Source: Dehalococcoidia bacterium (lineage in GTDB: Bacteria > Chloroflexota > Dehalococcoidia > Bin125). From it: 64,000 bases of DNA. The translations under genes were made by a program, and so were the position numbers. The DNA lies in assembly GCA_963663895.2 (NCBI GenBank), contig CAXXRD010000001.1, positions 576,001 through 640,000 on the forward strand. The letters are read 5' to 3'. This document shows positions 1 through 64,000 of the stretch, in pieces. Numbering within the stretch: the first letter of the stretch is position 1; each line of letters opens with the position of its first letter. The notes beneath the pieces were generated by a model that saw only the letters and a program-made list of their open reading frames with translations, had not been told where the DNA came from and searched no databases.

Positions 1-495
1 GAGCAGAAGCGCCGGTTGGTCGCCACGATTCGCCCTGAAAGCAATTCAGCCGAGCTGGAGATCGTGGTTGCTTCGGACGACGCCATCCAAGGAAATATCG
101 AAAGCCGCATGATGTACCTGGACGAGGGACAGGCGCTGGAGGACGATCAAGGGATGTCCATCCGCATCCTGCGTCAATACGCCTCATCCGTGCACCATCG
201 CCAATACTACGGCGTAGATATAATCACTTGCCGTGTGATGGATGAGTAGCGCGGCCAGAGTGAGGGGGATCTCTTCCTTCAAGCAGAGAGGGACTTGCCG
301 GCATTTCCGGACCAGGGCATACTCGTCGTTGACGGGGACATCCCACTCTGGCGTGGCGCGTCCACCGATCGCAACGCCAAACCGAGGGATGGTCTGAATA
401 AGTCTGCGGCTGCGGCATGGGATGCCCCGCGCGCCCGGATGGCCGTCCGGCTCCAATCCGTCATGCGGGTGAAGGCCGGAGTGCTGGTCGGGTAA
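1..495 (+). pseudogene. 3' part of an unknown protein-coding gene, interrupted by an in-frame TAG at 247-249
   Basis: Frame is open from base 1 to TAG(247-249) and continues in the same frame (RGQSEGDLFLQAERDLPAFPDQGILVVDGDIPLW...) to TAA at 493-495; no family recognised. Confidence 0.3.
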
Positions 496-565
496 TTTCG
501 CCGCCGCGCGACGCAACCTGTGCAGGCCCCCGGCCTCTGCCGACGAATATTCCGGAGATTGCATC

Positions 566-2674
566 GTGAAACATCTGCTTGCCCTGGCCGCTCCCGTTCT
601 CATCGCCCTCTGCTTCGTCGGCCTGGTGTCGGCGCAAGCCCCGCCGGCGGCCCCGACCGGCGTCATGGTGCACAGCGCCGGCGAGGGCGTCCTCGTCAGC
701 TGGGACCAGAACGATGCCGCCGTCCACTGGGTGGCGTGGATGAACGACGACGAATACCAGGCGGCAAAAGACGCCGGCGACTGGACCACGGCGCTGCGCT
801 ACGCCTCCGTCCCGGCCGGCGACACGCACGTCGTCCCCGCCGCGCGTCTCATCAAAGACGCGGACTACTGGTTCGCCGTGGGCAGCGAGAGCCGACAAAC
901 CCCCGCCGCCACTTCCTGGGGCGCGTGGCAGTCGGTGACCGCGATCCACGGCCTGGACGGGGACGCAGACATCGTCGACCAGCTCCGCGAGAACGCGGAG
1001 GCGTTCGAGTACGCCATCGGACAGCCGGGCGGGACGCTGACGCGGGCGACGATCGGCGAGCCGCTGACCCTGAACCTGGCCATCGCCAACGACGCCTCTT
1101 CGTCGGGCATCCTCAGCTTTCTGTTCGAAGGGCTGACCGAGACCTCTTGGCTGACGGACCGGGTCGAGCCCGCGCTGGCGGAGTCCTGGGAGCGCTCGGA
1201 TGACGGGCTGACCTGGACCTTCCACCTGCGCAGAGACGTCACCTGGCACGACGGGCAGGGCTTCACGGCCCAGGACGTGGACTTCACCTTCAACCGGATC
1301 ATCTACAACGACGAGATCCCGGCCAGCAGCCGGCCGACGTTCACCTTCCGCTTCCCGGACGAGGAGAGCGGCGGCTGGCGGGAAGCGCCGATGACCGTCA
1401 CGGCGCTGGACGCGTACACGGTCCAGTTCGTTCTGCCGGTTCCTTTCGCGCCGTTCCTGCGCTCCATGGGCACCGCTATCTACCCCAGGCACATCCTGGA
1501 GCCGCACGTGGACGACGGCACGTTCGCCTCGACCTGGGACATCGACACGGACCCCGCCGCCGTGATCGGCACGGGTCCCTTCACCATTGAGCGCTGGGAC
1601 CGCGGCGAACGCCTGGTCCTGCAGCGCAACCCGAGCTACTGGCTCCGGGACGAGGCGGGCAACCGCCTGCCCTACCTGGACCGGGTGATCTACGAGATCG
1701 TGGCGGATACCGAGGTCACGCGCGCCCGGTTCCAGGCAGGCGCGACGGACGTGCACAGCATGCGCGGCGAGGAGTTCGCGATCTTCGAGCCGCTGCAGGA
1801 GGAGGGCAACTTCACGATCCACCGGCGCGGTCCCGCCTTCGGGACGACGTTCCTGGCGTTCAACATGAACCCCGGCAGCGATCCCGAGAGCGGCGAGCCG
1901 TACCTCGCGGCGGAGAAGCTGGAGTGGTTCCGGAACCCGCAGTTCCGCCGGGCCGTCGCGCACAGCGTCGACAAGGCAGCGATCATCCGGGGGGTCCAGG
2001 ACGGACTCGGCTACCCGCAATGGTCCTCCGTCAGCCCGGCCGCGGGCGACTTCCACAACCCCGACGTCCGCCGCTACGCGTACGACATCGACGAGGCCAA
2101 CGCGATCCTCGACGGCCTCGGTTGGGTGGACAGCGATGGGGACGGGATCCGCGAAGACGGCGCCGGCAACCCGATCGAGTTCTCGCTGGTGACCAACAGC
2201 GACAACACCGTGCGCGAAAAGGTCACGCTGCGGTTGCAGGAGGGACTCGCTCAGATCGGCGTCCAGGCGAACTATATACCGGTCGAGTTCGGCGTTCTCG
2301 TCTCCCAGCTGACGGCATCCTACGACTGGGAGACAATGGTGATCGGCTTCACCGGGGGATCGGACCCGTACGGCGGCATCGGGTTCTGGCACAGCAGCGA
2401 GCCTCTGCATCTGTGGCACCCGAATCAGTCTCAGCCCGCGACGGAATGGGAAGCCGAGATCGACGATCTCTACGTCAGGGCCGCCCAGGAGTTGGACCGT
2501 GACAGGCGGGTGGCGCTCTACCACCGCGCCCAGGAGATCGCCGCCGAGCATGTGCCGGTCATTTACACGACGCTCCCCGAGCGGCTGAGCGCGGTCCGAA
2601 ACGTCTTCGGCAACACGACGCCTACGTTGTACGGGCTCTGGGACATCCGCTACCTGTACCGAACGGACCGCTGA
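566..2674 (+). CDS. ABC transporter substrate-binding protein, family 5 (peptide/nickel), with N-terminal FN3-like domain
   Basis: Signal peptide; PAAPTGV..VLVSW..YWFAV FN3-like segment; SBP5 motifs PALAESWERSDDGLTWTFHLRRDVTWHDG, GTGPF, RRAVAHSVDK; GGAGA RBS. Confidence 0.9.
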   Translation: MKHLLALAAPVLIALCFVGLVSAQAPPAAPTGVMVHSAGEGVLVSWDQNDAAVHWVAWMNDDEYQAAKDAGDWTTALRYASVPAGDTHVVPAARLIKDADYWFAVGSESRQTPAATSWGAWQSVTAIHGLDGDADIVDQLRENAEAFEYAIGQPGGTLTRATIGEPLTLNLAIANDASSSGILSFLFEGLTETSWLTDRVEPALAESWERSDDGLTWTFHLRRDVTWHDGQGFTAQDVDFTFNRIIYNDEIPASSRPTFTFRFPDEESGGWREAPMTVTALDAYTVQFVLPVPFAPFLRSMGTAIYPRHILEPHVDDGTFASTWDIDTDPAAVIGTGPFTIERWDRGERLVLQRNPSYWLRDEAGNRLPYLDRVIYEIVADTEVTRARFQAGATDVHSMRGEEFAIFEPLQEEGNFTIHRRGPAFGTTFLAFNMNPGSDPESGEPYLAAEKLEWFRNPQFRRAVAHSVDKAAIIRGVQDGLGYPQWSSVSPAAGDFHNPDVRRYAYDIDEANAILDGLGWVDSDGDGIREDGAGNPIEFSLVTNSDNTVREKVTLRLQEGLAQIGVQANYIPVEFGVLVSQLTASYDWETMVIGFTGGSDPYGGIGFWHSSEPLHLWHPNQSQPATEWEAEIDDLYVRAAQELDRDRRVALYHRAQEIAAEHVPVIYTTLPERLSAVRNVFGNTTPTLYGLWDIRYLYRTDR

Positions 2675-2724
2675 CCGGCGCCCGCTGAATCGAAGGTGCT
2701 CGTCAGCGGCCGGGTCTCCCGGCC

Positions 2725-3792
2725 TTAGAGATTGTCCTCGAAGAAGGCGACGATCCGGCGCCGGTACTCGTCCGGGGCGGTGGTGGCGCCCTCACTGTGT
2801 CCCGCTCCGGGGATCAGCCAGAGCTCCTTGGGCTCGCCCGCCGCCGCGAAGATGGCCTCGCTGTCGGCCGGGGAGATGGTCTCGTCGTCGAGGCCGTGCA
2901 TCACCAGCAGCGGCGTGGGCGACAGCGCTGGGACGGTCCGCTCGGGCACGACGTCGTCTGTGCCGATGCCCGTCCGGCGCTCCGCCAGCCACACGGTGAT
3001 GGGCGCGAAGGGGAACGCCGGCAGGCCGACGAAATGGCTGAAGCTCTGGGCGACGGCCGAGTCCACGCTGCGGAACGGCGCCTCGGCCGCCACGGCCAGC
3101 ACGTCGTCGCTCTCCGCCGCCGCCAGGATGGCGGTGGCCCCGCCCTGGGAGAGTCCCAGCAAACCGACCTTGGAGCCGTCCAAGCCGGGTCTGGCCTTGA
3201 GATGGTCGATCGCGGCCAGGGCGTCCTCCCGCTCGTAGTAACCGAGGGAGACGAACTCCCCGCCGCTCTCCCCCCGGTTGCGGAAGTCGAACAGCAGAAC
3301 GGTGAAGCCGGCGTCGTACAGCATTTCGGCGTGCGGGAGAAGCTCCCGCCGGTCGCAGCGGTAGCCGTGCAGGAGCACCACCGCCTCGTCGCGCTCGCCG
3401 ACGGCCAGCCAGCCCGCCAGCCTGGTGCCGTCCGCGCTGCGGAAGGCGACCGGCTCGACCGCCGCTTCCAAAACAGGGTACTCGGCCAACTCGGGCGGGT
3501 CGTCGCAGGCGCTGGGGTGGATGGCCCGCTCGGAGCCGATCCAGGCCACCCCCAGCAACAGCAGCGCGGTGAGGAGCACGCTGGCGCCCATGTAGCCGTT
3601 GGCCGCCGCCCGCGGCCAGCGCCGTTCGCTCGGCCGCAACCACATGTAGAGGTAGACGAAGGGCGCGGGCACGAACACCCAGGCGACGAGCAGGACCGCG
3701 AACGAACCGCCGCCCATCCCCATCAAGGCCGCGAAGGCGGCGACGGCCGCCAGAAACAGCCCGATCCCGGCTTTCAGGGCATTACGCGTCAT
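2725..3792 (-). CDS. Membrane-anchored alpha/beta hydrolase
   Basis: Hydrophobic N-terminal helices; LLHGY, FDFRNRGES, GLSQGG nucleophile elbow, HGLDD and GAGHS catalytic motifs; start placed at MTRNALK. Confidence 0.88.
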   Translation of the reverse strand: MTRNALKAGIGLFLAAVAAFAALMGMGGGSFAVLLVAWVFVPAPFVYLYMWLRPSERRWPRAAANGYMGASVLLTALLLLGVAWIGSERAIHPSACDDPPELAEYPVLEAAVEPVAFRSADGTRLAGWLAVGERDEAVVLLHGYRCDRRELLPHAEMLYDAGFTVLLFDFRNRGESGGEFVSLGYYEREDALAAIDHLKARPGLDGSKVGLLGLSQGGATAILAAAESDDVLAVAAEAPFRSVDSAVAQSFSHFVGLPAFPFAPITVWLAERRTGIGTDDVVPERTVPALSPTPLLVMHGLDDETISPADSEAIFAAAGEPKELWLIPGAGHSEGATTAPDEYRRRIVAFFEDNL

Positions 3793-3936
3793 CGGAGTGA
3801 GATACCAGCCTTCGTACGGCTCAGCAAATGCTCGCTCGGGAAATACTCGTCTCGCCCGGAGGATGAGGCAACGGCATGTCGCCAGTCCACCTTCCCTTAG
3901 GGAGAGACGCTTGCAGAGCTCCCCAACGCCTCTCTC

Positions 3937-3963
3937 GCCATTCCGGCGAAAGCCAGGATCCAG
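3937..3963. repeat. Degenerate REP-like palindromic element (GTCATTCCCGCGAAAGCGGGAATCCA-type)
   Basis: GCCATTCCGGCGAAAGCCAGGATCCAG; minus-strand translation LDPGFRRNG is typical of this repeat class. Confidence 0.55.
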
Positions 3964-4244
3964 CAGGCTGAAGGCTCCCGCGAGAGTGCCACGCACTTCG
4001 CCCAGCCGTCGGTCCCGTGAGAGATCAGTTCGCTAGCTATCAGGCCTCCTGCTAGGGGGTGAACCTAACTGAGAAGAGGGCACGTATAACTTAGAGGAGG
4101 ATGCGTCCCTGATTCGTGTCCTCTCCTCTCGCGCCAGGCGCAGGAAATGCGCAGGGGCAGGGTGGAACAGACAAGCAGCGCTGCGGATTTGGGTAGGAGA
4201 CCGATATGCTTTCGAGCCCCGTCTTGGCTCCCCATCGTGTGGAC

Positions 4245-5315
4245 ATGCTCCGGCACCTCTTGCTGGCGTTGGCCGCGGCAGCAGGGATGGCCGCTTCCGG
4301 TTACGTACTTAGCTCGCAGGCAGCGGCCGATTTCTTACGCGAAGGAGCGGTGCGCTTCACGGGGCTGGAGGGCGAAACGCTCCGGCTGGTGCTGGGGCTG
4401 GGCGCATTGGCGGCGACGGCCATCGCGGTAGGGGCGCTTTGGCATCAGGTGACTCATCCGCGGCTACTGCTGGCGGCTATCGCGCTGGGCGGCGGCATGT
4501 TCTTAGCGCACGCGGTTCTGATGCCGATGGCCGTCTTGCTCGTGATGGCCGCTGGCACGGATTTTTCCCAGCACGTGACTCGGGAGCGCTTCGATTGGGC
4601 CAGGCGAAACCCAGCCGTGTTGGGCGGCGGCGCCTTGGCGGGAGCGGGCGCACTGGCGGCGGGAGTGTGGCTCTCGATCTGGCTACTCGGGCCGCTGTTT
4701 GACGAGGGGACGCGGCTTGACGAGATGCTCGGTTTCGAAGTGGCGGGGTTGGTGGATCCAGGGGTAGTAGTCGAGCCGGCAGTAGTCGAACCGGTAGTAG
4801 TCGAGCCTGCGACGGTCGAGCCCGCCGCGGCGGAAGAAGGCGAGGCCGTCGCTGCCGTGCCGAGCGCGCCCGATGCGACGACGGCGACTGAGGAGGACGT
4901 ACCGACGGGCGAGACGACGCGGACGGACACGTCCAGCGTGGCCGACGCCGCGGCCGACCCGGCGCCCGCTGCTGAGAGGACGGGCAGTCTGATATCGAGC
5001 GGCATGCTCATGGGGACGGACGCGTTCCACACCGGGAGCGGCGACGTGCTGCTGGTGAGCGATCCGGAAGGCAACTTGATCCTGCGCTTCCAGGAGTACT
5101 CGGTGCGAAATGGACCGGACCTATTCGTCTACCTGACACCCGATCCCGAGGGCGACGTGCACGCGAACGGCGCCGTCAACCTCGGCGCCATCCGGGCGAC
5201 GAGCGGCTTCGTGAACTACGAAGTGCCAGCGGACGTCGATCCGACCTCGTTCCGCGCCGCCGTGATCTACTGCCGGGCCTTCTCCGTAACCTTCGCGGTC
5301 GCGGAACTCACTTAG
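4245..5315 (+). CDS. Membrane protein with C-terminal DM13 (electron transfer) domain
   Basis: Several TM helices, Pro/Ala/Glu linker, DM13 motifs HTGSG..LRFQEYSVRNGPDLFVYL..YEVP..VIYCRAFSVTFAVAEL. Confidence 0.85.
   Translation: MLRHLLLALAAAAGMAASGYVLSSQAAADFLREGAVRFTGLEGETLRLVLGLGALAATAIAVGALWHQVTHPRLLLAAIALGGGMFLAHAVLMPMAVLLVMAAGTDFSQHVTRERFDWARRNPAVLGGGALAGAGALAAGVWLSIWLLGPLFDEGTRLDEMLGFEVAGLVDPGVVVEPAVVEPVVVEPATVEPAAAEEGEAVAAVPSAPDATTATEEDVPTGETTRTDTSSVADAAADPAPAAERTGSLISSGMLMGTDAFHTGSGDVLLVSDPEGNLILRFQEYSVRNGPDLFVYLTPDPEGDVHANGAVNLGAIRATSGFVNYEVPADVDPTSFRAAVIYCRAFSVTFAVAELT
4764..4823 (+). repeat. Coding tandem repeat, 4 x 15 bp ([VA][VT]VEP)
   Basis: GTAGTAGTCGAGCCG / GCAGTAGTCGAACCG / GTAGTAGTCGAGCCT / GCGACGGTCGAGCCC. 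Confidence 0.85.
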
Positions 5316-5388
5316 GCGTACGGCTCCGTCTTGGTAGGCTGTCGGATGCACCGAGGGTCGGGAGCCCCGCGTCGGCAAGGAGCGTGTC

Positions 5389-5862
5389 ATGGGCGACAGC
5401 GACAGCGAGACCGAGATGCGGCCTGCCCTGCCCGAATGGATCCAGAGCCATCTGGATCGGTATCTGGCAACGGACGGAGCGGATGGACACCTATGGGACT
5501 CCACCGCCTTCGGCGGGAGTGGCAAGATCCCGACGCTACTGTTGACGACGACGGGGCGGCGATCCGGTAGCCGCAACCCGCTGCCGCTGATCTACGGCGA
5601 AGCCGACGGGGCCTACGTGATCGTTGCGTCCAAAGGCGGCGCATCCGAGCACCCCGGGTGGTACCTCAATCTGGTGACGGAGCCGCAAGTCGGGGTGCAA
5701 GTGCTGGCCGAGCGCTTCTCGGCGCGCGCGCGCACGGCGACCGGAGACGAGCGGGCGAAGCTCTGGGATCAGATGGCGCGGATCTATCCGCCCTACAACG
5801 ACTACCAAAAGAAAACCGACCGGGAAATTCCGGTGATCGTTTTGGAGCATACGGGCAGCTAG
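5389..5862 (+). CDS. Deazaflavin (F420)-dependent nitroreductase/quinone reductase, DDN family
   Basis: LLLTTTGRRSG, PL..VIVASKGG..HPGWYLNL, YQKKTDREIPVIVL motifs; AAGGAG RBS. Confidence 0.93.
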   Translation: MGDSDSETEMRPALPEWIQSHLDRYLATDGADGHLWDSTAFGGSGKIPTLLLTTTGRRSGSRNPLPLIYGEADGAYVIVASKGGASEHPGWYLNLVTEPQVGVQVLAERFSARARTATGDERAKLWDQMARIYPPYNDYQKKTDREIPVIVLEHTGS

Positions 5863-5896
5863 CGCCGCCGGGCGCGGGCTAGAAGTGGATGCGGGC

Positions 5897-6760
5897 ATGA
5901 GACGCGATGTGCAGTTCAACGCGGGGGGCGTACAGCTGGCCGGCTGGCTGTACCTGCCGGAGAGGGGCGAGGGCGCGCATCCGCTCGTCGTGATGTCGCA
6001 CGGGTTCTCGGCGGTTCGGCGCATGGGGTTGGATGACTACGCGCGCGTCTTCGAGCGAGCAGGGCTCGCCTGTCTGGTGTACGACCACCGCGGATTCGCC
6101 GAGAGCCAGGGGGAGCCGCGCCATGAAGTAGATCCGTGGCAGCAGATCCACGACATGCGGGATGCGATCTCATTCGCACGTTCCTTGCCGGAGATTGACC
6201 CGGAACGGATCGGCATCTGGGGCACCAGCTACGCCGGGAGCCACGTGATCGTCGTGGGTGCGATCGACCGGCGGGTGCAGTGCGTCGTCGCACAGGTACC
6301 GCTGATGAGCGGGTCGCGCACGCTTCCGCGCTGGGTGCCCGCCGCGAAGCTGGCGGGGCTGCGGGACGCCTTCGATAGTGATCGCGACGCACAAGCCCGC
6401 GGCGAGCCGCCGCGGGTCGTCACCGCCTCCCCCAGTGGGAGCGACGCGGCCGCCTGGGCGGAGGCGATCGACAGGGATGGCGCCTATCCGAACGAGGTCA
6501 CGCTGCGCAGCATGGAGTTGCTGACGGAATACGAGCCCGAGACGTTCATCCACCGCATCGGCCCCACGCCCTTCCTGATGATCGCCGCGACACAGGACAT
6601 CACCACGCCCACCGAAGAGCAGCTGGTCGCGTTTTCACGTGCGACGGAGCCGAAGCGCCTCGTCTTGATTGCAGGCGGCCACTACGACCCCTACATCGGC
6701 GAGTTGGAGGAGGCAAGCGCCGCGGCGCGCGATTGGTTCGTCGAGCATCTGACGCCTTAG
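5897..6760 (+). CDS. Alpha/beta hydrolase (peptidase S15/CocE-like)
   Basis: MSHGFSA, YDHRGFAESQGEPR, GIWGTSYAG, GGHYDPY. Confidence 0.9.
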   Translation: MRRDVQFNAGGVQLAGWLYLPERGEGAHPLVVMSHGFSAVRRMGLDDYARVFERAGLACLVYDHRGFAESQGEPRHEVDPWQQIHDMRDAISFARSLPEIDPERIGIWGTSYAGSHVIVVGAIDRRVQCVVAQVPLMSGSRTLPRWVPAAKLAGLRDAFDSDRDAQARGEPPRVVTASPSGSDAAAWAEAIDRDGAYPNEVTLRSMELLTEYEPETFIHRIGPTPFLMIAATQDITTPTEEQLVAFSRATEPKRLVLIAGGHYDPYIGELEEASAAARDWFVEHLTP

Positions 6761-6959
6761 CCGGAGGCCGGATCCAAGACATCCATCCGATCAGCGTTCG
6801 CGAGGACTTCGCCGGTATTGCCCAAGCGTTCTCGGAACGCACTCGTATCCGATAGCCGTCCGCGAGAGCCGCTTCGAGGCTATCGACGATCGCCCACGCT
6901 CGCCTTGTGGTATATCGAGGAGCAAGATTGCCGCGTGGTCGCAAGCAAGGAACGTTTCC

Positions 6960-8702
6960 ATACGCACCTATTACGACATCCAGCTCGGTGAGCGCCGCGT
7001 GGAGGCGCGGGCGCTTCGCGGCGAGGCGATCGTGCAGGCGGGGCGCTACCTCATTGCAAAGACGCTGCTCGGAATGGGAGTGGCGGGCGTCGACCCGTTG
7101 TCCCCCGAGAACCCACTGATCTTCTCGGCGGGCCCGTTCGCCGGGACCGCCTTCTCCAACGCGAACCGCACAAGCGTGGGCTGCAAGAGCCCGCTCACGG
7201 GTGGGATCAAGGAAGCGAATGGGGGCGGTACCTTCGCCTACGCACTCGGGCAGCTAAGGATCTGCGGATTGACCCTGCTCGGGGCATCTCCGGATTGGGT
7301 CGTACTGCGGCTGACCAAGGACGGCGGTGTCGAGTTCCACGAGGCGGCGCCATACGTCGGCAAGGGCAACTTTGAGGCGGCCGATCTGCTGCTGGAACGC
7401 TACGGCAAGAGAGTCGCGATCGCGCTCTGCGGCCCCGTGGGGGAGTACCAGGGTCTCCTGGCAGGCGTAGCGTTCACGGACAAGGACCGCCGTCCGGCGC
7501 GGCTGGCGGCGCGGGGCGGGGTGGGCGCGGTGATGGGATCCAAGAAAGTGAAGGCGATCGTCGTGGACATGGACCGCCCGCCTCCGTTCGAGGAGCCCAA
7601 GAAAGTCCAAGCCAGCATTAAGGACTACGCCGGGAAGCTACAGGCCGACGAGATCATTCAGAACACGTACGCGCCCTTGGGCACCATGTCGATGGCCGAC
7701 CTCCAGAACACCGTGGGAGGACTGCCGGTGCGCAACTTCAGCGCAGGACAGCTGGCCAACGTCTCGGCTGGGGAGACGTTCAAGATGGGCGCCGACTACA
7801 TCGCCCCGCTCAACACGTCGCGGGGCGGATCGCAGACCCACGCCTGTATGCCAGGCTGCATCATCCGCTGCAGCAACGTGTATCACGACGCCAACGGCAA
7901 GGAAGTCGTCTCGCCGGTGGAGTACGAGACCTTGGGGCTCCTCGGATCGAATTGCGGAATCAGCGATCCTGACGAACTTGCGGAGCTGAATGCGATCGCG
8001 AACGACTTGGGTATCGACACGATCGAGACCGGTGCGACCTTGGCCGTCCTGATGGAGGCGGGGGTCGGCGCATTCGGCGACGCGGCTTTCATGCGCGACT
8101 GCCTGACGGAGATCCGCCAAGGCAGCGAGCAGGGACGCCGCTGGGCGCAGGGAACGGCGCGCGTGGGGGCGCACTACGGGGTGCGCCGGGTGCCGGTGAT
8201 CAAGCGACAAGCGATGAGCGCCTACGACCCGCGGGTGGTCGAGGCGACCGGCGTCGCGATGATGGCGACGGCGCAGGGAGCAGACCACACCGTCGGCAAC
8301 TTGGCACGGCTGAACACGTTCGAACTGGACAACGCGTCGCTGATAGAGCAAAGCCTGACCCAACAGCGGAAGGTGGCGGCGACGGACTCCTTGGGCCTCT
8401 GCGTCTTTGGTCAGAGCGTGACTAACGTCAACCTGGAGTTCTTGGTGAGCGCGTTGAACGCCGCCCACGGAACCGAACTCGGTGAGGAATTTTTCGAAGC
8501 ACTGGGAGATGCAACGCTCCGGTTGGAGCACGCGTTCAACCGCGAAGCCGGCTTCACGGAACAGGACGACGAGCTGCCGGCGTTCTTTTACGATGAGCCG
8601 CTGCCGCCCACCGGTCGAGTGGCTCGCTTCCACGCGGGTGACCTGCGGGGGATGTACGAGCGCCCGGCGCCCATAGCAGCGAAAGCCGAAGACCATGGTT
8701 AA
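6960..8702 (+). CDS. Aldehyde:ferredoxin oxidoreductase (tungsten/molybdopterin AOR family); probable ATA start
   Basis: KSPLTGGIKEANGGG, AARGGVGAVMGSKKVKAI, CMPGCIIRC, EYET, NDLGIDTIE motifs; in-frame (M)RTYYDIQL extension upstream of the GTG at 6999. Confidence 0.9.
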   Translation: MRTYYDIQLGERRVEARALRGEAIVQAGRYLIAKTLLGMGVAGVDPLSPENPLIFSAGPFAGTAFSNANRTSVGCKSPLTGGIKEANGGGTFAYALGQLRICGLTLLGASPDWVVLRLTKDGGVEFHEAAPYVGKGNFEAADLLLERYGKRVAIALCGPVGEYQGLLAGVAFTDKDRRPARLAARGGVGAVMGSKKVKAIVVDMDRPPPFEEPKKVQASIKDYAGKLQADEIIQNTYAPLGTMSMADLQNTVGGLPVRNFSAGQLANVSAGETFKMGADYIAPLNTSRGGSQTHACMPGCIIRCSNVYHDANGKEVVSPVEYETLGLLGSNCGISDPDELAELNAIANDLGIDTIETGATLAVLMEAGVGAFGDAAFMRDCLTEIRQGSEQGRRWAQGTARVGAHYGVRRVPVIKRQAMSAYDPRVVEATGVAMMATAQGADHTVGNLARLNTFELDNASLIEQSLTQQRKVAATDSLGLCVFGQSVTNVNLEFLVSALNAAHGTELGEEFFEALGDATLRLEHAFNREAGFTEQDDELPAFFYDEPLPPTGRVARFHAGDLRGMYERPAPIAAKAEDHG

Positions 8703-9960
8703 AGTGCTCCTGCAGATATATCCGATGATCCCGGCGGCGGACGAAGACGAGAGGCGCGCGCAGCGGCCGATCGGTCGTGATGTCGAGCGCTATCACGCGG
8801 TCATCAAGGAATGCGACGAGTTGGTCAAGGCCTGCGACGCGCTTGGCCTGTGGGGCGTCTCGACGATCGAGCACCACTTCCACTCGGAGGGCTACGAACT
8901 GGGTCCCAATCCCGGCATGCTGACGATGCGTTGGGGCACCATCACGAAGAACCTGCGCGTGGGCGCGCTGGGCTACGTGATGAGCGCGCAGCACCCGATC
9001 CGGGTCGCGGAAGAGATCGCGATCTTGGACCACCTCACCGACGGTCGCTGCTTCGCGGGCTTCGCACGTGGTTACCAGGATCGCTGGACGAACATCATCG
9101 GACAGCACCTGGGCACACGGGCGACGCATTCGGACGGCGGCCCCGACGACCAGATCAATCGCGATATCTTTGAGGAGCAGGTACAGATGGTGCTCGATGC
9201 CTGGACGCAGGAGAGCGTCGAGCAGAACACGCCGCTTTGGCAGATCCCCTACCCCTACGACGAGGGGATCAGTTGGTGGATGGCCGACGCTACCAAGCGG
9301 CTCGGCGCACCCGGCGAGATCGGGGACGACGGCCGGGTCCACCGGGTGAGTGTGGTGCCGGCGCCCTACACGAAGCCCTACCCGCCGGTCTTCGTCGCCA
9401 GCAGCGGCTCCGTGCCGACGATCGAGTATTGCGGCCGGATGGGCTTCATCCCTACCTACTTCACGAACGTCGAAAAGGGGGCGGAGATGGGGATGATGTA
9501 CCTCAACGCCGCCCGGTCGGCGGGGCACGATATCGCCTTCGGGGAGCGGCAGGCGACCACCCGCTGGCTGCAGCTCGGCGACACGCACGAGGAGGCGGTC
9601 TCAGCCGCCGCCTCTTACGATGCCGAGATCCAGCGCAACTTCTACAACCTGTTGGCGCTGGCGGCGCGCCGCCAAGTGCAGGCGCTGCCACAGGACACCA
9701 GCATCCATACCTTCACGGAGGTGGTAGAGCAATCGGAGCAGCACTGCGTGGGCACGGTCGACGAGGTGCGTGAAAAGATGGTCCGCCAGTGGCAGGAGCT
9801 CCCGGCGGAGTACTGCGTGCTGATCTTGCACTATGCCCAGCAGCCGCTCGACAGCTGCATCTGGAACCTCGACACGTTCATGCGGGAGATCAAACCGGCC
9901 TTGGACGAGATCACGGCCGCGGCGCGTCTGCCCGGCTCCACGCCGGTGGCCGACCACTGA
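8695..9960 (+). CDS. LLM class flavin-dependent oxidoreductase (luciferase-like)
   Basis: EHHF, HPIRVAEEIAILDHLTDGR..GFARGYQ motifs; overlaps the AOR stop codon. Confidence 0.92.
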   Translation: MVKVLLQIYPMIPAADEDERRAQRPIGRDVERYHAVIKECDELVKACDALGLWGVSTIEHHFHSEGYELGPNPGMLTMRWGTITKNLRVGALGYVMSAQHPIRVAEEIAILDHLTDGRCFAGFARGYQDRWTNIIGQHLGTRATHSDGGPDDQINRDIFEEQVQMVLDAWTQESVEQNTPLWQIPYPYDEGISWWMADATKRLGAPGEIGDDGRVHRVSVVPAPYTKPYPPVFVASSGSVPTIEYCGRMGFIPTYFTNVEKGAEMGMMYLNAARSAGHDIAFGERQATTRWLQLGDTHEEAVSAAASYDAEIQRNFYNLLALAARRQVQALPQDTSIHTFTEVVEQSEQHCVGTVDEVREKMVRQWQELPAEYCVLILHYAQQPLDSCIWNLDTFMREIKPALDEITAAARLPGSTPVADH

Positions 9961-10029
9961 CGATCGCGGCAGAACCAAGGCAGGCCGCGGCAGGCGGCGC
10001 CGTACGCGGCCTGCGGCCGGGCAGGCGGA

Positions 10030-11529
10030 TCAAGCAGAAGACTCGGCGTTCACCCTGTCGAAAAGATGCACGACCTCGCGAGACGGCTTCGGCGTGAGAA
10101 GGGAGATCACCACGGCCACGAACATGGCGATCAAGAAGCCCGGCGTGGCAGGCTGGATATCCCACATTCCCGAGGGTCCACCGTCCAGAAATCCCCAGAC
10201 CGAAGCGACCGCCGTGCCCGCCAGGATGGACGCGGCCGCTCCCCAGAAGTTGAACCGGCGCCAGAACAGCGCCAGGATCGTGACCGGCCCGAAGGCCGCA
10301 CCCATTCCGCCCCATGCGTAGCTGACCAATTCGAAGATGGATTCTGGGTAGACGATGGCGACCACCGCCGAAATGCCGCCGATGATCACCAGCAGCAGGC
10401 GGCCCAACCACACGCGCGCGTTCGCTGTGATCGCATAGGCAACGCGCTTGATGAACGGCAGGTCGTCGGTGGCGACGGCCGATGCCAGAAGCAACTGCGA
10501 ATCCGCCGTGCTCATCACGGCCGCGATCACCGCCGTCAGAAGCAGCCCCGTCACAACGGGATGGAAGAACGTCTCGGACACCACCAGATACACGCGCTCG
10601 GTGTCCGCGACCTCCGGCAGCAGGCCTGCGTCGGAGAGAGCGGGATAGGCAAGGATCCCGAGCAGCAACGCAAGCGCGTAAACGGCCACCACCCAGATCG
10701 TGGAGATGTTGCGGCTCCTGACAACCCTGTCTTCCCGCTCCAATGCCATGAAGCGCTGCAGGATCCGTTGGGCTCCGAAGGCGCCAAAAGCCCACCCTGC
10801 TGCCGAGAGAGCGAAGATGAAGTCGACCGTCCCGCCGTCGCCATGCGTCAACGGATTCAGAAAACCGGGGGAAGAGCCTCCCACTCCTGCAAACGGACTC
10901 TCCGACGAAGCGATCAACGTAGCCGTGATCACCAAAAGGCTGACCAGCATTAATATTGCCTGGGCCACGTCCGTCCTGGATACCGCCAAGAATCCGCCAA
11001 TTAATGTGTAGGACGCTACGGCGACAAGGGTCAGCAAGATGCCCGTCGTCGCTTCAATCCCAAAGAGCGTTTCCAGAAGCTTCGAGCCGCCAACCAGACC
11101 GGAGCTCACATAGAAAATGACAAAGAAAATCGTAATGATCGAAGTGAGCGTCCGTAAGATCCCAGTCGTATCTCCAAACCGAACCTCGAAAAACTCCGGA
11201 ATAGTCAGGGCATTGTTCGCTTCGATAGTGTACCGGCGCAACTTCTTGGCGAGGACCGTCCAGCTCAGCCAGATACCGACCGCCGCGCCTGCGGGGACCC
11301 ACATCTCCACGGCGCCGTGACTGAAGGCCAGAGCGGGGAGGGCCAGCATCGTCCAAGCGCTCGTCGTCGACGATCCGGCGCTGAGCGCCGCCGTGAAACT
11401 GCCCAACCGCCTGCCGGCCAGCGCATAGTCCGACATGCTCCGTATCTTGCGGGCCTTCACCAATGCGATGCCGATCAACATCACAAAGTAGAGGCAGAAA
11501 ACAACGATGACCCACGTGCTAGACATCAC
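10030..11529 (-). CDS. putP: Sodium/proline symporter (SSS family)
   Basis: DYALAGRRLG..ALSAG, TIPEFFEVRFGD, QRFMA, AAVMSTADSQLL, VSYAWGGMGAAFGP. Confidence 0.88.
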   Translation of the reverse strand: MMSSTWVIVVFCLYFVMLIGIALVKARKIRSMSDYALAGRRLGSFTAALSAGSSTTSAWTMLALPALAFSHGAVEMWVPAGAAVGIWLSWTVLAKKLRRYTIEANNALTIPEFFEVRFGDTTGILRTLTSIITIFFVIFYVSSGLVGGSKLLETLFGIEATTGILLTLVAVASYTLIGGFLAVSRTDVAQAILMLVSLLVITATLIASSESPFAGVGGSSPGFLNPLTHGDGGTVDFIFALSAAGWAFGAFGAQRILQRFMALEREDRVVRSRNISTIWVVAVYALALLLGILAYPALSDAGLLPEVADTERVYLVVSETFFHPVVTGLLLTAVIAAVMSTADSQLLLASAVATDDLPFIKRVAYAITANARVWLGRLLLVIIGGISAVVAIVYPESIFELVSYAWGGMGAAFGPVTILALFWRRFNFWGAAASILAGTAVASVWGFLDGGPSGMWDIQPATPGFLIAMFVAVVISLLTPKPSREVVHLFDRVNAESSA

Positions 11530-11589
11530 AATTCCGGTTTCTAGCGTATAAGTACAACATCTGAAGCCGTCGCCCGCGTGAGAATGATT

Positions 11590-12507
11590 TCAAATCAGCT
11601 GTCGGCGCTCAAGAAAATCGATGGTCAACGCGACACACTGCTCCGGCTTTTCCAACTGCAGAAAATGCGTGGCCTCGGGCAGAAAATCGTAGTCGAGATC
11701 GGTGAGGGTACCGAGGTCCACGCTTGGTAGAAACGCATGTGGCTCCGTCGGATCGGCGCCAATGGCCTTGACCGGACAGCGCACATTGCCCAGATCCAGC
11801 TGGAGCACCCAACCGAAAAAGAACTGCGCGACCTGTGCCTCGTACTCCCTGGGGCAACGAAGCGCATAGCCCTCCCCGTCCGGGACGGGGCGCAAGGTCG
11901 TCTCCGCCATGAGATCCACAACGCCCGGAAGCAACCGCTTGAAAGCAGGCGCGTCGCGGTAACGGTTTACGAACTCTTCCCGGTTTTCAAACCAAGTGCG
12001 GCGCCGCTTGATTACGTCGTGCATCTGGTGGCTCACTTGGTACATATCCTCCAGCAAGACGCTGGGGGTGCAGATCGCCGGATCGAAGAGGACGAGAGCA
12101 GAAAAAATATTCTCTGCCGAGGCTCCGCTCCATCCTTGCGCGTAGAGCAGGGCGGGCAGCGTCGACATGGAATGGAACACTCCTACCGCAGGCTTCTCCC
12201 CAAAGTTCCGGCGAATAGCCCGGACGACGCCTTCGCAGTCTTGCGCAAAGCTAGGAATGTGATGACTTCGTTGGTCGCCAACTGGGTTCCAGCCGTGGTT
12301 CCGAATGTCGTAGATGAACAGATCGAACCTCGCCGCCAATAGGGACCAGTACGGATAGTAGGTATCAGCGGATAACCCGTTGCCGTGACTCAATATCATC
12401 CGCGGACCGTCGGGGGTTCCGTGCCGCCGCACGTATACGCGCGCACCGTCGGCCATCTTCACTTCAAGAACCGCCAGCGCCTCCGGCAGCGTCCAGCGAT
12501 TAGTCAT
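11590..12507 (-). CDS. Alpha/beta fold hydrolase
   Basis: LSHGNG, YDIRNHG, GVFHSMS, THFLQLEKP. Confidence 0.85.
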   Translation of the reverse strand: MTNRWTLPEALAVLEVKMADGARVYVRRHGTPDGPRMILSHGNGLSADTYYPYWSLLAARFDLFIYDIRNHGWNPVGDQRSHHIPSFAQDCEGVVRAIRRNFGEKPAVGVFHSMSTLPALLYAQGWSGASAENIFSALVLFDPAICTPSVLLEDMYQVSHQMHDVIKRRRTWFENREEFVNRYRDAPAFKRLLPGVVDLMAETTLRPVPDGEGYALRCPREYEAQVAQFFFGWVLQLDLGNVRCPVKAIGADPTEPHAFLPSVDLGTLTDLDYDFLPEATHFLQLEKPEQCVALTIDFLERRQLI

Positions 12508-12519
12508 CGATCGAGCGGG

Positions 12520-12801
12520 TCAGGAAAGCCATGGGGGATTATATACGTGAGTATTCACACTGGAAGGCCACCAGGGGCAGTTCCAGCTCTTCGCAGATGC
12601 GGAAGGCGACATCGTAGGAGGAGCAGAAGAGGTCCGCCTCCGTATCAATGGAAATCCGTCCACCGTGTCACCAGCGAGGCGTCCACCCACACGGTCGCCG
12701 GCCTCGAGCAGGATCAGGGAGAAGCCCTGCTCTTGGAGGGCGTAGGCGGCGCTCAGCCCGGCGGCTCCTCCGTCAACCACGACGACCCCTCTCTCACTCA
12801 C
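12520..12801 (-). pseudogene. Truncated, frameshifted FAD-dependent oxidoreductase (amine oxidase/protoporphyrinogen oxidase-like N-terminus)
   Basis: VVVVDGGAAGLSAA..LLEAGDRVGGR Rossmann start; after a frameshift near 12650 it continues IDTEADLFCSSYDVAFRICEEL and then stops. Confidence 0.75.
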
Positions 12802-13102
12802 GACGAGATCCTCTTACCCCTCTTGGGAACGACGGCGCACAACAGGTGTGACACCAGCCGAAGTGGGACGCTCGCGCCGTGGCGAACTTGCGATCGCATT
12901 CTTACGATCGCGTCAAAGTACTTCCCAAACGAGTGTAGGTGCCATACAGGGTTGGATGTCACGGCCCGATGATCAGAGCCTGGCGACCCCATACAGCAAC
13001 GAGTAGGCGCTGCTCCCGCAGGATGGAGATTGGATATCCGCCAACAAGGGGCATGTAGTGCCGGACCGCATCCGATAGCCGGTCGCCAGGAACGGCCGCG
13101 CC

Positions 13103-13684
13103 TCAGCCAACCGCGGTGGCCAGCTCAAGGAGCTTTCTTACCGTTCTCCAGTTTCGAGCCGTGCCGGTAGTCGAGAGGCTGGAGTCGAAGTAGCTGTTCG
13201 TGAGCTTGCTGCGGGCAACCCCGTTCGGACAGTGGAGAAAGACCTCGCGACCCAATACCACGAACTCGTCGCCTGGTGAGCGATTCGGGTCCAATACTTC
13301 AACGTGCGCAGGGTCGGGTAGGTCTGCCAGGAAGAGGACAAGCAGCTTGCCCGCTTCGGCTCCAGCTTCCGCGAAGGGGTTAGCCTGCACGATCTCCTGG
13401 AGTTCCCGGGCTGTGCGGGTGACCACTGGAACACGATAGCCGAAGCGACTCAAGATCGACGTACTGATCAGAGATGGGATATCTTCTGCCAAAGCTGGTT
13501 CTGCACGAAAGAGCACGTTCCCACTCTGGATGTAGGTCTGAACGTCGTCGCACCCCGCGTCCCGGAACATTGCGGCGAGATCCTTCATCGGCAGTTTGTT
13601 CTTCCCACCGACGTTGATCCCGCGAAGCAATGCGACGTTTGCGCCTGTCGCGCTGCGCACGCTGTCAACGGACATGTTGGGCAT
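13103..13684 (-). CDS. DUF1697 domain-containing protein
   Basis: ALLRGINVGGKNKLPM..TYIQSGNV..TARNWRTVRKL signature. Confidence 0.92.
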   Translation of the reverse strand: MPNMSVDSVRSATGANVALLRGINVGGKNKLPMKDLAAMFRDAGCDDVQTYIQSGNVLFRAEPALAEDIPSLISTSILSRFGYRVPVVTRTARELQEIVQANPFAEAGAEAGKLLVLFLADLPDPAHVEVLDPNRSPGDEFVVLGREVFLHCPNGVARSKLTNSYFDSSLSTTGTARNWRTVRKLLELATAVG

Positions 13685-14200
13685 GTTCCTTCCCGGTTCC
13701 GGAGACCCCTCGACTACTCCGGCGCGTCCTCGCCAGCGAGTAGCCGTTCCGTGGACGTGAAGGGGACGGCGGCCAGGCACATGGCGTCGGGATGGCATTC
13801 TAACCAGACGCTTGAGTCGTGCGGAAAGAGTATGGGCGTAGGGCGCACGCAGCCAAATTCCTCGGGGGCAGGATAGCTTAGTGGGCTGCTGTGCTATGAG
13901 CGGCGAAGAGGTTTCGGCGTCCCATTCGGTTACTGGTCCCACGTTGGGGCCATCTGCAGCCGACCTGATCAGGAAGAGGCAACAGGAGGCGCTTGGACTC
14001 AATCTGGCAGGCTTCAGAACACGACGGGCCACGTGAAAGTTCGGAGTACAGTACGCGAGGTCCGACTAGGATCGTCACGAGGACTGCACCTCCGCAGCGA
14101 GCGGAAACGGATTGCTTCGGTCCGATCCCAGGCACTGCCGCAGCAGTAACGGGCTCCCCTTCAATCCTCTCCACCGCATCCCTGCCGGCAGGCGGAGGCT

Positions 14201-14815
14201 CTAGTTTCTCGCTTGCGCCGCGAGCGCGCGGAGAAGGGCGAGGAACTCTTCGGCTGTCGAGAGGGGGACGCGTACGCCGTTCACCAGCACGAAGGGGGTC
14301 GAAGCGATGCCCAAGCGGCGCGCCTCCTCGACCCCCGCCATCAGGGCATCCTGATGGGTCCGCGAGTCCAGGCAGTCCGAGAACCGATCCAGGTCCAAGC
14401 CGGCGGCTCGCGCAGCGCCGTCCAGCTCCGCGCTCGACAGCCCCTGCGCCTGCCGCTCGAAGAGCGCATCGTGGTACGGGAAGAAGGCGTCTTGATCGGC
14501 CGCGCACTCGGCGGCGAGCGCCGCCGCCTCGCTCGCCGGGCCCAGGTGCGGGAAATGCCGGAAGGTGAAGCGGGCGATCCCCGTCTGCACGAACTCATCC
14601 TCAAAGGGCGGCTCAAACTGAGTCGCGAACACCCGGCAGCCGGGTCACTGGAAATCGCCCCAGTGCACCACGTGGAGCGGCGCCTCCGCGAACCCGAGCG
14701 TGTTGCGCTCGGTTGGGATAGCGGCCGGCGCCTCGCTCTCGGTCCCGCCATTGCATGCCGCCGCCAGCAGGCAGGCCAGCAGCAGCGCCCCCAAAGCCAG
14801 CCGTCGTCGCCCCAC
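14201..14815 (-). CDS. DsbA/thioredoxin-fold lipoprotein, probable selenoprotein (UxxC; Sec at TGA 14645-14647)
   Basis: GGGAGG RBS then GTG; MGRRRLALGALLLACLLAAAC lipobox; LGFAEAPLHVVHWGDFQ-TGA-PGC; FRHFP, AAECAADQ and GIASTPFVLVNG (cis-Pro loop) in the same frame; 204 aa with readthrough. Confidence 0.85.
14608..14644 (-). promoter_or_regulatory. Candidate bacterial SECIS element
   Basis: Directly 3' of the UGA: CCCGG-CUG-CCGGG hairpin, then GCG-A-CUCA-GUU-UGAG-C-CGC stem-loop whose apical loop starts with G 26 nt after the UGA. Confidence 0.55.
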
Positions 14816-14945
14816 CGTTTCCTCCCGCTCACCCGCACCCTACCATCACCACCGCGGCCGCCGCCTCGATCGGCGGCCGGCGCGCCGGCGGACGCTGCTA
14901 GCATCAGGGCCTGAAGGCAGCGCCAGCAGGCAGAACGGTCGGAAG

Positions 14946-15893
14946 ATGGACGCGCCGTCCCTGTCCCAGACCTACCGCGCAATCTTGACGATCCGGCGCT
15001 TCGAGGAGCGTCTGCTCTCCCTTCACCACGAGGGCCTGATTCAGGGCTCGATGCACCTGTGCAACGGCCAAGAGGCTATCCCCGTGGGCGCCTGCCGTGA
15101 GTTGCGCGCCGACGACGCCCTGACCGCGACATACCGCGGGCACGGCTGGGCGATCGCGCGCGGCCTGCCTCTGCCCGATCTGTTCGCCGAGCTCATGGGC
15201 CGGGCTTCCCCGCTGTGCGGCGGCCGGGGCGGCTCCGCCTATCTGTGCGGCGCGCCGTACGGTTTCCTGGGCGAAAACTCGATCGTCGGCGCCGGCGTGC
15301 CCATCGCCGTCGGCGCCGCCCTGGCGGCACGGCGCGACGGCGACGGCGCGGTCAGCCTCGTCTCGATCGGCGACGGCGCCCTCAACCAAGGGGCGGTCGG
15401 CGAAGCCCTCAACTTCGCCGCCGTGCTAGCGCTGCCGCTCGTCGTCGTGGTCGAGAACAACGTCTACTCGGAGATGACCCCGATTAAGGAGATGGTCGCG
15501 ATCGACCCACTGGCGCAGCGGGCGGCCGGGTTCGGCATTCCCAGCGTCACCGTGGACGGCAACGACGCGGCCGTCGTCCAAGCCGCCGTGGCCGAGGCCG
15601 TGGCGCGAGCCCGGAGCGGCGAGGGGCCGACCTTGGTGGAAGCGATGACCGAGCGCCTCGTCGGGCACTACACCGGCGACGCGCAGCAGTACCGGCCCGC
15701 CGGGGAGGTGGAAGCAGCCAAGACCCGCGAGCCGTTGACCCGGCTGCGGGCGGCGGCGGGGCAGGAGCTCGGCACGGAGCTGGCGGCCGTTGACGAGGAG
15801 GTGGAGGCGGCGATCGAAGGCGCCGTCCAAGAGGCGATGCGCTACCCTCGCCCCGACCCCGCCGGGGCCGCTCTGGGCGTCTATGTCGACTAA
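14946..15893 (+). CDS. TPP-dependent dehydrogenase E1 alpha subunit (acetoin/pyruvate DH-like)
   Basis: GSMHLCNGQEA, YRGHG, GDGA..ENN TPP-binding motif, RLVGHY. Confidence 0.93.
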   Translation: MDAPSLSQTYRAILTIRRFEERLLSLHHEGLIQGSMHLCNGQEAIPVGACRELRADDALTATYRGHGWAIARGLPLPDLFAELMGRASPLCGGRGGSAYLCGAPYGFLGENSIVGAGVPIAVGAALAARRDGDGAVSLVSIGDGALNQGAVGEALNFAAVLALPLVVVVENNVYSEMTPIKEMVAIDPLAQRAAGFGIPSVTVDGNDAAVVQAAVAEAVARARSGEGPTLVEAMTERLVGHYTGDAQQYRPAGEVEAAKTREPLTRLRAAAGQELGTELAAVDEEVEAAIEGAVQEAMRYPRPDPAGAALGVYVD

Positions 15894-16884
15894 CGCCGCC
15901 ACCGGGGAGATCACCTACATCCGCGCCGTCAACGAGGGGCTACGGTGGGCGCTGCGCGAGTATCCCAAGGCCCTCATCCTCGGGGAGGACGTCGCCCTTC
16001 CCAACGGTCCCTTCGGCGCCACGCGCGGCCTGCACGGCGAGTTCGGCGACCGCGTCATCGATACGCCGATCACGGAATCGGCCTTCGTGGGGGCCGCCAT
16101 CGGTGCCGCCATGCGCGGCTACCGGCCGATCGTCGAGATCATGTTCATGGACTTCACGCAGGTGGCGATGGACCAACTCGTGAATCAGCTCCCCAACATC
16201 CACTACGTCTCCAACGGCGGCTTCCGCGTGCCGCTCACGATTCGCACGCAGCAAGGGCGCACGCCGGGATCCTGCGCGCAGCATTCCCAGAGCCTCGAAG
16301 CGGTGTTCGCGCACGTTCCCGGGATCCGCGTCGGCCTGCCCTCCAACCCGCAGGACGCCTACGACATGCTGCGCAGCGCCATCGCCTCCGACGATCCCGC
16401 CATGATTATCGAGAGCCGCGCCCTCTACGCCAGCAGGGGACCGGTCGATCTGGAGCGGCCGCTCGCCCCCATCGGCGGCGCGCAGTTGCGGCGGCCCGGC
16501 GAAGACGTGACCATCGTGAGTTGGTCGCGGATGGTCGGCGAAGCGGAGGCGGCGGCCCAACGCCTGGAGGCCGAGGGCATCAGCGCCGCCGTGATCGACT
16601 TGCGCTGGGTTTCGCCCGTCGATCACGACACGATCGCCGCGTCGCTCGAACGGACCGGACGGCTGGTGATCGCGCACGAGGCGAACCGCACCGCCGGCTT
16701 CGGCGCCGAGCTGGCCGCGTGGGCCACGGAGGAGCGCTTCTGGGACCTCGACGGCCCGGTGGCCCGCGTCGGCGCCCCGGACATCCGCATGCCCGCGGCC
16801 GCCACCTTGCAGGAGGCGCTGCTTCCGAGCGCGGAGTCCATCGCCGAGACGGTTCGGGCTACCCTGAACGCCGCACCGGCCTAG
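15883..16884 (+). CDS. TPP-dependent dehydrogenase E1 beta subunit
   Basis: GEDV, DTPITE, RPIVEIMFMDF, AQHSQS, VIDLRW. Confidence 0.93.
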   Translation: MSTNAATGEITYIRAVNEGLRWALREYPKALILGEDVALPNGPFGATRGLHGEFGDRVIDTPITESAFVGAAIGAAMRGYRPIVEIMFMDFTQVAMDQLVNQLPNIHYVSNGGFRVPLTIRTQQGRTPGSCAQHSQSLEAVFAHVPGIRVGLPSNPQDAYDMLRSAIASDDPAMIIESRALYASRGPVDLERPLAPIGGAQLRRPGEDVTIVSWSRMVGEAEAAAQRLEAEGISAAVIDLRWVSPVDHDTIAASLERTGRLVIAHEANRTAGFGAELAAWATEERFWDLDGPVARVGAPDIRMPAAATLQEALLPSAESIAETVRATLNAAPA

Positions 16885-16908
16885 CCCCGGACGACCGGAG
16901 GGCGCCCC

Positions 16909-17706
16909 GTGGAGCTGCAGCGCCTCAAAGGCAAGATCGCGTTGATCACCGGCGGCGGCAGCGGCTTCGGCCGCGCCACCGCCCTGCGCTTCGCCGCGGA
17001 GGGCGCCGCGCAGGTGTTCCTGGTCGACCTCAAGCAAGACCGGCTTGACCGCGTCGTCGGCGAACTGGCCGCAACGGACGCCCGGGCCACGGGACTGTGT
17101 GCCGACGTCGGCCTCAGCACCGACTGTCGGCGGGTCGTCGACACCGCGGTCGAGACGGCCGGCCGCCTCGACATTCTGGTCAGCAACGCCGCCGCCTGGA
17201 CCGAGGAGGCCTTCCTCGACATGCAGGAGGACTCGTGGAACCGCGTCATCGCGGTCAACCTCAGCGCCTCCTTCCTGCTCGGCCAGGCGGCCGGACGCGT
17301 GATGAAGGAGCAAGGCGGCGGCGTGATCGCCTACACCTCCTCGATCTCCTCCCTCGGCGCCTCCAAGCTGTTCGCGCACTACAGCGTCACCAAGGCGGGG
17401 ATCGTGAACCTCGTCCAGAACATGGCGATCGAGTTGGCGCCGTACAAGATCCGCGTCAACTGCGTCAGCCCGGGCCCGGCCAACACCCAGCAGTCACGCG
17501 ACATCGTGGGCGAGGAGTTGATGCAGGAGTTCCAGCACAGCTTCCCGCTCGTCCCGCTGCAGCAACGGCTGATCGAGCCGGAGGAGATCGCGGCGGCTTT
17601 CGCGTTCCTCGCGTCGGACGACGCGGCGATGATCACGGGCCAGAACGTAGTGGTGGACGGCGGACTCACCGCACACGCCTATTCCATCCCGGAGGGAAGC
17701 GCATGA
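16909..17706 (+). CDS. Short-chain dehydrogenase/reductase
   Basis: TGGGSGFG, SNAA, YSVTK, VVDGG. Confidence 0.93.
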   Translation: MELQRLKGKIALITGGGSGFGRATALRFAAEGAAQVFLVDLKQDRLDRVVGELAATDARATGLCADVGLSTDCRRVVDTAVETAGRLDILVSNAAAWTEEAFLDMQEDSWNRVIAVNLSASFLLGQAAGRVMKEQGGGVIAYTSSISSLGASKLFAHYSVTKAGIVNLVQNMAIELAPYKIRVNCVSPGPANTQQSRDIVGEELMQEFQHSFPLVPLQQRLIEPEEIAAAFAFLASDDAAMITGQNVVVDGGLTAHAYSIPEGSA

Positions 17707-18446
17707 AGATCCTACCGGACGTCTACATCGTTGGAGGCGGCGATTACGCCTTCAATCTCTCGAACCGTCTCGACTGTCACGTCTACCTAATCGACGGCGG
17801 CGACGAGATGGCGCTGATCGACACCGGCTTCGACGGGCCGGAGGAGATCCTGCAGAACATCAAGGACGACGGCATCGACCCGGGCCGCATCTCCACGATC
17901 TTCTCCACGCACTACCACGCCGATCACACGGGCGCCCTCGCCCGCGTCAAGCGAATGCTCGGCAACATCCCGGTCATCACCGGCGCGGAGGCGGCGCCGA
18001 CCATCCGCGCCGGCGACGCCGATCAGATCGGACTGACCTGGGCCCAATCCTTCAACTTCTATCCGCCGGAGTTCCGCTGGGAGGGCTGCGACGTCGAGGA
18101 CGAGATGACGGACGGCAAGCGCTTCCAGATCGGCAATATCGAGCTGGAGGCGATCGCCACGCCGGGCCACTGCATGGGCCACTACTGCATCCTCTCCCAC
18201 AACAGCGCGCGCGCCTGCCTCTTCAGCAGCGACCACATCTTCTGGGGGGGGCGCATCATCTTGCAGAACGTGCAGGACTCCAGCGTGCAAGAGTACGCCG
18301 ATTCCATGAATAAGCTGCTGGACTACGAGTTCGAAGCGCTGCTCCCGGGCCACCTGACACCGTCGCTGCGGAACGGGAAGCGGCACGTGGTCGCCGCCGC
18401 CGATCAGTTCAACCGCATCGGTCTGCCGAAAGGGCTGCTCGACTAA
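17703..18446 (+). CDS. MBL-fold metallo-hydrolase
   Basis: LIDTG, THYHADH, TPGH, LPGH; ATGA overlap with the SDR. Confidence 0.9.
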   Translation: MKILPDVYIVGGGDYAFNLSNRLDCHVYLIDGGDEMALIDTGFDGPEEILQNIKDDGIDPGRISTIFSTHYHADHTGALARVKRMLGNIPVITGAEAAPTIRAGDADQIGLTWAQSFNFYPPEFRWEGCDVEDEMTDGKRFQIGNIELEAIATPGHCMGHYCILSHNSARACLFSSDHIFWGGRIILQNVQDSSVQEYADSMNKLLDYEFEALLPGHLTPSLRNGKRHVVAAADQFNRIGLPKGLLD

Positions 18447-18464
18447 CGGGCCGAACGGCTCGCC

Positions 18465-18788
18465 TCAGGCGGGATGCGGCGCCGGATCTTCCGCGAAGAA
18501 GCGCCGGACCGCCTCGGTATCCGCGAAGCGGGGCGTATCGGCACGGGCGGCTTGCCCCGCGGAACTTTGAAACGCGGTCAGGGCGGCCTCAACGGAGTCG
18601 AACCAAAGCTGGCCGATGCCGTCGTACACGGGTTCGTATCCCGGAGCGGAAAGCGTCGGCCCGAACTGATAGCGGCGCAGCCCCGGGAGTCGCCCGATGA
18701 GCGCCGCGTGGTCCTGCGTCCAGAGCCGGAGAAAGGTCTCGCGATCGAGATCGGCGCGACGCTTGACCAACACGATGTAGCGAACCAC
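18465..18788 (-). CDS. EthD family reductase (dimeric alpha-beta barrel)
   Basis: DHAAL..LPGLRRY..YDGIGQLWFDS..D.PRF. Confidence 0.85.
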   Translation of the reverse strand: MVRYIVLVKRRADLDRETFLRLWTQDHAALIGRLPGLRRYQFGPTLSAPGYEPVYDGIGQLWFDSVEAALTAFQSSAGQAARADTPRFADTEAVRRFFAEDPAPHPA

Positions 18789-18799
18789 TGCCGGCCTGA

Positions 18800-19573
18800 C
18801 TACACCGCCAGGTAGCCACCGTCGACCACGAAGGCGGCCCCCGTCACGTAAGAAGCTTCGGGCGAGGCCAGGAAGGCAACGGCGGCGGCGATCTCGTCGG
18901 CCGTTCCCATCCGTCCTATCGGCTGCGCCTCGTTCGCGATCCGCTCCGCCTCCTTAGGGTCATCGGCGCCGTTGATGTAATCCCAGCTCAACTGCGTGGC
19001 GATGATGCCGGGACAAACGCAGTTGGCGCGGATCCCCTGCTTGGCGTACTCGGTCGCCAGCGTGCGCGTCATATTAATCATGCCCGCCTTCGCCGCGTTG
19101 TAGCCAACGTTGCCCGGCCAGGACACCTCGCCCGCGATCGAGGAGACGTTGATGACGATGCCGGAGCCGCGCGCCAGGAAGTGCGGCAGCGCCGCGCGCG
19201 CCATCACGAACGGGATCGTGAGGTGGATCGCGAGCATCCGCTCCCAGAGTTCGTCGTTGTAATCGGCGAAGGCGACCGGCTGCGTCACGTCGAGCCCGGC
19301 GTTCCCCACGATCACCTCCAGGTCACCCAGCCGCTCGATCGCGTCGGACACCAACCGGACCGCCTGGACGCGATCGGTGAGGTCAGCCTGGAACGTCTCC
19401 GCCCGGACGCCGCGGGCGCGAAGCTCGCCCGCCACGCTTTCCGCTTCGTCCATATGCGCGTAGCCGCACACGGCGATGTCGCGCCCCTGCTCGGCGAGCT
19501 TGCGCGCCGACGCCGCACCGATGCCACGCGACGACCCGGTAACGAGCGCAGGACCTAACTTCTCCGCGCCCAT
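18800..19573 (-). CDS. Short-chain dehydrogenase/reductase
   Basis: TGSSRGIG, NAG, YNAAK, VVDGGY. Confidence 0.93.
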   Translation of the reverse strand: MGAEKLGPALVTGSSRGIGAASARKLAEQGRDIAVCGYAHMDEAESVAGELRARGVRAETFQADLTDRVQAVRLVSDAIERLGDLEVIVGNAGLDVTQPVAFADYNDELWERMLAIHLTIPFVMARAALPHFLARGSGIVINVSSIAGEVSWPGNVGYNAAKAGMINMTRTLATEYAKQGIRANCVCPGIIATQLSWDYINGADDPKEAERIANEAQPIGRMGTADEIAAAVAFLASPEASYVTGAAFVVDGGYLAV

Positions 19574-19823
19574 TGCGCTTCCTTTCACAAAATCTATCGG
19601 GGATCGCCGTTCGGCCGACCTCTTTGGGAGGCGGATCCTCCAGCACTCCCGACCATAATGTCAATGAGCCGCTCCCAAGCCGAACCACGTTCGAAAACCT
19701 ATCCAATCCTCCTATACTCCGCACCATGAGAGGCTGCGCTGCGTGCTGCGAGAAGCACGGCGCGGATAATGGAGCGAGCGCTGCCGCCGATCGAGCGACA
19801 GCGTTTTAAGAAAGGAGTGCGAG

Positions 19824-21554
19824 ATGTCCCTTGAAGACCGCCGGAGGACGCTGCGCGGGCGCAGCGTAAGCAGGCGCGCGCTGCTTTCCGCAGCGGGGTC
19901 GGCTGGCGTTGGCGCCGCGGGCCTCGCTCTCGTTGGCTGTGGCGACGACGATGATGCCGATGCAGATGCCGTAGCGGAGACCGCCGAGCCCGCCGCGCCC
20001 GCACCGGAGCCGGAGGTGGTCGCAGAGGCGCCCGCCGGGCCGGTATCGGGCGGGATTCTGCGCGAGGGCTACAGCCGCGGCAGCGAGCGCATGGACCCTA
20101 TCGCGGCGTTGTGGTGGGACGGGTCGTCGTTCCCCGCGGTGCATGAGACGCTCTTCGCCCTCGACGAAAACGCCGAGAACCTGCCGCTGCTCGCCGCCGG
20201 CTGGGAGATCAGCGATGACGGACTCAGCTGGAACTTCCAGATGCGCGACGGGCTGACGTTCCACACCGGCAAGCCGATCAATGCGGAAACCGTGGCCGCT
20301 TCGCTGAATTGGACCAACAACCCCGAGGGCGGCGGCTTCGTCTTCCTGTTCTGGGGACCGGTCGAGAGCATCACCGCGACCCCGGACAACACCGTACGGA
20401 TCGACTTCTCCCACCCCTTCATCGGATTCCCCACGGTCGCCAACAACGGCTACGCCACGGTGTTCGACACGGAGCTGTGGGAGCAGCTGCGCGGCGATTA
20501 CGGCACGACCGGCGAGGACGGAGGCAGCGGACCCTTCACGCTGACCGAGTACGTCCCGGGAAGCCATCTGGAGGTGGCGCGCTGGGCCGACTACCAGGGT
20601 TCCACGTTGCCCTTCCATCAAAACCAGGGCCCGGCATACATCGACGGCATTCGCTGGGTCGACGTGCCGGAGGCCGCGACGCGGGCGGCCGAGCTCGAAG
20701 AGGGCAACATCGACGCCCTGCACGCACCTGCGTTCTCCGACGTCCAGCGGCTGAAGGACAACCCCGACTTGGTCGTGATCGAGAACGTGACCTGGGGCCA
20801 CTACTTCATGGGCCTCAACCACGAGCGCGCCAACCTGGGATTCAACGACCCGCGCGTGCGGCTCGCGATCTCCAAGGCGATCAACCGCCAAGCGATCGTC
20901 GACACCGTCTTCTTTGGCTCGGGTGAGCCGGCCTACGGCTTCGTGCCCACGGCCGACAAGTACTACGACGCCGGCGTCGTCGACTTCAGCCAATACGACC
21001 CCGAAACCGCCGCCAGTTTGCTCGACGCAGCGGGCTGGTCGATCGGCAGCGACGGCATCCGCGAATCCGGCGGGGACCGCATGTCGTTCACTCTTCCCTC
21101 CGAGCCCGCGGATGAGGAAACCCAAGTCGCTCAGGCGGTCCAGGAGTTCCTGCGTGACGCAGGCGTCGATATGAACTTCACCCCGACGGAAACCGTCTTC
21201 GGGGACATCATTGAGGGAGACATCGACGGCTACTTCTTCAACAACCTCTGGCACGACATGATCGACGGCACCCTCTTCTGGGCGAAAGGGGAGTTCATCG
21301 GCGGCTGCTGCAACGGCGCCCGCGCCAACATCCCCGAGGTCAACGAGGGCTACGACAAGTGGATCATGGCGGCGACCGAAGAGGAGCGCGAAGCAGCCTC
21401 ACGCCAGATCCAGCTCGCCGCGGCGGAGCAGGTGCCGTTCCTGCCCATCGTGACGCCCGCCAACGTCTGGGTGCACAACCAGCGCGTACACGGCTGGGAT
21501 CCGCTGCAGCCCAACCTCTACCCCTTCTACCAAGACGTTTGGATCGAGGCGTAG
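19824..21554 (+). CDS. ABC transporter substrate-binding protein, family 5, Tat-exported lipoprotein
   Basis: SRRALL Tat motif, LVGC lipobox, LAAGWEISDDGLSWNFQMRDGLTFHTG, GSGPF, DPRVRLAISKAINR; AAGGAG RBS. Confidence 0.93.
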   Translation: MSLEDRRRTLRGRSVSRRALLSAAGSAGVGAAGLALVGCGDDDDADADAVAETAEPAAPAPEPEVVAEAPAGPVSGGILREGYSRGSERMDPIAALWWDGSSFPAVHETLFALDENAENLPLLAAGWEISDDGLSWNFQMRDGLTFHTGKPINAETVAASLNWTNNPEGGGFVFLFWGPVESITATPDNTVRIDFSHPFIGFPTVANNGYATVFDTELWEQLRGDYGTTGEDGGSGPFTLTEYVPGSHLEVARWADYQGSTLPFHQNQGPAYIDGIRWVDVPEAATRAAELEEGNIDALHAPAFSDVQRLKDNPDLVVIENVTWGHYFMGLNHERANLGFNDPRVRLAISKAINRQAIVDTVFFGSGEPAYGFVPTADKYYDAGVVDFSQYDPETAASLLDAAGWSIGSDGIRESGGDRMSFTLPSEPADEETQVAQAVQEFLRDAGVDMNFTPTETVFGDIIEGDIDGYFFNNLWHDMIDGTLFWAKGEFIGGCCNGARANIPEVNEGYDKWIMAATEEEREAASRQIQLAAAEQVPFLPIVTPANVWVHNQRVHGWDPLQPNLYPFYQDVWIEA

Positions 21555-21586
21555 AGAAGCAGCGAAGCAACCCGGGATCGCGATCG

Positions 21587-21618
21587 GGCCGGAGGCGGCG
21601 GATCCGCCGCCTCCGGCC
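21587..21618. terminator. Perfect 32-bp palindrome between SBP and permease genes (mRNA-stabilising or attenuating hairpin)
   Basis: GGCCGGAGGCGGCGGA|TCCGCCGCCTCCGGCC; no U-tract. Confidence 0.7.
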
Positions 21619-21643
21619 TGCGGAGCGCAGGGAGTAGGCTTCC

Positions 21644-22579
21644 GTGCTGCGCTATCTGCTGTGGCGGTCGGTCTACACCGTCGCCGTCATCTTCGCGGCG
21701 TCCCTCGTCATCTTTTTCACGCTGCGGATCTCACCGGGGACGCCCGAGTTCATCATCCATCAGCCCATGGCGGCCGAGGAAGAGCGCCAGCGCTTCCGGG
21801 AGGAGCAGGGGCTCAACGATCCCATCATCGTCCAGTACGGGAACTTCCTGGGGGACGTGTTCCGAGGCGATCTCGGGACCTCGATCGACAGCAATATCCC
21901 GGTCGTCGACCTGATCGCCGAGTTCGGCAAAAACAGCGCCATCCTCGTCGCGGCCGGCGTGCTGGTCACCTTCAGCATCGCCATCCCCCTCGGCGTGATC
22001 GCCGCCGTCAAGCGCAACAGCTGGATCGACCAGACGATCATGGGCTTCGCCGCCCTCGGCATGGGCATTCCCAACTTCATCCTGGCGCTGTTCTTGATCC
22101 TGGTCATCGGCATCGAGCTGGACTGGCTGCCCATCTCCGGCAAAGGCGGCATTAAGCACCTCATCTTGCCCACTATCGTTCTCGCGGCGGAGGGGGTCGC
22201 CGTGATGCTGCGCCTGATGCGCGCCTCCATGCTGGATCAGCTCCAGCAGGACTACATCCGCACGCTCCGCGCTAAAGGGCTGAGTCGCTGGCGCACCATC
22301 TGGCAGCACGCGCTTCGCAACGCGCTGCTGCCGATCATCTCGCTCTCGGCGCTCCAAGTCGCGGCACTGATCGGCTACACCTTCGTGGTGGAGACGATCT
22401 TCCGCTGGCCCGGCATCAGCCGGCTGTTGATCGAGAGCATCCTCCAGCGCGACTACCCGGTCGCCTTGATGATCACCTTGCTCTTTACGATCGCGGTCAT
22501 CCTCGCCAACTTCGTCGCCAACATCGCCTACAGCCTCGTGGACCCCCGTATCCGCCAGGAAACGATGCTGCGCGTATGA
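21644..22579 (+). CDS. Peptide/nickel ABC transporter permease (DppB/OppB-like)
   Basis: GLNDP..QY, GDLGTS, DYIRTLRAKGL..HALRNA, DPRIR. Confidence 0.93.
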   Translation: MLRYLLWRSVYTVAVIFAASLVIFFTLRISPGTPEFIIHQPMAAEEERQRFREEQGLNDPIIVQYGNFLGDVFRGDLGTSIDSNIPVVDLIAEFGKNSAILVAAGVLVTFSIAIPLGVIAAVKRNSWIDQTIMGFAALGMGIPNFILALFLILVIGIELDWLPISGKGGIKHLILPTIVLAAEGVAVMLRLMRASMLDQLQQDYIRTLRAKGLSRWRTIWQHALRNALLPIISLSALQVAALIGYTFVVETIFRWPGISRLLIESILQRDYPVALMITLLFTIAVILANFVANIAYSLVDPRIRQETMLRV

Positions 22580-23508
22580 GCGCCCTCCAAGACGCGGCCC
22601 TCTGGCACGAGCCGCCGGCGCCCGAGCAGACCCGCCGGCACCAGCTCCACGCCGGCCTGCGGCTGCTGGCGCGCAACCGGCTGGCGCTGATCGGCGGCGG
22701 CATCAGCCTCGTTTTCGTGCTCATCGGCATCGCAGGCATCGTTATCATCGGCTTCGATCGGTTCCACGATCTCTACCTCGACCAGACCCTCGACTCCGCC
22801 GTCATCCTGCGGGCGCCCTTCACAGGCGAGAACGTCCTGGGCACCGACGCCCTCGGCCGCGACCTGCTCGCGCGCACCGTGGCCGGGATCGGCGTATCGA
22901 TCATGCTGGCGCTGGCGATCACGGCCCTGACGCTCATCATCGGCATGGTGCTGGGCACCGTCGCGGCCTTCTACGGCGGCTGGATCGACGTGGTGATCAG
23001 TGCCGTCATCGACGTGACCTGGGGCTTTCCCATCATCCTGCTGGCGGTGGCGCTGTCCGGCGTCTTCGACCGAGGGATCGAAGTCGTGATCCTCTCGGTC
23101 CCGCTGATCCTTTGGGCCGGCTTCGCACGGATCGTGCGCGGAGAAGGGCTCAGCCTGCGGGAACGGGACTTCGTTAAGGCCGCCCGCGCGATGGGCGTGC
23201 CGGACTGGAAGATCATCCTGCGGCACTTCGTGCCGAACCTCGTCGCCCCGACGATCGTCATGGGCACCTACTACATCCCCGTGGTGATCGTGTTCGAAGG
23301 CGCACTCTCTTTCCTCGGCCTCGGGACGCAACCGCCAACGCCAAGCCTCGGGCTCATGGCGGCTGAAGGCCGGCAGCATCTCCTCAATGGCGATCACTGG
23401 GTCGTTACGGTGCCCGGCGTTTCGCTCGTGCTGATGGTGGTCGGCTTCAACACCCTTGGGGATGGCCTGCGCGACATCCTCGATCCCAGACTGCGAGGCG
23501 TGCGATGA
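22576..23508 (+). CDS. Peptide/nickel ABC transporter permease (DppC/OppC-like)
   Basis: LGTDALGRDLLAR, FVKAARAMG..RHFVPN, LSFLGLG, LGDGLRD. Confidence 0.93.
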   Translation: MSALQDAALWHEPPAPEQTRRHQLHAGLRLLARNRLALIGGGISLVFVLIGIAGIVIIGFDRFHDLYLDQTLDSAVILRAPFTGENVLGTDALGRDLLARTVAGIGVSIMLALAITALTLIIGMVLGTVAAFYGGWIDVVISAVIDVTWGFPIILLAVALSGVFDRGIEVVILSVPLILWAGFARIVRGEGLSLRERDFVKAARAMGVPDWKIILRHFVPNLVAPTIVMGTYYIPVVIVFEGALSFLGLGTQPPTPSLGLMAAEGRQHLLNGDHWVVTVPGVSLVLMVVGFNTLGDGLRDILDPRLRGVR

Positions 23509-24500
23509 CGGCCGACGCGACACTCCTCCGCATCCTTGATCTCACCGTCGACCTCGCCACCGAGGAGGGCAAGGTCCGCCCTGTGGACGGCGTCTCCCTC
23601 TCCCTAGCCACCGGGGAGATCCTGGGGCTCGTCGGGGAAAGTGGATGCGGCAAGACGATGACCGCCCTCGCGATCATGCGCCTCCTGCCCGAGCCGGGCT
23701 CCCGCACCAGTGGCGCCGTTCGGCTCATGGACCGCGACCTCCTGGCCCTGCCGGAGGCCGACATGCGACGCGTGCGCGGCCCTTCGATCTCGATGATCTT
23801 CCAGGAACCGATGACCAGTCTCGACCCGGTCTTCACGATCGGCCATCAATTAACGGAAACCATGCGCGCCCACCACAAGATCGGCCGCCACGAGGCCCGT
23901 GAACGCGCCATCGGCATCCTGGAACGCGTTGGCATTCCCAACCCCGCGCAACGCCTGAACGACTACCCGCACCAGCTCTCCGGCGGCATGCGGCAGCGTG
24001 TCATGATCGCGATCGCCCTCATCCTCGAGCCGCAGCTTCTTATCGCGGACGAACCCACGACGGCCCTGGACGTCACTATCCAGGCCCAGATCCTCGAATT
24101 GATCGACGACCTCCGCCAGCGCTCGCACATGAGCGTGCTCCTGATCAGCCACGACCTCGCCGTGGTCGGACAGGTGGCCGAACGCGTCGCCGTCATGTAC
24201 GCGGGGGAGGTCGTCGAGACCATGCCCACGACCAGCCTCTTCGTCGCACCGCGCCACCCCTACACCCAGGGCCTGCTCCGCTGTATCCCAGGCCTCGCGC
24301 ACGACAGCGGCGCAACCGAAGCCCGCCTCCATGTGATCGAGGGGCGCGTCCCGGAACTGCGGAACTTGCCGCCGGCGTGTCGTTTCGCCCCTCGCTGCCC
24401 TTACGCTATGGACCGCTGCTGGAACGAGCGTCCCCAACTGGAGAAGGTCGCGGATGAGCAATACCTCCGCTGCTGGAACCCGCAGCCCTTCCGTGCCTGA
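23505..24500 (+). CDS. Peptide ABC transporter ATP-binding protein (DppD/OppD-like)
   Basis: GESGCGKT, LSGGMRQR, IADEPT, HPYT, C-terminal CRFAPRC. Confidence 0.95.
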   Translation: MTADATLLRILDLTVDLATEEGKVRPVDGVSLSLATGEILGLVGESGCGKTMTALAIMRLLPEPGSRTSGAVRLMDRDLLALPEADMRRVRGPSISMIFQEPMTSLDPVFTIGHQLTETMRAHHKIGRHEARERAIGILERVGIPNPAQRLNDYPHQLSGGMRQRVMIAIALILEPQLLIADEPTTALDVTIQAQILELIDDLRQRSHMSVLLISHDLAVVGQVAERVAVMYAGEVVETMPTTSLFVAPRHPYTQGLLRCIPGLAHDSGATEARLHVIEGRVPELRNLPPACRFAPRCPYAMDRCWNERPQLEKVADEQYLRCWNPQPFRA

Positions 24501-25494
24501 AGCGCCGCCGCTCCTCGAGGTCCACAACCTCAGCAAGCGCTTCCCGGTGCGGCGCGACCTCCTGGGCCGTCCCACGAGCTGGCTCAGCGCCGTCGACGCG
24601 GTGAGCTTCACGATCCGGCGCGGCGAAACGTTCAGCATCGTCGGCGAAACCGGCTGCGGGAAGAGCACGCTGGGACACCTGATCATCCGCCTGCAGCCTG
24701 CGGATACGGGCAGCGTCCTTTTCGACGGCGAGGCCGTTCTCAGCTCCAGTCGTCACCATCTTGGGCAGCTGCGGCAGCGGATGCAGCTCGTCTTCCAAGA
24801 CCCGTTTTCCTCGTTAAACCCACGGATGAAGGTCGGCGCGATCGTCTCGGAAGGCATGCACCGCCTTCGTCTCGGCCGCGCGAACCAACGCCGCCGTACC
24901 CAGGAAGTCTTGGAGATGGTCAGGCTCGCTCAATCCTACGCCGCTCGCTACCCGCACGAGCTCAGCGGCGGACAGCGCCAGCGCGTCGCGATCGCGCGCG
25001 CGCTGGCCGCCAATCCTGAGTTCCTCATCCTGGACGAGCCGGTCAGCGCGCTCGACGTCTCGATCCAAAGCCAGGTGCTGAATCTCCTCCACGACCTCCA
25101 GCAGGAACTCAACCTCACCTACCTCTTCATCAGCCATGATCTGGCAGTCGTGCGCCACATCTCGGACCGGGTCGGAGTAATGTACCTGGGCAAGCTGGTC
25201 GAAACGGCGGACCGGGATGATCTCTTCGGAAACCCGCTTCATCCCTACACGCAAGCGTTGCTATCCGCGATTCCGCGTCCCCAAGCCCGCGACCAGCACC
25301 GGGATCGCATTAGCCTCGAAGGGGAAGCCCTAAGCCCGATCGACCCGCCACGGCAGTGCCGATTCGCCAGCCGCTGCTTCCGCGTGATCGATCGTTGCTG
25401 GACGGAGGTGCCACCGACGGAGTCACAGAAACCCGAGCACGACGCTGCTTGCTTTAACATCGCCCCGCCCACCGATGCAACGGCGGGTCCGTAA
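24493..25494 (+). CDS. Peptide ABC transporter ATP-binding protein (DppF/OppF-like)
   Basis: GETGCGKS, LSGGQRQR, LDEPVSALD, HPYT, CRFASRC; GTG start overlapping the previous gene. Confidence 0.95.
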   Translation: MPEAPPLLEVHNLSKRFPVRRDLLGRPTSWLSAVDAVSFTIRRGETFSIVGETGCGKSTLGHLIIRLQPADTGSVLFDGEAVLSSSRHHLGQLRQRMQLVFQDPFSSLNPRMKVGAIVSEGMHRLRLGRANQRRRTQEVLEMVRLAQSYAARYPHELSGGQRQRVAIARALAANPEFLILDEPVSALDVSIQSQVLNLLHDLQQELNLTYLFISHDLAVVRHISDRVGVMYLGKLVETADRDDLFGNPLHPYTQALLSAIPRPQARDQHRDRISLEGEALSPIDPPRQCRFASRCFRVIDRCWTEVPPTESQKPEHDAACFNIAPPTDATAGP

Positions 25495-25546
25495 TGCGCG
25501 AACAGATCGATCCAGTGGAGCCGCACGCAAAAGATCGGAGAGCACA

Positions 25547-26002
25547 ATGCACAGGCTCATGCTGATCCAACTCAACCACGACGACCCCAATCACTTCCGC
25601 GTCATCGCCGATAGCGCAGACGATTCCGTGTCGGAAGCGAGCCCGGCCGCCGTCCCAGCCGCCGCCGGCGGCGCCGGCTGGGAAGAGTTCGATGACTCCA
25701 CAGGCTTCAGCAGTCCGTATGCCACCGTGCCCTGTGAAGGCAAAGTCAGTGATCTCGGCTATTGGTACGTGAACAAGACCGGCAACGTCCTGGACTATGA
25801 CTTCGTCGCGGCGGGCCTATCCGAACGCAAGGTGATCACGAGCGGCGAGCTGCACGCCGAATACAACGGGCGGCGCTACGTCGCGAAGGCCGGCGACAGC
25901 ATGCTGTTCCTCACCGATCCCGAGGAAGACCAACCCTTCCTCGTCCGCTTCCTCGGCGACCACGAGTGCACCATCGTCTACACGGAGTACGCTCTGCCCT
26001 AG
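25547..26002 (+). CDS. Hypothetical protein with cupin-like (EutQ/DUF861-like) C-terminal barrel
   Basis: GGAGAG RBS; E.KVITSGEL..NGRRYVAKAGDSMLF pattern. Confidence 0.55.
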   Translation: MHRLMLIQLNHDDPNHFRVIADSADDSVSEASPAAVPAAAGGAGWEEFDDSTGFSSPYATVPCEGKVSDLGYWYVNKTGNVLDYDFVAAGLSERKVITSGELHAEYNGRRYVAKAGDSMLFLTDPEEDQPFLVRFLGDHECTIVYTEYALP

Positions 26003-26038
26003 CCGCGCGCATAACGAGGACGGGGACGGGAAAGCGAA

Positions 26039-27604
26039 ATGACTGCGGATTGGATCGTCGTCGGCGGGGGCCATAACGGCCTCACCTGCGCCGCCTACCT
26101 GAGCAAGGCCGGCGAGGACGTTCTCGTGCTGGAACGGCGCGACGTCCTGGGCGGCTGCGGCACGAGCGAGCCAGCAATCCCCGAACTCCCCGGCTTCACC
26201 TTCAATCCCGGTGCCTTCGACTTGCTGGGAATCCGGGAGCAACCGTTCTTTCACGACCTCGAACTCGAGAAGAACGGCCTCGAACTGCTGACAGTGGAGC
26301 CGATGTTCCTCATGCCGTTCCCCGACGGCCACCGCATCTTCTTCTGGCGTGACCTGCACCGAACCGCCGAGGAGATCGCAACCGTCTCGCCCCGCGACGC
26401 CGAGCGCTACGTCACCTGGGTCGAGTTCTGGGCGCAAGCCTTCGAGATGCTCGATCCCATCAACACCGGCGCGCCGCCCTCGTTCGCCGCCATGGCCTCG
26501 CTCATGGAGGACTCGCCCGAGGTCGAGGAGCTGCTGCGCGTCATGATGATGCCCGCCCGGCAGTACATCTACGAAACGTTCGATTCCACGCAGATGCAGG
26601 GGCTCGGCGCCTTCATGGCGCTCCAGACCAAGAGCTCGCTGGACCAACCTGGCTCGGCGCTCGCGATGACCGAGCTCGTCATGAGCCACTACGGAGGCGT
26701 CTACCGGCCCCGGGGAGGCATCGGGCAGGTCTCCGCCGCCGTCGCGCGCGCCTTGCAATCGTACGGGGGACGCATTCAGCCCGAAGCCGCCGTCGCCGAA
26801 CTTCTCGTGCAGGACGGCCGCGTCCGCGGGGTGCGGCTCGACGACGGCGAGCGGCTGGAGGCCCGCAAGGGCGTCGTCACGGCGATCGCGCCCCAGACGG
26901 TGTTCCTCGAGATGATCGCGCAGGAGCACCTAGAGCAAGCCTTCTTGCACCGCGTCCGCCATCTGCAGAACGACAACACCGCCGTCATCAAGGCCTATTA
27001 CGCGCTCTCCGCGCCGCCGCAGTTCTCGCCCGTGGGCGACGACGGCAGCCGGCCTGAGTTCCGCATCCCCGCCGCGATGATCACGCCCAGCGTGGACTAC
27101 GCGGACGCCATGTGGGCGGAGATCCGGCGTCGCGAGATCCCCGCGCACCCCTGGATCTGGTGCACGTTCTCGACGGGGCTCGACCCCAGCATGGCGCCGC
27201 CGGGACAGCACGCCCTGGGCCTGCACTGCTGGGTGCCCTATGAACTCGCCGATCAGCGCGACTGGGACGAGGCCAAAGAGGAAGCCGCGATGCGCATGTT
27301 CGACACCTACTGCGCGTACGCGCCCAACCTCAAGGACAAGCTGCTCGGCTGGGCGGCGCGGACGCCAAAGGACTGGGAGCAGATCGTCGGCATTCCCAAG
27401 GGCAACAACTTCCACATCGACATGGTGCCGCACCAGGTCTTCGGCTTCCGGCCGCTGCCGGAACTCTCGAACTACCGGACCCCGATCGGCGGACTCTATC
27501 TGACCGGAGCCGGCACCCATCCCGGTCCGGCGATTACCGGCCTCCCAGGGCACAACACGGCTCAAGAGATCCTGCGCGACCTGGGGAAGGTGGAGGACGA
27601 CTAG
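26039..27604 (+). CDS. Phytoene desaturase-family FAD-dependent oxidoreductase
   Basis: VVGGGHNGLTCAAYL..VLERR..GG, PRGGIG, YRTPIGGLYLTGAGTHPG. Confidence 0.92.
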   Translation: MTADWIVVGGGHNGLTCAAYLSKAGEDVLVLERRDVLGGCGTSEPAIPELPGFTFNPGAFDLLGIREQPFFHDLELEKNGLELLTVEPMFLMPFPDGHRIFFWRDLHRTAEEIATVSPRDAERYVTWVEFWAQAFEMLDPINTGAPPSFAAMASLMEDSPEVEELLRVMMMPARQYIYETFDSTQMQGLGAFMALQTKSSLDQPGSALAMTELVMSHYGGVYRPRGGIGQVSAAVARALQSYGGRIQPEAAVAELLVQDGRVRGVRLDDGERLEARKGVVTAIAPQTVFLEMIAQEHLEQAFLHRVRHLQNDNTAVIKAYYALSAPPQFSPVGDDGSRPEFRIPAAMITPSVDYADAMWAEIRRREIPAHPWIWCTFSTGLDPSMAPPGQHALGLHCWVPYELADQRDWDEAKEEAAMRMFDTYCAYAPNLKDKLLGWAARTPKDWEQIVGIPKGNNFHIDMVPHQVFGFRPLPELSNYRTPIGGLYLTGAGTHPGPAITGLPGHNTAQEILRDLGKVEDD

Positions 27605-27608
27605 TCAC

Positions 27609-28064
27609 GTGCCTACCGCTCAGCGCACCTTCGAAGTGCAGGCCCCCGCCGCCACGGTCTGGGCCTTCCTCAGCAACCTCGAGCGCCTCGGCCCCTGCTT
27701 GCCGGGCTGTACGGGCGTCGATCTCCTCTCGCCGACGGAGGCGGACTGGCGGATGGAGACGAAGATCGGCTTCATCCGCAAGCGCTTCGTGGTGCGCACC
27801 AGGACGACCACGCTGGAAGAGCCGGCGCACGCGGCTTGGACCGGTGAATCGGACGACCTCACCGCGAGTGGGACGATCGATGTGCGCCCGCGCGCGCCGG
27901 ACCGCACGGAAGTCACCTACCGCGGCACGGTCAAGGGGCAGGGCCCGGCCCGGCAGCTGCTCAATCGCTACTTCAAGTCCCGTCTGGACCGCGATATCGA
28001 CGCCTTCGTCGCCAACGTGCGCGCCGCCTTGCAGCCAGAAGCCGCGCCTGCCTCAGATCCCTGA
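27609..28064 (+). CDS. SRPBCC/CoxG family protein
   Basis: FEVQAP..VWAFL..LGPCLPGC, TEVTY. Confidence 0.85.
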   Translation: MPTAQRTFEVQAPAATVWAFLSNLERLGPCLPGCTGVDLLSPTEADWRMETKIGFIRKRFVVRTRTTTLEEPAHAAWTGESDDLTASGTIDVRPRAPDRTEVTYRGTVKGQGPARQLLNRYFKSRLDRDIDAFVANVRAALQPEAAPASDP

Positions 28065-28065
28065 C

Positions 28066-29364
28066 GTGGCGCAACCAGCGACCACGCTTCTCCTCTGGTG
28101 GTGGGGCGAAGACGAAGCCCCCGGCCTCGGCCGCTGGTTGCACAAGACGATCGAAGCGTTCCAGACCGCAACCCCCGGCGTCCGCGTGAAGGCGGATCTC
28201 GAAGAGGGCTGGGAGGTCGTGGACCGCTTCACCAAAGCGGCAGCGGCGCGGCAGCCGCCCGACCTCCAGTACTTCTGGAACGGCAGCTACCACATCGAAA
28301 ACGCCTGGCGCGGCTACATCGCCCCCCTCGAGCCGTTGATCCCAGCCAGCGAACTCGAACGGATGGGGAGCACGCCACTGAGTACCTACCGGAGCCAGAC
28401 GTTCCGGGCGGGCTGGTACCTGATTCCCGTCGTGTGGCTGGTCAACCGGCGCATTCTCCTCCAGTCGGGGGTCGACGCGGACGCCATCCCCCCGCGAACT
28501 TGGGACGATCTGCTGGCGCAGTGCGAGCAGGTCAAAGCCGCGGGCCACATCCCCATCGAAACCGGTGATCTTGAGGGGGATTTCAGCGTGTGGTGGCTGA
28601 CCCACTTCCTCGTGCAACAGTTCGACAGGCCGCGAGACGCCGGGCAACTGTTCCTCGGAGGGCTCGACTGGCGCGATCCGCCCCACTACGCCCACTGGGA
28701 CATGCTCAAGACGGTCTGGGAGGCCGGCTACATCAACGCCGACGCGCCGACAACCGACCTCTGGGAGGCCGTGCGCCGCTTCAGCGAAGGGCAGGGGGCG
28801 TTCACGCTGGCTTCGGGCCCGATGTTCCCCGCTTGCGAGCGGGCCCTCGGCGACGACGTGATCGTTGCCGTGGCGCCGGTCGCAGGCGGCGGCGCGCTGG
28901 CGGGGCTGCCCATCATCGACACGCAGGGGCTCGGCATCGCCAGTGACAGCGATCATCAGGAGGAAGCGGCGCGCTTCCTCCGCTTCCTGCACCGCACGGA
29001 GCAGCTGGATCGTCTCTGGGAGGAACTTCGCCTCCTGCCCGCGAACACGGCTTGGGGCGGAGGGGAACGGATCGCACACCCGGAGTACCGCAAGATGTGG
29101 GACGGGTTCGTCCGTGGTCCGGCGACGCTGTACCTGCCCGACCTGATGCCGGTCTACTTCCACTTCGAAGGCATGGCGCCGCTGGGGAGACGGATCATGG
29201 CCGGCGAACTGGACGGCGCTGGCGCCGCCGCCCATGCCGCCGAGGTGACGCGCCAGTGGCGCGCACGAACCAGCGACGAGGTGGAGCACTACCGGGTATG
29301 GATCGAGGGGCTGCCAGCCGAGACTCCCGATCGGGATACGGGGACACGAGGAACGCCTCCGTGA
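28066..29364 (+). CDS. Sugar-type (family 1) solute-binding protein, apparently without a signal peptide
   Basis: LWWWGE..IEAFQ..PGVRV..PPDL, PPRTWDDLLA, HQEEAARFLRFL; GTG start 1 nt after the CoxG stop. Confidence 0.75.
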   Translation: MAQPATTLLLWWWGEDEAPGLGRWLHKTIEAFQTATPGVRVKADLEEGWEVVDRFTKAAAARQPPDLQYFWNGSYHIENAWRGYIAPLEPLIPASELERMGSTPLSTYRSQTFRAGWYLIPVVWLVNRRILLQSGVDADAIPPRTWDDLLAQCEQVKAAGHIPIETGDLEGDFSVWWLTHFLVQQFDRPRDAGQLFLGGLDWRDPPHYAHWDMLKTVWEAGYINADAPTTDLWEAVRRFSEGQGAFTLASGPMFPACERALGDDVIVAVAPVAGGGALAGLPIIDTQGLGIASDSDHQEEAARFLRFLHRTEQLDRLWEELRLLPANTAWGGGERIAHPEYRKMWDGFVRGPATLYLPDLMPVYFHFEGMAPLGRRIMAGELDGAGAAAHAAEVTRQWRARTSDEVEHYRVWIEGLPAETPDRDTGTRGTPP

Positions 29365-29807
29365 GCGACCACGGCGCCGACATTCGCCAAATGCTCGAGG
29401 CCTTCTGGGTGAGCGACTGGAAGAAGGCCATGGCCTTCTTCGCGGATGACGCGATCTACGAGGACCCATTGCTCTCCGAGCCCGCCCGCGGCAAGGAGGC
29501 GATCCTGGCCGTGTTCCAGTACTGCCACCAATGGGGACGGCTGGAGGGAGAGATCCGCAGCTGCTTCAGCGGCGACGGCTTCGCGGTCGCCGAGCTTCGG
29601 ATCCGAGGCACCATGATCGCGCCGGCCGAAGGGATGCCGCCCGCAGTCGTGGGGCGGCGGTTCGACTTCGCGGAGGCGGACGTGTTCGAGCTCGACCCCG
29701 CCGGCAAGATCGTGCGGGAGACGATCTACCCAGACGTCTACACTTTCCTGCGCCAGATCGGCCTGGAGTCCGGCCACGGGAGTGACGCGGGGGAGGGAAA
29801 CCCCTGA
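29361..29807 (+). CDS. NTF2/SnoaL-like protein
   Basis: FFADDAIYEDP..RGKEAI..GKIVRETIY; GTGA overlap. Confidence 0.85.
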   Translation: MSDHGADIRQMLEAFWVSDWKKAMAFFADDAIYEDPLLSEPARGKEAILAVFQYCHQWGRLEGEIRSCFSGDGFAVAELRIRGTMIAPAEGMPPAVVGRRFDFAEADVFELDPAGKIVRETIYPDVYTFLRQIGLESGHGSDAGEGNP

Positions 29808-30853
29808 AAGCGGCACGCCTCCACAGCTATCGCGAGCCCTTGCGCCTGGAGGACGTGCCCGTCCCCGAGCCGCAAGCGGACGAGGTCCTGGTGCGCGTGG
29901 CCGGCGCCGGCGTCTGTCACTCCGACCTCTACGTCATCGATGGCGAGCTCTCCGAATACGTCTCGCTGCCGGTGACCATGGGGCACGAGATCGCCGGCTG
30001 GATCGCGAAGCCCGGACCGCGAGCCGGCGGCCTCATCCCCGGCGAGGCGGTGGCGGTGATGGTGGGGTGGGGGTGCGGCGCCTGTGAGTGGTGCATTACC
30101 GGACACGAGCAGATCTGCCCGCGCGGGAACGAGGCGGGCAGCACGATGGACGGCGGCTTCGCGGAGTACGTGCTGGTGCCCCACCCGCGGCACCTGGTCC
30201 CGCTGGGAACGCTCGACCCGATCGACGCCGCTCCGCTCGGCGACGCGGGCATCTCATCCTATGCGGCGGTGCGGCGCGTGCGCCCCTACCTCATGGGCGG
30301 CGCCGCGATCGTGATCATCGGCGTGGGCGGGCTGGGGCAGATGGCGGTGCAGATCGCGCGCACGCTCAGCGGCGCCCGCATCATCGCCGTCGATCGGCGG
30401 GCGGAGCAGCTCCAGCGCGCCCGGGACCTCGGCGCGGACGAGACGTTGGAAGCCGGCGACGGCGCCGCTGACCGCATCAAGGATCTGACCGGCGGCGAAG
30501 GCGCGCATGCCGTGCTCGACTTCGTCGGCACGGACGAGAGCCTGCAGCTCGCCGTCCAGATCGTGCGGCAGCGCGGCATCGTCGCGATGCTAGGGCTGGC
30601 CGGCGGCACGGTCCCCTTCGGCTTCTACACGCAAGCGCCCGAGGCCGTGCTGACGACCATTTACGCGGGCACCCGCGCCGACCTGGATGGCGTGGTCGCC
30701 CTGGCGCGCGCCGGCCGCATCGAGAGTCAGGTGACCCGCTACCCGCTGGACGACGTCAACGCTGCCCTCGACGACCTGCGCGCGGGACGCGTCAGCGGAC
30801 GCGCCGTGCTGGTGCCCTCGCAGCCGGACGCGAGCCCGCGACCCGATCGCTAG
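29804..30853 (+). CDS. Zinc-binding alcohol dehydrogenase; probable CTG start
   Basis: (M)KAARLH, GVCHSD, GHE, CGACEWC..C, GVGGLG, GRAVL; CTGA overlap with the upstream stop. Confidence 0.93.
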   Translation: MKAARLHSYREPLRLEDVPVPEPQADEVLVRVAGAGVCHSDLYVIDGELSEYVSLPVTMGHEIAGWIAKPGPRAGGLIPGEAVAVMVGWGCGACEWCITGHEQICPRGNEAGSTMDGGFAEYVLVPHPRHLVPLGTLDPIDAAPLGDAGISSYAAVRRVRPYLMGGAAIVIIGVGGLGQMAVQIARTLSGARIIAVDRRAEQLQRARDLGADETLEAGDGAADRIKDLTGGEGAHAVLDFVGTDESLQLAVQIVRQRGIVAMLGLAGGTVPFGFYTQAPEAVLTTIYAGTRADLDGVVALARAGRIESQVTRYPLDDVNAALDDLRAGRVSGRAVLVPSQPDASPRPDR

Positions 30854-31332
30854 GCTTCCACGATCTCGAAAAAGCAGAGGGGGTTGCCGTCGGGATCGTA
30901 GAGATAGGTCGTGTAGCTCTCCACCCCGTCCAGGAGGTAGTGCTGCGGATCCGCCACCACATCGACGCCCGCCGCGCGCAGCTCGGCGACCACCGCGACG
31001 CTGTCCCGCAGCGCGAACGGGACGATCGCGACGCCCGGGTCGGAGAAGGGCCGCTTGGGGCCCGGCGGACGCTTGGGCTGCACGTACTCGATCAGCTCCA
31101 GCTTGGAGCCGTCCTGCGCCTGCAGGAACGCGACCTTGATCCGCGCGCCGGGGATGCCGCAGACCCGCTCGTGGTAGGCGTCCCAGCGGGCCTGCTCGGC
31201 CGCATCCCATCCCGCGCCGGCGCCCTTCACCTCCACCACCTCCATCCCCAAGAGATCGCGGTAGAAGCCCAAGGCCCGATCCAGATCGCTGACCGTGAGG
31301 GCGGTGGTGTCGACGCCAGTGACGAGCGGCAT
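30850..31332 (-). CDS. VOC (glyoxalase) family protein
   Basis: LTVSDLDRALGFYRDLLG, LELIEY, YLYDPDGN; GGAGG RBS. Confidence 0.88.
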   Translation of the reverse strand: MPLVTGVDTTALTVSDLDRALGFYRDLLGMEVVEVKGAGAGWDAAEQARWDAYHERVCGIPGARIKVAFLQAQDGSKLELIEYVQPKRPPGPKRPFSDPGVAIVPFALRDSVAVVAELRAAGVDVVADPQHYLLDGVESYTTYLYDPDGNPLCFFEIVEA

Positions 31333-31492
31333 GGCCAAACCTCCAGGACGCCAGGCTAGCAAAGTGCCCCCGCCGCGACTCGGCGCGCGGGCGGCCACTC
31401 AGCCCGACCGAGGCCTAAAGGGGGTTCCAATCCGCGATGGCGCGCCCTGAATCGAGCGCTTTAGCCTGCCAAGATCAGCCGCAGCGTAGTGC

Positions 31493-31521
31493 GGGCCACC
31501 GGCTCAGTTAGTGGAGCAGCT
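31493..31521 (+). other. Degenerate tRNA 5'-half-like sequence
   Basis: GGGCCAC-CG-GCTC-AGTTAGTG-GAGC-A-GCT follows acceptor/D-arm spacing (GCTC pairs GAGC); no T-arm or 3' half found. Confidence 0.35.
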
Positions 31522-31615
31522 TTTGTCCACCTCTTGAGAGACCGCCGGGCGGCAGGGTCAAGTAGCGTGGTAATTAATCCCTATAGTCCCCTTATCGAGA
31601 GCATGGGAGGGGATC

Positions 31616-32473
31616 GTGGCGAGCATATTCACGGCGATCGATGTTGAGACAGCGAATCCCAACATGTCATCGATCTGCTCCATCGGCGCAGCAACATTTG
31701 AGGACGGCAGGTTGGCGGGGGAGTGGTACTCGCTCATCAACCCTCGCGATTGGTTCTCACCGATCAACACAGCAATACACGGAATCGGCGAGAACGATGT
31801 CGAAGGGGCCAGAACGTTCGGCGACGCGCTGCACGAGCTTCGCGACGTGATGGACGGTTGCGTGGTCGTACATCACACGCACTTCGATCGTACGGCGATA
31901 GCGCAGGCCGCGCAGCGTTGGGGCGTTGACATTCCTGACTGCATCTGGCTTGACTCCGCCCGCGTTGCGCGCCGGGCTTGGACGGAAGTCTCGCGACGCG
32001 GGTACGGACTCGCCAATCTGTGTGAGCTGATCGGATATGACTTCGACCATCACCATGCCCTCGAAGATGCAAAGGCAGCAGGGCAAGTGATCATTGCAGC
32101 AATGGAAAGCACCGGCCTTGCTCTCCCCGACCTCGTCAGGCGATCAGTGGCACCCATCAATCCTCAAGCGTCGGATCCCCGCAGAGAAGGAAACCCGGAG
32201 GGGGTGCTGTTCGGAGAGACGGTAGTGTTCACCGGGGCGCTGACCATGGTTCGGTCAGAGGCAGCCAGCTTGGCGGCGTCCGTCGGCTGCAACGTTGACG
32301 GGAGCGTCACGATGAAAACCACTGTTCTCGTCGTGGGAGATAGCGATATCAGGAAGCTCGTGGGACACGACAAGAGTTCCAAGCATCGTAAAGCTGAGAA
32401 TCTGATAGAGAAGGGCATCCCCATCAGGATCGTGGGGGAGGCAGACTTCATGGCGATGGTTGCCGGAGCCTAG
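31616..32473 (+). CDS. DEDDh 3'-5' exonuclease (DNA pol III epsilon-like) with C-terminal BRCT domain
   Basis: AIDVETAN, HHTHFD, HHHALEDA; BRCT VVFTGAL..R.EA..G..V..SVT.KT..LVVG..SSK..KA; GGGAGG RBS; visibly lower GC. Confidence 0.9.
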   Translation: MASIFTAIDVETANPNMSSICSIGAATFEDGRLAGEWYSLINPRDWFSPINTAIHGIGENDVEGARTFGDALHELRDVMDGCVVVHHTHFDRTAIAQAAQRWGVDIPDCIWLDSARVARRAWTEVSRRGYGLANLCELIGYDFDHHHALEDAKAAGQVIIAAMESTGLALPDLVRRSVAPINPQASDPRREGNPEGVLFGETVVFTGALTMVRSEAASLAASVGCNVDGSVTMKTTVLVVGDSDIRKLVGHDKSSKHRKAENLIEKGIPIRIVGEADFMAMVAGA

Positions 32474-32520
32474 AAGGCGCGAGATGCCACCAACCGAGCA
32501 AGAACAGCAGTGCTGCGGTC

Positions 32521-32765
32521 TTACGCGACCAGTTCGCGGTACGACAGCGTCTCTGTCCGCACGATGCGCCGCAGCGTGTCGATGAAGATCTGCTCGTTGT
32601 CGCGGTTGTTGTAGCGCCACTCCGGCTCCGACAGGCAGCGGTCCAGATGCTTCGCGCTGACCTTGTGGATGACCCCATTAGACTGCGTTTGAAGAGCCTC
32701 CACATGCCCTCGATCGAGTTCGTGTGCACGTCGCCGATCATCCACTGCTCTCCCGAGTGATTCGC
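32521..32765 (-). mobile_element. IS1595-family (ISXO2-like DDE) transposase C-terminal remnant, frameshifted
   Basis: NHS..W..GDVHTNSIEGMWRLFKRSLMG / (frameshift near 32670) HKVSAKHLDRCLSE.EWRYNNR..LSYRELVA. Confidence 0.85.
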
Positions 32766-32901
32766 ATTTCAGAGCCCAAGATGAAACTCTGCCGTCTGTC
32801 GCACGGGGAATGCTTGATCGCCGGGCGACGCGACTGACAGAATCGCCCCCACTTCAGCGGTCCCCACACGTTTCCACGGGCGACGAAGGCAGGGGTGGGA
32901 G

Positions 32902-34323
32902 ATGACCAACGCCGATCTGGATCTCTGCTATCTCACGGGGACGGAAGCGCTGGAGCGGTTCCGCAATCGCTCGCTCTCGCCCGTTGAGCTCATGGAGTCC
33001 GTGATCGCCCGCGCCGAGGCGGTCAACCCCCAACTCAACGCCGTCACCTACGACTTTTACGAGCGCGCGCGCACGCAAGCCCGGAAAGCGGAAGCGCGAT
33101 ACATGGGCGACGGCCGGCCGCGCGCGCTGGAGGGCCTCCCGGTCGCGATCAAGGACTTTCACCCCGTCAAGGGAGAGATCACCACCTTCGGCTCGAAGAT
33201 CTTCGAGGACTTCCGGCCCGACTACACCGCTCCCACCGTCGACCGGCTCTTCCGCGCCGGCGCCATCATGCATCTGCGCACCACCACGCCCGAGTTCGCC
33301 TACTCCGGCGCCACGCACAGCCCGCTGTGGGGGATCACCCCCAACCCCTGGAACCTGGCGTACACCTCGGGGGGCTCCTCCGGCGGCGGCGCCGCCGCCG
33401 TGGCGGCCGGCATGACCACCCTCGCCGACGGCACCGACGGCGGCGGCTCGATCCGGATCCCCTCGTCGGCCTGCGGGGTCGTGGGCTACAAGCCACCCTT
33501 CGGCCGCAACCCGCTGGACCGCGACCACCCCTTGGAAACGATCCTGCACTACGGCCCGATCGTCCGCAGCGTGGCGGACGCGGCGCTGATGCAGAACGTG
33601 ATGTCCGGTCCGCACCCGGAGGACCTCTGCACGCTCCCCCAGCGGGTACGGCTCCCGCTCGACCCCAAGGGCGTCAAGGGATGGAAGATCGCCTTCTCCA
33701 TGGATCTCGGATACGTGGAGGTGGACCCAGAGGTCCAGGAGAACACCCGGGCGGCGGTCGCGACGCTGCGGGAGATGGGTTGCCAGGTCGATGAGGTGGA
33801 CTTGGGATGGAACTGGGGCGTGCTCGACACCTGGATGACCCACTGGGAGGGGCTGTTCGCCGCCGTCGCGGGCGACTTTCTCCCGCGCTGGCGCTACGAG
33901 ATGGACCCGTACGTCGTGCGGCTACTCGAGAACAGGCTCGGCCACAGCGCCTCCCGGCTCTATCGCTGCAACCTGTTCCGGGGCGAGATGTGGCGCAAGC
34001 TCCAGCCCGTCCTGCGGAGATACAACGCCCTCGTCTGTCCCACGCTCGCGGTCCCGGCGGTCAAGGCGGATCACAACGACGCCGACCCCGACTTCCGAAT
34101 CAACGGCCAGCCGATCCAGGCCTACGTCGGCTGGGTCATGACGCACGGCTTCAATCTCGTCAGTCAATGCCCCGTCATGAGCGTGCCGACCGGTCTCTCG
34201 TCCTTCGGCATCCCCACGGGGATGCAGATCGTGGGCAGGCCCTTCGACGATCCCAGCGTCTTCCGCATCGCCACGGCCTTCGAACGGGCGCAGCCCTGGC
34301 GCGACCAGCGTCCGCCGATCTAG
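32902..34323 (+). CDS. Amidase (amidase signature family)
   Basis: GLPVAIKD, GGSSGG, GTDGGGSIRIPS, GIPTGMQIVG. Confidence 0.95.
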   Translation: MTNADLDLCYLTGTEALERFRNRSLSPVELMESVIARAEAVNPQLNAVTYDFYERARTQARKAEARYMGDGRPRALEGLPVAIKDFHPVKGEITTFGSKIFEDFRPDYTAPTVDRLFRAGAIMHLRTTTPEFAYSGATHSPLWGITPNPWNLAYTSGGSSGGGAAAVAAGMTTLADGTDGGGSIRIPSSACGVVGYKPPFGRNPLDRDHPLETILHYGPIVRSVADAALMQNVMSGPHPEDLCTLPQRVRLPLDPKGVKGWKIAFSMDLGYVEVDPEVQENTRAAVATLREMGCQVDEVDLGWNWGVLDTWMTHWEGLFAAVAGDFLPRWRYEMDPYVVRLLENRLGHSASRLYRCNLFRGEMWRKLQPVLRRYNALVCPTLAVPAVKADHNDADPDFRINGQPIQAYVGWVMTHGFNLVSQCPVMSVPTGLSSFGIPTGMQIVGRPFDDPSVFRIATAFERAQPWRDQRPPI

Positions 34324-34470
34324 CAGGGCGCGGATCCCGGAAGCCCGCCGCGCGGGGGAAGCGCGAGACGGCGGACCGCGGCGCCGATCAGCCGCGCGCG
34401 GCGGCGCCCACGATCCCGCCACGCTCCCGAGGCGCCGGGGCCGGCGAGAGACGCCCGCGGGCGAAGGAGA

Positions 34471-35604
34471 TCACCCGCTCGCAGCCACGGCGCGCGGATC
34501 CCAGGCGTGCACGTGCGGAAGCACGTGCTCCGCGAAGAGCCGCATGCTGCGCTCCGCCACGTCCGCGGGCATGCCGCCGTAGCGGAAGCTGAAGATGAAC
34601 TCCTCGGCGCTCGTCATCCGTTGGATGTACTCGATCTTCTCAAGGCACTGCTGCGGCGTGCCCCAAGCCTGGGGCTCGGCGTTGAACTCGCCGATCTCCT
34701 CGGGCGTCTTCTTCGTCAGGGTCTTGCCGAAACTGGCGTAGTAGTCGTAGCCGGCGGCGTTCTTGAACTGCGCGCTATCGGTGAAATGGTAATGACGCTC
34801 GATACTGTCCTGCATCTCGACCGTATGCCGCAGGATCACCTCCCAGGCCTCGTCTTCCGAGTCGGCGCAGCTCACGTTCACCACCACCGTCGGCTGGAGC
34901 GGCTCCCAGCCCCGCTCCGCACGCACGGCGTTGAAATCCCGCACGTCCTTCTGATATCCGTCCCAGCTCTTCTGGTTCGTGAGCAGCATGCCCACCCCGG
35001 CGTTCGCCAAGATCGACAAGCTCTCGGGGCTCACCCAGGCCGCCTTGAGCGTGCCGGCCAGGTTCGCCGTGCGCGGCCGCGGCCGGATGGTGGTCTCCGG
35101 GATCGTGAAGTGCTCGCCCTCGAACGAGAACCACTCCTGGGTGAGCGCCAAGCGGATGATCTCGATCGACTCCATGAAGCGGCCGCGTGACTCACTCAAG
35201 GGAACGCGGTAGGTGTCGAACTCGCGCTGCGCCACGCCGCGGCCCACGCCCAGGATCAAGCGCCGGCCCTGAAGCATGTGATCCAGCACGCAGATCTGCT
35301 CCGCGATCGTGATGGGGTCGTACCAGGGCAGAACGATCACCATCGAGCCGACGTCCAGACGCGAACTCAGCCCCGCAAAGTGGCTCAACTGGAACAAGGG
35401 GCTCCCGCTCATGATGTAGGGAGCGAAATGGTGGTCGAGCGCCCACATCGCGTCGAAGCCGAGCGGATCGGCAAGGCCATAGAGACGCAGCTCTTCGTCC
35501 CAGATCTGCTGGTCCGAGACGACCGGCGCGCGATCGACCGCCTTGGCCTCGAAGCGTTCCCAGTCCTGGTAATTCTGAAAGTTGAAGCAGACACCAGCCT
35601 TCAT
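34471..35604 (-). CDS. LLM class flavin-dependent oxidoreductase
   Basis: DHHF, LPWYDPITIAEQICVLDHMLQGR..GVGRG, GTPQQC, SMRLFAEHV; AAGGAG RBS. Confidence 0.92.
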   Translation of the reverse strand: MKAGVCFNFQNYQDWERFEAKAVDRAPVVSDQQIWDEELRLYGLADPLGFDAMWALDHHFAPYIMSGSPLFQLSHFAGLSSRLDVGSMVIVLPWYDPITIAEQICVLDHMLQGRRLILGVGRGVAQREFDTYRVPLSESRGRFMESIEIIRLALTQEWFSFEGEHFTIPETTIRPRPRTANLAGTLKAAWVSPESLSILANAGVGMLLTNQKSWDGYQKDVRDFNAVRAERGWEPLQPTVVVNVSCADSEDEAWEVILRHTVEMQDSIERHYHFTDSAQFKNAAGYDYYASFGKTLTKKTPEEIGEFNAEPQAWGTPQQCLEKIEYIQRMTSAEEFIFSFRYGGMPADVAERSMRLFAEHVLPHVHAWDPRAVAASG

Positions 35605-36040
35605 CTTGGACTCCTTGCTCCACGAAACCAGAGCGCCTGGGAGAGGCCGCGACACGGCCCACCCGCACCGCGCAGGCTACATCCGCTGCCCCCATCGCCG
35701 CTAGACGCAATCGAGCCGGTACCCGTTTCCCGGCCACGAGTTTCGGAGAGCTTGCGCCGCGTGGAGGCCGGATGCGCAGGTCAAGCAGCGCTTCTCGGAC
35801 TTTGCCGGTCTCCCCGCGGCGATGCAGCGCCGGACAACGCCCGCGGTCCAACCCTAGCCGGGCCGCTCTTCCGGGAACGGGCACCTCGCTCCCAGCGCCA
35901 CGCCCCTGCCTGCCCCCTGTTAACTCTCAAACTTATGTTGTGAAACCAGAGGACTCGCAACAGGAACCCGCTCCCATGACGACCAAACGCGATGGCGGGT
36001 GCGTTCCGCGCGCGCTAGCAACCACGGTGCGGCTGCTCCT

Positions 36041-37301
36041 ATGACTGTACGCCCTCCCAACCGCCTCGCTCGCCGGCTCGGCCTCGGCGGCGCGACCGTG
36101 ATCGGTCTCGGATCGATGATGGACGCGGGGCATCTTCATCGCAGTGGGCCCTGCTGCCGCCGCCGTCGGCTCGGGGCTGCTGCTGGCGCTGGCGCTGGCC
36201 GCGGCGGTCGCCACATGCAACGCCACCGCCTCCGCCCGCCTCGCGGCTCGCTACCCGGCCTCGGGCGGCACCTACGTCTACGGCCGCGAGCGGCTCGGCA
36301 GCGGCTGGGGCTTCATCGCCGGCTGGGCCTTCCTGGCGGGGAAGATCGCGACGGCCGCCACCATTGCCCTCGCTTTCGCGGCGCACACGGCGCCAGGCGC
36401 CGAACGCCCGGTCGCCGTCGCGGTGGTGGCGCTCTTCACAGCAGTCAACCTGCTCGGGATCACCAAGACCGCCTGGGGCACCGGCGCACTCGTCGCGATC
36501 GTCCTGGCCATGCTGGCGATCACCGTCGGCGCCATGCTCGGCGGCGGCACCGTCACCAGCAGCCACCTCACGCCGTTCTGGCCGAGCGATCATCCCCTTG
36601 ATCTGTTGCGCGGGGCCGGCTTTCTCTTCTACGCCTTCGCCGGCTACGCACGGATCGCGACTCTCGGCGAGGAGGTCAGGCACCCGGCTCGCACCATTCC
36701 TCGCGCCATCGCGCTTGCCCTGGTGACCGTCCTCGGCGTCTACGCACTCGTCGCCATCAGCGCCATCCTCGCGGCCGGACCGCAGCAGCTTGCCGGCACG
36801 GACACGCCGATCCTCGCGGCCGTCGAGCTCGGCTCCTTGAACGAACTCGCCCCCGCCGTCCGCATCGGCGCCGCCATCGCAGCACTCAGCGTCCTCGTCG
36901 CCCTGCTCGCGGGCACCAGCCGCACCGTCTTCGCAATGGCGGCCAACGCAGACCTCCCGCCTCCTCTCGCCGCCGTCCAACCCCGAACGCAGGTCCCACA
37001 TCGCGCCGAGCTGCTGGTGGCGGCGCTGGTGATGATCGCGGTCGCCTTTTTCAACCTCCGCGAAGCGCTCGGCTTTGCCGCCTTCACGGTCCTCGCCTAT
37101 TACGCGATCACGAACCTATCCGCCTGGACCCTCAGCGGCCCGCGCTCCTTGCCGCTGCGCTTGGTCGCCACGCTCGGCCTCATCGGCTGCGGCGCCCTGG
37201 CGATCGCCCTCCCCACCGAATCCGTCATCAGCGGAGCAGCCGTCCTAGCGGTGGGCTTCGCGGTCTGGCTTATTCGGCGACGACTCTTAACCGATCGCTA
37301 A
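36041..37301 (+). pseudogene. APC-family amino acid permease with a frameshift near 36125-36130 (pseudogene or sequencing error)
   Basis: LARRLGLGGATVIGLGSMM.AG in one frame continues as IFIAVGPAAA..YPASGGTYVYG..FYAFAGYARIATLGEEV in another; one extra G in GCGGGGC. Confidence 0.8.
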
Positions 37302-37303
37302 CC
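37286..37303 (+). promoter_or_regulatory. Putative Pho-box-like direct repeat upstream of arsC
   Basis: CTTAACC (37286) and GCTAACC (37297), 11 bp apart. Confidence 0.45.
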
Positions 37304-37343
37304 TTCAACCCGGATCATTTTCCTAGCCTGCGCCACAGATTCC

Positions 37344-37772
37344 ATGAGCCAGCCCAACCGCGGCCTGCCACACTACCTCTTTATCTGCGTGCACAACGCC
37401 GGCCGGTCGCAGATGGCGGCCGCGATCTGCGACCGGCTCGCGGGCGGGCGGGCACGCGCCTCCTCCGCAGGAACGCAGCCCGCTCCGCACATCAACCCCA
37501 CCGTCGTCGAAGCACTGGCCGAGATCGGCATCGACATCTCCACCCGGCAACCGCAGCTCCTCAGCGACGACCTCGCCGCCGGCGCTCAGCGCGTCATCGC
37601 CATGGGTTGCTCCATTGAAGAGGCCTGTCCATCCATCCAGACCGACAAAAACTGGGACCTGCTCGACCCCGCCGGACGCTCGCTGGCCGAAGTCCGCGCC
37701 ATCCGCGACGAGATCTACCAGCGCGTCCAAGGGCTGCTTGAGCGGGCTGCTACTCCAAGCGGCAAGACGTGA
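37344..37772 (+). CDS. arsC: Arsenate reductase, LMW-PTPase family
   Basis: LFICVHNAGRSQMA, SAGT, MGC..EACP, WDLLDP..VRAIRDEI. Confidence 0.88.
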   Translation: MSQPNRGLPHYLFICVHNAGRSQMAAAICDRLAGGRARASSAGTQPAPHINPTVVEALAEIGIDISTRQPQLLSDDLAAGAQRVIAMGCSIEEACPSIQTDKNWDLLDPAGRSLAEVRAIRDEIYQRVQGLLERAATPSGKT

Positions 37773-38473
37773 CCCCGCCGCTCACCCGCCCACTGATCGC
37801 CGAATTCTTCGGAACTTTCGGCTTGGTGTTCCTCGGCGCCGGCGCCGCCACCATTGATGCGCACACGGACGGATCGCTCGGACGCGTGGGGATCGGTGTC
37901 ACCTTCGGATTGGCCGTCGCGGCGATGATCCTCGCCTTCGGCCGCGTCAGCGGCGCCCATATCAATCCCGCCGTCACCCTCGGCCTGACGGCGGCAGGCC
38001 ACTTCCCCGTGCGTTCTCTCCCCCCCTACGTCATCGCGCAGCTCGCCGGAGCCCTGCTCGCCGCCGCCGCGCTCTGGGGATTGTTCCCGAGCCAACCCGG
38101 CCATCTCGGCGCGACACTCCCAACGGGCGATATCTGGCAATCGTTCGGGCTTGAGATCGTCCTGACCTTCGTGCTCATGTACGGAATCTTCGCCACGGCC
38201 GTCCAAGCAGGCGCTCCCCTCCCAGTGATCGCCGCGACCGCCGGCGGGATCGTCGGCCTCGAAGCCACCTTCGCCGGCGGTATCTCCGGCGCCTCGATGA
38301 ATCCCGCCCGCTCCTTCGGCCCCGCCGTCGCCGCCGCCGCCTGGGACGACCTCTGGATCTACTGGCTCGCTCCAGCACTCGGCGCCCTGGTCGCCGTGCC
38401 GCTCCACCGCCTGCTCCGCCCGACGCCAGCGTCCACCGTATCCGTCAACCACGGCTCCGATCATCAATGCTAA
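37769..38473 (+). CDS. MIP family aquaporin/aquaglyceroporin (probable arsenite channel)
   Basis: AEFFGTF, SGAHINPAVT, GASMNPARSFGP; GTGA overlap with arsC. Confidence 0.92.
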   Translation: MTPPLTRPLIAEFFGTFGLVFLGAGAATIDAHTDGSLGRVGIGVTFGLAVAAMILAFGRVSGAHINPAVTLGLTAAGHFPVRSLPPYVIAQLAGALLAAAALWGLFPSQPGHLGATLPTGDIWQSFGLEIVLTFVLMYGIFATAVQAGAPLPVIAATAGGIVGLEATFAGGISGASMNPARSFGPAVAAAAWDDLWIYWLAPALGALVAVPLHRLLRPTPASTVSVNHGSDHQC

Positions 38474-38507
38474 CGGCCTCTTTACGCGCTTTTAGCCCAC
38501 GCTTAAA
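38469..38507 (+). promoter_or_regulatory. Four 11-bp-period direct repeats (Pho-box-like)
   Basis: GCTAAC(38469), CTTTAC(38480), TTTAGC(38491), CTTAAA(38502) in an AT-richer patch. Confidence 0.5.
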
Positions 38508-38578
38508 TCACCGACGGGCCATCCGGCATACCGTGAATGCACAAATAGCGCGCCGATGCATGCTCCAGAAAGGCCCTC

Positions 38579-38758
38579 TTGAAAACACTCTTCCGGCACC
38601 GCCCGCATCCACGCCGCCATGCCCCCCGTCGCTCCCATTGGTCCCCGCACATCATGAGCCAACTCACGGCGCTGTACGCCACCGCGCACCTCGACACCCT
38701 CGTCGGCACCCCGCACGACTTCAACCGCTGCAACTGCCCGCACTGTCGAAACGACTGA
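38579..38758 (+). CDS. Small (59 aa) His/Arg-rich protein with C-terminal CxCxxC motif
   Basis: AGAAAGG RBS, TTG start; MKTLFRHRPHPRRHAPRRSHWSPHIMSQLTALYATAHLDTLVGTPHDFNRCNCPHCRND; below the ORF-track length cutoff. Confidence 0.5.
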   Translation: MKTLFRHRPHPRRHAPRRSHWSPHIMSQLTALYATAHLDTLVGTPHDFNRCNCPHCRND

Positions 38759-38992
38759 GGCTCGCCACCGCAGTGCCCACTAGGCGCGGCCGGCTTCAAT
38801 CCCGCCTTGCGTCCTCATAACGGCTTCCCAATCCGTCCGCCGCAAGCGCCGACTCGGCCTGCCCTGCCAGCGGCCGCTTCCGTGGGTCGCGGGCCGGCGG
38901 CGGAGCCACCGCCGTGCTTCACCCCCGTGCCTCTCTCCGATCCGTCCAAGTCACCGCTCCCCCAATCCGTTCGGCAGGCTACGCTGCCCTCC

Positions 38993-40519
38993 GTGGAAGG
39001 CCGCATCGCCGTTATCGACATCGGTTCCAATTCCGGGCGCGTCGTCATCGTGCAGCCGGAAACCGGGGGGCATCTCGAAATCATTGACGAGCAGAGTGCT
39101 CCTCTGCGTCTCGCTCTCGAGGTCAGCCGCAGCGGAGAACTCAGCCCCGCCGCCATTGAGTGGACCCTGCACGCTCTCAAAGACTTCACGGCCGTCGCGC
39201 GCGGCGCGGGAGCGGTCCGCACCGTCGCCGTCGCGACCGCCGCCGTGCGCCGCGCCACGAACGGCGAGGCCTTCGTTCAGCGCCTTCGCGACGAACTCGA
39301 CTTAGACGTCACCCTCATCGACGCGCAAGAGGAAGCCCGCCTGGCCTTTCTCGGGGCGGTCTACGGCCTCCCGGCCGAGGACGGTTTCTTCGTCGACATC
39401 GGCGGCGGCAGTCTGCAGATCGTCCACTTTGCGAACCGCCAGCCCCTTGGCACCTGGTCCATCCCAATCGGCGCGCTCTTGCTCGCCGAGCGCTTCCTCA
39501 CGAGCGACCCGCCCACTACGAACGAACGGAAGGCCGCCGCCGATCATGTCAAGCAAGGGCTCGCCGAGGCGCGAATGCCCCCGCCCGACGGCGGCGCCCA
39601 AACCCTTGTGGGGACCGGCGGCACCATTCGCAACCTGGCCAAGATCGACCGGCGCCGGCGCGCCTATCCCATCGCCCGCCTCCACGGCTACCGCCTCCAA
39701 CGCCGCAATCTCCAGCGGATCGTCGCCAGCCTCGCAACGCAACCCCTCACGGATCGGGCCCAGACCCCAGGCTTGAACCCCACCCGCGCCGACTCGATCG
39801 TGGCCGGCGGCATCGCGCTTGACGCCGTGATGCGCTACCTGCGCACGGACCTGCTCACCGTCAGCGGCCAGGGCTTGCGCGAAGGGATCGCACGAGGGGC
39901 GGTCTTCGAGCATCTTCCCTCCGCCCACGCCGTCCGTGAAGCCTCGGTCGAGGCGCTCTGCCGCCGTTTCGCGGATGCCGACCGCGAGCGCGGCCAGCGG
40001 CGCGCGCAAGCCGCCAAGATCCTTCTCGATCACCTGCTCACCGACATCCCTTCTCCCATTGCCGAAGCCGTCCTCCTCGGGGCCCGCCTGCTCGACATCG
40101 GCAGCGTGATCGACTTCTACAACCGGCATAAGCTCACCGCTGAAATCGTCCTCCGCACGGACCTCAACGGCTTTTCGCACCGCGATCTCGCCCGCCTCGC
40201 CGCGGTGATCCGGATCGCAGAGAAGCCTGGGCTCAGCGCCAGCACCTATCGACCTCTGCTCGATCTGCGCGAAGACGAAACCCTGGAGCGGGCGGCGACT
40301 ATCCTGGCCCTAGCGGACGAGAGCGTGCGCCGCACGCCGCCAGCGCAACCGGTCCAGCTTGACTGCTGGAGCACCGGCCCGACCGTGCACCTGCGCTTCC
40401 CGGCGGGAGGAAATTGGCGCCCCGGAAAGATCGGCACGCGCTTCCTCCATGCCTTCGGACGCGCACTTGTGCTAGAAGAGTCCTTGGATGCCGCCAGCCG
40501 AGAGGGACACGAAACTTAA
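38993..40519 (+). CDS. ppx: Ppx/GppA exopolyphosphatase family protein with degenerate C-terminal HD domain
   Basis: IAVIDIGSNS, VATAAVR.A.NG, EEARL, DIGGGS, GTGGTIRNL, RADSI, GLREG; start uncertain (38927 or 38993). Confidence 0.92.
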   Translation: MEGRIAVIDIGSNSGRVVIVQPETGGHLEIIDEQSAPLRLALEVSRSGELSPAAIEWTLHALKDFTAVARGAGAVRTVAVATAAVRRATNGEAFVQRLRDELDLDVTLIDAQEEARLAFLGAVYGLPAEDGFFVDIGGGSLQIVHFANRQPLGTWSIPIGALLLAERFLTSDPPTTNERKAAADHVKQGLAEARMPPPDGGAQTLVGTGGTIRNLAKIDRRRRAYPIARLHGYRLQRRNLQRIVASLATQPLTDRAQTPGLNPTRADSIVAGGIALDAVMRYLRTDLLTVSGQGLREGIARGAVFEHLPSAHAVREASVEALCRRFADADRERGQRRAQAAKILLDHLLTDIPSPIAEAVLLGARLLDIGSVIDFYNRHKLTAEIVLRTDLNGFSHRDLARLAAVIRIAEKPGLSASTYRPLLDLREDETLERAATILALADESVRRTPPAQPVQLDCWSTGPTVHLRFPAGGNWRPGKIGTRFLHAFGRALVLEESLDAASREGHET

Positions 40520-40532
40520 TGGCGCAAGATTA

Positions 40533-41294
40533 ATGGTGCAAGACAACTTCCAGCGCGGAGAATCCGGCTTTCCCGGCCGCCTCATCGTCGTCGAAGGGAT
40601 CGACGGCTCCGGGAAAAGCACCCAGATCGACCTACTCCAGAAATGGCTCCAGAGTCGAGGCTATCTCACGATCTTCACGGAGTGGAACTCCTCTCCCATC
40701 GTCAGAGCCACGACGCGCCGCGGGAAGCGGCGCCACCTGCTGACTCCCCTGTCCTTCAGCTTGATCCACTCCGCCGACTTCGCCAGTCGCGTGCATGCCC
40801 AGGTTCTGCCCGCCCTGCAGGCCGGCGCCATCGTGCTCGCCGACCGCTACGTCTACACGGCGTTCGCGCGCGACGCCGCGCGCGGGGTCAGCCGCCCCTG
40901 GCTGCGCCGGCTCTACTCTTTCGCCGCCGACCCCACGCTCGCCTTCTATTTCGACGTCCCCCTCGAAGAAGCCATCCAGCGCATCGTCCAGTCCCGCGCC
41001 GCCATCAAGTACTACGAGGCCGGCATGGACATGAACCTGCACGAGGACCTCTTCGAGTCGTTCCGCATTTTCCAAGGGCAGATCCTGAACGAGTACGAGC
41101 ACCTCGTCGAGGAGTTCCATCTCATTCGGATCGACGCCACCGAGCCGCTCGTCGACCAGCAACAGCGCGTGCGCGAGATCGTCGAGCCGCACCTTCAAGG
41201 AGTCGCCCGCATCCCCGATCGCGATATGCACGACTTCCTCCGCCAAGTGGGGTTGCAGGGCCGCTATATCCGGGAAGCGCAGCCAGCTCCATGA
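40533..41294 (+). CDS. Thymidylate kinase-like P-loop kinase (first of tandem pair)
   Basis: LIVVEGIDGSGKSTQ, TEWNSS, LADRY..TAFARD, KYYEAGMD. Confidence 0.88.
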   Translation: MVQDNFQRGESGFPGRLIVVEGIDGSGKSTQIDLLQKWLQSRGYLTIFTEWNSSPIVRATTRRGKRRHLLTPLSFSLIHSADFASRVHAQVLPALQAGAIVLADRYVYTAFARDAARGVSRPWLRRLYSFAADPTLAFYFDVPLEEAIQRIVQSRAAIKYYEAGMDMNLHEDLFESFRIFQGQILNEYEHLVEEFHLIRIDATEPLVDQQQRVREIVEPHLQGVARIPDRDMHDFLRQVGLQGRYIREAQPAP

Positions 41295-42019
41295 CGCGCC
41301 TCGCCTTCTACGGTGACCCTCCTCCCAACGTCGAAGGGGCCGATCTCCCCGGCCGGCTCATCGTCCTCGAAGGGACGGACGGTGTCGGCCGCTCCACCCA
41401 TATCGCCCTGCTGAAGGAATGGCTCGAGGCCCACGGCCACGCCGTGATCGACACCGGCCTGCGCCGCTCCGATCTCGCCGGCCGCGGCATTGAGCGGGCC
41501 AAGCGAGGCAACACCCTGGACAGCCTCACCCTCAACCTCTTCTATGCAACCGATTTCCTCGACCGTCTCGAACACCAGATCATCCCCGCCCTCCGCGCCG
41601 GGATGGTCGCACTCGTGGACCGCTACATCTTCTCCCTGATCGTCCGCGCGGCCGTGCGCGGCGTGCCGCGCGACTGGATTCAAGATGTCTACGGCTTCGC
41701 CCTCATCCCGGACAAGGTCATCTACCTCGACATCGACATCGCCCAACTACAGCCGCGGGTCGTCGCCAGCCACGGATTCGATTACTGGGAATCCGGCCAG
41801 GACTACCTCCGCACCCCCGGCCTCTTTGACGGCTGGGTCACGTACCAAACCGCGCTGCTGGCGGAGTTCCGGCGGCTTGCGGATCAGCATGGCTTCACCG
41901 TCGTCAACGCGCGCGGCACCCTCGCCGAGGTCTTCCACGACCTCCAACACGAGGTTCGCCAAGTCGTCGAAGGGATGTCACGCCAGTCGGTCCTCCCCCC
42001 AGAACCGAACGACGCGTGA
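41291..42019 (+). CDS. Thymidylate kinase-like P-loop kinase (second of pair; Walker A K->R)
   Basis: LIVLEGTDGVGRSTH, LFYATDF.DRLE, VDRYIFS, FDYWESG; ATGA overlap. Confidence 0.88.
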   Translation: MTRLAFYGDPPPNVEGADLPGRLIVLEGTDGVGRSTHIALLKEWLEAHGHAVIDTGLRRSDLAGRGIERAKRGNTLDSLTLNLFYATDFLDRLEHQIIPALRAGMVALVDRYIFSLIVRAAVRGVPRDWIQDVYGFALIPDKVIYLDIDIAQLQPRVVASHGFDYWESGQDYLRTPGLFDGWVTYQTALLAEFRRLADQHGFTVVNARGTLAEVFHDLQHEVRQVVEGMSRQSVLPPEPNDA

Positions 42020-42053
42020 ACGGAGCCCGGCCACGCGCCACCCTCCACGAGTC

Positions 42054-42554
42054 CTAAGGTGCCAGTGCGCGCAGCACCCGAGGAGGGAGAAACTCCAAGA
42101 GTGCGCCGCGTCCCTCTGCCGGCGCGCCCCAGCACTGCACTCTTGCCACGCCGCCCTTCTTCCACTCCGCGGTCATTGCGCGCGCCGAGCCAGCGAGCAG
42201 ATACGCCAGCACCTCACTGAGCAACGGCTCATGTCCCACCACTCCCACGCTGCCTCGCCCGCGTTGCTCCGCGAGCACCCGCACAACACTGGCGGGATCC
42301 CCGATCGCCAATGCCTCGCAGGGCGTCGGCGGCGGCCAGCCCGCTTCGGCGTGCGCGATCTGCGCCGTCTCCCATGCCCGCTCATATGGACTCGAAAGGG
42401 AAACTTCCACCGCTGCCCCTAAGGCGCGCAAGCCCCGGGCCGCGGCTCGAAAGCGACGCCGTCCTCGATCCGTCAGCGGCCGGAGCGAATCATCCGGCCA
42501 GGCTTCCGCGTCGCGCTCGGCCGCGATGGCATGCCGGACCAAGTAGATCTCCAC
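42054..42554 (-). CDS. sixA: Phosphohistidine phosphatase SixA
   Basis: YLVRHA, RPLTDRG, SSPYERAWETA, VVGHEP, KKGG. Confidence 0.9.
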   Translation of the reverse strand: MEIYLVRHAIAAERDAEAWPDDSLRPLTDRGRRRFRAAARGLRALGAAVEVSLSSPYERAWETAQIAHAEAGWPPPTPCEALAIGDPASVVRVLAEQRGRGSVGVVGHEPLLSEVLAYLLAGSARAMTAEWKKGGVARVQCWGAPAEGRGALLEFLPPRVLRALAP

Positions 42555-42558
42555 GCGC

Positions 42559-44151
42559 TTAGGACTCCTGGAGTGCCGCCCGGAGCGTCCGCCACCGCTC
42601 CTCCCGCACCCGCGCATACGCCGACGGGAAAGCGAGACGCAGCTCCAGTATCTGCACCCGATATCGCTCCAGCACCTCGCCCATGGCGAGCACCGTCCGC
42701 GGCGGCAGCTCCGTACCTTCCTCCTCTGCGATCATCCGCAGCCGCCCTATCGCCACGGCAGCGTCTTGGTGCGCGCCCAGGACCTCTTGCAAGCGCCGCA
42801 GCGCCCGTGCCAGCCGCTTCGCCGCCCGGCCGTACTCGTCCGACATACACTCCAGGGCGTAGCGCAGTCGCTTCCCGCGGATCCGCAAGGCGTGATACGC
42901 GCTCGCAGGGGAATCCACAGCGATCGCGTCCCCTTGCCTGCGCACCGCGCGCAGATACGGGCGCAGCAAGCCCGGCAGCGCCTCACGCGCGGGCGTCAGC
43001 GCCGCCGCCGGCGCGCGCGCCGGCCCTTCTCGAACGAGATCCGTCATCCCCGCTCCGAGCCGCGCGTATCGCTCCGAGTTCAAGGCCTGCAGCATCCCCG
43101 CCCGCGCGACACGCCGCTCGGCTTCCAGTAACGGCCGGAGCGACTCGAAAGCCGCCCGTTCGTCGGCTTCCGCGGCCTCTTGCCACGCCTCCAACTGTTC
43201 CAGCTGCACATCCGTATCGCGTACCGCTCCCAACTCTGCGCCAAGCCAGCGCAGCTCCCGCCGCACAGCAGCGCTTTCACCCGGCAAGCACCGCTGAAAG
43301 AGACGCAACGCCGCGCGCAGGCGGCGCACCTGGACGCGCATGCGATGCAGCGCCTCAACGTCGTCGCCCAGACGCGTACCCGGCTCTTCCTCCAGCAGAG
43401 AGCGCCATTGCTCACGGAGAGCTGCGAATGCCACCTCTCCCACGGATCCCTCCGGCAGTCCCCGTCGGGGGGTCAGATCCCGGCCCACCAGCGGCCGCAG
43501 CCCGGCCAACGCCAACCCGAGCTCGTACTTCGACTGCGTCGCCGGCCGGATCGTGCAGTCCTCCTGCAGAGCGTCCACGAGAAGCCGCAGCGCTGCTTCA
43601 TGTCCCTCCGCCACCTCCACTTCCACCCGTTGCAGATGCCCGGATACGCGACGTCCTTTCACGAGCACCGCCGATGTGTCGAGCGCGATCTCCCCGGCAA
43701 CGGCGCCATTCGCCTCGACCGGGAGCGCTTGCCGCAGCATCCGGAGCTCGAACAAGGGCCGCAGGGAGCGCACGCCAAGTGCCCGCAGCCGCTCTCCCAC
43801 CGGGCCGGGGGCATCCAACAGCGTCCCCGGCTCCGCCGTCGTGACGCGTTCGCTGATCTCTACCCGACTCCTGAGCGCCCCGCTCGCCTCACCGAAGGAC
43901 TTCAACGTCGCCGTGATCCGTCCCTCGCTGCTACGCAGGCGCAACGCGTACCGGCTTCGGTACACCCGCCAATCGTCGCTGTCTAAATACAGGTCGCCGA
44001 TCTTCCGCTGGACCGGCGCCGCGGCGCGCAAGGGCGGCGGCAACGACGGCGACAGGCACCAGGCACGAACCGCGCTCAGGTCCGCCGCGTCGAATTGCCA
44101 CTCGACTTCGCGCTCGCCATCGTTTCGGATCCGCGGGGATACCTTCGTCAC
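42559..44151 (-). CDS. CYTH (triphosphate tunnel) + CHAD domain protein
   Basis: EREVEWQF, DLYLDS..ALRLR, IALD, VEVE, SKYELGL (CYTH); EALHRMRVQVRRLR, LGAVRDTDV, HALRIRGKRLRYALE, LQEVLGAHQD (CHAD). Confidence 0.93.
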   Translation of the reverse strand: MTKVSPRIRNDGEREVEWQFDAADLSAVRAWCLSPSLPPPLRAAAPVQRKIGDLYLDSDDWRVYRSRYALRLRSSEGRITATLKSFGEASGALRSRVEISERVTTAEPGTLLDAPGPVGERLRALGVRSLRPLFELRMLRQALPVEANGAVAGEIALDTSAVLVKGRRVSGHLQRVEVEVAEGHEAALRLLVDALQEDCTIRPATQSKYELGLALAGLRPLVGRDLTPRRGLPEGSVGEVAFAALREQWRSLLEEEPGTRLGDDVEALHRMRVQVRRLRAALRLFQRCLPGESAAVRRELRWLGAELGAVRDTDVQLEQLEAWQEAAEADERAAFESLRPLLEAERRVARAGMLQALNSERYARLGAGMTDLVREGPARAPAAALTPAREALPGLLRPYLRAVRRQGDAIAVDSPASAYHALRIRGKRLRYALECMSDEYGRAAKRLARALRRLQEVLGAHQDAAVAIGRLRMIAEEEGTELPPRTVLAMGEVLERYRVQILELRLAFPSAYARVREERWRTLRAALQES

Positions 44152-44287
44152 AAGACAGACAGCATAACGATCTTGTCGCTTGCCCGTGTCGCTCGTCCGC
44201 AGTCAACCGTTGATTGCCGGGAGATACAGCGACCGATCGAATCCGGCGGCTCGACCGAGAGACTCCACCTCGTTCGCCCGCAACGCC

Positions 44288-45031
44288 TCAGCCGTCGGCG
44301 GCCAGCACCTCGGCCTGTGCAAAGTCAGCTTGAGCCGCGTCCGCCTCGCCTAAGCGGTCGTGGATCTCACCGCGGGTCCGATAGGCCATCGCAAGGGCGG
44401 GATCCAGTCCGATCGCCTCGTTGGCGTCCGCAAGGGCTCGGGCAAGATCGTTCTTCGCAAGGTATGTCCTCGCACGCGCGACGAACGTCTCCGCGACATC
44501 ATTGTTCAGCAATATTGCGCGGTCAAAGTCGACAAGCGCGGCATCCATATCTCCGAGATCCAGATAGGCAAGCCCGCGAATCTGATGCACGACTGCCAGC
44601 ACAGCGAACGAACAGGGCGCGCGGTGAGGTGGCCCGTGGGCGATCCGAGGGCAGCGTGTGCCGACTGGCCCGATCGTGATCGCACGATCGGCATCCGCAA
44701 CCGCGCCCAGCGAATCCCCTTGGAGAAGGCGGATCTCGGCGCGGTTGCTGAAAGCAAACGGCAATCCGTCATCGGCCGCGATCGCACGATCGAAGTCCAC
44801 CAACGCCAACTCTATTCGATCCATCGATCGATAAAGCTCCCCGCGATCGTTATAGGCGAGCGCGAACTCGTCATTGCTGGCGATCGCATCGCTGAAGGCC
44901 ATGATCGCACCGGCGAAGTCTCCTTGCTTGCGCAATTCCACCCCGCGTTCGTAGTCGGCCTGGCCTGGGGTACCGCAGCCCACGAACAGAACCGCGAGTC
45001 CAGCTATCACAACGAGCGGTATGCGTCGCAT
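44288..45031 (-). CDS. Tetratricopeptide repeat lipoprotein
   Basis: FVGC lipobox; repeated AY..RG..A..DFDRAI TPR units. Confidence 0.88.
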   Translation of the reverse strand: MRRIPLVVIAGLAVLFVGCGTPGQADYERGVELRKQGDFAGAIMAFSDAIASNDEFALAYNDRGELYRSMDRIELALVDFDRAIAADDGLPFAFSNRAEIRLLQGDSLGAVADADRAITIGPVGTRCPRIAHGPPHRAPCSFAVLAVVHQIRGLAYLDLGDMDAALVDFDRAILLNNDVAETFVARARTYLAKNDLARALADANEAIGLDPALAMAYRTRGEIHDRLGEADAAQADFAQAEVLAADG

Positions 45032-45322
45032 GGGGACCGCTTCCTTCGTCCCACACGCGGCCCGCGCGCGGACGGCTCATTCTACGAGATCGGGCTGCGG
45101 GTCCCGATACCGAGCGGTGTGTTCATCATGAGATGGACGCAGACCGGCGGACTCGTGAGGGCGGCCCGCACCTGCCGGAACGCATCCACAAAGGGCTGTC
45201 GCTGGTTCCAAACTCGTCTTCGCTCCACCGCCCGACGTTGCACCGTCCGCCATCGACCCGGATCAGAGCCAACAGCCGAGCCTGCTCCACTTACCGCGAG
45301 CCGGGACGGACCGGCGCGACGG

Positions 45323-45351
45323 TTAACTCTCCCTCCGAGACCTACTATCGT
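45323..45351 (+). promoter_or_regulatory. Sigma70-type promoter predicting a leaderless mRNA
   Basis: TTAACT-N17-TATCGT-N7-ATG(45359); no SD sequence. Confidence 0.6.
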
Positions 45352-45358
45352 GTGCGCC

Positions 45359-46348
45359 ATGGAACCGACCGAGGCCCAACTCGTCGAAATGTTCCGGCGG
45401 ATGGTGCGGATCCGGGAATTCGACGAGCGCGCCGGCCTGCTTTTGGAACGCGCGATCGTGCCCGGAGCCGTGCACCTCTACGTGGGGGAGGAGGCGGTCG
45501 CCGTGGGCGTCTGCGCGCACCTCAACGACGACGACTACATCACCTCCACACACCGCGGGCACGGCCACCTCATCGCCAAAGGCGGCGATCTCGGCAAGAT
45601 GTTCGCCGAGATATACGGCAAGGTCACGGGTTACTGCCACGGCAAAGGCGGATCGATGCACATGGCCGATCAGTCCCTGGGCATCTTGGGCGCGAACGGG
45701 ATCGTCGGCGCCGGTGGGCCGATCGCAGCGGGCGCAGGCTATACCTGCAAATTCCGCGATCAAGGGCAGGTGACCGTGTGCTTCTTCGGCGACGGCGCCG
45801 CCGCCGAAGGATCGATGCACGAGGCGGGCAACCTGGCGGCCGTCTTGAACTTGCCGGTCATCTTCGTCTGCGAGAACAACCTCTACGGCGAATTCGCTCG
45901 CGTTGACGAGCACCACGCGATCAGCGACATCGCCGACATGGCGACGGGATGGGGCATGGCCGGCGCAGTGGTCGACGGGATGGACGTGCTCGCCGTCTAC
46001 GAGGCGGCCGGCGAAGCCGTCGCCCGCGCCCGCCGGGGAGAGGGGCCCACCCTCCTGGAGTGCAAGACCTACCGCTTCTATGACCACCTCGGTCGCGATT
46101 ACGGACTCACCAAACGGCCCGAAGGCGAGATCGCGCACTGGAAGGCCCGCGATCCCATCATGCGTCTCGGCGCGGCTCTCGCGGATCGCGGCCTGATCAG
46201 CGCGGCCGATCAAGGGCGGATCGTGGAGGAGACACGCGCGGAGATCGAAGCGGCGATCGCGTTCGCGCAAGAGAGTCCGGAACCGGCGCCGAGCGCGCTC
46301 CTCGAGGATGTGTACGTGCCCGAGCCCGCCGGGACCACCAACGACTAG
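45359..46348 (+). CDS. TPP-dependent dehydrogenase E1 alpha (acetoin DH AcoA-like)
   Basis: GAVHLYVGEEA, THRGHGH, GKGGSMH, GDGA..ENN, TYRFYDH. Confidence 0.94.
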   Translation: MEPTEAQLVEMFRRMVRIREFDERAGLLLERAIVPGAVHLYVGEEAVAVGVCAHLNDDDYITSTHRGHGHLIAKGGDLGKMFAEIYGKVTGYCHGKGGSMHMADQSLGILGANGIVGAGGPIAAGAGYTCKFRDQGQVTVCFFGDGAAAEGSMHEAGNLAAVLNLPVIFVCENNLYGEFARVDEHHAISDIADMATGWGMAGAVVDGMDVLAVYEAAGEAVARARRGEGPTLLECKTYRFYDHLGRDYGLTKRPEGEIAHWKARDPIMRLGAALADRGLISAADQGRIVEETRAEIEAAIAFAQESPEPAPSALLEDVYVPEPAGTTND

Positions 46349-46360
46349 TGTAAAAACGTA

Positions 46361-47344
46361 ATGTCGGAAAAGCTCTTCAGCCAGGGCATCGTCGAAGCGC
46401 AGGCACAGGAGATGCGCAGCGACCCCACGATCTTCGTCGCCGGCGAAGATATCGAACTGGGCGGCGTATTCGCGACCGCCAAGGGGCTGCGCGAAGAGTT
46501 CGGCTCACGCGTCTTCAACACACCGATCGCCGAGGCCGCCATGACGGGGTTGGCGATCGGAGCCGCCGCGACCGGGATGCGGCCCATCGTCGAGATCATG
46601 TTCATGGACTTCATGACCGTCGCCATGGACCAAGTCGTCAACCAGATGGCGAAGATGCGCTACATGTTCGGCGGCGAGACACGGCTTCCCCTCGTGCTGA
46701 TTACCCACGCCGGCGCCGGACATCAGAACGCCGCCCAGCACAGCCAGAGTTTGGAAGCCTGGTTTTGCCACGTCCCCGGGCTGAAAGTCGTGTGGCCCTC
46801 GGACCCCTACGACGGGAAAGGGCTCATGATCGCCGCGATCCGCGACGACAATCCCGTTATCTACATCACCAACAAGCTTGCGCTCGGCACGCGCGCGGAT
46901 GTCCCGGACGACGCCTACACCGTGCCGATCGGGAAAGCGGCCGTGAAGCGAGAGGGAGAGGACGTGACCGTCGTGGCGGTGGGAGCGATGGTGCCCGAAG
47001 CGATCAAGGCCGCTGACGCCGTTGCCGAGCGTGGTCTGAGCGTCGAGGTCGTGGATCCGCGGACCCTGTCCCCGCTCGATACGGACACGATCGTGCGCTC
47101 GGTGCGGAAAACCGGCCGCGCGATCGTCGCGCACGAAGCCGTGCAGTTCTGCGGCTACGGAGCAGAAGTAGCGGCGCAGATCGCCCAACATGCCTTCGAC
47201 GAGTTGGATGCCCCCGTGCTGCGCGTCGGCGCACCCTTCAGCCCGGTGCCCTTCAATCCCAACTTGGAGAGGGCGTGGCTGCCGGGTGCGGAGGAGATCA
47301 TCGCGAGCATCGAGCAGCTCCTACCCGCGGGAGCGAGCGCCTAA
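46361..47344 (+). CDS. TPP-dependent dehydrogenase E1 beta (AcoB-like)
   Basis: GEDI, NTPIAE, EIMFMDF, AAQHSQS, DPRTLSPLD. Confidence 0.94.
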   Translation: MSEKLFSQGIVEAQAQEMRSDPTIFVAGEDIELGGVFATAKGLREEFGSRVFNTPIAEAAMTGLAIGAAATGMRPIVEIMFMDFMTVAMDQVVNQMAKMRYMFGGETRLPLVLITHAGAGHQNAAQHSQSLEAWFCHVPGLKVVWPSDPYDGKGLMIAAIRDDNPVIYITNKLALGTRADVPDDAYTVPIGKAAVKREGEDVTVVAVGAMVPEAIKAADAVAERGLSVEVVDPRTLSPLDTDTIVRSVRKTGRAIVAHEAVQFCGYGAEVAAQIAQHAFDELDAPVLRVGAPFSPVPFNPNLERAWLPGAEEIIASIEQLLPAGASA

Positions 47345-47426
47345 GCTTCATGACGACGCGGCTCCGAACGCTGCACCCGCGACAACGGTCCGCCCGATCG
47401 GGCGGATCCGCCTAGCGCAAATCCAG

Positions 47427-49250
47427 TTACGAATCCCGGGCGGCACGCACACGCGCCGTGGCCTCTTCATCCACGGCCAGCGTCTCCGGTCTCTTCGGAT
47501 CCCCCCGAACCACCACGCCGTACACACGACGGGCACGCGGGATGCCGACAAATCCCTCGATCACGTCGTGGAGCACGCGCGCGGGACGCCGTCCGAACGG
47601 ATCGCCGTAGCCCCCGCCGCCGTCGGATAGGGAAAGGATCCGCTCACCGACCTCAATCCCCTGCTCGCCGACGATATCAGGCAGCCGTACGCGGGACCCA
47701 TCCCGTTGGATCAGATACGCCTTGGACCCCAGCGCGGCAGCGCCGCCCTGCACGCCCTGGGGCGCGTGCTGCATCCCGTCCATGGTGTAGTGCACGGTGA
47801 GCGGATCCCAGCGCGGCCCGTAAACGCAGATGTTGCCCGGCGCACCGCGCTGCCGCCCTGCCCCCTCTGAATCGGGGCGGATGGACTTCTGAAAGACGAC
47901 AAAAGGATATTTCTGTTCAACCACCTCCGTCTCGTCGATATAGAGGAGGCCGCCCGCCCCCGCCGAGCTGAACGAGAGCCAACCATCCACCTCTGCGCTC
48001 CCGGGGCCGCCCGCCGTGCCACTGAACAGTTGCAACAAGTAGGGCTCATCGCGCTCCCGGTGATGGCCGGAAAGCACTCCCATGAACGGTCCTTGCCCGA
48101 AGCAGGCTTCGGCGAGGCCGATTCCATCGCGGAGCCGCCCGAAGGCCGCGAAGATCATCCCCTGCGTGCGACTCGCGACGGTCGTCGTCGCCATTGAGCA
48201 CGAAGTGGGGTGACGTGGAATGCCAACCGCGCAATTCTCCCGCAGCAGGACGGTGAATCGCCGAAAGGCGCCAGCGTTCTGCGGCACGGCGTTCACGCGC
48301 GCGCCGGGTCTCGAATTGAGCACGTTGAGGACGCCCGCAATCGCGGCGTTGCGCGCAGTGGACTCACTCAGGTTCAAGCCGGTAGCCGTGCAGTCCGGAT
48401 TGTCTCGCAAGTCGACCGTCACCCGGCGAGCAGCGGGGTCCACGTCGATCTCTGCCTGGATCGTGAGGCCTTCCTCCGGAAAGCCGGGGAACGGATCGAC
48501 GGTGGTGCGCGCCCGTACCTTTCCGGCGGGGAGCCGGCTAATCGCCTCCACGGTGAGCCGCTCGCTGTAGTCCAGCCACCCGCAGATGAAGCGCTGGACG
48601 GCCGCCAGTCCGAACTTGGCGCAGAACTCCTTGAGCAGCTGCTCGCCCACCCGGGCCGCCGCCAGCATCGCCAGATAGTCCCCATACCAAATCTGGGGAG
48701 CGCGGATCCGCTTCTGGCACATGCGGACGATGTCGCCCACGTCCCGATACTGCTGCTGAATCCGCACGCAGGGGAAGATCAGGGCACCCTCGTTGTAGAC
48801 ATCCACGGCGGTCGGGATGTAGGTGCTCGGAAGCGCGTTGCCGATATCCGAAAGGTGCGCCTTCACGCACACCGTAAAGATGTGGGTCCCGGCGACGAAA
48901 ACCGGAACGATAATGGTGTGGTCGGCAGGGTGGGAGCCGCCAATGTAGGGGTCGTTGTGGAGAAAGGCATCGCCAGCCGCGAACTCGGGATGCAGGTCCG
49001 CCATCGACGCGCAAATCGGGCTCGATCCGAACACGTGCACCGGCATCCCTTCAGGAGCGGCGATAAGATTGTGGGCAGCGTCGACGAGGGAGCACGAGAA
49101 ATCGCGCGCCACAAGCGTGGTCGAGCGGGCCGTGCGCACGAGCGTGTTGGTCATCGCGCGGGTGATGCCATCGAGACGATTGGCCATGACGAGGAGCTGG
49201 ACCGGATCCAGCTCGTCCGCGTCACCGGCAAGGCCTGTGGGTGCTGGCAT
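47427..49250 (-). CDS. Hydantoinase B/oxoprolinase family protein
   Basis: ARDFSC, HNDPYIGGSHPAD, KAHLSDIG, EQKYP, DSEGAGRQRG, GGGGYGDP. Confidence 0.92.
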   Translation of the reverse strand: MPAPTGLAGDADELDPVQLLVMANRLDGITRAMTNTLVRTARSTTLVARDFSCSLVDAAHNLIAAPEGMPVHVFGSSPICASMADLHPEFAAGDAFLHNDPYIGGSHPADHTIIVPVFVAGTHIFTVCVKAHLSDIGNALPSTYIPTAVDVYNEGALIFPCVRIQQQYRDVGDIVRMCQKRIRAPQIWYGDYLAMLAAARVGEQLLKEFCAKFGLAAVQRFICGWLDYSERLTVEAISRLPAGKVRARTTVDPFPGFPEEGLTIQAEIDVDPAARRVTVDLRDNPDCTATGLNLSESTARNAAIAGVLNVLNSRPGARVNAVPQNAGAFRRFTVLLRENCAVGIPRHPTSCSMATTTVASRTQGMIFAAFGRLRDGIGLAEACFGQGPFMGVLSGHHRERDEPYLLQLFSGTAGGPGSAEVDGWLSFSSAGAGGLLYIDETEVVEQKYPFVVFQKSIRPDSEGAGRQRGAPGNICVYGPRWDPLTVHYTMDGMQHAPQGVQGGAAALGSKAYLIQRDGSRVRLPDIVGEQGIEVGERILSLSDGGGGYGDPFGRRPARVLHDVIEGFVGIPRARRVYGVVVRGDPKRPETLAVDEEATARVRAARDS

Positions 49251-49382
49251 CGCACATCCCTCGCTGTGCGGAGCAGGCTAGCAAGCGCCCGCGAGCAAGC
49301 GGCGCGGTCTGTGTAGACTCTCGCCGACGCAGGGTTCGACCGATCCCCGCTCAAGAGCGGCGGGGCGAGTGAGGAAGGTGCG

Positions 49383-51176
49383 ATGACGGATTCCGGGAGT
49401 ACCTCTCAAATCGATCCGATCACGGTCGAGGTGATCCGCAGCGCCTTCATCGCCACCTGCAACGAGATGGCCTTGACGGTGGCCAAGACCGCCTATTCGA
49501 CGCCCGTGAACGAAGGCAACGACCTCGCCACCGGCCTCTACGACCGCGACGGCAACCTGGTCGCCCAAGGCGAGTTCGACCTGCCGGCCTTCGTCGGCCT
49601 GACGATCCTGACCGTGCCGGAGATCATGCGGATCATCGGCCCGGAGAACATCGAGCCGGGCGACATCTACATGATCAATGACCCCTATGTGGCCACGACG
49701 CACTGCAACGACATTCATTTCATCAAGCCGATCTTCCATGCAGGCGAGCGCGTGGGGTTCGCTTCTTCCACGGCGCACTGGTCGGACGTCGGCGGTGTCG
49801 CGCCGGGGACGCTGAACACCGCCGCCCGCAGCCACTACGAAGAAGGGATGCGTATCCCCGGCGTGGCGCTCTACAAGCGCGGGGTCTTCAACGAGGACAT
49901 CGTCTCGCTCTTGCTAGTGAACATGCGGCAGTCCTGGGAGCGGATCGGCGACCTCAACGCGCAGCTCGCGGCCGTTCGCGCGGGTGAAGCCCGGCTCTTG
50001 GCCCTGACCCGGAAGCACGGCCCCGAGGCCGTGCAGGCGACGATGGACGCCGTCCAGGACCACTCCGAGCAGCTCGCGCGCGCCGCCTTCCGCAGCCTCC
50101 CGGACGGCGTCTACACGGCGGAGGATACGGTCGATCAAGACCAGTACACCGGCCAGCCCAAGACGATCCGCCTCACGCTGACGATCGAAGACGACCACGC
50201 GACCTTCGACTACACGGCCAGCGACGGCCCAGCGCTCTCCGGCATCAATGGAACGATCGCAGGGACGACCTCCGGCACCTTCATCGCGATCGCTTCGATC
50301 TTGCCGCCCATGCAGATGAACGCAGGCGTCATGCGCGCGATCGACCTGCGAGCGAAGCGGGGGTCGATCGTATGGGCGCAACCGCCGGTCGCGGTCTCCG
50401 TCATGACGATCACCGTGATGGACTGCGTGATCGGCGCCGCCACGCTCGCGCTCGGGAAGGCCCTGCCGAAGCGAGCCGTGGGCATGGCCTCCGGCATTCT
50501 GAATTCCACCTACGCGGGCGTCGACGATCGCCCCGGCTTCGAGGCGCCCTTCATCAATTACACCTGGGCGTTTGGAGGGATGGGGGCCGCGCGGGATCAC
50601 GACGGTCCCAACTGCACCGCGCCGCCATTCGGCGCGGCCGTCTCCAACATCCCCTGCGAGCTGCAAGAGCGCCGCTACCCGATCCTCTACCGCCGCTCAA
50701 GCGTGCTGGCCGACTCCGGCGGACCGGGACGCTCGCGCGGCGGCGCCGCGCTCAACACGATCGCGGAGTTTCCTTTCGGCGCGGTCCGCAACGCCGGGCT
50801 CTCCACCCTCGGCAACCGCGAGCAATTCGGCCCGCCGGGCATCTTCGACGGCGAGACCGGCCAGCTGGCTCGGCTTTCCCTCAACGACGGCACCGAGAGC
50901 GAGCGCCACCTCGGCACGACGGCCACCAACGCCCCGGTCGGCACGGGAGACGTGCTGACCTTTCGCACCAACGGCGGCGGCGGCTTCGGCGACCCATTGG
51001 AGCGGCCGCCGGAGCGCGTCCTGGAGGATATTAAGGACGACTATGCAACGCCCGCCGGCGCGCGCGAGCAATACGGCGTCGTCGTGAAGGAGATCGACCG
51101 GCGCAGGGTGCACTACGAAATCGATCGCGAAGCGACCGCCGAGCTGCGGGTAGCGATGCGCGCCGCACGCGGCTAG
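49383..51176 (+). CDS. Hydantoinase B/oxoprolinase family protein
   Basis: DPITVEVI, NDPY..THCND, AHWSDVGG, EEG, ERRYP, DSGGPGRSRGG, GGGGFGDP. Confidence 0.93.
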   Translation: MTDSGSTSQIDPITVEVIRSAFIATCNEMALTVAKTAYSTPVNEGNDLATGLYDRDGNLVAQGEFDLPAFVGLTILTVPEIMRIIGPENIEPGDIYMINDPYVATTHCNDIHFIKPIFHAGERVGFASSTAHWSDVGGVAPGTLNTAARSHYEEGMRIPGVALYKRGVFNEDIVSLLLVNMRQSWERIGDLNAQLAAVRAGEARLLALTRKHGPEAVQATMDAVQDHSEQLARAAFRSLPDGVYTAEDTVDQDQYTGQPKTIRLTLTIEDDHATFDYTASDGPALSGINGTIAGTTSGTFIAIASILPPMQMNAGVMRAIDLRAKRGSIVWAQPPVAVSVMTITVMDCVIGAATLALGKALPKRAVGMASGILNSTYAGVDDRPGFEAPFINYTWAFGGMGAARDHDGPNCTAPPFGAAVSNIPCELQERRYPILYRRSSVLADSGGPGRSRGGAALNTIAEFPFGAVRNAGLSTLGNREQFGPPGIFDGETGQLARLSLNDGTESERHLGTTATNAPVGTGDVLTFRTNGGGGFGDPLERPPERVLEDIKDDYATPAGAREQYGVVVKEIDRRRVHYEIDREATAELRVAMRAARG

Positions 51177-51194
51177 CGCCGCGCGTCTCCCGAC

Positions 51195-53543
51195 ATGGCG
51201 TCGATCACCCGGACAGACTTGGGCGCCGCCTTGCCGGATCTGCGCACGACGCTGCGGATCGCAGGGCTGGACGCGCCGGTTCTGATCGAGCGGGACCCCT
51301 GGGGGATCCCGCATATTCGCGCAAAGAGCGAAGCGGACCTCTACCTCGGACAGGGCTTCGCAACCGCTCAGGATCGTCTCTGGCAGATGGACTACGACCG
51401 CCGGCGCTGCCTGGGAAGCTGGGCAGAGTGCGTCGGAGCACAGGGACTCGCCAACGACCGGATGTTGCGCCGGCGTGGGCTGGCCCAGGCGGCCCGCGCC
51501 GACTACGACGCCTGTAGCCCGGCGGCGCGTGCCATGCTCGACGCCTACGCGGAGGGCGTGAACGCATTCCTGCAAACAACGGCCAGCCTCCCCGTTGAGT
51601 ACCGACTCCTGGACACGCGCCCGGATCCTTGGGAGCCCTGGCACTCTTTGCTTGTGTACAAGATGCGCAACACCGCGGAAGGATCCTTCCTCCAGAAGCT
51701 CTTCCTCGGACGTCTGACGGCGACGCTGGGGCCCGAGCGGGCCGCCGCATTGGTTCCGGGCTACCCGCGCGGCCACGCGCTCACCGTGCCGCCGGGCGCG
51801 CTGTACGATGGTCCCACGCTGAACGGCATGGCCGAGCTGGCCACGGTCGCCGCCGCGCTGGCGCCGCTGCGCGAGATCGATCTCGGCAGCAATGCCTGGG
51901 TCGTCGCGGGCGCGCGGACGGCGTCCGGCCTGCCGCTACTCGCTGGGGACTCGCACCGGGGGCTGGATACGCCCAACGTCTACTACCAAATCCACCTTGC
52001 CTGCCCGGATTTCGACGTGATCGGGCAGGCCCTGCCCGGCTTTCCGGGCGCGTTGCACTTCTGTCACAACCAGCACGTCGCCTGGGGCATGACCTATGGC
52101 TCCTGTGATACGCAGGACCTCTTCGTGGAAGAGGTGCGCGCGCACGAAGGATCACTCCAGTACCGCTTCCTGGATAAATGGCGCCCGGTGCAGCAGCGCA
52201 GTGAAGTGATCCGGGTCCGAGGCGCGGCGCCCGAAACCGTCACGGCGCGCGCAACACATCACGGAGCCGTCATCGCGGGCGATCCGGCGGCGGGCCGTCT
52301 CATCACCTTAGCCGACCCCGGCGCTGCCACGCCGACCGCTTGGGTCGATGCGGCACGGGAGGCGATGCACGCGCGCTCGGCCGACGAACTCGAAGCAGCG
52401 CTCGCCGGATGGACGGACCGCGTGAACAACTACGTCTATGCCGACGTGTCGGGCGCCTTTGGCTACGCACTCCGGGGGCGTGTTCCCCTCCGCCCGGAGA
52501 GCAACGGTTGGGGCCCGGTGCCCGGGTGGAACGGCCGGCATGAGTGGAACGGCTACATCCCACCGGCGGAGCTGCCGCGTAGCCGGAATCCGAAGAGTGG
52601 ATACCTCGTGAGCTGCAACCAGCGGATCGCCGATGGGAGCTATCCGTACTTCCTCGGACACCTGTGGAGCCCCGCCTATCGGGCCCACCGCATCACGGAG
52701 CGACTCAACGCGCTCCCGGTAGGAGAGATCACGGTCAGAGAGATGGCGAGCATCCACGCCGATGCCGTTTCCCTGATGGCGCGCAAGCTGAGCGACGCGG
52801 TGGCGCGTCTGGACCTGCACGGAGACAGCGCCCGCGCACAGCGCATCCTCACGTCGTGGGACGGACGCCTCACCGCCGATGCGCCCGCACCCGCCATCTA
52901 CGCCGCGCTGCAAGCGGAATGGGACGCGCGCATTGTCCAGGAGGCCTACGGCCCCTTGGCCCGTGACATCTTGGCCGGCACGGACGCGGGCGGAGCCGGG
53001 CACTACGCGCGGGGGGTTCGGTCGCATGTGATCGAGGAGCTTGGCACGGTTGGAAGTCGCTACCTGCCGATCGAGGAGGAGCCAGCCATGCTGGGGGACG
53101 CCCTGGAGAGCGCGGTCCGCACGCTGACGGAGCGCGCGGGGCCCGATCCGGACCAGTGGCGTTGGGGAGCGCTGCACCACACGATGCACACGCATCCGCT
53201 GGCGGCCGCTTTCCCCCAAGCGGCGCAACTGCTGCACCCGCCACAGGTCGCCGCTGCAGGCGGTGGCGACACACCCCTCGCCGGGTCGTTCGCGCTGCAC
53301 GGCAGTTTCACGGTCGAGGCCGCTTCCGTCGCACGCTACGTGCACGACCCGGCTGATTGGACCCGCTGCCGTTGGATCGTCCCCTTGGGAGCCTCCGGGC
53401 ATCCCGGCAGTCCGCACTACGCCGATCAACAGCAGGCTTGGGCGGCAGTCGATACGATCCCGCAATTGTGGGATCGCGCCGTCATCCGCGACCGAGCGGA
53501 GTCCGCTCAACACCTCCAATCCCTGGGGACGTCGGCCCGGTGA
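51195..53543 (+). CDS. Penicillin acylase family (Ntn hydrolase) protein
   Basis: RDPWGIPHI, AQDRLWQMD, GSNAWVV (nucleophile Ser), GDSH, GASGHPGSPHYADQ; no obvious signal peptide. Confidence 0.93.
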   Translation: MASITRTDLGAALPDLRTTLRIAGLDAPVLIERDPWGIPHIRAKSEADLYLGQGFATAQDRLWQMDYDRRRCLGSWAECVGAQGLANDRMLRRRGLAQAARADYDACSPAARAMLDAYAEGVNAFLQTTASLPVEYRLLDTRPDPWEPWHSLLVYKMRNTAEGSFLQKLFLGRLTATLGPERAAALVPGYPRGHALTVPPGALYDGPTLNGMAELATVAAALAPLREIDLGSNAWVVAGARTASGLPLLAGDSHRGLDTPNVYYQIHLACPDFDVIGQALPGFPGALHFCHNQHVAWGMTYGSCDTQDLFVEEVRAHEGSLQYRFLDKWRPVQQRSEVIRVRGAAPETVTARATHHGAVIAGDPAAGRLITLADPGAATPTAWVDAAREAMHARSADELEAALAGWTDRVNNYVYADVSGAFGYALRGRVPLRPESNGWGPVPGWNGRHEWNGYIPPAELPRSRNPKSGYLVSCNQRIADGSYPYFLGHLWSPAYRAHRITERLNALPVGEITVREMASIHADAVSLMARKLSDAVARLDLHGDSARAQRILTSWDGRLTADAPAPAIYAALQAEWDARIVQEAYGPLARDILAGTDAGGAGHYARGVRSHVIEELGTVGSRYLPIEEEPAMLGDALESAVRTLTERAGPDPDQWRWGALHHTMHTHPLAAAFPQAAQLLHPPQVAAAGGGDTPLAGSFALHGSFTVEAASVARYVHDPADWTRCRWIVPLGASGHPGSPHYADQQQAWAAVDTIPQLWDRAVIRDRAESAQHLQSLGTSAR

Positions 53544-53690
53544 GGCCGCGGAACGCGAGCACTACGGACAACGCCGCCGCAGCGGCGACGGAAGCCAGTC
53601 AGTTGCCGAGGGGATTCGCTCCGCCACAGACCCACCGGTACGCTCGCCAACCCGGCCCTCTCACCCGATAATCGCGCGTCAGAGGCACGG

Positions 53691-54503
53691 ATGGCAGCAA
53701 GGGAACGCATGAATCCCGATCCTGAACGAGCAGCAAAGGCGGCGATCCTCAGAGCCTGGATGCGCGGCGCCGCCGCCTACGATCACGATGCCGGCCACGG
53801 ACTGGCAACGCCCGCGGTCAAGCGAGCCTGGACAAGCGCGCTCCAGGACAGTCTGGGCGCAGGTCCCTTCGCGCTGCTGGACGTGGGCACCGGCACGGGG
53901 CTGCTGGCCGTGCTCGCCGCCCTGCTGGGACACCGCGTCACCGGCATCGACTTCACCGCCGCCATGTTGGAGCACGCCCGCCAGCGCGCCGGGCACGCAA
54001 ACGTCCGCGTCGAGTGGCGTGAGGCCGACGCCACCGCGCTGCCGTTCGCCGACTCCAGCTTCGACGCCGTGGTCAGCCGGCACGTCTTGTGGACGATGAC
54101 AGACCCGCGGCGCGCCTTCCGAGAATGGATACGGGTCGTGCGGCCGGGTGGCCGCATCGTCTGGTTCGATGGATTAGAGCCCGGGACGGCCCGTCACGCC
54201 GTGCGGCAGCGAGCCGCGAAGATCATCCGGCGGCTGCAGCGCGCGCCGGATCACGCCTCGGACCACAGCTACCCTCCGGAAGCGATAGCGGCCTTGCCGC
54301 TACACGCGCTCCGCACCACGGAGCCAGTGGCGGCGCTGCTGCGCGAGCTCGGCGTGACGGACGTCTCGTTCCGCTTCCTGCCGGAGGTGGCGCGGGCGGA
54401 GCGGGAAGGGCAGTCGCTTGTAGAGCGGCTGGCCGGATCCAAACCGCGGTACGCGGGGGCATTCGTGGTAAGCGCGGAGATGAAGGAGCAAGGAGCGAGA
54501 TGA
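53691..54503 (+). CDS. Class I SAM-dependent methyltransferase
   Basis: LLDVGTGTG, GIDF, DATALPFADSSFDAV, VVRPGG. Confidence 0.9.
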   Translation: MAARERMNPDPERAAKAAILRAWMRGAAAYDHDAGHGLATPAVKRAWTSALQDSLGAGPFALLDVGTGTGLLAVLAALLGHRVTGIDFTAAMLEHARQRAGHANVRVEWREADATALPFADSSFDAVVSRHVLWTMTDPRRAFREWIRVVRPGGRIVWFDGLEPGTARHAVRQRAAKIIRRLQRAPDHASDHSYPPEAIAALPLHALRTTEPVAALLRELGVTDVSFRFLPEVARAEREGQSLVERLAGSKPRYAGAFVVSAEMKEQGAR

Positions 54504-56098
54504 CCACTGCATTTATCAATGGGCGCATCCTGACAATGGACGAATCGATACCCAACGCCGCCGTCGTCGTCGTGCACCAGGAAGAGATCGTCGCCGTTGG
54601 AGAGGAAGCGCTGCTCAACGCTTACCCAGACGCCGAGCGCTACGACCTCGGGGGCAAGCTCCTGATCCCGGGTTTCATCGACGCCCACTGCCACCTCTCG
54701 ATCGCCGCCCTGCACCCACGCTGGGCCAACCTGGAGGAGGTCCACACCCTGGATGCGCTGCGCGAGGCGCTGCGGAAGCAAGCGCAACGGGAGCCCGAGG
54801 CGCAGTGGATCCGCGGCTACCAATGGATGCCGGGCCTCGGAAGACCGAAAGTCACGCGCCACGATCTGGACCAGATGGGATTCGACCGGCCCGTCATCCT
54901 CGCGCACTTCACGCTGCACCAGGGATTGGTCGATTCGCGGGGGCTGGAACTGCTCGGCATTGACCGCCGGACGGTCGCGCCCAAGGGTGGCGTCATCGTG
55001 CACGACCGCCAAGGCGAGCCGACCGGCCGTCTCTTGGAGTCCGCTTGGAGCGAGGCGAACGCCCGCTCGCTGGCCGCGTACGGTCAACGCGAGCGCTGGG
55101 GGGAGCTCGTCGCGCAGCGGGGGCGGACGCTCCTCGCCGACGGGGTCACCGCCGTGCACGACGCCGCCTGCTCGCCGGCTGCGGAAGGCCTCTACCGGTC
55201 GATGGCCGCGCGCGGCGACCTCCCGATCTCCGTCCTGGCCATGCCGCATCCCGCGACGCTGTTCACCAACCGCTATCGCACACGGCTCGACGGACCGTTG
55301 ACGGGCGACGGCGACGCCTGGTTTCGCGTCGGGCCGATCAAGCTCTTCGCCGACAACGGAACGAGCGGCGCTATCCGGGCTACGCGTGACGGGGAGCCGG
55401 TGGAGATCGGCGAGATCTTCTCCCTGTTGCCCGAGGGAGTGCTGGAGGCTACCCGAAAGGGGTTCCGCGTGGCGGTCCATGCCCTGGGTAACTTCGGCGT
55501 CGAACGCGCGCTCGAAGCGTTCGCGGAGGCGCAGGGCGCGCGGCCCGGCTTCGATCACCGGTTCCGCCTCGAGCACGTCGGTCTCGCGTCGTCCGATCAG
55601 ATCGCACGCATGGCGGAGCTGGGGGTGATCGGCGTGGTGCAACCCGGCTTCGTCGACGCCTTCGCGCACGCGGGCGACAGCTACCGCTACGACGGTATCG
55701 GCCTCCTTCCCTTCGGCGAGATGGCGGCCAAGGGCGTCCGCCTGGCCGCTTCCTCGGACGACCCCTGCGTATTCTCAGGACCGATCGGCACCGCCCTCTG
55801 CGGCGCCACGCGGCGCTCGCGCGACGGGATCGCGCTCGGGCCCGAGCAGGCCCTGCCACTGAGCGAGTGGATCCGCGGCTACACGATCAACGCCGCCTTC
55901 GCGGGCGGGCAAGAGCACGAGCGCGGCAGCCTCACGTCCGGCAAGCGCGCAGACCTCGTCCTGCTCGATGGGGCGCTCCAGGTGGACAACTCGCCGCGCG
56001 TCGTTGAGACGTGGGTCGCGGGAGCCAAAGTCTGGAGCGATGCGAGCGCCGCACCTGCAGACGGCGACGCCGGATCGGCCCAACGCGGCACGCGGTAG
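54500..56098 (+). CDS. Amidohydrolase (amidohydro_3 / YtcJ-like)
   Basis: PGFIDAHCH, KLFADNG, AVHALG, RLEH, SSDDP, GKRADLVLL; AAGGAG RBS and ATGA overlap. Confidence 0.92.
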   Translation: MTTAFINGRILTMDESIPNAAVVVVHQEEIVAVGEEALLNAYPDAERYDLGGKLLIPGFIDAHCHLSIAALHPRWANLEEVHTLDALREALRKQAQREPEAQWIRGYQWMPGLGRPKVTRHDLDQMGFDRPVILAHFTLHQGLVDSRGLELLGIDRRTVAPKGGVIVHDRQGEPTGRLLESAWSEANARSLAAYGQRERWGELVAQRGRTLLADGVTAVHDAACSPAAEGLYRSMAARGDLPISVLAMPHPATLFTNRYRTRLDGPLTGDGDAWFRVGPIKLFADNGTSGAIRATRDGEPVEIGEIFSLLPEGVLEATRKGFRVAVHALGNFGVERALEAFAEAQGARPGFDHRFRLEHVGLASSDQIARMAELGVIGVVQPGFVDAFAHAGDSYRYDGIGLLPFGEMAAKGVRLAASSDDPCVFSGPIGTALCGATRRSRDGIALGPEQALPLSEWIRGYTINAAFAGGQEHERGSLTSGKRADLVLLDGALQVDNSPRVVETWVAGAKVWSDASAAPADGDAGSAQRGTR

Positions 56099-56195
56099 CA
56101 GGGACTGCCGCGAAGCGCGTGTCACGCGAAGGCCTTGGCGGCAGAGATCGGCCGGCAACCGTCACACCCCGGCCGCAAGCCGGTGCGGCGGCGGC

Positions 56196-56984
56196 CTAGC
56201 CGTCGTCCAGAGACGCCGCCATATGCACCGCGAAGAACGCGCCCTGCGGATCCGTCATCTGCGCAATGCGGCCCCCGCCGGGGATGTCCATGGGACCGAC
56301 GACCACCTCGCCGCCCAACTCCCGCGCCCGCGCCGCCAGAGCGTCCACGTTGTCGGCATTGATGTAGATCGTCCAGGAAGGCGGCCCGGGCATCTCGGCG
56401 CTCGTGTTGAACATCCCACCGATGTCCTGCCCGTCGTGCTTGATGATCTGGTAGGCCCCGCCGCCCGTTTCGCCCATATCGAACACGTCGCCCTTCTCCC
56501 AGCCGAATAGCGTCTGGTAGAAGTCGAAGGCGGCGCCGTCATCGCTGGTGCAGAGCTCGTGCCATACGATCGCGCCTTGCTGCTGGCCGGCGCTCGGGGG
56601 CGGACCGGCCTCCGGCTGGAAAACGGCGAAGACGGCCCCCTGCGGATCGGCAACGACCGCGAATCGACCCACGCTGGGGATGTGCATGGGACCCGCGAGC
56701 GTCCGCGCTCCCAGCCCCTGCGCTTTCTCGACGGTCGCATCGAGATCGGGCACGCCGACGTATGAGAGCCAGTGCGACGGGGCACCCATCCGCCGGGCGT
56801 CGTCCGGCAGCTCCATGACGCCTCCGATCGGCAGCGCGTCCAGCATCCACATCGTGTAAGGCTGCTCGCCACCCTCCCACCACGACGTGCTCCAACCCAT
56901 GAGCGCCTTGTAGAACGGCTGCGCGGCGGCGGGATCGGACGTCAGCAACTCGTGCCAGATAAAGCGACCAGCGAACTCGTCCAT
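56196..56984 (-). CDS. Two-domain VOC family protein (glyoxalase/bleomycin resistance, CFP32-like)
   Basis: Duplicated WHEL..D..A..FY..L.GW..W..Y..DPQGA.F motif. Confidence 0.92.
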   Translation of the reverse strand: MDEFAGRFIWHELLTSDPAAAQPFYKALMGWSTSWWEGGEQPYTMWMLDALPIGGVMELPDDARRMGAPSHWLSYVGVPDLDATVEKAQGLGARTLAGPMHIPSVGRFAVVADPQGAVFAVFQPEAGPPPSAGQQQGAIVWHELCTSDDGAAFDFYQTLFGWEKGDVFDMGETGGGAYQIIKHDGQDIGGMFNTSAEMPGPPSWTIYINADNVDALAARARELGGEVVVGPMDIPGGGRIAQMTDPQGAFFAVHMAASLDDG

Positions 56985-57200
56985 GGCTAGGCTTCTCCGA
57001 GGGATTCGCGAACTCGATCGGGACAGGCCGGCAACGCCGCAGTCTAAGGCCCTGGTTTGCAGGGGCAACGAACCGGCGCGCTGCGGGCGGCAAATCCTCC
57101 GCCGAATTTCCCCGCCCGCGCTTGGCCGGAGGCATGCTCTTCGATCCGCTAAGCTCACGCGGCCGCAGTGGGCGGTGCGCGCGAGACCACGGGAGCAACG

Positions 57201-57530
57201 GTGGCATACGACGAACGCCTGGCGGAGCGGATTCGGGAGGTCCTGGGCCGCAAGCGCGACGTGCGGGAGCAAAAGATGTTCGGCGGCCTCTGCTTCCTCC
57301 TGCGAGGCAACATGTGCTGCGGGATCGTCGGCGACGAGCTCATCGTCCGGGTAGGGCCGGACGCATACGAAGCCTCGCTCGCGCGGCCGCACGCCCGGCC
57401 GATGGACTTCACAGGCCGTCCGATGCGAGGGCTGGTGTACGTCGCAGCCCCAGGACTGCGAACCAAGCGCGCGCTTTCGCAGTGGCTGGACCGGGGCGTG
57501 GTTTTCGCATCGTCGCTTCCTCCCAAGTAA
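57201..57530 (+). CDS. TfoX/Sxy N-terminal domain protein
   Basis: MAYDERLAERIR..KMFGG..GNM..RVG..MDFTGRPM.G..LPPK; GGGAG RBS. Confidence 0.9.
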   Translation: MAYDERLAERIREVLGRKRDVREQKMFGGLCFLLRGNMCCGIVGDELIVRVGPDAYEASLARPHARPMDFTGRPMRGLVYVAAPGLRTKRALSQWLDRGVVFASSLPPK

Positions 57531-57678
57531 GCCCACCCCTCCTCGCAAAGAAGCAGACAGGCGAGGGACAGCGCTCCCGTCCCGTCCGGCGCCGCGGAGC
57601 GGCGAGCGGCCCGGCGCGCGTTGACGCTCCGGAGGGCCGCGCCTAGCCTGCCCCTCTCTGCAGCGAGTAACACGGGAG

Positions 57679-58491
57679 ATGCCGATGGCCGGCCGACTGG
57701 AAGGCAAGGTCGCCTTGATCACGGGCGGCGGCTCCGGAATGGGACGCGCAGCCGCGCTGCGCTTCACGCGCGAGGGCGCCAAAGTCGTCCTCGCCGACAT
57801 CGCCGACGACGGCGGCAACGAAACGGTGCGGCTAGTCACCGCGGCCGGCGGCGACGCCACCTACGTCCGCTGCGACGTGGCCAGCGCGCGCGATGTGGAG
57901 TCCGCAGTTGCGCGGACGGTCGCCGCCTACGGCCGGTTGGATTGCGCCTTCAACAACGCGGGAATCGAAGGCGCACCCGGCAGTTTCATCGGGGACGTCG
58001 AAGAAGAAGACTGGGATCGCGTCCACGCCATCAACCTCAAGGGCGTGTGGCTCTGCATGAAATACGAGATCCGGCAGTTCCTCGCGCAAGGGAGCCCGGG
58101 CGCGATCGTCAACAACGCCTCGGCCGCCGCGCTCTCGGGATGGCCTGAAGGATCGGTCTACGCCGCGGCGAAGTCGGGCGTGATCTCCCTCACCAAGACC
58201 GCCGGACTGGAGTACGGATCGAAGGGGATCCGGGTGAACGCCGTCTGTCCCGGATTCATTCGCACGCCCATGGCCGAGCGCATGTTCGTCGATTTCCCCG
58301 AGCTGCCCAAGCTCTACGCCGACCTGACTCCCTTGGGCCGGGTCGGCGAAGCGGCCGAGGTCGCGGAGGCTGTCGCCTGGCTCTGCTCGGCCGAGGCCTC
58401 CTTCGTCTCCGGAGCCGTGCTTTCGGTGGACGGCTCACTCATGGCCGGGGGCGGCGCTCCCCCCGCCGGTATCGGCGCCGACCTCGAATAG
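57679..58491 (+). CDS. Short-chain dehydrogenase/reductase
   Basis: TGGGSGMG, FNNAGI, YAAAK, VDG. Confidence 0.94.
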   Translation: MPMAGRLEGKVALITGGGSGMGRAAALRFTREGAKVVLADIADDGGNETVRLVTAAGGDATYVRCDVASARDVESAVARTVAAYGRLDCAFNNAGIEGAPGSFIGDVEEEDWDRVHAINLKGVWLCMKYEIRQFLAQGSPGAIVNNASAAALSGWPEGSVYAAAKSGVISLTKTAGLEYGSKGIRVNAVCPGFIRTPMAERMFVDFPELPKLYADLTPLGRVGEAAEVAEAVAWLCSAEASFVSGAVLSVDGSLMAGGGAPPAGIGADLE

Positions 58492-58624
58492 CGCCGAACT
58501 CCACCCGGATCGCGGCGCGGAGATGGACCGCCCAGCGTGACGTGGCGCCCGCGTGCGTCCGGGCGCGGGCGGCGATGCTAGCGTGATCCGCGCCGAAACC
58601 CGTGAACCCAAAGGAGTCTGTGCG

Positions 58625-59017
58625 ATGAAAAAAGAGACGTTCCGAGTCGATGGTATCTCCCAAGTGCTCGAAAAGGCGCAGGTGCCCCTCTCGCCCGTTG
58701 TCAAGGCAGGCGATTTCGTCTTCGTCTCGGGCATGCCTCCGCTCGACCCCGTTTCGGGCACCGTGCCTCGCGCGGACATCGTGCGGCAGACGGAGCTAGT
58801 GCTGGAAAACGTGAAGGCGGCCTTGGAAGCGGCTGGCTCGTCACTAGCGAAAGTCGTCAAAACCACGGTCTACATCGCCAACGCGGCCTACTTCCCCACC
58901 GTCAACGAGGTCTACGCGCGCTACTTCCCGCACGACCCGCCCGCCCGCACCTTCGCCACCGTGGGCTCTTGGCCCTGGGAATTCGACATCGAGATCGAGT
59001 GCGTGGCCATCGCCTGA
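58625..59017 (+). CDS. RidA/YjgF family protein
   Basis: FVSG, LENVKAALEAAGSSL..VVK, NEVYARYF..PPART, IEIEC; AAGGAG RBS. Confidence 0.92.
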   Translation: MKKETFRVDGISQVLEKAQVPLSPVVKAGDFVFVSGMPPLDPVSGTVPRADIVRQTELVLENVKAALEAAGSSLAKVVKTTVYIANAAYFPTVNEVYARYFPHDPPARTFATVGSWPWEFDIEIECVAIA

Positions 59018-59169
59018 CGCGGCTTCCCCGCACCGCCGGCGAGCCGCTCAACGCTGTTTAGGCGAATGGGGCAGGCCGCTGGAGTGGATCGAGGCGACCT
59101 CGCTAGTCGTATTGACGCGGCGTGCATGGCGAGTTGCCGTACCATCACCGCGCGAGACGAGAGGACATC

Positions 59170-60009
59170 ATGGCGATCTGGGAACTGATCGTGGATGCGC
59201 TCAGCAGCGCTCACCGTGGCGGTCAAGAGTGGCTCAGCGCGAGGGAAATCATCCAGGCCGTCGAGGGGATCGCGCCCGAAACGAACGACCGGACCATTCG
59301 CCTTCAGGTGAAGTTCCGCTGCATCAATGACCCAAGCAAGAGGAATGGGCCCGGCCTGCAGTATCTGAAGAACCCGCTATTCATCACCGATAATCCCGCT
59401 ATGTACGGTAAGCGCTACCGGCTGCTCTCGGAAGCAGAACGCAACACGTTCCTTGCCAATCCGCGAGAAGACCTCGATCAGTACAGCTACACCCAAGTGC
59501 TGGAGTGGCTGCAAAACTCAGCAACCCCAATAGTCATTGGAGATGGTGAGGACACCTCCGACGAGGAGTCCAGCGACGATCTGGCGGGACCAGCCTTACT
59601 TGAACTGCACTTACAAGACTATCTCTTCCGGAATTGGAAGCAGCACTTCCCTGATCTGGATCTCTACAAGGGAACACGTGGCCGAGAATTCGTCACTACC
59701 GATCCAGGCGTCGGCATCATCGACTTTCTCTGTACCGACCGCGATGGCAACTTCGTCGTCATTGAGACCAAGCGCGACCGCCCGGACCGAAAGGCTATCG
59801 GACAGGTCCTCGGGTACATGGGCTGGGTGAGCACGAGGCTGGCTGAAGGACGCCGCGTGAGCGGCATCCTGATCGCGAACTCAGGCTCAGACTCGTTACG
59901 CATGGCGATCGCCGCCGTTCCGAACCTCGAACTCAGGGTCTATGAACTGTCGTTCGCAGTTCACCGCGAGCAGCCACAAAATCGCAAGAGGACGAGCGAG
60001 GCCACCTAA
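59170..60009 (+). CDS. NucS/DUF91-like PD-(D/E)XK endonuclease with uncharacterised N-terminal domain
   Basis: LE..LQDYL..NW, GREF..GIIDFLC.D..FVVIETK..IGQVLGYMGWV..VSGILIA; GAGG RBS; lower GC. Confidence 0.85.
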   Translation: MAIWELIVDALSSAHRGGQEWLSAREIIQAVEGIAPETNDRTIRLQVKFRCINDPSKRNGPGLQYLKNPLFITDNPAMYGKRYRLLSEAERNTFLANPREDLDQYSYTQVLEWLQNSATPIVIGDGEDTSDEESSDDLAGPALLELHLQDYLFRNWKQHFPDLDLYKGTRGREFVTTDPGVGIIDFLCTDRDGNFVVIETKRDRPDRKAIGQVLGYMGWVSTRLAEGRRVSGILIANSGSDSLRMAIAAVPNLELRVYELSFAVHREQPQNRKRTSEAT

Positions 60010-60237
60010 AGTAATCATCTCCTCCTTGCAGATCGCCTCGTTCGGCAACCTCGGATTAGATCAGACGCCACAGTGATCTCGAAATGGCGGGCGCGGGCTG
60101 CTTGTGCACGAAGGATGCGGAAGCCAACCGTTGGGAGAAGAGGCAGGGCAGGGTAGTAGAAAGAGCGTTCCCGATCTCGTCCGCGAGAGGAACTCGGTTG
60201 ACGGTCCCGCCGGACAGTACCTAGACTCCCGACTCGC

Positions 60238-60254
60238 ATAAGAATACCTCTCAT
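60238..60254. promoter_or_regulatory. Possible Fur/Zur-type operator upstream of the metal permease
   Basis: ATAAGAAT-A-CCTCTCAT imperfect inverted repeat resembling ATGAGAAT-N-ATTCTCAT; Fur-family gene in the same operon. Confidence 0.4.
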
Positions 60255-60276
60255 TTTAACGAGGTGGAGCCGGCCG

Positions 60277-61128
60277 CTGGATTGGCTCACCGATCCTTGG
60301 CAATTCGAGTTCATGCGGCGCGCGTTCCTCGCCGGCGCGGTCGTCGCCGTGGCCGCGCCGGTGGTGGGCACGTTCGTCATCGTCCGAGGGCTTGCCTTCC
60401 TCGGCGACGCGGTAGCCCATACGCAACTGGCTGGCGCGGCGGTCGCCTTGGTGGCGGGAGCAAGCTCCGTGCTGATCACGCTGGGAGCCGCGGTCGCCGC
60501 GGTGCTCACGGCGCTCGGCGTCGTGGGGCTGACCCGGCGCGCGCAGGTCCGCGAGGATACGGCGATCGGGATGCTGTTCGCGGGATTCTTCGCCTTCGGC
60601 ATACTCCTCGTCAGCCGTCAGCGAAACTTCGCCGTCGATCTCAACAACTTGCTTGTCGGCAACATCTTGGGCGTCGCCGATCAGGACCTGATCGTGATGG
60701 GCGCGCTCGCAGCCGTCGTACTCGCGGCGACGTGGCTCTTCTACGCAGAGCTTCGCTACGTGGCCTACGACCCGGAGATGGCGGCGGCCAGCGGGGTGCC
60801 CGTCACGCTTGTCCAGGTCGGCCTGCTGGTTTTGATCTCGCTGGGGGCGGTCGTCGCATTCCGGCTCGTAGGGGTCATCCTGACCCTGGCGATGCTCGTT
60901 GCTCCAGCCGCCACGGCGGCGCTGCTCTTCCGAACGCTGCCTCGGATCATGTTCGGCGGGGTAGCGGCGGGGATCGCATCGATCGTGATCGGGCTCTATG
61001 CCTCGTTCCACGCCAACGTGGCCGCCGGCCCCGCGATCGTGCTGGCCGCGGTCGCCCTATTCGGACTGGCCTTCCTCGTCTCGCCGCGAGGGCTGCTGCA
61101 GCGGCGGGCGGTTCCGTTCCACCAGTAA
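60277..61128 (+). CDS. Zn/Mn ABC transporter permease (ZnuB/MntB-like); probable CTG start
   Basis: (M)DWLTDPWQFEFMRRA, GTFVIVRGLAFLGDAVAH, EDTAIG, L.GNILGV, YDPEMA, VGVIL..APAATA. Confidence 0.92.
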   Translation: MDWLTDPWQFEFMRRAFLAGAVVAVAAPVVGTFVIVRGLAFLGDAVAHTQLAGAAVALVAGASSVLITLGAAVAAVLTALGVVGLTRRAQVREDTAIGMLFAGFFAFGILLVSRQRNFAVDLNNLLVGNILGVADQDLIVMGALAAVVLAATWLFYAELRYVAYDPEMAAASGVPVTLVQVGLLVLISLGAVVAFRLVGVILTLAMLVAPAATAALLFRTLPRIMFGGVAAGIASIVIGLYASFHANVAAGPAIVLAAVALFGLAFLVSPRGLLQRRAVPFHQ

Positions 61129-61151
61129 CCCGCGACTGCTAGGGTGGTGGG

Positions 61152-61634
61152 GTGACTAGGGCGGTGTCCGCGACGCAGGATGCCAGTGTGGCGGCGCTTC
61201 CGGCGCTGCACACGGCGATCGCTGGCCGCTTGGAGGCTGCGCGTCAGCGCTACTCGCGCGGGCGGCGAGCTTTGGTCGATGTGTTGGCCGGATCGGAACG
61301 GCCCGTCACCTCGGCGGAGATCGCGCTGCGCGATCCCATGCTGTCGCTCAGCTCCGTTTACCGCAACCTCAGCGTTTTGGAGCAGGCGGGCGTCGTCCGG
61401 CGATTAGTCACGCAGGAAGACAACGCCCGCTACGAACTCTCGGAAGAGCTGACCGCCCATCACGATCACCTGATCTGTGAGCAGTGCGGCGAGGTCAGCG
61501 ACTACACGCTGGGGGCTCAGTTGGAGCAGGCGATCACCGCCGCGCTGGATACGCTCGCAAAGCGGTCGAGCTTCCACCCGCGCCGTCACCACCTGGAGAT
61601 TGCCGGGCTCTGCGATCGCTGTGCCGAACCGTGA
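61152..61634 (+). CDS. Fur family transcriptional regulator (Zur-like)
   Basis: LSSVYRNL, HHDHLICEQCG, GLCDRC. Confidence 0.92.
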   Translation: MTRAVSATQDASVAALPALHTAIAGRLEAARQRYSRGRRALVDVLAGSERPVTSAEIALRDPMLSLSSVYRNLSVLEQAGVVRRLVTQEDNARYELSEELTAHHDHLICEQCGEVSDYTLGAQLEQAITAALDTLAKRSSFHPRRHHLEIAGLCDRCAEP

Positions 61635-61710
61635 GGTCTGCGCGGCTCGCCGCCGCCACGGGCCAGGCAGACGGCACTAGGCTCTCAAGGCAGTACGGAA
61701 CGCGCATCGC

Positions 61711-62691
61711 ATGCCGGCGATCGTCACGAAGCAACTGACGAAGCACTTCTCCGCGACGGTTAGAGCCGTCGACGGGATCGACCTGACGGTTCCAAAGGGC
61801 TGCGTCTTCGCATTCCTGGGAGCCAACGGATCCGGAAAGACCACGACGATCCGCATGCTCACCACCCTGTTGCGCCCGACCGCGGGCGAGGCCACGGTGC
61901 TCGGGCTCAATGTGCGGCAGGATGGCGCCGCGCTGCGCAAGCGCATCGGCGTTGCGCTGCAGGAAGCCGGCCTGGACGACCTGCAAACGGGCCGCGAGCT
62001 GCTGCGCCTGCAATGCCATCTGTACGGGCTGCCCTCGCACATGGTGCGGCAGCGGACGCAAGAGCTGTTACAAGCGGTCGACATGGGGGAGGCCGCGGAC
62101 CGGCGGGTGGGAACCTATTCCGGCGGCATGCGCCGCCGCATCGATTTGGCCTCGGCGCTCGTGCACAGTCCCGAACTGGTCTTCCTGGACGAGCCCACCA
62201 CCGGACTCGATCCGATCAGCCGCGAAGCGCTGCACCAGCAGATCCTCTCGCTCAATCGCGAAGACAACGTGACCTTCTTTCTGACGACGCAGTACCTGGA
62301 GGAAGCCGACAAACTGGCAGATGAGGTGGCGATCATCGACCGCGGCCGGATCGTGGCCCAAGGCTCGCCCGCCGCCCTCAAGGCAACGATCGCCACCGAC
62401 GTCGTCACGATCGGAGTGCGCGGCGCGGAGGCCGCGCTGGCGGCGGTGGCAGAGCAACTCGGCCACCTCGAAGGGGCAGAGTCGGTGCGGCGCGTCGATG
62501 AGTCGCTGGTGGTCTACATCCGAGATGGCAGCATGCAGATCGCCCCGATCGTGCAGCTTCTGAGCGAAAACGGCGTCGCGGCGCGGACGGTGACCCTGGC
62601 GCAGCCCACTCTGGACGATGTGTTCTTGCGCAAAACGGGATACCACATGGTCGAGCACGAGGACGACGACGCAGAGGGCGACAGCGCATGA
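61711..62691 (+). CDS. ABC-2 type exporter ATP-binding protein (DrrA-like)
   Basis: GANGSGKTT, YSGGMRRR, LDEPTTGLD, TTQYLEEAD, PTLDDVF. Confidence 0.94.
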   Translation: MPAIVTKQLTKHFSATVRAVDGIDLTVPKGCVFAFLGANGSGKTTTIRMLTTLLRPTAGEATVLGLNVRQDGAALRKRIGVALQEAGLDDLQTGRELLRLQCHLYGLPSHMVRQRTQELLQAVDMGEAADRRVGTYSGGMRRRIDLASALVHSPELVFLDEPTTGLDPISREALHQQILSLNREDNVTFFLTTQYLEEADKLADEVAIIDRGRIVAQGSPAALKATIATDVVTIGVRGAEAALAAVAEQLGHLEGAESVRRVDESLVVYIRDGSMQIAPIVQLLSENGVAARTVTLAQPTLDDVFLRKTGYHMVEHEDDDAEGDSA

Positions 62692-63452
62692 GCGCGCTCA
62701 TCCGATCCACCTTCCAGCTCTCCTGGCGCTCGCTGAGGGAAACCGTCCGGCAACCGGGGGTCGAGGTACAGAACCTTTTCATCCCTTTGTTCTTTTTCGC
62801 GACCGGCGTGGGCGCACTGAGCAGCATCGCCGCGGGCGCGTTCGAGATCGACAACTACACCGGCTTCCAGTTGCCCGTGGCCTTCCTCACCGCGATCGCG
62901 GGCGCGGCCAGCATCTCGGGCCTGGCCGCGGTGCTGGACATCGAGCGCGGCTACCTCGACAAGTTGCTGCTCACGCCCGCTCCCCGGTCATCACTGGTCT
63001 TGGGGCGCATGCTGGCAGACAGCGTTCGGGGGGCGCTTTTAACGCTGATCATCCTCATCGTGGGGTTGATCGCCGGCTCGGGACTGGAGACCGGCGTCGG
63101 GGGGGCGCTCGTCATCCTCGCCATCGCCGCGGTCTTCGGCATGGCGTACTCCGCGATCGGGCTGGGGCTGGGGCTGCGAACGGGGAACCTGCAAGCAGCC
63201 CAGGCGGGACTCCTAGTCTTCTTCCCGCTGCTGTTCTTGTCGCCCGCCTTCGCACCAACGGACGTCTTCGCTCCCTGGCTTGACGCACTCGCCACCGTCA
63301 ACCCCGTGACTTACATCCTCACGGGAATTCGCGCGCTGGTGCTGGAGGGCTGGGACGGTGAAGCCATCGGGCTGGCCTTCGGATGCACCCTCGGCCTGGG
63401 TACCGTCACCACGCTATTCGCGTTCTGGGGGCTCCGTCACCGCACGCGCTAA
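62688..63452 (+). CDS. ABC-2 type exporter permease (DrrB-like)
   Basis: DIERGYLDKLLLTP, PLLFLS.AF.P, NPVTY; six TM helices; ATGA overlap. Confidence 0.92.
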   Translation: MSALIRSTFQLSWRSLRETVRQPGVEVQNLFIPLFFFATGVGALSSIAAGAFEIDNYTGFQLPVAFLTAIAGAASISGLAAVLDIERGYLDKLLLTPAPRSSLVLGRMLADSVRGALLTLIILIVGLIAGSGLETGVGGALVILAIAAVFGMAYSAIGLGLGLRTGNLQAAQAGLLVFFPLLFLSPAFAPTDVFAPWLDALATVNPVTYILTGIRALVLEGWDGEAIGLAFGCTLGLGTVTTLFAFWGLRHRTR

Positions 63453-63463
63453 GCGGGCGGCGC

Positions 63464-64000
63464 TCAGGCGACCGCAACAGCACCAGCTTTGATCGCGGGC
63501 AGAACTTCCTGCGCGAAGAGGCGCATGCTGGCCTCGACATCGGCGGTCGGCATGCCGCCGTAGGCGAAGACAAACGAGATGTGCTGCGCGCCGGTCTTCT
63601 TCTGCAGTTCGAGGATCTTCTCGATCGTTTGGTCGGGCGTGCCCCACGGCTGCAGGCTGCAGTAGAAGGCGGCGCCTCCGTCATCGCCGGCGCGCGTCAG
63701 CGCATCCGCGATGTTGCCGTAGAACTCATAGCCCTTAATGTCACGGAAATGCGACCCGGCGAGCTCGTAGTGCTCCATCGCCGTGCCGTAGTAGAAGCCC
63801 ATGTACTTGCGTACCATCTCCTCGACGTGGTCGGGATCGTGGTGCACGTACGTAAAGGACGTGAGAATCGGTGGCGGCGCCGCGGTGCCGTTGGCACGCT
63901 GATAGGCGCCACGGTAGGTCTCGAGATCCTGCAAAATCTGCGGCCACGGCTTCTGCGGGTTGATCAGCAGGCCCAAGCCGAGGCCGGCGATGATGTCGTA
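63464..64000 (-). CDS. LLM class flavin-dependent oxidoreductase, 3' part (runs off the window)
   Basis: GLGLLINPQKPW, WGTPDQ.IEKI, FAYGGM..SMRLFAQEVLP; similar to the 34471-35604 paralogue. Confidence 0.88.
   Translation of the reverse strand, partial: YDIIAGLGLGLLINPQKPWPQILQDLETYRGAYQRANGTAAPPPILTSFTYVHHDPDHVEEMVRKYMGFYYGTAMEHYELAGSHFRDIKGYEFYGNIADALTRAGDDGGAAFYCSLQPWGTPDQTIEKILELQKKTGAQHISFVFAYGGMPTADVEASMRLFAQEVLPAIKAGAVAVA

Follow-up and report, generated by a model that had tools for sequence, protein, structure and literature searches.

The window, by which we mean the whole 64,000-nucleotide stretch of DNA that was analysed, carries on its reverse strand a single frame of 204 codons from 14815 to 14201 once the TGA at 14647-14645 is read through. 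Standard ORF calling splits this frame in two, into pieces of 143 aa (14201..14632) and 56 aa (14645..14815), and the five closest database proteins (P0002-P0006, 77-97% identical) are 129-143 aa long and start past the TGA, which bears out the expectation of an earlier sequence-only reading that standard annotation would miss or truncate the gene. At its other end the frame reaches just 8 codons further upstream than the GTG at 14815, none of which is a start codon, so that this GTG is the earliest possible start. The Shine-Dalgarno position is kept as (A/G)GGAGGAAACGGTG in the window's own genome (G000) and in two congeneric genomes (G001 and G002), with G002 diverging further upstream. All of the elements that the sequence-only reading had named, namely a ribosome-binding site, the GTG, a lipoprotein signal, the TGA and a hairpin, were found in place, and their coordinates are collected with those of related features in Table 1.

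Profile searches revealed that Pfam Thioredoxin_4 (PF13462) covers residues 39-195 across the TGA (E = 7.7e-31; 108 bits vs a gathering cut-off of 23.2), and that DSBA (PF01323) reaches 44.5 bits (cut-off 25.6) over residues 99-184 only, with the active site outside the match. A scan of 13900-15100 for promoters and terminators found none. The neighbours in the window are metabolic genes with no relation to the target (divergent E1 dehydrogenase alpha/beta, DUF1697, an alpha/beta hydrolase and an SSF transporter), and this neighbourhood holds no known redox partner gene near the target. Elsewhere in the window, an aldehyde:ferredoxin oxidoreductase-type gene (AFOR_N + AFOR_C) occupies 6999-8702 (+) and is followed by a luciferase-like monooxygenase.

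Table 1. Features of the target gene and positions of tandem arrays in related genomes. Positions without a genome label are those of the window.
Feature	Position	Strand	Details
Predicted selenoprotein coding sequence	14201..14815	-	204 codons plus TAG stop; GTG start 14815-14813
Shine-Dalgarno-like GGGAGG	14821..14826	-	5-nt spacer to GTG
Probable lipoprotein signal peptide	14753..14815	-	M/V-GRRR, hydrophobic core, LLAAA, Cys21
Cys21 (lipobox) codon	14755-14753
N-terminus through Cys21			V-GRRR-LALGALLLACLLAAA-C21, then short linker
In-frame TGA, codon 57	14645..14647	-	predicted selenocysteine, attacking residue of U-P-G-C redox motif
TGC, Cys60	14636..14638	-	resolving cysteine of UxxC
Active-site stretch			...LHVVHWGDFQ-U57-PG-C60-RVF...
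Tryptic peptide across residue 57			NTLGFAEAPLHVVHWGDFQ-U-PGCR
SECIS-type hairpin	14608..14626	-	GCGACUCA-GUU-UGAGCCGC; 7/8 pairs, one A·C mismatch, loop 14618-14616
Thioredoxin_4 / DsbA-like catalytic domain	14231..14701	-	residues 39-195
cis-Pro-loop residues T173-P174	14299-14294
TAG stop codon	14203-14201
Tandem array, locus L053	G013:C1:419826-427543
Tandem array, locus L052	G018:C1:772170-775103
Tandem array, locus L055	G014:C15:37478-41404

Conservation of the in-frame TGA

The two congeneric genomes have TGA at the same codon, in orthologues whose full 201-204 residues are 89% and 82% identical to the target. When 61 genomes, made up of the source genome and 60 relatives, were searched in six frames, 33 gave matches, and nearly all of the matches from the same family had exactly one TGA. 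When the 41 genomes of the same taxonomic family were searched with the NCBIfam model NF041057, matches were obtained in 28, and exactly one in-frame TGA was present in 104 of the 106 matches, the two with zero TGA both lying in genome G013. That relatives would share the TGA had been expected from the sequence alone, and the orthologues and some hundred members of the family do indeed carry it. Redox motifs in loci L013-L042 numbered 63 (57 with TGA and 6 with TGC or TGT), and in every one of them this codon is the U/C of [FY]x-(U/C)-xx-C. The CxxC of full-length cysteine homologues from other lineages aligns exactly on U57 and C60, which agrees with the earlier placement of the TGA at the nucleophilic cysteine, and at least 90% of the sequences in alignment A4 have Cys60.

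Contigs assembled from 4 runs belonging to 4 studies span 14645-14647 with no listed difference there. Their differences are confined to 14209, 14369, 14406, 14630 and 14679, the one at 14630 being a synonymous GTG to GTC change. The sequence-only reading had named TGC or TGT in reads as evidence that would count against it, and these independent assemblies show TGA. The stretch 14150-14900 was present in at least 20 runs from 11 studies among the matches listed, with labels that include sponge, coral and marine metagenomes; none of these listed runs is an RNA run.

We also evaluated substitution rates on either side of the TGA, which gave dN/dS of 0.22-0.32 downstream for three orthologues and of 0.32 and 0.50 upstream for the two more diverged orthologue pairs. 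The closest orthologue pair had an upstream dN/dS of 1.39, but from only 9 changes in the signal-peptide and linker region. Both parts therefore behave as coding sequence, and the ratios indicate that purifying selection acts on both halves of the gene. Judged from these sequence comparisons, the TGA is no lesion.

The selenocysteine machinery and the downstream hairpin

The source genome (2.37 Mb in 5 contigs, 91% complete) encodes selA (404 bits), selB (327 bits plus the C-terminal part), selD (359 bits) and a tRNA-Sec with anticodon UCA, as had been predicted from the target gene. The selD gene, at G000:C2:564495-565427 (+) in locus L010, has its own in-frame TGA (...LALCGG-U-ASKYG), so that selenophosphate synthetase is presumably a selenoprotein here as well. 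TGA is not generally reassigned in this genome, because it ends 239 of 670 long high-GC3 ORFs. Co-occurrence of gene and machinery within the family was considered as a further line of evidence and set aside as uninformative, with SelA present in 41 of 41 genomes and the protein in 28 of 41.

The hairpin of the target begins 18 nt past the TGA, spans 19 nt and presents its loop G 26 nt past the UGA. Folding of the 68 nt past the UGA gave z = -0.04, with 94 of 200 shuffled sequences folding as well, and the 31-nt hairpin segment gave -7.1 kcal/mol and z = -0.91, which 32 of 200 shuffles matched. This is the weakest hairpin in the family (family mean -13.8 kcal/mol), and its value is about equal to the mean of the same segment in the cysteine-codon homologues (-6.7 kcal/mol). 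By these folding measures the target hairpin, taken by itself, is indistinguishable from shuffled sequence, and the support for it is wholly comparative.

That comparative support comes from alignment A2, in which 55 distinct sequences are anchored on the TGA and a consensus hairpin GCGGCUCA-GGU-UGAGCCGC pairs nt 22-29 with nt 33-40, counted from the U of UGA. In this helix 90% of cells are paired, and the whole tested structure, including a weak first helix, is 72% paired vs 31-42% when the 3' partners are slid. Four of the 8 pairs in the helix show double changes, among them U-A to C-G, seen five times, a change that also alters the encoded amino acids. At least 6 of the 8 pairs form in the fixed register in 54 of the 57 TGA genes (8 pairs in 33, 7 in 19 and 6 in 2), and all 54 loops have G first (GGU in 25, GGC in 16, GUU in 8 and GUC in 5), vs none of the 6 cysteine-codon homologues with at least 6 pairs. 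The target and its two orthologues have an identical 19-nt element, GCGACUCA-GUU-UGAGCCGC, in the same register as the family hairpin. Across the whole source genome, only the target and a paralogue at ~525415 match the pattern of TGA plus this hairpin. The SECIS-like hairpin of the sequence-only reading thus stands as to its conserved position and G-first loop, and the strength credited to the target's own fold was overstated, being at chance level when taken alone.

The three exceptions among the 57 genes are those of locus L039, from another taxonomic family. In this locus, which lies in genome G056 of the same class, the three UxxC genes stand in tandem and have a G+C-rich hairpin, GGGCC..UGGU..GGCCC, about 3 nt nearer the UGA, which may be a lineage-specific SECIS variant. 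RNAalifold returned no consensus structure on all 55 rows of A2 and just 4 pairs when run without the three rows from L039, and Rfam gave no relevant match, only two chance-level matches to frameshift sites (E = 2.7 and 9.4). A second hairpin, formed by CCCGG and CCGGG around the TGC codon directly after the UGA, was dropped, with 43.6% of cells paired and no conservation.

Our preferred reading, to which we give a probability of roughly 0.88, is that the gene is intact and encodes an exported, probably lipid-anchored thiol-disulfide oxidoreductase of the DsbA type (Thioredoxin_4) with a predicted selenocysteine at the first active-site cysteine. The mRNA hairpin 18 nt past the UGA would recruit SelB-GTP-Sec-tRNA(Sec), and the ribosome would insert selenocysteine with no termination. 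If the TGA did terminate translation, the locus would be either a pseudogene, that is, a CxxC gene with a nonsense mutation, or the source of a 143-aa C-terminal fragment from the GTG at 14632. Gene callers give exactly such pieces (P0002-P0006, 129-143 aa) and the target hairpin is thermodynamically unremarkable, yet three species and 104 of the 106 matches in the family share this TGA, purifying selection is indicated on either side of it, the hairpin is identical to the nucleotide in the orthologues, the genome holds the full selenocysteine machinery, and the 143-aa fragment has neither signal peptide nor redox motif. We consider termination highly improbable on this evidence. Near-cognate decoding of UGA does occur at a low level in bacteria, and the codon could in principle be read without selenium, either by near-cognate Trp or Cys insertion or through general reassignment of TGA. 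Nothing specific speaks in favour of such decoding, and against it stand the 239 of 670 long ORFs that end in TGA, the identity of the sole anticodon-UCA tRNA as tRNA-Sec, and the location of the UGA at the catalytic nucleophile with a dedicated hairpin only in the TGA forms, which together make it an exceedingly improbable explanation. We infer that selenocysteine is inserted at codon 57.

Fold, export and direction of catalysis

The AlphaFold2 model, built from a 28-sequence alignment, has a mean pLDDT of 91.6. In it the signal peptide forms an N-terminal helix (residues 4-21), which is followed by a disordered linker and by a thioredoxin fold that bears a helical insertion. Foldseek placed Corynebacterium diphtheriae TsdA/DsbA (7unn, 4pwo) and Bacillus subtilis BdbD (3eu3/3eu4) at the top of the PDB matches with TM 0.74-0.77, followed by DsbA of Wolbachia, Chlamydia, Mycobacterium and Staphylococcus and by ScsC proteins, and a sequence search returned the same top entries at E = 8e-18 to 3e-16. 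In alignment A1 every sequence has P174 and at least 90% have T173, which fits a cis-Pro loop.

The three orthologues show no variation in the RRR n-region, the hydrophobic core or LLAAAC, and the genome encodes Lgt and LspA. An upstream lipobox was found in 43 of 57 family members with a relaxed pattern and in 19 of 57 with a strict one, and many of these are plainly classical, such as ...LLAAC-SSS and ...LLAAC-GGG. The lipobox of the target, LAAAC, has Ala at position -3, not Leu, Val or Ile. Given the motif in the orthologues, the presence of Lgt and LspA, the lipobox patterns of the family and the name of the closest NCBIfam family, the target is probably a lipoprotein, by a pattern-level match. 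The protein would be exported by its signal peptide, lipidated and cleaved at Cys21 by Lgt and LspA, and left with its catalytic domain tethered by a short linker at the outer face of the cytoplasmic membrane.

At this location, the U57 selenolate would attack disulfides or thiols of substrates to give a mixed selenenylsulfide, which Cys60 would resolve by forming an intramolecular Se-S bond. The protein could act as a classical oxidase, that is, as the DsbA of this lineage, introducing disulfides into exported proteins and being re-oxidised by a membrane partner. Its closest solved structures, the disulfide-forming C. diphtheriae DsbA/TsdA and B. subtilis BdbD, favour such a role, as does a DsbA-like Thioredoxin_4 domain with a cis-Pro loop, and BdbD works with the DsbB homologue BdbC. 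However, searches of the 41 family genomes, 35 of them at least 90% complete, detected neither DsbB (PF02600) nor VKOR (PF07884), with control genomes giving the expected matches, and these results lend no support to a classical DsbA-DsbB or DsbA-VKOR oxidative pathway. An Se-S bond is also usually harder to reduce than S-S, and the selenocysteine form would on such general grounds be expected to be a poorer oxidant, so that we regard the classical oxidase as possible but doubtful. The window's genome encodes a CcdA/DsbD-type membrane protein, and this, together with the searches that found no DsbB or VKOR, leads us to lean slightly towards a reductase or isomerase role, or non-canonical re-oxidation, rather than a DsbB-coupled oxidase. 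The combination of no detectable DsbB or VKOR with many predicted selenocysteine-containing DsbA-like paralogues raises the question of how these enzymes are recycled. One speculative answer, which we think unlikely, is that selenocysteine permits extracytoplasmic disulfide chemistry without DsbB or VKOR, with the selenol re-oxidised for example by O2, peroxide or small disulfides and with the paralogues splitting the substrates among them.

Paralogues and known relatives

A second UxxC Thioredoxin_4 gene lies outside the window in the same genome, at G000:C1:524978-525673 (-) in locus L048/L054. This paralogue has the motif FQ-U-GAC, is 42% identical to the target, scores 132 bits against NF041057, and carries the consensus hairpin core CGGCUCAGGUUGAGCCG at G000:C1:~525415. 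Within this Chloroflexota family, predicted selenocysteine-containing DsbA-like lipoproteins occur in 2-6 copies per genome and often in tandem. The tandem arrays of Table 1 consist of 4-6 UxxC DsbA-like genes per genome, each gene with its own TGA and hairpin, and a DUF885 (PF05960) gene adjoins the arrays in G013, G018 and G014, with no such neighbour in the window's genome. In loci L016, L017, L018, L026, L031, L033 and L034, the second gene of the array is a paralogue with an extra conserved N-terminal segment (...MLPGLDVLWRWDG.RWQPY...FIVETGD.LWIG...) before the UxxC domain. Other paralogues have long acidic or Gln-rich linkers past the lipobox, the shortest linker being that of the target. 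We found no literature on an expansion of such genes in Chloroflexota, which weakly suggests that none has been published.

The target and about a hundred family relatives are miscalled publicly as 129-143-aa fragments that contain neither signal peptide nor active site, which presumably leads to underestimates of the selenoproteomes of these Chloroflexota and of their redox capacities. With 57 TGA genes vs 6 cysteine-codon genes, one hairpin and a fixed offset, the family would also offer a very clean natural data set on SECIS recognition.

The best and only NCBIfam match of the target is NF041057, 'Rcas_1661 family thioredoxin-like (seleno)lipoprotein', which gives 115.8 bits with the protein and 106.7 bits when searched in six frames. 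As the curated cut-off of 190, reached by none of the 106 matches in the 41 family genomes, lies above these scores, the target is a relative (sister group) of that family and not an equivalog-level member. The two have in common the UxxC motif, the thioredoxin-like fold and the lipoprotein signal, which is at pattern level in the target. We take the prefix 'Rcas' to denote Roseiflexus castenholzii, and to judge by that prefix they would also have a Chloroflexota origin in common.

The sequence-only reading had appealed to DsbA-like selenoproteins as a known kind, and 'DsbA-like' and 'DsbG-like' UxxC families are indeed catalogued, NF041057 among them. The portion of a 2026 review that was available (PMC13188914) lists NF041057 among the selenoprotein families under the name 'DsbG-like protein', gives its motif as UxxC, lists a 'DsbA-like protein form 1' (PF01323, UxxC), and in that portion makes no mention of 'Chloroflex', 'lipoprotein' or 'paralog'. 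Excerpts of other papers report UxxC 'DsbA-like' selenoproteins in the Sargasso Sea metagenome (9 sequences, COG2761; PMC1088965) and from a few genomes (PMC1794560). UxxC DsbA/DsbG-like selenoproteins are an established class, and the target represents a well-supported subgroup of it beside NF041057.

Compared with the 'DsbA-like' form 1, as far as the available text describes it, the target is similar in having selenocysteine (predicted) first in UxxC, a domain of the DsbA type and, downstream, a hairpin whose small apical loop contains G. It differs in that its best fit is PF13462 and that PF01323 covers residues 99-184 only, and the same text makes no mention of form 1 being a lipoprotein. 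The structurally closest proteins, C. diphtheriae DsbA/TsdA and B. subtilis BdbD, share with the target a CxxC-type motif, the helical insertion and the cis-Pro loop, and match it at TM 0.74-0.77 with 25-28% identity, the difference being that they have cysteine where the target has a predicted selenocysteine.

Follow-up and report, generated by a model that had tools for sequence, protein, structure and literature searches.

A probable bacterial PPK3 operon encoding a predicted heteromeric, thymidylate kinase-fold polyphosphate kinase in a Dehalococcoidia genome

The 64,000-nt stretch of DNA analysed here (the window) contains five neighbouring genes in two convergent units: ppx and two thymidylate kinase (Tmk)-like genes, A and B, run on the plus strand towards a CYTH-CHAD gene and a sixA-like gene, which run in that order on the minus strand. 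The original prediction, made from the letters and their open reading frames, had placed these five genes in this way, and the reading frames and profile matches bear it out. The Ppx/GppA-family exopolyphosphatase gene ppx (38993..40519, plus strand) matches Pfam Ppx-GppA (199.3 bits) and Ppx-GppA_III (38.6 bits), and scores 262.6 bits with TIGR03706, under the cut-off of 307. Its reading frame is open from 38807 (38807..40519, plus strand); position 38993 is a Val codon lying 62 codons into that frame, in agreement with TIGR03706 beginning at residue 66. After a gap of 13 nt from the ppx stop, gene A (40533..41294, plus strand), encoding the predicted catalytic subunit (cPPK3-type), matches Pfam Thymidylate_kin at 67.5 bits, and an ATGA overlap, read in the sequence, joins it to gene B (41291..42019, plus strand; Thymidylate_kin, 63.9 bits), encoding the putative partner subunit (rPPK3-like). 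The CYTH-CHAD fusion protein (42559..44151, minus strand; CHAD 203.2 bits, CYTH 42.8 bits) combines a polyphosphate (polyP)-granule-binding domain, CHAD, with a triphosphate-tunnel domain, CYTH. The sixA-like histidine phosphatase gene (42054..42554, minus strand) matches His_Phos_1 at 42.9 bits and TIGR00249 (sixA) at 61.7 bits, under the cut-off of 74.5; its start is a GTG 4 nt past the CYTH-CHAD stop, with an alternative ORF start at 42617. The reported absence of ppk1 and ppk2 from the window also stands, with no PPK1 or PPK2 match in the 64,000 nt.

The idea of a heteromeric polyP kinase is already published, for an archaeal enzyme: PPK3, a two-subunit polyphosphate kinase of Sulfolobus, was characterised in 2024-2026 (Hofmann et al.; bioRxiv 2024, 10.1101/2024.08.28.610084; J Biol Chem 2026, PMC12995831). 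As described there, the S. acidocaldarius enzyme (SaPPK3) is an alpha2-beta2 heterotetramer of Saci_2019 (cPPK3) and Saci_2020 (rPPK3), encoded in the operon saci_2017-2021 with the order sixA-ppx-c-r-CHAD, an order that we also recovered in two Sulfolobales-type operons (L110 and L122). The original prediction had professed no awareness of a biochemical characterisation; one does exist, for the archaeal enzyme only (PMC12995831), and a full-text literature search for bacterial PPK3 enzymology found the archaeal work alone. The window resembles the SaPPK3 system in holding the same five gene families (sixA, ppx, two adjacent Tmk-fold paralogues and CHAD), in the similarity of A to a crystal homologue of cPPK3, in the loss from both subunits of residues that do not vary among the canonical Tmks compared, and in its heteromer, which for the window pair is a predicted one. 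In other respects the two differ: the window pair is bacterial; its genes form two convergent units, whereas those of Sulfolobus all run in one direction as a single operon; its CHAD domain is part of a fusion with CYTH; B retains DRY, where Sulfolobales r subunits read D-G-Y, and carries a fixed Walker-A Arg; and the window genus has PPK2, whereas most PPK3 holders lack both PPK1 and PPK2 according to PMC12995831.

Pairing of A with B extends far beyond the window. Eighty loci were kept among the matches listed, from about 12 phyla including Nitrospira, Acidobacteriota and Chloroflexota, and B lies beside A in 78 of them, both misses stopping at contig ends. The distances of A and B are correlated (r 0.76, a value that none of 2000 permutations reached), and mean pairwise identity across phyla is 59% for A and 53% for B. 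Natural A-B fusions occur (P0002, P0004, P0006 and P0241), as do other fusions, of A and B with Ppx domain III/HD and also with SPX, NUDIX and inorganic pyrophosphatase domains. The heteromer anticipated by the original prediction is also favoured by structural modelling: the model of the A-B complex scored 0.81, compared to 0.00 for the best of three controls. The mark that it passed was attained by 116 of the 157 solved complexes and by 2 of the 215 mismatched pairs. Between runs at least 87% of the contacts recur, and the partner has a pLDDT of at least 82. Since solved Tmk homodimers exist, the pass of this predicted interface may mirror likeness to them.

Subunit A carries a Walker A motif of G-S-G-K-S-T, the segment TEWNSS and a DRY motif; every one of the 80 A copies (loci among the matches listed) has the Walker-A Lys, and 78 have DRY. 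The distinct segments singled out by the original prediction (TEWNSS and KYYEAGMD in A, DYWESG in B) are present in the translations, and in the alignment column table TEWNSS is common to A and the archaeal c subunits. A matches S. tokodaii ST1543/STK_15430 (2plr/5h70) at 170.2 bits (E 5.9e-49), compared to at most 66.7 bits for canonical Tmks; it shares 40-42% identity with the Sulfolobales-type cPPK3 of L110/L122, and the A rows form one clade in two trees (support 97* and 99/97*).

One alternative is that A, B or both act as ordinary dTMP kinases, encoded next to ppx by chance. A and B both exceed the Pfam Thymidylate_kin cut-off, sharing the fold and the P-loop/DRX/lid layout of canonical Tmk (PF02223, TIGR00041); with TIGR00041, A reaches 83.2 bits, just under the curated cut-off of 83.25, and B 64.6 bits. 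Databases label their relatives 'dTMP kinase', and A and B are the only PF02223 matches in this 91%-complete assembly, in which no canonical tmk was found. However, the Sulfolobales-type cPPK3 of L110 scores 105.9 bits with TIGR00041, over the cut-off, and the NCBIfam model is therefore unable to tell PPK3 proteins from dTMP kinases. The trees split the relatives' canonical Tmks (98*, 100/100*) from A, B, the archaeal c and r subunits and representatives, which agrees with the earlier view that these are not canonical Tmks. Moreover, 8 canonical Tmks share invariant columns (E-P-G-G, an F and an R around A79-A83, and the Q at A113) that we take to be dTMP contacts, as the paper also states; all or almost all of the 28 A rows and 28 B rows compared with them have other residues there. 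A has W-N-S-S in place of E-P-G-G, and H, F and R in place of F, R and Q; the corresponding residues of B are L/M-T/R-R-S, Y, F and R. A separate canonical tmk, which the original prediction proposed to look for, was found in both same-genus genomes (about 150 bits, alongside the A-B pair) and not in the present assembly, where the syntenic place occupied in genome G002 falls ~270 nt beyond the returned locus of contig C2, read as the contig end; in 13 of the 24 family genomes, too, the pair is accompanied by a separate canonical tmk (about 150 bits). In the assays described in PMC12995831, Saci_2019/Saci_2020 were without dTMP kinase activity and formed no dTDP. Taken with the replaced columns, these observations make a dTMP kinase highly improbable.

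Another alternative keeps the heteromeric P-loop kinase but assigns it an acceptor or donor other than polyP, for instance a different nucleotide or some small polyphosphorylated metabolite, with a loose association to polyP genes. All three of ppx, sixA and CHAD are present in the window neighbourhood, and among the matches listed at least one of them was detected in 45 of the 80 loci by tblastn and, by Pfam, in 4 of 31 further loci examined (in total at least 49 of 80). The linkage expected by the original prediction is thus frequent but not obligatory: 31 of the 80 loci are without ppx, sixA and CHAD in their flanks (4 of the 31 judged by tblastn alone), and among the 41 relatives searched, neither CHAD nor an over-cut-off Ppx was found in 11 of the 14 pair-bearing genomes, where the pair instead adjoins rimM/ffh and an FAD oxidase. 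The cross-phylum conservation of both subunits is also unusually high, which would suit a different substrate. Nevertheless, neither Ppx nor CHAD is required by a reversible polyP kinase, the themes of the fusions (Ppx domain III/HD, SPX, NUDIX and inorganic pyrophosphatase) are those of phosphoanhydrides or phosphate homeostasis, and SaPPK3, the sole PPK3 assayed, both makes and uses polyP (PMC12995831). We consider a substrate other than polyP improbable.

The locus is instead very likely to be a bacterial PPK3 operon, in which A and B form a heteromeric Tmk-fold P-loop polyphosphate kinase. As put forward in the original prediction, in the form of a Tmk-derived polyP synthase or polyP:nucleotide phosphotransferase, the heteromeric polyP kinase finds support in the biochemistry reported for the homologous Saci_2019/Saci_2020 (PMC12995831), in the match of A to the cPPK3 homologue, in the position of A and B outside the canonical Tmks and in the adjacency of the pair. 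The system to which the locus would belong is a known one, mislabelled in databases as dTMP kinase, and the locus adds little that differs in kind. A and B would assemble into a kinase that, by analogy, reversibly shifts the terminal phosphate between polyP and ADP/ATP; if it behaves as SaPPK3 does, ATP formation from polyP and ADP would be favoured, and polyP would be made only at high ATP/ADP. A, whose Walker-A Lys is intact and which has the arginine of DRY, the TEWNSS segment and conserved basic residues, would be the catalytic subunit; B would be its obligatory partner, needed to bind and activate A. Ppx would break down the polymer, CYTH-CHAD would bind the polyP granule, and the SixA-like phosphatase would go with the module, as in the Sulfolobus operon. 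We infer the substrates, reaction direction and stoichiometry of the window pair from the archaeal enzyme.

The predicted anti-correlation with other polyP kinases holds for PPK1 and fails for PPK2. Of the 41 relatives searched, 14 carry the pair and none of these has PPK1, nor was PPK1 found in this 91%-complete assembly; PPK2, by contrast, is present in all three genomes of the window genus, and the A-B pair is therefore not its sole candidate polyP kinase. The single PPK2 match in the present genome lies on contig C5, in a separate protein of 280 aa. PPK2 (PF03976) is likewise a P-loop polyP:nucleotide phosphotransferase, one that prefers polyP use, but it is a separate family; A matches TIGR03708 (PPK2) with an E value of just 0.0014, confined to the P-loop. 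In PMC12995831, PPK3 is likened to two-domain class II PPK2, in which an active module is paired with an inactive one, the N-terminal domain. A locus of the sister genus g9 (ppx-sixA-CYTH-CHAD-ppk1) carries the same accessory module, with ppx and CYTH-CHAD 46% and 38% identical to those of the window, although its kinase is PPK1, the A-B pair is absent and the flanking genes are non-syntenic.

Subunit B bears on how the bacterial enzyme may work. Its Walker A motif is G-V-G-R-S-T, with Arg replacing Lys, such that the claim that both copies keep the P-loop stands for A but not for B, whereas D-R-Y is indeed kept in both. B also carries a conserved N-terminal F-Y-G..P-P extension, matches ST1543 at 107.9 bits, and gives a model with pLDDT 85.9 whose closest structures are the ST1543 chains. 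In the trees, B groups with the archaeal r subunits (100* and 100/100*), but the branch is as long as 4.2 changes per column. AU tests leave the archaeal c and r subunits as one clade unrejected (p 0.62 and p 0.27), and orthology of B with rPPK3 is, on these sequence comparisons, favoured but not proven. The inactivity of rPPK3 is explained in the Fig. S14 legend of PMC12995831 by a lost catalytic arginine of DRX. No such loss was seen in window B or in at least 71 of the 78 B loci among the matches listed, which read D-R-[YW]; the bacterial partner subunit departs from archaeal rPPK3 at the very residue invoked for its inactivity. None of the 28 B rows has lost DRY, R92, R119, R123 or R156, whereas two Sulfolobales r subunits (L110/L122) have G, Q and W at the DRY-arginine, R92 and R119 positions. 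The Walker-A Arg, in turn, is fixed rather than decaying, occurring in at least 77 of 78 B copies among the matches listed (76 by pattern, L026 by eye).

Because the DRX and two active-site arginines are kept, the Walker-A Arg is fixed and the conservation of B equals that of A, B may be a second working site rather than a dead scaffold, with the enzyme operating differently from SaPPK3; candidate roles are nucleotide binding or sensing, polyP binding, chain priming or a second activity. However, a Walker-A Lys-to-Arg change in P-loop NTPases usually abolishes phosphoryl transfer, while still allowing nucleotide binding. B also lacks TEWNSS. Of the basic positions in the alignment column table, which may bear on a polyP cleft expected to be kept in c but not in r, K65, R86, R113, R117 and R150 are common to A and B, whereas columns 95, 104 and 220, conserved in A, are lost in B; in addition, the A-B interface alone could equally explain the strong conservation of B. 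We regard this variant of the PPK3 reading as rather unlikely. If it were true, bacterial PPK3 would be a mechanistically distinct two-site enzyme, and, for several Chloroflexota genera, the sole polyP enzyme detected in the genomes searched, in which none of Ppx, CHAD, PPK1 and PPK2 was found.

The distribution of the family observed here is wider than the 'a few bacteria' given in PMC12995831, whose Data S1 has the culturable relative Chloracidobacterium among the PPK3 holders. At least 549 of the 588 stretches listed (one genome per GTDB species) encode a relative, and matches to A at E 1e-30 or better come from 314 clusters (50% identity); given these counts and the spread over about 12 phyla, PPK3 may be common as a polyP enzyme among uncultured bacteria of soil and water.

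The five-gene map of the original prediction was borne out by the ORF list and the family scans. In the window, ppx (ORF 38807..40519, forward strand; Ppx-GppA, 199 bits), Tmk-like A (40533..41294, forward; Thymidylate_kin, 67.5 bits) and Tmk-like B (41291..42019, forward; Thymidylate_kin, 63.9 bits) face a sixA-like gene (42054..42554, reverse; His_Phos_1, 42.9 bits) and a CYTH-CHAD gene (42559..44151, reverse; CHAD 203 bits, CYTH 43 bits). Family models set in near residue 66 of the ppx ORF, consistent with the start at 38993 proposed earlier; A begins 13 nt after the ppx stop, the claimed coupling of A and B is present as an ATGA common to both genes, and the GTG of sixA lies 4 nt past the CHAD stop. 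A scan of 38300-44500 returned no promoter-like and two terminator-like sites, not above shuffled sequence. Just upstream of ppx (36144-38473) lie genes for an amino-acid permease, an ArsC-like arsenate reductase/LMW phosphatase and a MIP channel, all three of which are missing from the corresponding, otherwise syntenic position of a same-genus genome (G002), where ppx directly adjoins homologues of window genes 34474-36041; the difference is an insertion in the window or a deletion in G002.

The locus is, in predicted function, a bacterial PPK3 operon, of a kind already published for archaea. Hofmann et al. (J Biol Chem 2026, PMC12995831; preprint 2024) describe a 'PPK3' operon of Sulfolobus acidocaldarius, sixA-ppx-Saci_2019-Saci_2020-CHAD, which comprises the same five gene families as the window. 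According to their account, Saci_2019 (cPPK3) turns ATP into polyphosphate (polyP) and, at a far higher rate, forms ATP from polyP and ADP; Saci_2020 (rPPK3) is inactive alone and boosts activity about six- to ten-fold, and the complex is alpha2-beta2. A full-text literature search found no enzymology of any bacterial PPK3. The proposal that the pair forms a Tmk-derived heteromeric polyP kinase is nevertheless supported by family placement, pairing, domain fusions and a predicted complex. Against all PDB sequences, the best match of A was the cPPK3 homologue of S. tokodaii (ST1543/STK_15430; 170 bits, E 5.9e-49), whereas canonical Tmks reached at most 67 bits. B also matched the ST1543 chain (108 bits), and ST1543 chains were the top structural matches of its AlphaFold model (pLDDT 85.9). 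A metagenome scan with a back-translated TEWNSSDW pattern recovered 34 loci, including two Sulfolobales-type operons (L110 and L122; contigs of GC 0.33-0.35) with the gene order sixA-ppx-c-r-CHAD, where c and r denote cPPK3 and rPPK3; a similar scan with P0375, a protein representative related to A, gave 588 pattern-matched stretches, none of which was confirmed.

Residue-level differences from dTMP kinases were evaluated in a column comparison of 8 canonical Tmks, 28 A, 28 B and two Sulfolobales r sequences. The canonical E-P-G-G (invariant, except one G in 7/8) is W-N-S-S in A, L/M-T/R-R-S in B and L-Q-M/K-S in r. Likewise, three invariant canonical residues are replaced: F (A79) by H in A and Y in B and r, R (A83) by F in A and B and L in r, and Q (A113) by R in A and B and W in r. 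These columns are consistent with the authors' statement in PMC12995831 that the residues which bind dTMP are not retained in PPK3. The motifs quoted in the original prediction are present in the translations, but the P-loop of B, which it had considered intact, reads G-V-G-R-S-T, with Arg replacing the Walker-A Lys. That Lys is found in all canonical Tmks (8/8) and all A rows (28/28), compared to Arg in every B (28/28) and one Arg and one Lys in r; the DRX motif is D-R-F/Y in canonical Tmks, D-R-Y in A and B, and D-G-Y in r. Among the best 80 of at least 549 loci, A carries the Lys in 80/80; for B, a pattern search found the Arg in 76/78, to which visual inspection added locus L026, and at least 71/78 have D-R-[YW]. 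In contrast to the archaeal r subunits, B retains two further arginines, R92 and R119.

Pairing of A and B was assessed by scanning GTDB at one genome per species, which yielded at least 588 stretches, at least 549 of them encoding a relative. The best 80 were kept, drawn from Chloroflexota, Actinomycetota, Planctomycetota, Armatimonadota, Acidobacteriota, Nitrospirota, Thermodesulfobacteriota, Eisenbacteria, Binatia, Omnitrophota, Dormibacterota and Bdellovibrionales. Among these 80, B occurs in the same locus as A in 78, usually directly downstream, and both misses break off at contig ends; four planctomycetotal loci (L026, L031, L039 and L042) have the order B-CHAD-ppx-A, in which the pair is not adjacent. 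In two loci (L078, 7750-8437; L083, 7717-8342) the match to B is broken into two or three segments that differ in frame, owing to a frameshift or to misassembly. The A tree mirrors the B tree (pairwise identities, r 0.76; none of 2000 permutations as high), so that the two genes travel together as a unit; fusions of A and B into one chain also occur (P0002, P0004, P0006 and P0241). Modeling of A with B, as the original prediction had proposed, yielded a predicted heteromer scoring 0.81, against 0.00 for the best of three controls, a mark that 116 of 157 solved complexes attain, compared with 2 of 215 mismatched pairs. Contact agreement was at least 87% and partner pLDDT at least 82, with the predicted interface taking in the conserved N-terminal residues 8-13 of B. 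Because Tmk homodimers have already been solved, this pass may partly reflect likeness to them.

Three trees were built, a quick and a careful one among them. Canonical Tmks of the window's relatives separate from all other rows (support 98 and 100/100). The A rows are monophyletic (97, 99/97), and B rows group with both archaeal r sequences (100, 100/100); the archaeal c sequences, together with P0375, branch near the root of the PPK3 clade, where the order is not resolved. Orthology of B to rPPK3 is thus favored by these sequence comparisons rather than proven, since the branch to the archaeal r subunits is very long, at 4.2 changes per column, and AU tests leave standing an archaeal clade of c plus r (p 0.62 and 0.27). 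A bacterial subgroup comprising P0386, P0299 and relatives reverses the pattern of B, with N-K-Y at the DRY site and the Walker-A Lys kept; the quick tree sets this subgroup next to the B clade (91), a placement that the careful tree does not repeat. P0386 and P0299 had been considered as possible archaeal rPPK3s, a reading that was dropped: P0393 (58% identical), the one close relative with a name, carries the label Candidatus Margulisiibacteriota, and the remaining names listed are bacterial too.

Could the pair instead be the organism's only Tmk? Thymidylate_kin indeed matches nothing but A and B across the assembly (2.37 Mb in 5 contigs, 91% complete). However, a survey of 41 genomes (the window's own and others of its genus, family and class) gave three matches in each of the two other members of the genus and in 13 of the 24 from the family: the separate canonical tmk that the original prediction had called for (~150 bits) and the pair (~60-75 bits). 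Moreover, the alignment between the tmk region of G002 and contig C2 of the window's genome begins no nearer than 268 nt past the tmk gene; at that point the matched C2 locus stops without a right flank, the apparent contig end lying near 808483. As C2 appears to end ~270 nt short of the place of tmk in G002, the missing gene was most simply lost in an assembly gap, and the reading as sole Tmk was rejected. For S. acidocaldarius, PMC12995831 likewise reports that neither Saci_2019 nor Saci_2020 phosphorylates dTMP, which a third, canonical Tmk does.

The expected anti-correlation of the PPK3-like pair with ppk genes holds in part. PPK1 had no match in the 91%-complete assembly and occurs in 6/41 genomes, never together with the pair, but PPK2 (8/41) is present in all three genomes of this genus, here as one copy on contig C5. 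Data S1 of PMC12995831 lists Chloracidobacterium, a culturable bacterium, as a holder of PPK3 that lacks PPK1 and PPK2. CHAD and Ppx over cut-off (9/41 each) are confined to this genus, a sister genus (g9) and two of the genomes sampled at class level. A strict phyletic link between the pair and Ppx/CHAD was rejected, with 11 of 14 pair-bearing genomes having no Ppx (over cut-off), CHAD, PPK1 or PPK2; in two of these (G004 and G008) the pair lies beside rimM, ffh and an FAD oxidase. The anticipated linkage to polyP genes is common yet not universal: among the best 80 of at least 549 loci, tblastn placed ppx (38), sixA (23), CHAD (14) or at least one of them (45) nearby, and Pfam searches on neighbors in 31 of the remaining 35 loci brought four more. 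Genus g9, in which the A-B pair is absent and PPK2 also present, has a ppx-sixA-CYTH-CHAD-ppk1 cluster (L139, in G010; 8429-12166 and onwards), the same accessory module as the window with another kinase. This fits a kinase swap in polyP loci, an idea put forward by the authors of PMC12995831. Synteny between the two loci was rejected, as only the ppx-sixA-CHAD module is common and the flanks differ.

Long representatives fuse the cPPK3-like domain to Ppx domain III/HD, SPX, NUDIX, InPase, or MFS plus DUF2252/APH, and all of these partners point to phosphate and phosphoanhydride chemistry, rather than DNA precursors, as the probable setting. In eukaryotes, SPX and SPX-MFS architectures characteristically belong to phosphate homeostasis; fusions to SPX, or to an MFS transporter with DUF2252/APH, occur in P0293, P0361, P0325, P0326, P0332, P0334, P0344 and P0356 (431-1276 aa). 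In P0288 (2575 aa), P0323 and P0360 the partner is the 'InPase' pyrophosphatase domain of polyvalent proteins, and P0288 bears an additional ART-PolyVal ADP-ribosyltransferase domain, an architecture that suggests possible use of such fusions on mobile elements or phages.
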